A stretch of 23,101 nucleotides of DNA. It comes from Planctomycetota bacterium. Lineage in GTDB: Bacteria; Planctomycetota; Planctomycetia; Pirellulales; Lacipirellulaceae. The stretch covers positions 1 to 23,101 of the forward strand of contig JBCCXZ010000059.1 of the NCBI GenBank assembly GCA_039190745.1. The letters are read 5' to 3'. A program made the translations under genes and the position numbers. The notes beneath the pieces were generated by a model. That model searched no databases, had not been told where the DNA came from, and saw nothing but the letters and a program-made list of their open reading frames with translations. Shown here one piece after another: positions 1 through 23,101 of the stretch; positions within the stretch are counted from its first letter, which is position 1, and each line of letters opens with the position of its first letter.

Positions 1-1
1 C

Positions 2-889
2 CTGCTCAAGACCGACGTCCGCGACCTCTTCAAGAGCGAGGGGCGGCTGATCGACGACGGGTTCCTGGACGAGATGCGCGGCATCTTGTTCAAGACCGAC
101 ATGGGTTACGACTCGGTCGAGGCGATCGTCGACGAGGTGGCCACCAAGATGCGAGGCCGGGTGGTGACGCTGGAAGACGTGGTCGCCACGTGGCGTGAGA
201 AGCTGGCCGACCTGCTGAAGCAGGAGTTGGCGCCGATCCGGTTCGCCGACTCCGGCCCGACGGTCATCATGGTCTGCGGCGTGAACGGGGCGGGCAAGAC
301 CACGTCGATCGCCAAGCTGGCTCACCTGCTGAAGTCCGAGGGTAAGAGCGTTGTGCTGGGGGCCGGGGACACATTCCGTGCAGCCGCGGTCGAGCAGCTT
401 ACAGTCTGGTCGCAGCGGTTGGGCGTCGACATCGTCACCGGCGAGCAGGGCGCCCACCCCGCTTCGGTGGCCTACCGGGCCGTGGAGCGGAGCATCGCCA
501 CCGGGGCCGATGCGTGCATCGTCGACACCGCCGGCCGGCTGCAGACACAGAAGAACCTGATGGCGGAGCTAACCAAGATCCAGGATTCGATCCGGAAGCA
601 GATCCCCGAAGCGCCGCACGAGGTGCTGCTCGTGCTGGACGCCACAACCGGGCAGAACGGCGTGTCTCAGGCGACCAACTTCACCGATGCGGTGGACTGC
701 ACCGGGATTGTGCTCGCGAAGCTCGACGGCACCGCCAAGGGGGGCGTGGTGGTGGCCATTCGCCAGCAGGTGGGGCTGCCCGTGAAGTACGTCGGCCTGG
801 GCGAGCAGCCCGAAGACTGGGCCCTCTTCGACGCAGAGCAGTTCGTCGAGGCCTTGTTCGCCGAGGTTGGCGCGACCCCCGCGGCTTGA
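2..889 (+). CDS. ftsY: Signal recognition particle receptor FtsY (5' end outside window)
   Basis: Frame open from position 2. SRP GTPase motifs GVNGAGKTTSIAKLA, DTFRAAA, DTAGR, DATTGQN, KLDGTAKGG. Confidence 0.97.
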   Translation: MLKTDVRDLFKSEGRLIDDGFLDEMRGILFKTDMGYDSVEAIVDEVATKMRGRVVTLEDVVATWREKLADLLKQELAPIRFADSGPTVIMVCGVNGAGKTTSIAKLAHLLKSEGKSVVLGAGDTFRAAAVEQLTVWSQRLGVDIVTGEQGAHPASVAYRAVERSIATGADACIVDTAGRLQTQKNLMAELTKIQDSIRKQIPEAPHEVLLVLDATTGQNGVSQATNFTDAVDCTGIVLAKLDGTAKGGVVVAIRQQVGLPVKYVGLGEQPEDWALFDAEQFVEALFAEVGATPAA

Positions 890-1112
890 TCGACCTTTCT
901 TTGTCGGTCTCCGCCCCCTGTCTCCGCGCTCTGTTCGCTGCGTCTCACCCAGCCTGCCCAGAAGCGCGACAGCGCCTGACGGCATCGCGGGCAATGAGCT
1001 AGCTACCCGCCGCACCTAGAGACAAACAGTTCCCACAAAACTTTTGCTTTTTGGGCGGAATTCACAGAGTTTTCATGCATTTTCATGGCTCTGCGCACGG
1101 CCTTGTCTAATT

Positions 1113-1130
1113 CAGGCACGCACTTTGCTT
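1113..1130 (+). promoter_or_regulatory. Sigma54 (RpoN) -24/-12 promoter of amtB
   Basis: CAGGCACGCACTTTGCTT: GG at 1115-1116 and GC at 1127-1128, exactly 10 nt apart, close to the consensus TGGCACGNNNNTTGCW. It lies upstream of an ammonium transporter, a classic RpoN target. Predicted start site about 1140. Confidence 0.8.
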
Positions 1131-1144
1131 TGAGCGTGTTTGCC

Positions 1145-1289
1145 CTGCGTGGATTAGCCACTCCGGCGCTATGCCACTCCGGCACAGTGCCACCCCGGCA
1201 CGCCACGCAGCGATGGTGAATTTCAGGCCTTCCTAGGCCGCCCAACTTGACTGCTGGCGGACAAGTCGAGGCACCGCAGCAGGTTGGGT
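1145..1289 (+). promoter_or_regulatory. Structured 5' leader of amtB (candidate cis-regulatory RNA)
   Basis: Stem CTGCGTGG (1145-1152)/CCACGCAG (1203-1210) encloses three GCCACYCCGGC units. Hairpin GGCCT-TCCT-AGGCC at 1226-1239. Stem CCCAACTTG-A-CTGC/GCAG-CAGGTTGGG at 1241-1288. Confidence 0.5.
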
Positions 1290-1324
1290 CAAATCCCTTC
1301 TGACAACACAATGAGGGCGAAGAG

Positions 1325-2782
1325 ATGTTGTGTACTCTGCAAAAGCAGGGCTGGTTGATGCTCTTGATGGCGACGTGCTTGTCGCTGACCGCGACTACGG
1401 CGTTGCCGAACGTTACGTTCGCACAGGAAGAAGAGGCCGCCGCCGAAGAGGCTCCGGCCGAGGAAGCCGCAGAAGAAGCGGCTGAGGAAGAAGCTGAGCC
1501 GATCGACTACGCCGATCTCCGCTGGGAGATGGGCTGGACGATCAACACGCTTGTAATGTTCATCTGCGCGGTACTGGTCATCTTCATGCAGGCGGGCTTC
1601 GCCATGCTGGAAGTTGGCTTGAACACCTCGAAAAACACGGTGAACATCCTCTTTAAGAACGTCATGGACCTTTCGGTCGGCGTGCTGCTCTATCTCTTCG
1701 TGGGCTGGGGCATCATGTACAGCGGCACCGACAGCCCGTATTTCGGGTACGACGGCCCCTGGGTCAGCCGCGATGCACAGATGGCTGATGACGGCAGCTG
1801 GGAAGCTGCTCCGAACGACGCCGATGGTTCGCCTTACGCTTCATCGGGCGCCGACTTCCTGTTCCAGGTCGCGTTCGCCGCGACCGCCGCGACGATTGTC
1901 TCGGGTGCGGTTGCCGGCCGGATGCAGTTCAAGGCTTACCTTGTCTACTCCGCAGTCCTTACCGGCCTGATCTACCCGATCAGCGGCTTCTGGAAATGGG
2001 GCGGAGGGTTCCTCGATCAGCAAGGCTTCCAAGACTTTGCGGGTTCGGTCGTTGTGCACGCGGTCGGCGGTTTCGCCGGGCTTGCGGGTGCGATTGTTCT
2101 CGGCCCGCGCTTGGGACGTTACGTCAACGGCAAGAGCGTGCCGATCCCTGGCCACAACATTGCCTTCGCAGCACTCGGCGTGTTCATCCTCTGGGTCGGG
2201 TGGTACGGGTTTAACCCCGGCAGCCAGTTGACCTACGATGGCTTTGTAAACGCTGAAGCGACGACGTACATCGCTCTGACTACCACGATCTCGGCTGCGG
2301 CCGGCGCCGTAGCGGCGATGGTGTTTGCCTGGGTGCTCTTCGGCAAGCCGGACGTGACGATGGCGCTCAACGGGGCCCTCGCAGGTTTGGTGGCCATCAC
2401 GGCCAACTGCGACCGCGTGAGCCAGCCCGAGTCGCTCATTATCGGCTTGATCGGCGGCGTGCTTGTCGTGATCGGCATCATGCTGCTGGACAAGATGCAA
2501 ATCGACGACCCGGTGGGTGCCTGGCCCGTCCACGGCCTCTGCGGCGTGTGGGGCGGTTTGGCCACGGGTATCTTCGGCGACCTGCCGGACGGTATCGAGT
2601 CGCAGGGAGACTTCTTCTTCGTGCAGCTCAAGGCCACCGTCATCATCTGTGTGTGGGCGTTCGTCACGATGTTCATCCTGTTCGCTGTGCTGAAGGCCGC
2701 CGGGATTCTCCGGGTGTCTGAGGCCGAAGAGCAGCAAGGCTTGGACATCAGCGAGCACGGCATGCAGGCCTACGGAGGCTGA
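1325..2782 (+). CDS. amtB: Ammonium transporter AmtB with signal peptide and acidic Glu/Ala-rich N-terminal linker
   Basis: Amt motifs FMQAGFAMLE, FQVAFAATAATIVSGAVA, DFAGSVVVH, WYGFNPGS, DDPVGAWPVHG (twin His) and C-terminal EEQQGLDISEHG. Confidence 0.97.
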   Translation: MLCTLQKQGWLMLLMATCLSLTATTALPNVTFAQEEEAAAEEAPAEEAAEEAAEEEAEPIDYADLRWEMGWTINTLVMFICAVLVIFMQAGFAMLEVGLNTSKNTVNILFKNVMDLSVGVLLYLFVGWGIMYSGTDSPYFGYDGPWVSRDAQMADDGSWEAAPNDADGSPYASSGADFLFQVAFAATAATIVSGAVAGRMQFKAYLVYSAVLTGLIYPISGFWKWGGGFLDQQGFQDFAGSVVVHAVGGFAGLAGAIVLGPRLGRYVNGKSVPIPGHNIAFAALGVFILWVGWYGFNPGSQLTYDGFVNAEATTYIALTTTISAAAGAVAAMVFAWVLFGKPDVTMALNGALAGLVAITANCDRVSQPESLIIGLIGGVLVVIGIMLLDKMQIDDPVGAWPVHGLCGVWGGLATGIFGDLPDGIESQGDFFFVQLKATVIICVWAFVTMFILFAVLKAAGILRVSEAEEQQGLDISEHGMQAYGG

Positions 2783-2793
2783 TTATTAGGAGT

Positions 2794-2854
2794 GTGACCG
2801 CCCCCCGTGTGCCGGACCGCCACCTACCGGCACGCGGCGGGGCGTTACTTTAAC
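2794..2854 (+). terminator. Strong hairpin after amtB; possible leaky terminator or mRNA-stabilising stem
   Basis: GTGAC(C)GCCCC-CCGTGTGCCGG / loop ACCGCCACCTA / CCGGCACGCGG(C)GGGGC-GTTAC, followed by only a short T-rich tail (TTTAAC). Confidence 0.45.
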
Positions 2855-2898
2855 TCTGGTTCATTGAACGCGATTCCTTGAACGGACGTTCTTTAACA
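2844..2898 (+). repeat. Four degenerate boxA-like direct repeats, period 14-15 nt
   Basis: GTTACTTTAAC (2844), GTTCATTGAAC (2859), ATTCCTTGAAC (2873), GTTCTTTAACA (2888). The last matches the boxA consensus GYTCTTTAANA. Confidence 0.5.
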
Positions 2899-2910
2899 AA
2901 CTAGATGTGT

Positions 2911-3499
2911 TCGACTCTTGCCTGGGTCGGAATGTAGTCCCACTGGCTTGGTCACGCCCCGCCGCCTAGGCGTGGCCAAGCCGGGACTGCATTATCCAGG
3001 TCGCTACCAGATCCAGGTCGCTACCGAGAGTCGATCGGCCCGGCGGCGTCGGGCGAGACAGGCCGCCAGCGTTGTGCCGCGTGTTAAACACCCTGGGGCC
3101 GCTTCTGCTGTGCTTCTGGACCCACGCCGTGCGATCCGCCGCTGCTTGTTCACGAGACCAACCGGATGCTTCCTCCAGAAGCTGCACCTAAGAGCTGGCT
3201 TCACGCGGGTTTCAGCCGCGGACGATCGAAGGCCGTCATCCACGGCGTTCTACCGTGCGGGAATGGCGGCGGTCGGCCGCTGCGAAACCCGGTTCCCCGT
3301 CCAGAAGGGTACCCCAATGGCTTGGGAAGCGCTTATCCGCCTAGGTGCTCCCAAGCCGGGGTATCTTTCGCTTACTAGCCGGCGGGCGATCGCATAGGTC
3401 AGCGACTGCCCGCGCGGCCTCGTCGGCACTCCGGCTGGGCATTCTCCTCCGCCGTGGGTTGCCGTATCATAAAGCTTTGGACGCGACGGCACGGCGGAG
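2911..3499 (+). ncRNA. Candidate large structured RNA or mRNA spacer between amtB and glnK
   Basis: At least six long stems (2911-3034, 3077-3208, 3207-3290, 3304-3369, 3378-3418, 3447-3499). Many mismatches are G-U compatible on the + strand. No credible CDS. Confidence 0.5.
2994..3025 (+). repeat. Exact 15-bp tandem duplication
   Basis: ATCCAGGTCGCTACC at 2994-3008 and 3011-3025, separated by AG. Confidence 0.9.
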
Positions 3500-3531
3500 C
3501 AGGCGTCCGGTCTCTTACTCCCTAGAACGCG

Positions 3532-3879
3532 ATGAAACTCATCATTGCCGTCATCCAGCCCAGCAAGCTGGAAGAAGTGAAGGCGGCGCTATCCGAAGTC
3601 GAGGTCGTCCGGCTGACGATCATGGACGTGCAGGGCTTCGGCCGCCAGAAGGGCCAGACCGAGGTCTACCGCGGCCGGGAGATCTCGGTGAACCTGCTGC
3701 GGAAGGTGCAGCTGCAAATCGCGGTGAACGACGAGTTCGTGGAGCCGACCGTCAGCGCCATCATCCAGGGCGGCCGCACGGGCGACTCCGGCCAGATCGG
3801 CGACGGCAAGATTTTTGTGCTGCCGCTGGATGATTGCATCCGCATCCGCACGGGTGAGCGCGGGCCGGAGGCGATCTAG
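3532..3879 (+). CDS. glnK: P-II family nitrogen regulatory protein (GlnK-like)
   Basis: PII motifs GFGRQKG, YRG, IGDGKIFV, IRIRTGE; next to amtB. Confidence 0.95.
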   Translation: MKLIIAVIQPSKLEEVKAALSEVEVVRLTIMDVQGFGRQKGQTEVYRGREISVNLLRKVQLQIAVNDEFVEPTVSAIIQGGRTGDSGQIGDGKIFVLPLDDCIRIRTGERGPEAI

Positions 3880-3955
3880 TTCTTGTATCGAATGCCAGGC
3901 TCTGCTCTGTCTTGGCTATCCACTGCATCGGCCCGTGAAGCCAGACTACTCGGTG

Positions 3956-4441
3956 TCACGATCTTGGTGGATGCACGTGGATCGTGTGCTCGTCACCACC
4001 GGCGCCGTGCATGATGGTATTGTGGAGCAGCTGTGGTTCATCTGAGGTGAAGTCAAACCTGAGTATCTCAGAACACTCTTCGTTAAACGGCAGCAAGTTT
4101 GCGACGATCAGTTCTCTGTGCGGCTCCTCGTTCGGAAGGCTCGTTTGAACAAAGCAGCTAAAGCTCTCACCATTATTCCACAGGTGATAGAATCGGCTCT
4201 GTTTTGCTCCCCTGTTCTTGTCTTCAGCGATATGACGGACGAACTCGAGTTCGGAAGCGTCAACGCGAAGGTACTCAAATGAATGGGTGTGCTGAGAGAC
4301 GCTGTCTATCTCCCAGACCGCGTCTTGCTCATCTGGATCGGCCCAGAAGTAATCCCTTGGCTCTAGCACTACTTCCTTCCATAGCGTCTCCCGAAGCAAT
4401 CGGTAACTGATTCTGATCGAGATGGAGTTTCGGGTTGCCAT
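3956..4441 (-). CDS. Hypothetical protein (161 aa), no family recognised
   Basis: ATG-started ORF with globular, acidic composition. It sits in a segment visibly lower in GC than the flanking genes, where a long ORF is less likely by chance. Confidence 0.6.
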   Translation of the reverse strand: MATRNSISIRISYRLLRETLWKEVVLEPRDYFWADPDEQDAVWEIDSVSQHTHSFEYLRVDASELEFVRHIAEDKNRGAKQSRFYHLWNNGESFSCFVQTSLPNEEPHRELIVANLLPFNEECSEILRFDFTSDEPQLLHNTIMHGAGGDEHTIHVHPPRS

Positions 4442-4590
4442 CTATTGGATGCTCCGTCGCTGGGATGGCTTTGGAGATGTTCTCGGGTGAACCGCTCGCC
4501 GCTTATCTTGCCGTTGAAAGAAGCGACTCACTAGCTATGAAGCCAGTTTCGACCAGGCGGTATCCGTCACGGGCACACACTTCGAAAAAC

Positions 4591-4944
4591 TTAATCGAAG
4601 TAGACTGCCGCCTCATCGCGGGTGAGTGCCCACAGCGTGTAGACGCCGATGGCGGTGCCAATGGGAAAACCAATCAGCTCGAACACGCCGAGGATAAGGA
4701 CGAGGATCCGGGCCCAGCCGAAGCGTTTGTAGAGCCCGATGCCGCCGATGATGGCGGGCACCGACCAGATGCCGATCAGCCCGGCAATGATGGGGCCGAC
4801 GATCGAGGTGACGCTGATCGCCCTGGGGTCGCCCGAAATCAATCCGCCGCCCACGATCGCAACTAGTACCAAAACAGCCGGGATCAGACCAAGCAGGCCG
4901 AGCCCGATGTAGATGATGCTGAGGACCGTGATGTGCGATTCCAC
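4591..4944 (-). CDS. Small membrane protein (about 3-4 hydrophobic helices), hypothetical
   Basis: GTG start with GAGGA upstream; hydrophobic segments with WARIL and FPIGTAIGVY motifs; 28 bp downstream of atpC on the same strand. Confidence 0.8.
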   Translation of the reverse strand: MESHITVLSIIYIGLGLLGLIPAVLVLVAIVGGGLISGDPRAISVTSIVGPIIAGLIGIWSVPAIIGGIGLYKRFGWARILVLILGVFELIGFPIGTAIGVYTLWALTRDEAAVYFD

Positions 4945-4972
4945 GTCTGAGTCCTCGCTTACAGGCTACGTT

Positions 4973-5374
4973 CTACGCTTTCGTTGCGACCCGGAGCTGG
5001 GCCCTGGCACGGGAGACGGTTCGTTCTTTGATGGCCAGCTCTTCGGGCCCGGCGGCCTTCACCGCCGCGGCGCTGCGGAGCTTCTCTTCTGCCGCAGGCT
5101 TGTCGATGTCGGTGGCCGGAATGGCCTGGTTCGTGAGCACCGAGACCACATTGTCCGCCACCTGTGCGAAACCACCGTCGACGTAGTAACGCTTCGAACC
5201 GCCGGCGCTGCGTAGCCGGAGCTCGCCGAAGCCGAGCCGGCCGATCATGGGGCTGTGGCCCAGGGCAACGCCCAACTCACCGTCGAACAACGGCAGGGCG
5301 ATAAACTCGGCCTCTTGATCGAGAACGGTTTCCTCGGGCGTGACGACCACGCAGCGTAGTTGTGTCTCAGGCAT
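4973..5374 (-). CDS. atpC: ATP synthase F1 epsilon subunit
   Basis: VVTPE, GELGVALGHSP, VDGGFAQV; C-terminal helices; position in operon. Confidence 0.95.
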   Translation of the reverse strand: MPETQLRCVVVTPEETVLDQEAEFIALPLFDGELGVALGHSPMIGRLGFGELRLRSAGGSKRYYVDGGFAQVADNVVSVLTNQAIPATDIDKPAAEEKLRSAAAVKAAGPEELAIKERTVSRARAQLRVATKA

Positions 5375-5380
5375 GGCTGG

Positions 5381-6874
<1,494 letters not shown>

Positions 6875-6884
6875 TCAACAGTTG

Positions 6885-7757
6885 TTAGTTGAGGGCCTCG
6901 ACGCCGCCTATGAGGTCCATCAGCTCCGAGGTGATCCGGCCCTGGCGGGCGCGGTTGTATTGCATGCTGAGGTGCTTGATCAGGTCGCTGGCGTTTTCGG
7001 TCGCGCTCTTCATGGCGACCATCCGGGCGATCTGCTCGCTGACCGCCGAGTCGAGGAAGCACTTGAAGAGCTTGACCTTGAAGCTCGTGGGCACGACCTC
7101 TTCGAGAATGCTCTCCGGCGAGGGGAGGAACTCGTACTGCGATTGACCGCCCTCGGCGTCGTCTTCGACATCGAGTGAGCCGAGCGGCAGCAGCGTCTCG
7201 ACCGCCACCGACTGCCGGGCGGCGTTCTCGAACTGCATGTACACGACGTCTAGCCGATCGAGTTTGCCTGTGGCGTAGTCGTCGAGGTAGCGGCTGGCGA
7301 TGAGGTCGACCTCGGCGAACGACGGCTTGTCTTCGAAGTGCGTGAACGACTCGTCGGGCTCGTGGCCGCGGAATTTGAATCCGCCGATGCCTCGTTTGCC
7401 CGCGACCTCCAGCCGGCAGTTGGGGACTTCGGCTTGGAGGGTTTCCCACTGCTTGAGGCCGGCGCGGGTGAGGTTGCCGTTGAAGCCGCCGCAGAGGCCG
7501 CGGTTGGCCGTCAGCACCAGCAGGGTGGCGTTCTCAGTCTCTTCGCGTTCCTCGAGCAGCGGGTGACTCACCTCGAGGCCCGTTTTGGTGAGGTCGGCCA
7601 CGAGCTGTGTGATGCGGTCGGTGTACGCCGTGGCCGCGCTCGCGCGGTCCATGGCTTTCTTGAACCGCGCAGTGGCGATCAGCTCCATCGTCCGCGTGAT
7701 CTTGCGGATGTTCTTGATGGACTTGCGTCGTTTGTCGAGGGCTCTGGGGTTGGCCAT
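6885..7757 (-). CDS. atpG: ATP synthase F1 gamma subunit
   Basis: KITRTMELIA, RGLCGGFN, SEQIARMVAMKSATENA, YNRARQGRITSEL. Confidence 0.98.
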   Translation of the reverse strand: MANPRALDKRRKSIKNIRKITRTMELIATARFKKAMDRASAATAYTDRITQLVADLTKTGLEVSHPLLEEREETENATLLVLTANRGLCGGFNGNLTRAGLKQWETLQAEVPNCRLEVAGKRGIGGFKFRGHEPDESFTHFEDKPSFAEVDLIASRYLDDYATGKLDRLDVVYMQFENAARQSVAVETLLPLGSLDVEDDAEGGQSQYEFLPSPESILEEVVPTSFKVKLFKCFLDSAVSEQIARMVAMKSATENASDLIKHLSMQYNRARQGRITSELMDLIGGVEALN

Positions 7758-7803
7758 CGGGGCTCGTTAGGCTTCGGCTGTTGGGCTTATGGCTGGCGCG
7801 GGC

Positions 7804-9345
<1,542 letters not shown>

Positions 9346-9351
9346 GTCGCG

Positions 9352-9401
9352 TGGTTCGGTGTGGGTTGGTTGCGTTGAGTTGTGTTGAGCTGTGTTCTGT
9401 T
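9352..9401 (-). repeat. Ten degenerate AACNN pentamers in the atpH-atpA spacer
   Basis: mRNA sense reads AACAG AACAC AGCTC AACAC AACTC AACGC AACCA ACCCA CACCG AACCA, then CGCGAC ATG. Confidence 0.7.
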
Positions 9402-9420
9402 GGACTGGCGGCGCGGCGGG

Positions 9421-10065
9421 CTAGGCGTCGGAGGCCGCGCTGTCGTGGAACTGTTCGGGGTGTGCCTGGATGGCCTCGACGGCTCGGGCCACCATTGCGT
9501 GGCGGGCCAGCTCGAAGTTGGTTTTCGCGGAGGCGTCGAAGACCCGATCGCCGACACGGACGACGAACCCGGCGATTAGGTCCTCGTCGACCGAAACCGA
9601 AACAAGCGGCTCACGGCCGAGGACCTCTCGCAGACGGCCGGTGAGCTGGCTGACAGTTTGGTCGTCGGTGGGCTGAGCGAACACGGCGTCGACGGGGACC
9701 TGGCCGGATCGTTCTTCCCAGATTTTCCGCGCCGACTGCACTACGGCCCCTAGCAGGCCGAGCCGCCCGTGCTGCGCGAGCACGCGGAGGAAGTTAAGCG
9801 AAACGTCGCCGATCTTGCCGCCGAAGACGCGGTCGAGCAGCCCGATCTTCTCGTCGGCCGAGATCAGGGCCGAATCGAAGGCCTTAGCAAGCTGCGGGTA
9901 GGCCGAGAGCACCTCGTCACGGATCGCCGCGAGGTCTTCGACCACCGACTGCGCCTGGTCTCCCGCCGCGTCGAGCGCCGCCTTGGCGTAGACGCGGGCA
10001 AGCTTCTCCGCGTCGACGTCGAAGACGGTTTCGTGGTGCGGCAGGTTGGCCGGGTCGAGGTTCAT
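9421..10065 (-). CDS. atpH: ATP synthase F1 delta subunit
   Basis: ARVYAKA, NFLRVLAQHGRL, VDEDLIAGFVVRVGDRVFDAS; lies between atpF and atpA. Confidence 0.95.
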   Translation of the reverse strand: MNLDPANLPHHETVFDVDAEKLARVYAKAALDAAGDQAQSVVEDLAAIRDEVLSAYPQLAKAFDSALISADEKIGLLDRVFGGKIGDVSLNFLRVLAQHGRLGLLGAVVQSARKIWEERSGQVPVDAVFAQPTDDQTVSQLTGRLREVLGREPLVSVSVDEDLIAGFVVRVGDRVFDASAKTNFELARHAMVARAVEAIQAHPEQFHDSAASDA

Positions 10066-10101
10066 CGACGTTGCTTTCCGCTACGGGGCACTTCAGTCGG
10101 G

Positions 10102-10752
10102 TCAGTTGTTGCTCGGTGAGCCGTTGCCGAGACGGCCGAGGGCTTCCTGCACGAGCGACGACTGCTGCTCGGGCGTGATGTTCTGGCGGACAATCTTGCC
10201 CGCCAGGTCGACGGCCAGGTTGGCGCTGGTCTCCGCCAGGCGCTGCATGGCGTGGTCGGCGGCGATCTCCACCTCGCGGACGCCGCGGAGCCTCTCGGCT
10301 TCGGCGGCTTTCTGGGCCTCGGCGATGATCTGACCCTTGGTGTGCTCGGCGTCACGCCGGGCTTCTTCGAGCAGTTCACGCACTTCGTCGGCCGCCTGCG
10401 CCAGCTTGGCCTCGTGCTGCGCGAGCAGCTGCTTGGCCTCCTCGTGCTTGGACTCGGCGGCGGCGATGTTGCCCTCGATCCGCTCCTCACGCTCGACCAG
10501 TGCCTGGGAGATCGTGGGCCAGGCGAACTTGCTTAAGAGCCCAAAGAGCAGGCAGAACACGACGAACGTGTAGATCGCCAAGTCGCCTTGGAACTCTGAG
10601 GCGTCGTCCATACCGTCGGCCGCGTTGCCGTGGCCGGGGTCGTGGTGGCCTTCCCCGTGCGCGTCGCCCCCCGAGGCGGCGACACTAGGCAGCGCGAGGC
10701 CGCCCGCCTGCACGGCGCAGAGTAGCAGAGCCAGGAAAACCTGCTTCGGCAT
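10102..10752 (-). CDS. atpF: ATP synthase F0 subunit b with signal-peptide-like and His-rich N-terminal extension
   Basis: TM segment then FAWPTI...EREERI and a long coiled coil. ATG at 10752 is preceded by GGGAG and is preferred over the ORF-track start at 10809. Confidence 0.93.
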   Translation of the reverse strand: MPKQVFLALLLCAVQAGGLALPSVAASGGDAHGEGHHDPGHGNAADGMDDASEFQGDLAIYTFVVFCLLFGLLSKFAWPTISQALVEREERIEGNIAAAESKHEEAKQLLAQHEAKLAQAADEVRELLEEARRDAEHTKGQIIAEAQKAAEAERLRGVREVEIAADHAMQRLAETSANLAVDLAGKIVRQNITPEQQSSLVQEALGRLGNGSPSNN

Positions 10753-10819
10753 CGAAAACTCCCAGACAGCAAGCGTGAGGTATTGCCCGCGACCGGTGTC
10801 GCGGGTCACGAGCGGCAGA

Positions 10820-11122
10820 CTAGCTGGCCCAGGGGTTCTGGCCCGAGCAAACGAACAACGCGTAGAAGGTGAAACCTTCGATCAGGGCCGCGGCGATAAT
10901 CATCGCGGTCTGGATGTTGCCGGCGACCTCGGGCTGACGCGCCATGCTCTCGAGGGCGGCGGAGGCAAGCTTGCCGATGCCCAAAGCGGCGCCAATGGCC
11001 ACCAAGCCAACGCCGAAGGCGCCGGAGAAGCTGATCATCGAGCCATCCGCGGCGGCAGCGGGGCTAGCCAGCACGAGCGAGGCCACGACACCGAAGGCCA
11101 TGTACTGAAAGAACTTATTCAC
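10820..11122 (-). CDS. atpE: ATP synthase F0 subunit c (H+-type) with N-terminal signal-peptide-like extension
   Basis: ESMARQPE loop and ALIEG (essential Glu). GTG at 11122 is preceded by CAGGAG; 100 aa. Confidence 0.95.
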   Translation of the reverse strand: MNKFFQYMAFGVVASLVLASPAAAADGSMISFSGAFGVGLVAIGAALGIGKLASAALESMARQPEVAGNIQTAMIIAAALIEGFTFYALFVCSGQNPWAS

Positions 11123-11171
11123 GGAAGAATCTCCTGTAGTCTGCGGGTGCTCTGAATACGTAAGCCCGCGG

Positions 11172-12470
11172 TTAGTGATGGTGCACGGCCGAGCCGATAA
11201 ACAGAGCCGACAAAAAGGTAAATACATAGGCCTGCAGGAAGGCCACAAATAGTTCAAGGACGCTGAACAAGGCGGAACCGATCACAGCGATGGGCGCCAC
11301 GACTGGCCAAGTGGACGTGCCGGCGGCGGCGACGGCCATCCCCATGATCGCCAGCAGCACCAAGTGCCCCGCGACCATGTTGGCCAACAGCCGGATGCCG
11401 AGCACGGCGTGTTTAATAAACAGCCCGAGCACTTCGATCAGAAACAGCATCGGGACAATGAAAATCGCCAAGATCATGGGCAGTCCCATGCTCGGGACCT
11501 GGTTCTTCCAGAAGCCCAGGATGCCGAAGCGGGCCGAGCCCGCAATCACCACCGTGGCGAACGTCACGCCCGCCATTGCAAGTGTCACGCTGAATGAGCC
11601 TGTCGGCGCCCCCATGAAGGGGATCATCCCCAGCAGGTTGCAGCCCAGGACGAACATAAAGATCGTCCACAACAGCGGCACGAACCGATCGGCGTCGTGA
11701 CCGCCGATCGCCGGCCGGGCGACCTCGTCGCGGAGGAACAGCAGGAAAGCCTCGAACATGTTCCAGGCCTTCTTCTTCACCGGCCGGCCGAACTGGACCT
11801 TGGTGGCGAGCTTCGTAAACACCCACACGAGCACCGCCGCGACGACCAGTTCCAGGATCATGAACTTCGAGATCGCGAAGCCCGATTCCTTCTGGTAGTT
11901 GTTGCGGAGCGTGCCGAAGGGCTGAGGGATGAGCACCTTGCCGTCGAGTGCGTGGTTGTAGCTCTCGATCTTCTCGTCGGACCAGGGCGGGGTCTCGACG
12001 TCGAATCGCTCGACATCGTTCGCGTTGGTCTTGATGCGGCCCCACCAGTCTTGGTTGCCGTCGAACTTGGTCGCCGCTTCGATGCGGGCCTCGAAGGCGT
12101 CCCCCTCCTCGTCGTCGAGCTGCTTCTCAAACTCGCCGAGGGCCAACGGCTTCTGGAACCATTCCTGGCCCTCGGCCTCTTCGAGAAAACGATCGAACGG
12201 CTTGGCGTAGTTCTTATTCTCGTGCCGCCACGACTGGTAGGCTTTCAGTAGTTTCTGCTTGGGGGGCAGCTCGACTCCGACGACGTTGCCCGATTCGATC
12301 TTGGTAGCGAGGAAGTCGTACTGCTCAGAGGCTTCCCAGTCCTGGTACTCATCGTCCAGACGCACCCAATACTCTGGGAAGTCTGTGCGCCCCTCCCTCT
12401 CAGAGCGCCACAAGAACTTGGGCAGCTCGAAGTAGTAGCTGTCTTTGATGTGCAGCAGTGCGTCGGACAT
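11172..12470 (-). CDS. atpB: ATP synthase F0 subunit a with about 200-aa hydrophilic N-terminal region
   Basis: NLLGMIP, IRLLANMVAGH (essential Arg), LELFVAFLQAYVF. Confidence 0.96.
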   Translation of the reverse strand: MSDALLHIKDSYYFELPKFLWRSEREGRTDFPEYWVRLDDEYQDWEASEQYDFLATKIESGNVVGVELPPKQKLLKAYQSWRHENKNYAKPFDRFLEEAEGQEWFQKPLALGEFEKQLDDEEGDAFEARIEAATKFDGNQDWWGRIKTNANDVERFDVETPPWSDEKIESYNHALDGKVLIPQPFGTLRNNYQKESGFAISKFMILELVVAAVLVWVFTKLATKVQFGRPVKKKAWNMFEAFLLFLRDEVARPAIGGHDADRFVPLLWTIFMFVLGCNLLGMIPFMGAPTGSFSVTLAMAGVTFATVVIAGSARFGILGFWKNQVPSMGLPMILAIFIVPMLFLIEVLGLFIKHAVLGIRLLANMVAGHLVLLAIMGMAVAAAGTSTWPVVAPIAVIGSALFSVLELFVAFLQAYVFTFLSALFIGSAVHHH

Positions 12471-12497
12471 CTGCGAGCGGGCTCGGCGGGGAAAAGG

Positions 12498-12968
12498 TTA
12501 GACGGTGCGGGCGGGGGGCTTGGCGGGGGCAGAGCCGGTTCCGCGGGGGCGGTAACGCGGGATCGTCTGCACAATGAGCGTGGTTTCTGCGGCCAGCCCG
12601 ACGAGGTACAGGACGAGCAGGGCTTCTGCGAAACCCAAAGCCATCCAATCGGGGGCCCATAGTTGGCAGGCTATCCAAGCAGCGGCGGGAGTAGCGAGTC
12701 GCACGAGCATGCCGAGCAGAACCCCCGACACATCGGCCTTCCCATGCGACCGGCGGAGAAAACAAAAACGGCCAGCGGCCAAGCCGCAGAACACCGTGAG
12801 TGCAGCCAAAAGGCACGTCGATAAGAGTTCTGGGCTTCCGCCGTAGCCTGCCGCCAACGCAATTGCTGAGGCAAACAGCAAAGCGGCGATTGCAATCAGG
12901 TGTGTGACCGCTGATACCACTCGGGTAACTTTCTTGCCCTTGCTCGGGCAAACATCCTGTGTCTTCAC
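12498..12968 (-). CDS. AtpI-like four-helix membrane protein (start uncertain)
   Basis: Four hydrophobic segments with GMLVRL; directly upstream of atpB, the usual atpI position. Confidence 0.65.
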   Translation of the reverse strand: MKTQDVCPSKGKKVTRVVSAVTHLIAIAALLFASAIALAAGYGGSPELLSTCLLAALTVFCGLAAGRFCFLRRSHGKADVSGVLLGMLVRLATPAAAWIACQLWAPDWMALGFAEALLVLYLVGLAAETTLIVQTIPRYRPRGTGSAPAKPPARTV

Positions 12969-13007
12969 CGGGCTGGCCGAACCGCTCGTCCGTGGCGGCG
13001 CGATTGC

Positions 13008-13346
13008 CTAAGCCTTGTCTTCGTTTCGCTCCGACGGGCTTCCGCCGTCGGGGCTCTCTAGCTCTGGTTGTTCCGCGCTATCTGGTTCCACCGGGCCATT
13101 CATCTGCCGGCGTGCTTCGGACGCCGCGGCAGGATTCTTCGTGACCGCGACGAGGTAGCAGAGTGAACCTGCAATCCCAACGCCAAAGCCGCAAAGTGCG
13201 AACAGCGACGTGCCCAACACACTGTCGACCCAGTCGCCCGCCAAGCCGGGCAAGACCATCAATGCCCCGGCGGCAATGATCCGGGCAACCCACTGACTGG
13301 CTACCGCCATGGGGTGGGGGCCGGTGGGTGGGTCGGTTCGCGTCAC
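13008..13346 (-). CDS. AtpZ/AtpI (gene 1) family protein
   Basis: Two TM segments joined by GDWVDSVLGT (G-x-x-x-D-x-x-x-G-T pattern); first gene of the atp operon. Confidence 0.75.
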   Translation of the reverse strand: MTRTDPPTGPHPMAVASQWVARIIAAGALMVLPGLAGDWVDSVLGTSLFALCGFGVGIAGSLCYLVAVTKNPAAASEARRQMNGPVEPDSAEQPELESPDGGSPSERNEDKA

Positions 13347-13436
13347 TCAGACACCGGTCGCGGCTTTCCGCACCAATGGATCTCGCTCGTGGAAAAAACC
13401 GCGAAATCGGCAAAAAGTACGTCAAGCTGCAGGCAC

Positions 13437-13465
13437 AAGGTATTTCTGCCGTCCACCGGTGTCAA
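13437..13465 (-). promoter_or_regulatory. Sigma70-type promoter of the atp operon
   Basis: Minus strand TTGACA (13465-13460), 17-nt spacer, TACCTT (13442-13437); A/T-rich tract upstream (about 13489-13500). Confidence 0.7.
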
Positions 13466-13696
13466 CGACTGCCGCAAGAATTCGTGCATTTTTTCACAAA
13501 GTCCTCGTATGTCACTACAAAATAAAGTCTTAGAGCATTCACAGTCACCGTCGATTCCCTGACAGGCAGGGCCAAGATCGCGTGCTCGAACTCGTAATTG
13601 CGTCGGCAGTTGAACTAATCCCGTAGTAGGGGTATTGCATCGACCGTAACATCAATTTTTATAACAACTTAAGTGCGGTTCGTAATCACCAAAGAC

Positions 13697-13725
13697 TGTT
13701 CAAATGGGCGGATTCTGTCTATACT
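13697..13725 (+). promoter_or_regulatory. Possible sigma70 promoter for the DUF4912 gene
   Basis: TATACT at 13720-13725; only a weak -35 (TGTTCA) 17 nt upstream. Confidence 0.35.
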
Positions 13726-13942
13726 GCGGGAATTGGGGAGAGGAGGCAGGCAGGGTGCGTTACATATGCCAAGCCCAACCTCCTCCTGGGTTCGCTCAGG
13801 CTCCTCCAATCGTACTCCTAGGGACACTGGAGTACGCCTTGCCATTGCCCGTTCTCACGGACGATCCCACCAACTCATCCGCCGTCAGCGAAGGTTACCA
13901 CCCCGCTGAACAGCGACCCATCCGTTGCGGAGTTTCGTCTCA

Positions 13943-14968
13943 ATGACCGCGTCCACCCTCCGTACTTACACTGCAAAGGATCTGGGCCAGATGGCTCGTC
14001 AGCACGGCGTTGCGGGCTGGCACTCGATGCGGAAAGAGGAACTGGTTCGAGCGCTCACGCGGCTGCACGCCAAGGGCGGTGTAAAACCGCAGAAAAAGAA
14101 GCCCTCCGAGACACAGAAACGACTCGACCGCGTCCGCCAAGCGATCGCGACCTCACGTCGTGCAGAGCTACAAGCCAACAGCCAGACTAAGGGCGACCGG
14201 CTCGTTGTGATGGTCCGAGACCCATACTGGCTGCACGCTTATTGGGAACTGACCGCCTCGACGGTCTCTCGGGCACGCGCAGCGATGGGCCAGCGATGGC
14301 ACGGAGCCTACCCGGTGCTGAGGGTGTTTCGCCTACGGGAACGCGATTCCGCCGTCCACGAGCGAGATATCCGGATCCACGGCGGCGTCTCGCACTGGTA
14401 CATCGATGTGGTCGACCCGCCGGCATCGTATCGCCTAGAAATCGGGTACCGCACGGACGCGGGGGACTTTTATTCGGTTGCCCGCAGCAACCCCGTCACC
14501 ACGCCCGCGGCGGGCACGAGCGATTCGGTCGACGAAAACTGGACCGACATCGCGCAGCAAGTGGACCGCATCTACGCCATGAGCGGCGGGTACTCTGAAG
14601 CGGGAGCCAGCCGCGAACTGCAAGAACTGCTTGAAGAACGCCTCCAGCGGCCGCTCGGCTCGCCGATGAACACCCGCTACGGGGCCGGTGCGTCTACGAT
14701 GGGCGAGGAGATGCGGTTTGCCGTCGACGCTGAGATCACCGTCTTCGGCGTGGCCAACCCGGGTTCGCACGTCACGCTCAAGGGCGAGCCGGTCCAGGTA
14801 CGGGAAGACGGCTCGTTTGCGGTCCGTCTGGCCCTCCCGGAGCAGCGGCAGGTGATTCCGGTGGTTGCCAGCTCGGCGGACGGCGTAGAGCAGCGGACGA
14901 CCATCTTGGCGATCGAGCGGAACACCAAGACGATGGAGCCGTTGGTCCGCGATATCACTAGGCCCTAG
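13943..14968 (+). CDS. DUF4912 domain protein with Rho N-terminal-like domain
   Basis: N-terminal DLGQMARQHGVAGWHSMRKEELV (Rho_N-like); DUF4912 motifs MVRDPYWLHAYWE, WYIDV, ARSNPVTTP; GGAG upstream of ATG 13943. Confidence 0.85.
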   Translation: MTASTLRTYTAKDLGQMARQHGVAGWHSMRKEELVRALTRLHAKGGVKPQKKKPSETQKRLDRVRQAIATSRRAELQANSQTKGDRLVVMVRDPYWLHAYWELTASTVSRARAAMGQRWHGAYPVLRVFRLRERDSAVHERDIRIHGGVSHWYIDVVDPPASYRLEIGYRTDAGDFYSVARSNPVTTPAAGTSDSVDENWTDIAQQVDRIYAMSGGYSEAGASRELQELLEERLQRPLGSPMNTRYGAGASTMGEEMRFAVDAEITVFGVANPGSHVTLKGEPVQVREDGSFAVRLALPEQRQVIPVVASSADGVEQRTTILAIERNTKTMEPLVRDITRP

Positions 14969-14984
14969 GTCACTAGGTCCTAGA
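14955..14984 (+). repeat. 15-bp imperfect tandem repeat with four CTAG, across the DUF4912 stop codon
   Basis: TCACTAGGCCCTAGG TCACTAGGTCCTAGA. Confidence 0.75.
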
Positions 14985-15080
14985 TCGCCAAACTGCCACC
15001 TGGGCTTGGACGCCGCGTACGGGCGCTCTATGAATGAGCAAAGGGCGTTCGTCTTGCGCTCTGGTCCCTCCGGAAGACCG

Positions 15081-15947
15081 GTGACGATTTTGGCCGTTCA
15101 ACCAATAACGCCCCGCACGCTCGCCGACCGCCTCCTGAGTGAGTTCCGCGGCCTTAAGGATTGCGTCGTCGCGTTCTCCGGCGGCGTCGATAGCGCCGTA
15201 GTCGCGAAGGCCGCTCACCTCACCCTTGGCGATCGTGCCGTCGCCGTCACCGGCGTCAGCGACAGCCTTGCGGCCGGCGAGATGGAGGTCGCCCAGCGGG
15301 TAGCGCGTCAGATCGGTATCCGTCACGAGGTGCTCGCCACCGCCGAGATCACTCGGGAAGCGTACACGCGGAACGCGCCAGACCGTTGCTTCCATTGCAA
15401 GACCGAGCTCTACGGGACTCTAACCGCCTACGCCGAGGCGAACGGGCTCCGCACGATCGCTAATGGGGCGAACGCCGACGACCGCAGCGATTTCCGCCCC
15501 GGCACGCAAGCGGCGACTAACTTCCAAGTCATCAGCCCTCTGGCCGATTGCGGGTTCACTAAAGAGGACGTCCGCTCGCTCGCCCGGGTGTGGTCGTTGG
15601 AGGTGTGGGATAAGCCGGCCACGCCGTGTTTGTCGAGTCGGGTCGCGTACGGGGTGGAAGTCACGCCCGAGAGACTTGCCCGCATCGATCAAGCCGAGCA
15701 GGTCTTGCGAGGCCTGGGCTTCTCCGACGTTCGCGTCCGCTGCCACGCGGACGATCTGGCACGCATCGAAGTCGCCGACAGCGAAGTGCCCCGGCTATGC
15801 GAAGCGGGCTCCAGGGAGCGGCTCCTGCGAGAACTCTCCGGCCTCGGATTCAAATTCGTGACGATCGACCTGGAGGGCTTCCGCTCGGGAAGCTTTCAGC
15901 AGCTTATCCCGGCGGACAGCCTCGAGGCGTACAAGCAATCGAGCTAG
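15081..15947 (+). CDS. larE: ATP-dependent sulfur transferase LarE (PP-loop, TIGR00268-like); start could be 15030
   Basis: AFSGGVDS PP-loop, DRCFHCK, NADD..DFRPG, KPATPCLSSR, VRVR, FRSGS. Confidence 0.9.
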   Translation: MTILAVQPITPRTLADRLLSEFRGLKDCVVAFSGGVDSAVVAKAAHLTLGDRAVAVTGVSDSLAAGEMEVAQRVARQIGIRHEVLATAEITREAYTRNAPDRCFHCKTELYGTLTAYAEANGLRTIANGANADDRSDFRPGTQAATNFQVISPLADCGFTKEDVRSLARVWSLEVWDKPATPCLSSRVAYGVEVTPERLARIDQAEQVLRGLGFSDVRVRCHADDLARIEVADSEVPRLCEAGSRERLLRELSGLGFKFVTIDLEGFRSGSFQQLIPADSLEAYKQSS

Positions 15948-16519
15948 CGACCACGCGGCGGGCCGAACATCCCCCGCATCCCTTCCACAGGGTCCAGGCC
16001 GCGATCCTCTCGACGCTGGTTCACCATATCTTTGAATCGGTCCATCTTGGCCCGCATCTCAGGTGTCGTGCGGGCCAGCATCTCTTTCCGGCGTTGATCG
16101 CGTTCTGCGGGCGAAGCATCGCCGCCGCGTCGCGGGCCCCCCCGGGGCCCCCCCCCGCCGCCGCTTTCCCTCCGGTCGATGATCTCGTCCAGCCGCTCAC
16201 GCTGTTGCTCCGCCGGCATCTCGAAAAACGCATCCATCCTCTGTTCCATCATCTTCTGAAAGATCGGCATGCTGCGTTCAAAAAACGTTTTGCGTTGGTT
16301 TTCGTCTAGGGACTCGACCCGTTGACGCATGTCGTCTCGCACAGCCCGACGCTCTTCGCGAGACATCTCCTCCATGCTAGAGATCCGCTCATCGCGCAGA
16401 CGCTCCAACTCAGCGACCTCCGGGTCGTCTTGCAGCATCATCGCGGCCCCCCAGACGCCAACCAACGCGATCAACACGCCCACGACGGTCATGCCCGTCC
16501 TCTTTGTTCGATCACTCAT
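15944..16519 (-). CDS. Hypothetical protein: N-terminal TM anchor, charged helical body, Gly/Arg-rich segments
   Basis: ATG with AAGGA upstream; 44 bp downstream of the DUF1559 gene on the same strand. Confidence 0.8.
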   Translation of the reverse strand: MSDRTKRTGMTVVGVLIALVGVWGAAMMLQDDPEVAELERLRDERISSMEEMSREERRAVRDDMRQRVESLDENQRKTFFERSMPIFQKMMEQRMDAFFEMPAEQQRERLDEIIDRRESGGGGGPRGGPRRGGDASPAERDQRRKEMLARTTPEMRAKMDRFKDMVNQRREDRGLDPVEGMRGMFGPPRGR

Positions 16520-16563
16520 CCGAAGATCCTTTTTGTTGATGATGACGCAACTTATCGGAGCTG

Positions 16564-17199
16564 CTAGTCGGCAACGATGAGCGCGTCCACATGCCCGTCG
16601 AGGTACAGGAAGTTGCGCGATCCGTCATCGCCGGGCTGGCCGTGAAAGGACTCGTAGTCGTAAAACACCCAGACTTCCCCGGTGCCCCGCTCGCCGCCAC
16701 GTCGGCTCTGCACCACTTGCTGTCGGGTCCTGCCTTCAAGCCGGTAGGAAGGGTACTCGTAGCTCGAGCCCTCGTTGTAAAAGTAGGGGTCCGAGCTGTC
16801 GTAGGGCAGATCGTCGTAAGGCCTTTCGTAGCCGTCGTAGTCTGCGACGTCAGTGCTGGGATTCAGGGGCCCGAAATCCCCAGGGCAGTAGTAGATGCCG
16901 TCGCTTTCTTCGGCGTAGGGCCCCAGGACCTCGAAGATCGCGGGCTGCCGCTGGTCTTCCGGTTTCTTGAACTCCTCCGAGGGAAGGATCGCGGCCTCTG
17001 GGAACGTGCCTCTGGGGCCCTGGGCATCGATGAACCGGGTGAGTGCGAGACCGACCTGCCGCAAGTTCGACTTACACTGAGTTCTGCGGGCCGCCGCACG
17101 GGCCGACTGCACAGCGGGCAGCAGCAGGCTCAACAGAACACCGATGATCGCCAGCACGACCAGGAGCTCAACTAGCGTGAACGCCTTCGCACGCCGCAT
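16564..17199 (-). CDS. DUF1559 family protein with prepilin-type N-terminal cleavage/methylation motif
   Basis: [44 protein letters not shown]-terminal H...[18 protein letters not shown]. Confidence 0.92.
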
Positions 17200-17274
17200 C
17201 CTGGACTCCTTACACCTTCTTTAGGGAGGTGTTCCAAGCCGCAAATCGACAGTAGATACACCGTACCGCTATGA

Positions 17275-17299
17275 AACACCAAGCTGCAACGAGAGTTCC
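17275..17299 (-). promoter_or_regulatory. Possible ECF sigma promoter for the DUF1559 gene
   Basis: Minus strand GGAAC-N17-GTT, about 75 bp upstream of the start, with inverted repeat CGAGA-N7-TCTCG (17307-17323) just upstream. Confidence 0.3.
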
Positions 17300-17381
17300 G
17301 CGGAATCGAGAAAATCTCTCTCGGTAACACCCCCGAACGGCAAGCTCGGGTTGGCCGCGGTTTGATGGGTCGCAGAGATCC

Positions 17382-18083
17382 CTAAGTCGCGTGGTGGCGA
17401 CGCCTGACAGAGCTGGATCGACGCCGGCTGCCGCCCGTTGCCCGGTAACCGTACTCGATGGCAAACCATTCTGCGTAGCGCTCGCGATCGATGTACCGGG
17501 AGTTCCGATCGTCCAGCAAATGCCCCAACTCGTGAATCAGGATGTTGTTGAGATAAAAGTCCCGAATCGTTTCTTCGGTCCAAGATAGTCTCCACAGGCC
17601 TGGAGCAGGCCTGCTCCAGCGTCCGCCGTACATCCGGGCCTCGTTCACAACCTCGGGACGGGGCGGGCTCGCGAAGTCTTCTTCCAAAGAAGCTTCCATC
17701 GGGTAGAGGTACAGCGTCGCTCCCCACTGCATCCCGTAGCACGGGAAGCTCGATTTCTTCCTGGTCATTGTGCTGAACTGCACAACTTCAAGGCCTTCGG
17801 TGAAATGCGACGGGAGCTCACTAAGCCGTTTGCGGACATCCGTCGGCGTTAGGATGTGCCGGTAACCGCTGCCCGGCGGCTGTACAATGACGCGGTAAGA
17901 GCCTGGATCATGGTTGTTTGCGGGTTCGTGCCAATCTTCCGGCGGCGAGAAAGGTGCTGCGACCGTCCGCGAGCCGACATTCGCACGGCGTGCCCTAGGC
18001 GGCAGCTCGCGAGCGACTGCGCGCTTCAGCCGTTTCGCTTGGTGGACCTTTGCGGCGTGACTGCTTTTGCGATATGACTTCAT
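17382..18083 (-). CDS. Hypothetical zincin-like protein (HEXXH)
   Basis: LIHELGH followed by ERYAE (possible third ligand Glu); very basic N- and C-termini. ATG 18083 is preferred over the GTG at 18134. Confidence 0.75.
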   Translation of the reverse strand: MKSYRKSSHAAKVHQAKRLKRAVARELPPRARRANVGSRTVAAPFSPPEDWHEPANNHDPGSYRVIVQPPGSGYRHILTPTDVRKRLSELPSHFTEGLEVVQFSTMTRKKSSFPCYGMQWGATLYLYPMEASLEEDFASPPRPEVVNEARMYGGRWSRPAPGLWRLSWTEETIRDFYLNNILIHELGHLLDDRNSRYIDRERYAEWFAIEYGYRATGGSRRRSSSVRRRHHAT

Positions 18084-18372
18084 GGCTGAAACCTGTTGTC
18101 TATCAAAGACTTGTCGCTCAACGATCGCAAACACCGATGCGTTTTGAGCCGCCTGCCGACTGATCCCGTTGATCAGCAGCTGGTGGGGCCCATTTCGCCT
18201 CTATTTATGGTAGGCAAGCCCGGATTCGGGCTCCAAGCAGATTGCCTAACTCGTGTTACAGAATTGACTTAGGAAGCTTGCAACCGGCCCGCATAACCGG
18301 AACCGCCGGGAATTGGGGCCCATGATCGAGAAGGCCAGTCTGCGTCGACGCCGGACTGCCTTGAGAAACCAC

Positions 18373-18600
18373 ATGGAAGCCACGGTCTACACGAGGACGG
18401 GATGCTGCCTTTGCGACGATGCAAAGTCGCTCCTGGAGAGGTATGGATTTTGCGTCCATGAGATCGACATCGATGAAAACCCTGAGCTCGTGGCCCAGCA
18501 CGGTGAGTGTGTCCCGGTCGTTGCGATCGACGGCAAAGTCCGTTTCCGAGGCCGAATTGATGAGGTTCTGCTGAATCGACTCTTGAGTGGCCGCCGTTGA
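18373..18600 (+). CDS. Glutaredoxin-like protein (DUF836/NrdH-like)
   Basis: VYTRTGCCLCDDA (CxxC), IDID, VPVVAIDG; stop overlaps the next start (TTGA). Confidence 0.85.
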   Translation: MEATVYTRTGCCLCDDAKSLLERYGFCVHEIDIDENPELVAQHGECVPVVAIDGKVRFRGRIDEVLLNRLLSGRR

Positions 18601-19274
18601 CCGACGTTCGCAAACCATTGACTGAAAAATGCTTAGGAGTCTTCGCAAAGCACTGGACGCCCGGCAGAGTGAAGACACGCCTTGCGGCGGCGATCGGCCC
18701 GAAGATAGCAGCCGAGGTCTACTTGGGTTGCTTGCGATGCAGCCTGGGACGGTTTAGCCAACTCGGCTGCCGGCGCCTTGTGGCTTACAGTCCGCCGGAG
18801 AAACGAGCCGCATTCGAGAGCGTCTTGCCCACCGGATGGGGCTTGGTCGAGCAGAGCTCAGGCGACCTGGGCGCCAGGATGAGCCGGTTCTTCGAGCAAC
18901 GATGCCTGGCGGGCGACAGGCGCGTTGTGGTGGTGGGCAGCGACAGCCCTAGCCTGTCGATCGAGCGGATCTCAGCGGCGTTTGAGTTGCTTGAGGATGT
19001 TCCGGTCGTGCTCGGGCCCAGTGAAGATGGCGGCTACTACTTGGTAGGCTTAAACCAGCCGATCCCAGAACTCTTCGAGGGCATCGAATGGGGCGGGGAG
19101 CGTGTTCTGGAGCAGAGCCTAGCGGTTCTACGCCGTGTGGGTGCCTCAGCAGAGTTGCTGCCGGGCTGGTACGACTTGGACGTGGAAGCCGACCTTCAGC
19201 GTCTGCGGGCGGAATTGGCCAGCGACCCGGGCATCGACTCTCACCTCCGAGAGCTCCTAGAAACACTAAAATAA
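18597..19274 (+). CDS. TIGR04282/DUF2064 family nucleotide-sugar transferase-like protein
   Basis: FAK..PGRVKTRL, Q..GDLGARM, VGSDSP, VLGPSEDGGYYLVG, WYDLD. Confidence 0.88.
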   Translation: MTDVRKPLTEKCLGVFAKHWTPGRVKTRLAAAIGPKIAAEVYLGCLRCSLGRFSQLGCRRLVAYSPPEKRAAFESVLPTGWGLVEQSSGDLGARMSRFFEQRCLAGDRRVVVVGSDSPSLSIERISAAFELLEDVPVVLGPSEDGGYYLVGLNQPIPELFEGIEWGGERVLEQSLAVLRRVGASAELLPGWYDLDVEADLQRLRAELASDPGIDSHLRELLETLK

Positions 19275-19292
19275 GGCCGGATTGCGAGTCCG

Positions 19293-20486
19293 ATGGAAGC
19301 CGGAACCTCTTGCTCTTCTCCGATTCGGCCCGACCTGCTGATCGTCGGCGGGGGTGTTGTCGGACTGACGATTGCCCGCGAGGCTGCCGGCCGCGGTTGG
19401 AGCGTCGAGCTGATCGATCGCGGCCCGATCGGCGGCGAAGCGTCGTGGGCGGGCGCGGGGATGGTCCCGCCGGGCTGTGCGAAGGATCGTGCCGCGGAAG
19501 CCACGCCTCAGGAGCAACTCTCGGGGCTCAGCTCTCGTTTGCACGAGGAGCTGCACGGTCGGCTCCTTGATGAGACCGGGCTCGACAACGGCTACCGACG
19601 GTGCGGGGCGGTCTACTTGGCGGATTCGGTTCAGCCCTCTGGGTGGTTGAACCAACTCAAGCACTGGCAACGACTGGGGGTTGCGGCGGAAGCGGTGGAT
19701 CAACATACGCTTCAGTTCATGGAGCCTGGGATCCGTGCTCTTGGGCGAGATCAAGCGGCCGCGGTCGTGCCTGCCGAGGCCCAGATCCGCAATCCTTGGC
19801 ATCTGCGGGCACTGGCAGAGAGCTGCCGGCTCCGTGACGTAAGGCTGCGGCCAGGCGTTGCGCTAGTGGAGGTGAAACTCAGCGGGGCTGTAATCCGCAG
19901 GGTGCAGACGACCGAAGGCCCGATCGAAGCCGGCGCGGTCTGCATTGCCTCCGGCTGTTGGTCGGGAGGGATCGCGGAGACGCTCGGACTGCGGCTGCCG
20001 ACGGTTCCCGTCCGTGGGCAGATCGCTCTCCTTCATGCCGAGCCCGGTTTGCTCAAGAGGGTCGTCAATATCGGCAAGCGGTACCTCGTCCCGCGGGAAG
20101 ACGGGCGGATCTTGGTGGGTTCGACCGAGGAGAACGTCGGCTTTGAGAAGGGTAACACGCCGGAGGCCGTCGACGGGCTGCTGCGACTCGCTCGCGGAAT
20201 CGTGCCGGCCTTGGAAGGGCTCGTTCCCGATCAAAAGTGGAGTGGTTTGCGGCCCTCGACGCCGGACGGCTTGCCGTATCTCGGCAAGCTGGGGGAGTTT
20301 ACGAACGCCTGGATCGCGGCGGGACACTTTCGGGCGGGGCTGAGTCAATCGACCGGCACCGCCGCATTGATGCTGCGGCTCATAGCCGGAGAACCGCCCT
20401 CGATGGATGTTGGCGCGTTCGACCCGGGCAGGTTCTCCGACGGAGTGCTGGGCCCGTCGCTGGGCGGGGCTTTATCGTCGATCTGA
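19293..20486 (+). CDS. thiO: FAD-dependent oxidoreductase, glycine oxidase ThiO-like
   Basis: GGGVVG dinucleotide-binding motif, EASWAGAGM, PVRGQ, YLVPREDG, WSGLRP, GHFRAG. The family is clear; the substrate is not. Confidence 0.8.
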   Translation: MEAGTSCSSPIRPDLLIVGGGVVGLTIAREAAGRGWSVELIDRGPIGGEASWAGAGMVPPGCAKDRAAEATPQEQLSGLSSRLHEELHGRLLDETGLDNGYRRCGAVYLADSVQPSGWLNQLKHWQRLGVAAEAVDQHTLQFMEPGIRALGRDQAAAVVPAEAQIRNPWHLRALAESCRLRDVRLRPGVALVEVKLSGAVIRRVQTTEGPIEAGAVCIASGCWSGGIAETLGLRLPTVPVRGQIALLHAEPGLLKRVVNIGKRYLVPREDGRILVGSTEENVGFEKGNTPEAVDGLLRLARGIVPALEGLVPDQKWSGLRPSTPDGLPYLGKLGEFTNAWIAAGHFRAGLSQSTGTAALMLRLIAGEPPSMDVGAFDPGRFSDGVLGPSLGGALSSI

Positions 20487-21040
20487 CTGGCGTGGCGCCA
20501 TGCGTTCCGGGTGACGGGCCCGAAGCTGCCGGCGAGGAATCCGACCCAAGCGCCGAGGATGCCGCACGAGAAGGCTCCGACAATCAAACCGGGGACACTC
20601 GGCAGTGCCTGCTGCCAAAGCACCGCCAGCAGCAGGCCGCCCAGCGACGCGGCGACCGCGCCGATGACCGTCGACCTCAGAGTCCACACGCTGCGGAAGT
20701 CTTTCTCAGCAAGCGGAACGTAAGTGGGCAGGTTCAGAGCCGCGAGATCCTCGGTATTTTGGGTGACGATCGGTTGGTCTTTTTCACCGTCGACCGATGC
20801 GGCTCCCCAGCGGCGGTAGTCCTTGCTTGTGTCGCGTAAGCGGGTGCCAACCATCGTAGCGAAGACGTGGGCCCCGATCAGGATGGCGGCCGCCCCGATC
20901 ACGATCGGCAGGTTGCCCGGCGAGCGGACGATGGCGGTGCACAGGACGCAGCCGATCGATAGCCAAACAAACAAGTGCTTCAGGCCGAACCGAAACAACT
21001 GCGGTGCGGGCGCTGGCGGCAGTGGCTCGGTGTGAGGCAT
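20345..21040 (-). CDS. Hypothetical membrane protein (about 4 TM)
   Basis: ATG start; FRFGLKHLF then two pairs of hydrophobic helices; fills an otherwise empty gap. Its 3' end overlaps the thiO-like gene. Confidence 0.7.
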   Translation of the reverse strand: MPHTEPLPPAPAPQLFRFGLKHLFVWLSIGCVLCTAIVRSPGNLPIVIGAAAILIGAHVFATMVGTRLRDTSKDYRRWGAASVDGEKDQPIVTQNTEDLAALNLPTYVPLAEKDFRSVWTLRSTVIGAVAASLGGLLLAVLWQQALPSVPGLIVGAFSCGILGAWVGFLAGSFGPVTRNAWRHASQIDDKAPPSDGPSTPSENLPGSNAPTSIEGGSPAMSRSINAAVPVD

Positions 21041-21433
21041 AGGGGAATCTTCGATAGAAGTCGCCGCCGGGGCAAGACGGCGTCCCGTGATCTGCGTGCG
21101 GCTTGCCGCCTTGTCAGCAGCGATGGATGGGCGGTCTTAACAGACGATCGTATTTGCCTAAGGCGACGTTGTTTTCTTGTCCAAAAGTATGAACGTGCAC
21201 GGCCAGAGGTTACTCTTCTTGCCGAACCCTTCGTGCTTTGGGCTTGCCGCTGTTTATCAGCGCAGGTGGCCACTCGCTACAAAGAAAACCGTGAGTCACG
21301 GGTGGGCTTGAGATTCGGGAATCGGGGCGGTTGGGGTATGCTCTCTGGCGTGCGGGCCGTGGCGGGTGGCGTTCGGGGAACCGCCGACGCGTAGTTCGGG
21401 GGCTGCCACAGTCCGCCTTGGAGACTGGTGCTT

Positions 21434-22627
21434 ATGCGTGGCCGACTCTTGATGGATCGCCGGGATTTGATGCGCTACGCGGCCGCAGCGGGCCCGGTGC
21501 TTGCCTTCGGCAGGGCGGCGTTCGGCGCCGAAGACGCGGCGGATGGCGGCGGGATGAATGTGCACGGGCGCGTGCCGCCCAATGCGGAGCCGCCGCTCGG
21601 GCGTCTCGTCGACCATTGGATCACGCCGACCGAGTGGTTCTATGTGCGGAGCCATGCTCCGACGCCTAACATCGACGCTGCGTCGTTCCGGTTGACGGTC
21701 GACGGGTTGGTGGACAAACCACTGAACCTCTCGCTCGACGAGTTGAAGTCGGAATTCACCGCGGAACATCGTGCGGCAACGATGACCTGCGCGGGCAACC
21801 GCCGCAACGAGCACAGCCTGGTGAAGCAAGTGAAAGGCGTGCCGTGGGGTGCGGGGGCCATCGGCAACGCCCTCTGGACCGGTGCGCCGTTGCGGGAAGT
21901 GCTTGAGCGGGCCGGGGTACGGGCGGGGGCCAAGCACGTTTGCTTCGAGGGCTTGGACGCGGTGCCGCGGCCGGACGGGGTCATCCCGTTCGGGGCCTCA
22001 ATCCCGCTTGAGAAAGCCATGGCTCCGGCCTCGGCCGGCGAGCCGCTGTTGGCCTGGGCGATGAACGAGGAACCGCTGACGCCCGACCACGGGTTCCCCT
22101 TACGGACTGTAGTACCGGGCTACATTGGGGCGCGGAGCGTCAAGTGGATCGGGCGGGTGACGGTGACCGATCGTCCTTCGTCAAACCACTTCGTGGCGAC
22201 GGCGTACAAGACTGTTACCGAAGACACGGCGGAAGCGTGGAGCGCTGAGTCGCCGATCCAAACGAACGTGCTCAACAGCGTGACTTGTTCCGTAAGCGTG
22301 TCTACGAACGAGGCCGGCGACCGGCGGTACCTGGAGGCGGTCGGCTATGCGTTGCCGTCTGGCTTGCCTGGGGCGCGGGTGACCAAGGTGGAGGTTTCGA
22401 TCGACGGCGGACAGACGTGGGATGCCGCGGGGATTCGGAACCGAGGCCAAGATTACTGCTGGGTGCAGTGGTACGTGAAAGCACGGCTGTGGGGTCGAGC
22501 CGACCAGCGGGAAGTTGTGGTGCGTGCAACCGACTCGACCGGGGCAACTCAGCCGGAAGAAGTCCCTTGGAACCTGAAGGGCTACCTGTTCAACGCATGG
22601 CACCGCACGCCGGTGGCCCTGGGCTGA
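21434..22627 (+). CDS. Tat-exported sulfite oxidase family molybdoenzyme (SorA/SorT-like); start could be 21452
   Basis: Tat motif DRRDLM with AFG-AED cleavage-like site; FYVRSH, Mo-ligand CAGNRR, HGFPLR..VPGYIGARSVKW, WNLKGY; GGAG upstream. Confidence 0.9.
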   Translation: MRGRLLMDRRDLMRYAAAAGPVLAFGRAAFGAEDAADGGGMNVHGRVPPNAEPPLGRLVDHWITPTEWFYVRSHAPTPNIDAASFRLTVDGLVDKPLNLSLDELKSEFTAEHRAATMTCAGNRRNEHSLVKQVKGVPWGAGAIGNALWTGAPLREVLERAGVRAGAKHVCFEGLDAVPRPDGVIPFGASIPLEKAMAPASAGEPLLAWAMNEEPLTPDHGFPLRTVVPGYIGARSVKWIGRVTVTDRPSSNHFVATAYKTVTEDTAEAWSAESPIQTNVLNSVTCSVSVSTNEAGDRRYLEAVGYALPSGLPGARVTKVEVSIDGGQTWDAAGIRNRGQDYCWVQWYVKARLWGRADQREVVVRATDSTGATQPEEVPWNLKGYLFNAWHRTPVALG

Positions 22628-22648
22628 GATTCCGAACCGGGCAGTCAG

Positions 22649-23101
22649 TCAGTTCTGCAGCGAGTTCCGCCGGGTGGGGACGTGTTCCTTAGCCATGATC
22701 GCCGCGATTTGGCTAACGATCTCTGGGTTTGAGTCCGCGACGTTGTTCTGCTCGCCTAGGTCGTCGGCGAGGTTATAGAGTTCGATCGGAGCGGCGGGGT
22801 CTTCCAGGACGTTGAGGCGGACGCCCTTCCAGTCACCCATGCGGACGGCCTGCTTGCCGCCGCGTTCGTAGAACTCCCAGTAGAGGTGATCGTGTTTCGC
22901 TTGCCTCCGCTCGGTGCCGTCGCTAAACGTCCGCTCGCCGAGCAGGGTCGCCATGTAGGAGATACCGTCGGTGTCTTTCGGGGGCTTGAGGCCGGCCGCT
23001 TGGCATGCGGTGGGGACGAAGTCCCAGAAGGCGGAGACGTGGTCGGAAGTGCGGCCCGGCTTGATGTGCTGGGGCCATCGGGCGATCAGCGGCACGCGTA
23101 C
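22649..23101 (-). CDS. Arylsulfatase family protein, C-terminal part (5' end outside window)
   Basis: RVPLIARWP, DFVPT, DGIS, LYWEF, AVRMGDWK, ELYNLADDLGEQNN. Confidence 0.9.
   Translation of the reverse strand, partial: VRVPLIARWPQHIKPGRTSDHVSAFWDFVPTACQAAGLKPPKDTDGISYMATLLGERTFSDGTERRQAKHDHLYWEFYERGGKQAVRMGDWKGVRLNVLEDPAAPIELYNLADDLGEQNNVADSNPEIVSQIAAIMAKEHVPTRRNSLQN

Follow-up and report, generated by a model that had tools for sequence, protein, structure and literature searches.

What do the 749 nucleotides between amtB and glnK at this locus do, and how much of them acts as RNA? PII control of ammonium uptake is textbook biology. To our knowledge, control of the amtB-glnK pair at the RNA level has been described in a few lineages only, and nitrogen regulation in Planctomycetes is almost unstudied. 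The locus lies in a contig of a Planctomycetota bacterium of the family Lacipirellulaceae; the whole stretch of 23,101 nt that was analysed is called the window here. The first-pass annotation had described the spacer (2783-3531) as an almost fully base-paired region between two genes on the + strand and had proposed it as a new structured RNA. Both genes and the spacer are located as claimed (Table 1). An open reading frame inside the spacer (2918-3397) matched no Pfam family, and a tRNA scan found no tRNA. The spacer holds two copies of a hairpin that is well defined in structure, covariation, strand, distribution and gene association. This hairpin matches no Rfam family and occurs across the order, almost only beside amtB/glnK.

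Table 1 Features of the amtB-glnK locus (positions in the window; z-scores against dinucleotide shuffles, with the strand in brackets)
Feature	Position	Strand	Basis or details
Sigma-54-type promoter match (GG-N10-GC)	1114-1129	+	~195 nt upstream of the amtB start codon
amtB (ammonium transporter, 485 aa)	1325-2782	+	Pfam Ammonium_transp, E 7e-126
Stem 1, GC-rich, terminator-like, directly 3' of the amtB stop	2794-2848	+	z -5.35 (+), -2.78 (-)
Stem 2 region	2911-3034		z -7.75 (+), -3.53 (-)
Conserved 18-nt box CGACUCUUGCCUGGGUCG, directly 5' of copy A	2912-2929	+	5'-flank alignment
Motif copy A	2928-2996	+	bulge ACU 2942-2944; loop CCGCCU 2962-2967
Stem 3, not a supported structure	3077-3208	+	z -1.13 (+), -0.59 (-)
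Stem 4, local hairpin, genus only	3207-3290	+	z -3.30 (+), -2.59 (-)
Motif copy B	3302-3371	+	bulge AAU 3316-3318; loop CCGCCU 3337-3342; U-rich tail
Stem 5	3304-3369		z -7.24 (+), -3.83 (-)
Stem 6, local palindrome, lineage-specific	3378-3418		z -4.28 (+), -5.45 (-); absent from relative G098
Promoter-like element (ATTCTC 3441-3446, 18-nt spacer, TATCAT 3465-3470)	3441-3470	+	pattern conservation
Stem 7	3447-3499		z -4.63 (+), -3.57 (-)
glnK (PII protein, 115 aa)	3532-3879	+	Pfam P-II, E 7e-28

Folded as a whole, the spacer is more stable than its dinucleotide shuffles on both strands, and more clearly so on the + strand (-378.9 kcal/mol versus -320.2 ± 6.0 for 20 shuffles, z -9.76) than on the - strand (-345.2 kcal/mol, z -4.21). 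The seven stems listed in the first-pass annotation were each compared with 200 shuffles per strand, and by these z-scores six of them are real local hairpins. The exception is stem 3, for which a perfect GCTTCTGGA/TCCAGAAGC pairing had been reported: 29 of 200 shuffles fold equally well, and G098, a relative from the same genus, has lost the 5' arm. The advantage of the + strand that had been proposed for stems 1, 2 and 5 from their wobble pairs was borne out by their z-scores (Table 1). Four loops ending in CTA had also been pointed out; all are in the sequence, and only those of stems 2 and 5 belong to the conserved motif.

Stem 1 is identical in sequence in G098. The motif model R1 scores it at 14.1 bits (E 0.11), a weak look-alike of the motif, and it is possibly a degenerate third copy. 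RNAfold, run without a shuffle control, places a strong hairpin of unrelated sequence at this position in all 11 family loci having amtB and the box. Stem 4 has diverged in G098, with one apparent compensatory change at its base as read from the alignment, and no match to it was found beyond the genus. The 5' arm of stem 7 is overlapped by the promoter-like element, which is kept in the family.

Two of the seven stems are copies of one hairpin of ~65 nt (copies A and B). Its loop contains a near-invariant CCGCCU, its 5' arm has a 3-nt bulge rich in A, and its tail is U-rich. Both copies have GC-rich stems and fold at -44 to -73 kcal/mol. Model R1 scores copy A at 74.1 bits on the + strand and 32.1 on the - strand, and copy B at 73.2 and 24.2 bits, respectively. 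Copy B carries a conserved 5' flank, CCAGAAGG, at 3301-3308 and is identical in G098; its form is the one found across the order. Of the 28 oriented family loci searched, the window included, 20 have the conserved core of the 18-nt box 5' of copy A. By eye, the box could form a mini-hairpin of 5 bp with a 6-nt loop.

Covariation was measured in a MAFFT alignment of 43 copies (21 pairs, 899 cells). Standard pairs fill 98.6% of the cells, compared with 84.1% in shuffles and 34-46% when the partners are slid. Both sides have changed in 16 of the 21 pairs, and none of 500 shuffles matches any of these measures. The alignment includes 93 G-U or U-G cells, which would be mismatches on the opposite strand. 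Among 98 aligned copies, 94-98 agree on each letter of CCGCCU, and 81 begin the bulge with A. Loop length is 12-14 nt, and the near-invariant unpaired letters number fewer than 10.

In the entire 3.9-Mb source genome, model R1 has two strong matches, both in the amtB-glnK spacer. A weak match on another contig (G000:C84:9129-9193, 20.6 bits, E 0.52) is without the CCGCCU loop and was treated as noise. The whole spacer is likewise present once in this genome; hence, the hairpins are not members of a genome-wide REP or MITE family, which the first-pass annotation had named as an explanation that would speak against it. The motif was found in 103 of 120 genomes of the window's family and in 114 of 151 genomes of its order, where it reaches 26 of 30 families. 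It was found in none of 115 genomes from other orders of the same class and in none of 150 genomes from the remainder of the phylum. The counts for family f19 are 0 of 9 and 0 of 5 genomes, although the glnK orthologue is present there. An exact-pattern scan of the genomes of 185,579 species, too strict to count as a census, returned five records, all titled Planctomycetes (four Bythopirellula sp. and one "uncultured Planctomycetaceae").

The association with the two genes is strict. Every motif match is on the same strand as amtB/glnK. Outside the window's family, 36 of 41 sites are just 3' of amtB and/or 5' of glnK: 13 lie between the genes, 15 upstream of glnK only, 7 downstream of amtB only and 1 upstream of amtB. 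The other five adjoin neither gene, two of them within 240 nt of a contig end. In one genome (G257), four of five matches adjoin amtB/glnK, three between divergent amtB-glnK pairs and one before a lone glnK. The motif is kept separately behind unlinked amtB and before unlinked glnK genes. At three loci (L034, L036, L039), it stands at the 3' end of an unlinked amtB and the next gene is convergent. At L044, a canonical terminator of its own comes after an unlinked amtB copy, which places the hairpin in the 3' UTR. The number of copies per locus ranges from one to five, with unrelated filler between the hairpins of one locus; L052 has four copies head-to-tail.

Rfam cmscan of 2500-3900 on both strands gave no match with E up to 1. 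The claim of a structured + strand RNA without an Rfam match and tied to amtB/glnK therefore holds for the hairpin, by the model hits, the covariation and the genome scan. In the parts of the amtB/glnK, structured-RNA and Pirellulales literature consulted, including the main text of discovery papers, we found no description of the motif; of supplements, those of the 2010 paper (PMC2864571) were covered, for the Rhodopirellula-1 motif. This candidate cis-regulatory RNA was reported from Planctomycetes (PMC2864571). Its alignment and consensus there show other conserved letters, no CCGCCU loop and none of the features of our hairpin, and the passages on the motif state no link to amtB or glnK (PMC2864571).

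How the hairpin might act is suggested by its likeness to an intrinsic terminator, with which it shares the GC-rich stem; its 12-14-nt loop exceeds the short loop (3-8 nt) of such terminators. The 12 nt 3' of the stem contain on average 44.7% T, compared with a background of 20.5%, and 29 of 91 tails have a T run of at least 4. The U-tract is strong in many other families. In the window, the tails are weak (4 of 12 nt are T after copy A and 7 of 12 after copy B), and U-tracts are absent from many type A copies of the window's family. A scan of 900-4300 with E. coli-type consensus sequences called no promoter and, within the spacer, no terminator. No competing fold that could act as an antiterminator was found.

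Promoter-like sequences lie on both sides of the hairpins. Upstream of amtB, a predicted sigma-54-type promoter has one mismatch to TGGCAC-N5-TTGCW, with its GG and GC elements 10 nt apart. At two mismatches, the window contains three such matches where nine are expected, which is not above chance; thus, the case for this promoter rests on position and conservation. A match lies upstream of amtB on the same strand in all eight relatives fetched. Of the 15 glnK-only loci, 9 have a sigma-54 match that precedes the hairpin by 57-239 nt. The promoter-like element at 3441-3470 ends 61 nt upstream of the glnK start codon. Its pattern, TT[CGT][CTG][CGA]-N17-19-TAnnAT, occurs in 19 of 29 family loci compared with a mean of 0.6 (maximum 4) in 200 shuffles, and outside the family in only 2 of 28 loci compared with 0.69 in shuffles. 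This conservation suggests that, in the window's family, the element is probably an additional promoter of glnK itself, downstream of copy B. A sigma-54 promoter inside copy B (TGGC...GC) was also considered and rejected, as its spacing fits some genera only and it conflicts with the covariation.

From these features, we tentatively favour the reading that the hairpin is a terminator-type attenuator whose CCGCCU loop and A-rich bulge are read by a trans-acting factor, probably a protein. Under nitrogen limitation, transcripts would start at the sigma-54 promoter upstream of amtB or, in other lineages, at one immediately before the hairpin and glnK. At the GC-rich hairpin and its U-rich tail, they would either stop or run on into glnK, as decided by the binding of the factor. 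Where the motif follows an unlinked amtB, the message of that gene would have the hairpin as its 3' end. If glnK has its own promoter downstream of copy B in the window's family, the hairpins there would mainly decide which share of amtB transcription reaches glnK, and the main glnK leader need not include copy B. What is said here of transcription, 3' ends and read-through is predicted from the DNA. As the conserved features lie inside the terminator hairpin, a stabilising factor or ligand fits as well as an antiterminator. The separate retention of the motif on unlinked amtB and glnK genes fits a coordinated control of both and suggests that the transporter and its inhibitor are coordinated post-transcriptionally. 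A covarying hairpin with an invariant loop in 26 of the 30 sampled families is a well-defined handle, as bait for a factor or ligand and for reporter mutagenesis, and it yields a covariance model with which the genomes of the order can be annotated.

The attenuator reading has a counterpart in the ANTAR antitermination of nitrogen operons, e.g., by NasR at the nasF leader of Klebsiella, AmiR and EutV. The layout of a regulated promoter, a leader with a terminator hairpin and a nitrogen gene is shared and is seen in 9 of the 15 glnK-only loci; the logic would be shared as well, with a trans-acting RNA-binding protein deciding on read-through. In ANTAR targets, two short hairpins lie side by side, each with a six-letter loop (A in position 1, G in position 4), and the second overlaps a terminator. 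Whereas these short hairpins stand next to a separate terminator, the motif is a single long bulged hairpin with CCGCCU inside a 12-14-nt loop, and it has no Rfam match. ANTAR proteins are missing from many motif genomes. PF03861 had no match in the source genome, and ANTAR was found in 59 of 151 order genomes compared with 114 of 151 for the motif (1 of 9 versus 9 of 9 in family f14; 0 of 10 versus 8 of 10 in family f4). As its presence does not track the motif, an ANTAR protein was rejected as the partner.

The first alternative to be weighed is a constitutive 3'-end or insulator element, which would respond to no signal. It would end and/or stabilise the message from upstream (amtB or porin) and keep read-through out of glnK, and its conserved loop would be there for a general factor such as a nuclease or termination protein. 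The U-rich tails, the position at the 3' end of unlinked amtB genes with a convergent neighbour, the serial copies of L052 and the glnK promoter-like element downstream of copy B would all suit such an element. The motif resembles intrinsic (Rho-independent) terminators and intercistronic stabiliser hairpins, such as the REP elements in the malE-malF spacer, in having a GC-rich hairpin followed by U-rich sequence between operon genes or at a 3' end. However, the sequence of ordinary terminators is not conserved over 26 families, whereas the sequence and long loop of the motif are conserved across the order, the loop being near-invariant while the stems covary. Nor is the motif spread genome-wide: each genome has it at one or a few loci. 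At 9 of 15 glnK-only loci, it follows a sigma-54 promoter and precedes glnK; there, a constitutive terminator would only reduce expression. We therefore consider both parts of this explanation, the element without input and the general factor at its loop, rather unlikely.

A more speculative reading, and a rather unlikely one, sees in the hairpin an RNA operator through which a nitrogen regulon is controlled post-transcriptionally, with the logic of the iron-responsive element. One nitrogen-sensing RNA-binding protein would bind the hairpin in the amtB 3' UTR and in the glnK 5' leader and set the AmtB:GlnK ratio reciprocally. The iron-responsive element of animals, which IRP binds, is a stem-bulge-stem-loop; it sits in a 5' leader and, as one to several copies, in the 3' UTR of a transporter gene with a linked function. 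The likeness is one of logic only: a sequence-specific bulge and loop, placed in the glnK leader and the amtB 3' UTR in one to five copies. The sequences are unrelated, and the motif is bacterial and has a U-rich tail. We know of no such control layer described for PII-AmtB systems.

Alternatively, the hairpin, perhaps through a contact of bulge and loop, could be a riboswitch that binds a small molecule reporting nitrogen status (glutamine, 2-oxoglutarate or a nucleotide, for example) and thereby stabilises the terminator stem. The leader position behind sigma-54 promoters, the near-invariant unpaired letters and a loop without a cis partner are consistent with this, as are the tandem copies, in which some riboswitch classes are known to occur. 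Yet the motif, a plain stem-bulge-stem-loop, lacks a junction and has fewer than 10 near-invariant unpaired letters, its presence in the 3' UTRs of unlinked amtB genes is unusual for riboswitches, and no Rfam riboswitch family was matched. We regard a riboswitch, and any of these ligands, as quite improbable. Glutamine riboswitches fold into a three-stem junction with a pseudoknot. As far as the consulted parts of the source go, the glnA RNA and the Downstream-peptide motif are cis RNAs beside PII, ammonium-transporter and other nitrogen genes, sometimes in tandem, in cyanobacteria and marine metagenomes (PMC2864571). On the same partial basis, the association with nitrogen genes is shared with our motif, whereas fold and taxa differ and Rfam gives no match. 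The tandem hairpins of guanidine-II (mini-ykkC), two small hairpins with ACGR loops, were rejected as well, since the loop here is CCGCCU within 12-14 nt and no Rfam match was obtained.

Could the hairpins instead be freed as small RNAs, as the first-pass annotation had suggested among other options? Termination and processing would release stable hairpins whose C-rich loop pairs with G-rich sites elsewhere. Many sRNAs end in a hairpin with a U tail as their 3' module, which the motif resembles; the invariant C-rich loop and the one to five copies per locus would also fit, and in one relative (L037), 8 nt perfectly complementary to the loop end 5 nt ahead of the glnK start codon. Against this, only 3 of 97 copies have the 7-nt loop complement in the 200 nt downstream, and no Hfq domain was found in the source genome (95% complete). 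We give this explanation little credence.

It is very improbable that the entire 749-nt spacer is one large structured regulatory RNA, the form in which it had originally been proposed. The + strand z-score of the whole spacer speaks for such a unit, and the relatives largely refute it. Only two blocks, which comprise the two hairpins of ~65-70 nt and the 18-nt box, are conserved beyond the genus. Four spacer stretches are missing from G098, including the 5' arm of stem 3, itself not significant, and stem 6. Across relatives, the spacers vary between 338 and 882 nt, plus one of 1684 nt, and hold one to five hairpins with unrelated filler. Elsewhere, the spacer consists of variable filler, and the hairpins in it are lineage-specific. 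A DNA-level element (palindromic operator, mobile repeat or chance) would account for the nearly palindromic hairpin and for - strand scores above noise (32 and 24 bits), but is extremely improbable given the 93 wobble cells, the one-sided bulge, a loop conserved on one strand only, the invariable sense orientation, the single locus per genome and the absence of a tRNA.

Several more specific readings of the loop and bulge were tried. No cis pseudoknot partner of the loop lies at a fixed place among 97 copies: GGCGG occurs within 200 nt upstream of 51 and downstream of 46 of them, counts that fall among those of control 5-mers, and it has no constant offset. The lack of a fixed cis complement points to recognition in trans or within the hairpin. 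A leader peptide starting at the bulge AUG (AAUGG) was rejected because the AUG is not conserved, the bulge varying between AAC, ACU, AAA and others, and because the stem covariation is not codon-like. K-turns have tandem G-A pairs next to the bulge; none adjoin the bulge here, and this reading was dropped too. As a lead only, the 5' flank of copy B resembles a CsrA site, which is A-rich and then reads GGAUG, but its GGA lies in the stem. The source genome contains eight CsrA-domain matches.

Folded as a whole, the amtB-glnK spacer of the window (749 nt) reached −378.9 kcal/mol on the + strand, versus −320.2 ± 6.0 kcal/mol for 20 dinucleotide shuffles (z −9.76); on the − strand, z was −4.21. 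The first-pass annotation had proposed seven stems in this spacer. With 200 shuffles per stem, six of them scored better than shuffled sequence, and the stem at 3077-3208, the one with the "perfect" 9-bp pairing, did not (z −1.13). The proposal of a + strand RNA for stems 1 (2794-2848), 2 (2911-3034) and 5 (3304-3369) agrees with our data, as folding was clearly better on the + strand in all three. A genome-wide repeat had been named as a point to check, and the spacer sequence is present once in its own 3.9-Mb genome. Searching the spacer against Rfam 15 gave zero matches at E up to 1, and a tRNA scan found none. The opposite strand downstream of glnK carries ATP synthase genes and one unassigned ORF.

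Features of the window around amtB and glnK
Feature	Position	Strand	Remarks
ftsY	2-889		upstream of amtB
Sigma-54-type match	1114-1129		one mismatch; ~195 nt before amtB
amtB	1325-2782	+	Pfam Ammonium_transp, E 7e-126
18-nt box	2912-2929		just 5' of the type A hairpin
Hairpin copy A	2928-2996	+	within stem 2
Hairpin copy B	3302-3371	+	corresponds to stem 5
Promoter-like element	3441-3470		ATTCTC-N18-TATCAT; 61 nt before glnK; overlaps the 5' arm of stem 7
glnK	3532-3879	+	Pfam P-II, E 7e-28

When 120 genomes of the same family were searched at the DNA level, 79 matched, solely via ~2910-2988 and ~3297-3370. These two blocks are similar to one another (family D6) and have identical order and strand in 29/29 relatives' loci; within the locus DNA compared, glnK is downstream in 28/29 and amtB upstream in 17/29. 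In the same-genus relative G098, stem 1, both blocks and the final ~90 nt of the spacer are unchanged, and four stretches are missing, namely the 5' arm of stem 3 (3077-3208), the entire 3378-3418, and those just past stem 1 and just past copy A. The spacer of the relatives measures 338-882 nt, plus one of 1684 nt carrying an insertion. Hence, the 749-nt region is not one conserved unit. In one relative (L018), a ~1.3-kb insertion separates copy B from glnK.

The conserved element is an RNA structure on the sense strand that is under selection, and the sequence of its loop and bulge is selected as well. We aligned 43 of 51 distinct copies from 30 loci with MAFFT, without structure fitting; seven near-duplicates of kept rows were left out, as was copy A of locus L003 because an extra hairpin at the bulge disturbed the alignment. 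RNAalifold returned a single hairpin of 21 pairs, consisting of a lower stem that terminates in CCC/GGG, an A-rich bulge of 3-4 nt on the 5' side, a GGCUUG/CAAGCC stem above the bulge, a variable upper stem and a loop of 12-14 nt. Among 899 cells, 98.6% were paired, versus 84.1% in shuffled alignments and 34-46% with slid partners; 93 cells were G-U or U-G. Both sides had changed in 16/21 pairs, and none of 500 shuffles matched the alignment on any of five measures. For the window copies, the covariance model of the motif gave + strand scores of 74.1 and 73.2 bits and − strand scores of 32.1 and 24.2 bits; stem 1 reached 14.1 bits (E 0.11). Letters were counted over 98 aligned matches (97 sense plus one antisense echo of a true match). 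In the loop, every letter of CCGCCU is retained in 94-98 of them, and an A comes next in 68; the bulge begins with A in 81, and the 5' flank CAGAAGGAUG is largely conserved. Type A copies carry the conserved 18-nt box just 5' and occur mainly within the family of the window; type B copies have the flank CCAGAAGG and occur order-wide.

The 18-nt box, conserved within the family, may form a mini-hairpin of 5 bp with a 6-nt loop, and in one relative (L047) its second pair is changed from A-U to G-C. In L003 copy A (~1876-1990), the additional hairpin sits exactly at the bulge, giving a three-way junction followed by eight U; the bulge thus tolerates insertion. L052 (G200:C112) has four near-identical head-to-tail copies between amtB and glnK at 3003-3295, each followed by a U-rich tract.

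Both strong matches in the own genome lie within the amtB-glnK spacer; a 20.6-bit match elsewhere was rejected, as it is devoid of the loop motif. In the family, the motif was found in 103/120 genomes (23/24 genera) with 1-5 matches per genome, and the copies of one genome, where listed, are clustered on the same strand. Across the order, it occurs in 114/151 genomes and 26/30 families. It was found in 0/115 genomes searched from other orders of the class and in 0/150 from the remaining phylum; as these genomes are samples, the zeros apply to those searched. Family f19 has a glnK that is 70-77% identical, yet there was no motif near it in 5/5 genomes. A strict exact-pattern scan with one genome per species returned 5 records, all Planctomycetes by title (4 Bythopirellula sp.).

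The motif is associated with the 3' flank of amtB and the 5' flank of glnK. Outside the family, we looked at 40 loci, 20 from genomes with matches on at least two contigs or with arrays and 20 being the best match of one genome from each of 20 further families, so that the set is chosen and not random. At 13 of the 41 sites, the hairpin lies between an upstream amtB and a downstream glnK on the same strand; at 15, only glnK follows (66-320 nt), and at 7, only amtB precedes (27-114 nt). One hairpin precedes an amtB by 258 nt, and this amtB has a second copy and then glnK behind it. Neither gene is in reach at 5 sites, including two near a contig end (115 and 239 nt). The amtB and glnK genes of family f14 are unlinked, and each has retained a copy. 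In G203, G216, G190 and G132 of this family, one copy lies behind amtB, where the next gene is convergent or unassigned, and the other before glnK, where the gene upstream is divergent and photolyase-like. G239 has both placements too, with unassigned ORFs as amtB neighbours. Three of the five matches in G257 are between divergent amtB-glnK pairs, and one is before a lone glnK. It is unusual for one motif to be placed both on a transporter gene and on the gene that encodes the inhibitor of that transporter.

In glnK-only loci, the upstream gene frequently encodes a BBP2-type porin (7 loci) or an amidotransferase resembling trpG. Many genomes of the order have a gene for a BBP2 (OmpL-like) porin on the same strand immediately upstream of amtB or hairpin-glnK (L006, L008, L047, L052, L059, L063, L072 and L074), and it may encode an outer-membrane partner of ammonium uptake. 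L062 and L069 have strong matches (62 and 63.5 bits) with no amtB or glnK within ~0.9-2.5 kb of flanking DNA on either side; their neighbours are a WD40/PSCyt1 protein and an ABC-2 permease, and downstream ORFs have no Pfam family.

An equivalent of the sigma-54-type match before amtB is present on the amtB strand in 8/8 relatives examined. Outside the family, such a match lies upstream of the hairpin in 10/28 of all loci scanned and, at 57-239 nt, in 9/15 glnK-only loci. As the pattern is expected about once per 16 kb of random sequence by our arithmetic, the hairpin would, judged from sequence, be transcribed in those lineages within the leader of glnK messages driven by sigma-54. Between copy B and glnK, 19/29 family loci have a promoter-like element (TTCTC or a similar pentamer, a fixed 18-nt spacer and TAnnAT), versus 0.6 on average and at most 4 in shuffles; outside the family, it was found in 2/28 loci versus 0.69. 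We infer that this element is a putative family-specific promoter of glnK's own; an E. coli-type promoter scan did not call it. Directly after copy B, L006, L009, L013-L015, L020-L022, L025, L026, L029 and L030 have a purine-rich arm of ~30-40 nt, not seen in the window. It consists of ~7-nt tandem units differing by genus. Its reverse complement stops at the start codon of glnK, and the two flank the promoter-like element on both sides. Their duplex reached z ≤ −3 versus shuffles in 12/28 loci (window, z −0.7). It would mask the glnK start in read-through transcripts, not in promoter-proximal ones.

The 12 nt past the motif stem contain 44.7% T (87 tails), versus 20.5% over that strand of the loci. 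Without six matches whose core end was not located, four or more consecutive T occur in 29/91 tails, and 39/91 contain six T or more. In other families, 7-8 consecutive U are common; the window tails are weaker. Textbook terminators differ in having a shorter loop. In L044, a separate canonical terminator follows the hairpin copy of amtB. That the motif is a constitutive 3'-end element is unlikely; a riboswitch appears improbable, and a released sRNA slightly more so. We propose that the hairpin acts as a terminator-type attenuator that a trans-acting factor would recognise. Within 200 nt, the loop had no cis complement at a fixed place, and this speaks for recognition in trans or inside the hairpin itself. 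Protein-binding hairpins such as the IRE, TAR and phage coat-protein operators usually have this shape, a stem-bulge-stem-loop whose bulge and loop carry specific letters.

ANTAR proteins were excluded as general partner of the hairpin, and no Hfq domain was found in the own genome (3.9 Mb). This genome has eight CsrA-domain matches above the Pfam cut-off, on contigs C12, C121, C7 (two), C8, C103, C1 and C14, and this large paralogue set could include RNA-binding regulators; by resemblance, the type B flank is a candidate CsrA site. NasR/ANTAR-type leader antitermination has a similar layout and the IRE system a similar logic only, but the motif lacks the defining features of either. The Rhodopirellula-1 motif (Weinberg 2010, PMC2864571) is different; its aligned sequences and consensus have no CCGCCU loop and differ in their conserved letters. 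In the portions available of the literature on structured RNAs, riboswitches, Planctomycetes and amtB/glnK, we found no description of the hairpin. We rate it as a new RNA motif of a general kind already known, the cis-regulatory hairpin.

The 9-mer CCAGAAGGG of the conserved 5' flank of copy B (3301-3309) is also present inside glnK (3645-3653), where it would cover the T-loop codons (R-Q-K-G). In glnK it directly follows CCGCC, which is also the core of the hairpin loop; both coincidences may be due to chance.

Follow-up and report, generated by a model that had tools for sequence, protein, structure and literature searches.

A bulged RNA hairpin that exposes the loop sequence CCGCCU forms a conserved module that marks the genes for the ammonium transporter AmtB and for P-II proteins across the planctomycete order Pirellulales, and this module is likely a new nitrogen-regulated regulatory RNA. 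It is present in two copies in the window, by which we mean the whole stretch of 23,101 nucleotides that was analysed (contig JBCCXZ010000059.1 of the Planctomycetota bacterium assembly GCA_039190745.1, family Lacipirellulaceae). The hairpins constitute a structured RNA family that is absent from Rfam 15. We infer that the module is synthesized under nitrogen limitation and that its loop is read in trans; the recognizing partner would be a protein, a ligand or another RNA.

The window starts with ftsY (2-889, + strand), which is followed by amtB (1325..2782, +; Pfam PF00909, E 7e-126, the single match in the genome) and a P-II gene of the glnB/glnK type (3532..3879, +; Pfam PF00543), called glnB in the following. 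The spacer between the latter two comprises 749 nt and houses both hairpins. Four P-II family genes are encoded in the genome (assembly of 3.9 Mb, 95% complete) and the module occurs only at the amtB-linked one; the genes without module are located at C4:72550-72867, C61:15231-15551 and C16:52229-52522. The sigma-54 gene rpoN is present. A search for Hfq gave no match in this 95% complete genome and the CsrA family was found with eight matches above the Pfam cut-off, distributed over several contigs. Eight CsrA-family genes and no Hfq are an uncommon complement of RNA-binding regulators.

Copy 1 of the module extends over positions 2931..2993 and copy 2 over positions 3304..3369, both on the + strand, with scores of 83.5 and 77.1 bits against the covariance model. 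The initial annotation had given the two sequences and their segmentation exactly, and both + strand copies indeed form the bulged hairpin that it described, from outer stem to loop with a bulge of 3 nt on the 5' side. In copy 1, the outer stem is followed by an ACU bulge, a GGCUUGG/CCAAGCC helix, an inner stem and the 10-nt loop CCGCCGCCUA, in which CCGCCU occupies positions 2962-2967. Copy 2 is built in the same order with an AAU bulge, has CCGCCU at 3337-3342 and carries the tail UCUUUCGCUU. As had also been proposed, the outer and inner stems differ in sequence between the copies and pairing is kept. The + strands fold with -44.2 (copy 1) and -44.4 kcal/mol (copy 2), corresponding to z values of -7.27 and -7.24, and none of 200 shuffles folded as well as either copy; folding of the reverse complements is weaker, at -38.0 and -31.0 kcal/mol (z -4.9 and -3.8). 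The pattern GGCTTGG-N10-40-CCAAGCC occurs twice in the window while 0.02 occurrences are expected, and not one of 100 shuffles reached two. When a looser pattern was run over the whole genome, six places were found, with the CCGCCT loop and the CCC/GGG flanks only in the two window copies, and the covariance model retrieved just these two from the genome at E<=1. Many copies at unrelated intergenic sites, which the initial annotation had named as the hallmark of an ordinary repeat family, are therefore not what is seen: both copies of the genome reside in the amtB-glnB spacer.

The hairpin stands as originally delimited, and the conserved unit is longer because a second, small hairpin, P1 (UCGACUC-UUGCCU-GGGUCGG; 2911..2930, +, from folding), directly abuts copy 1. 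P1 belongs to a conserved 5' block, CTCTTGCCTGGG, that is invariant across families. It is likewise adjacent to the main hairpin where other families have a single copy, and it exhibits a change from GGCUC/GGGCC to GACUC/GGGUC. The direct repeat ATCCAGGTCGCTACC, present twice directly after copy 1 (2994..3025, +), can lengthen the copy 1 hairpin by pairing with CCUGGG of P1. These repeats are missing from a genome of the same genus and are therefore probably not part of the module. Just 3' of the amtB stop codon, a further strong hairpin with a weak U tail is located at 2795..2850 (+). The fold of 2786-2862 has -43.6 kcal/mol (z -4.8), the hairpin is 100% identical in the same-genus genome G001, and a terminator scan did not flag it.

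The consensus structure was derived from 126 matches, corresponding to 121 distinct rows. With an alignment fitted to the model and genomes that are kin, so that the figures lean towards structure and the counts overstate independence, standard pairs make up 93.6% of cells compared to 82.7% after column shuffling and 32-54% with the partners slid, both partners have changed in 23 of 25 pairs, and the cells with such double changes number 333 versus 58 in shuffles. Given the slid controls and the many pair types, the helix is secure despite the model-fitted alignment. With 402 G-U pairs compared to 59 A-C pairs, it is the gene-sense strand that has been selected to fold. The loop comprises 8-13 nt, mostly 10, follows the consensus NNNCCGCCUR and contains CCGCCU in 124 of the 126 matches. 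The initial interpretation is supported in part: the designation as a defined module holds in structure as well as in loop sequence, and specific recognition of the module is presumed. On the other hand, the 3-nt AMT bulge noted for the two window copies persists across the family as a feature and not as a sequence: a 5' bulge is always present in the 126 matches, measures 2-6 nt and is A-rich, with variable sequence. The 5' strand CCAGAAGGAUGCCCC is conserved beyond what pairing needs. Neither a pseudoknot nor a junction is supported, and no alternative switching fold was seen. A leader peptide, for which an SD-like AAGGA and an AUG in the bulge could have spoken, was rejected, as the AUG is replaced in many copies (by AAG, ACG, GUC and others) and its distance to CCGCCU varies out of frame.

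The first relatives came from a pattern scan, in which the same hairpin appeared upstream of a P-II gene in five genomes, four from other families of the order and one from the family of the window. In these five relatives, the hairpin is extended by a conserved 5' block, ACTTCGGCTCTTGCCTGGGCCAGAAGGATGCCCC, and by a tail rich in U. Two covariance models were used, R1 built from seven sequences and R2 from the 126 matches, and the order was taken as the records labelled Pirellulales. Within the family of the window, R1 matched 91 of 101 genomes (62 of 67 high-quality ones), and in the order it matched 123 of 151 genomes from 28 of 30 families; the two families without match are f7 (0/1 genomes) and f19 (0/9). 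None of 150 genomes sampled from the rest of the phylum gave a match with R1. In a sample of the class, R2 detected the module in 26 of 35 genomes of the order and in none of 115 genomes from other orders. Among the matches listed for a pattern search in a species collection, R1 scored 15 of 80 selected stretches, all of them titled Pirellulales, Pirellulaceae, Planctomycetia, Planctomycetaceae or Planctomycetota; the other 65 listed, including one titled Pirellulaceae, were without R1 score, and the pattern matches listed are mostly chance occurrences from GC-rich genomes.

The statement that the hairpins belong to no known family is supported by Rfam 15, whose 4227 models gave no match at the gathering score in the window and in the loci of the five relatives. 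At E<=10, positions 2700-3600 yielded four hits at chance level, with 10-16 bits compared to thresholds of 39-62. The full-text literature that we searched, with few subscription journals among it, contains no description of the module. No regulatory RNA of nitrogen control has to our knowledge been described for Planctomycetota. Rhodopirellula-1 is the sole planctomycete motif without an Rfam number known to us. Those rows of its supplementary Stockholm alignment that were available (Weinberg 2010) share no block with the module when compared by eye, and this identity was rejected.

An enrichment of matches near nitrogen genes would, according to the initial annotation, support a regulon. In fact, 55 of 58 loci from numbered genomes lie beside amtB and/or a P-II gene, and the remaining three are a contig end (L197) and two units of a predicted sigma-54 promoter and the module without a gene after them (L236, L244). 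A P-II gene follows the best copy in 33 of 34 loci, mostly at a distance of 79-619 nt and once at about 1.3 kb; the 34th locus is the interior of an array that follows amtB. Within the DNA examined, amtB is situated upstream in 20 of the 34. Every detected hairpin is on one strand in all 58 loci, and arrays have none on the other strand. Where amtB and glnB are apart, one copy is found after the amtB stop with no co-directional gene next (L192, L194, L196) and another before glnB (L193, L195, L198, L200, L202). At two glnB loci where amtB is not adjacent (L198, L200), the gene for an OmpL-like beta-barrel porin (PF07642) comes first, and the predicted sigma-54 promoter, the module and glnB come after it. 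Operons of the type amtB-module-P-II are present as three paralogues in one genome.

Copy number varies from one, which is usual outside the family of the window, to about 20, and most genomes have one to four copies. Arrays have a period of about 70-100 nt; R2 found 16 (G023) and 20 (G054) matches. Three genomes share the order of predicted sigma-54 promoter, amtB and an array of CCGCCU hairpins without U tails, and in two of these genomes 19 and 16 hairpins were counted. A predicted sigma-54 promoter and a module stand on their own in L244 and L236, where no co-directional gene follows. The stand-alone unit of L244 has two direct repeats of about 120 nt on its 3' side (3160-3345).

All promoters described here are consensus matches and thus predicted only. 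In the window, a predicted sigma-54-type promoter, AGGCACGCACTTTGCT, with the arrangement GG-N10-GC, was found upstream of amtB at 1114..1129 (+) in a consensus scan. It is the sole + strand site in the window at <=2 mismatches, so that no such site lies between amtB and the hairpins. About 28 nt past this site, in the presumed amtB 5' leader, begin three repeats of GCCAC(T/C)CCGGC with a period of 16 nt (1157-1199). In amtB-linked relatives, a predicted sigma-54 site is located upstream of amtB wherever enough DNA is present. We scanned 74 non-redundant glnB loci for TGGCAC-N5-TTGC(A/T), keeping GG and GC fixed and allowing <=1 mismatch. A predicted site was present in 37 of 45 loci without amtB directly upstream, always before the first hairpin; in the 29 loci that do have amtB there, the stretch from amtB to the hairpins is free of such sites. 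The stretch from the last hairpin to glnB has no sigma-54 site in any of the 74 loci. Predicted sites are on the forward strand in 24 of 44 loci and on the reverse strand in two.

A different type of promoter is predicted past the module. The window has a sigma-70-like glnB promoter, TTCTCC-N17-TATCAT, downstream of copy 2 (3442..3470, +); the motif scores below the threshold of a generic scan and is identical in G001. In relatives, the pattern TT[CG][AT]NN, 16-18 nt, TANNAT, mostly in the form TTGAGR-N17-TACGAT, precedes the glnB ATG, downstream of the last hairpin, at 26 of 73 non-redundant loci; it occurs in none of 73 control stretches of equal length taken upstream of the hairpin, and shuffles give an expectation of 0.3. 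Fixed -10 and -35 elements before each module were ruled out, there being no information peak and only mild A-richness at -21 to -7. TTGAAC-N18-TAGATG (2878-2907) is weak as a promoter and its -35 element is not conserved in the same genus; it was likewise discarded.

The last hairpins of relatives frequently end in a U tail, with at least six U among the eight nucleotides after the stem in 43 of 73 cases. Array copies have no U run after the stem, and the tails of the window copies are weak, neither being flagged as a terminator by the generic scan. In many relatives (L044, L051, L053, L056, L059, L066, L069 and others), purine-rich repeats of about 7 nt stand directly after the last hairpin; their complement, a pyrimidine-rich stretch, extends to the glnB start codon. 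The predicted glnB promoter lies between the two stretches in these relatives, and the window has neither of them.

We tentatively put forward, with a confidence that stays a little short of even, that the module is a nitrogen-regulated, modular element resembling a small RNA, the invariant CCGCCU loop of which is read in trans. Upon nitrogen limitation, a sigma-54 activator would switch on transcription. The transcript would be amtB with one or several modules as its 3' or intercistronic part, as in the window, and where amtB is absent the module would be transcribed alone. The stable hairpin may end or protect the RNA, the U tail of many relatives being terminator-like. A partner would then be bound by, or base-paired with, the exposed loop, and the number of binding sites would rise with that of the modules. 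glnB would be served in addition by its own sigma-70-like promoter past the last module. Because the U tails of both window copies are weak, transcription started at the amtB promoter could continue into glnB there. We prefer reading in trans because the U-less arrays between amtB and glnB make no sense as attenuators, because the same loop is kept 3' of amtB with nothing following, because stand-alone promoter-module units exist, and because glnB has a predicted promoter of its own.

Several points speak against this reading: the genome has no match for Hfq, conserved -10 and -35 elements at a fixed distance before the module are missing, and no sigma-54 site separates amtB from the window copies, which are not flagged as terminators and could simply be intercistronic. 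A search of sequencing runs with positions 1400-3900 of the window listed no RNA run that contains this stretch. Searches for a partner of the loop yielded none and gave the following picture. GGCGG is not enriched before glnB, where it occurs between -60 and +3 in nine of 73 loci without a positional peak. Pairing of the loop in cis with the ribosome-binding region of glnB was rejected on this basis, a 10-nt match being found in two genera. In the genome of the window, AGGCGG precedes long open reading frames by 4-14 nt in 38 cases (with a short upstream extension). Nine of ten control hexamers gave 19-40 cases, a range that includes the 38 of AGGCGG, and the tenth, AGGCCG, gave 50. Inspection of the glnA region for a target yielded nothing usable.

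The closest parallel to a nitrogen-regulated RNA acting in trans is NrsZ from Pseudomonas, described as an RNA induced by NtrBC/RpoN with three similar stem-loops, one shared loop sequence of which pairs with the target (PMC4253122). Both are non-coding RNAs in a nitrogen-regulation locus with a sigma-54 promoter (here predicted by consensus), and both consist of repeated stem-loop modules exposing one loop sequence, which in NrsZ is the functional part. The planctomycete module has two properties of an NrsZ-like class, a sigma-54 promoter (by consensus only) and repeated modules with a shared loop. Homology was rejected: the NrsZ loop holds ACAGGCAG (PMC4253122) while the loop described here has the unrelated sequence CCGCCU, and there is no Rfam match. 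Further differences are another phylum, ntrC as the neighbour instead of amtB/P-II, and processing and a target demonstrated for NrsZ, whereas the planctomycete module is known here from sequence; moreover, planctomycete modules also occupy 3' and intercistronic positions at amtB and reach about 20 copies.

Copies directly after amtB have a second parallel in GlnZ. GlnZ depends on Hfq, whereas Hfq was not found in the genome studied here. GlnZ has been described as a small RNA that enterobacteria release from the glnA 3' UTR (PMC9731577), an RNA of nitrogen limitation that stems from the 3' end of an NtrC-controlled mRNA for nitrogen assimilation. It differs from the module in gene, sequence and taxon, and it is not modular.

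A role in cis is the main alternative, if a somewhat unlikely one. A protein bound to bulge and loop would set how much sigma-54/amtB transcription passes the terminator-like hairpin into glnB, or the stability of the amtB 3' or glnB 5' end. A position between a nitrogen promoter and glnB suits an attenuator equally well, and the module is in fact always placed between the predicted sigma-54 promoter or amtB and glnB and never past the glnB promoter. The U-rich tails of 43 of 73 last hairpins point in the same direction, as do the intercistronic location and weak U tails of the window copies; a 5' bulge combined with a fixed loop is typical of hairpins bound by proteins, and pairing alone does not require the degree of conservation seen in the 5' strand CCAGAAGGAUGCCCC. 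However, it is not obvious what arrays of 16-20 U-less hairpins in the amtB-glnB spacer would do in attenuation, copies with the invariant loop are found 3' of amtB where no gene comes next, predicted sigma-54 promoter and module stand alone in L244 and L236, and glnB has its own conserved predicted promoter after the module. Furthermore, in the loci examined no conserved neighbour gene was found as a candidate for the binding protein.

Decoy RNAs offer a bolder possibility, which we consider distinctly unlikely: between one and about 20 CCGCCU hairpins, driven by sigma-54, may soak up an RNA-binding regulator, possibly a diverged member of the CsrA family. CsrB/RsmZ sponges resemble the module in presenting many repeated hairpins with one short loop motif per transcript, and the genome has eight CsrA-family genes. 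CsrA binds GGA motifs, whereas the loops of the module have CCGCCU and most genomes possess only one to four modules. Since the loops are not of the GGA type, a link to CsrA is no more than daring. An identity with CsrB/RsmZ sponges proper was rejected, the loops following NNNCCGCCUR and GGA occurring only in the paired 5' strand of some copies. If the decoy reading were true, ammonium uptake and P-II signalling would be coupled to a global post-transcriptional switch, and Planctomycetota would have a CsrB-like system with a new recognition code.

We regard it as quite improbable that general RNases suffice to account for the module, which would then be an RNase III/E site or a protective 3' hairpin that uncouples the amounts of amtB and glnB mRNA. 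An RNase III-type site was among the options named by the initial annotation. Very stable, long and perfectly paired hairpins in intercistronic or 3'-terminal position would suit such a processing or stability element. A site for a general nuclease, however, needs neither a 6-nt loop that is invariant in 124 of 126 matches over 28 families nor the conserved 5' block. It would be expected in other operons as well, yet the genome has two copies only, and arrays of about 20 would go unexplained.

A metabolite riboswitch, for example for glutamine or 2-oxoglutarate, with the bulged hairpin itself as the aptamer, is very improbable. The glnA RNA is a junction-and-pseudoknot aptamer, whereas the module is a simple bulged hairpin that has no match to the glnA RNA covariance model. 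The glnA motif is tied to P-II and ammonium-transporter genes and sometimes occurs in tandem (PMC2864571). These associations and the tandem habit are shared by the module, which like the glutamine riboswitch is a structured RNA at P-II, ammonium-transporter and other nitrogen genes; the glnA RNA is found in cyanobacteria and marine samples, the module in a planctomycete order. The module further has invariant unpaired nucleotides and, in many relatives, a U-tailed hairpin in the 5' leader. Against this, neither the glutamine riboswitch nor any other Rfam model matched even at E<=10, the hairpin that holds the conserved nucleotides is simple and very stable, neither a pseudoknot nor a junction is supported, a switching fold was not seen, and copies at the amtB 3' end as well as arrays of 20 copies are atypical of riboswitches.

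An ANTAR antiterminator target was also rejected. Such targets consist of two tandem small hairpins with hexanucleotide loops, the second of which overlaps a terminator, while the module forms a single long, bulged hairpin whose loop measures 8-13 nt and in most cases 10. Plain intrinsic terminators share with the module the GC-rich hairpin followed by a U run, seen in the last copies of 43 of 73 relatives; they differ by lacking order-wide conservation of loop and bulge, and the window and array copies have no good U run. An ordinary repeat or plain terminator, that is a dispersed REP-like element or a neutral duplication, has next to no credibility: the tandem arrangement and the widely varying copy number between genomes would fit, but this reading is already contradicted by the presence of just two copies in one spacer of the genome, the placement at amtB and P-II genes throughout the order, the compensatory changes in 23 of 25 pairs together with the invariant loop, and the strand-specific folding.

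The module is a clean and testable candidate, order-wide and supported by covariation, with predicted sigma-54 promoters and with the AmtB/P-II pair that governs ammonium uptake. Should it act in trans, it would represent a second, independently evolved instance of the NrsZ design, a nitrogen-induced RNA composed of repeated modules that present a loop, and it would give access to post-transcriptional control in a lineage that apparently lacks Hfq. Should it act in cis, it would be a new class of attenuator for P-II expression. In both cases, spacers that are now blank in hundreds of genomes and metagenomes can be annotated with the covariance model.
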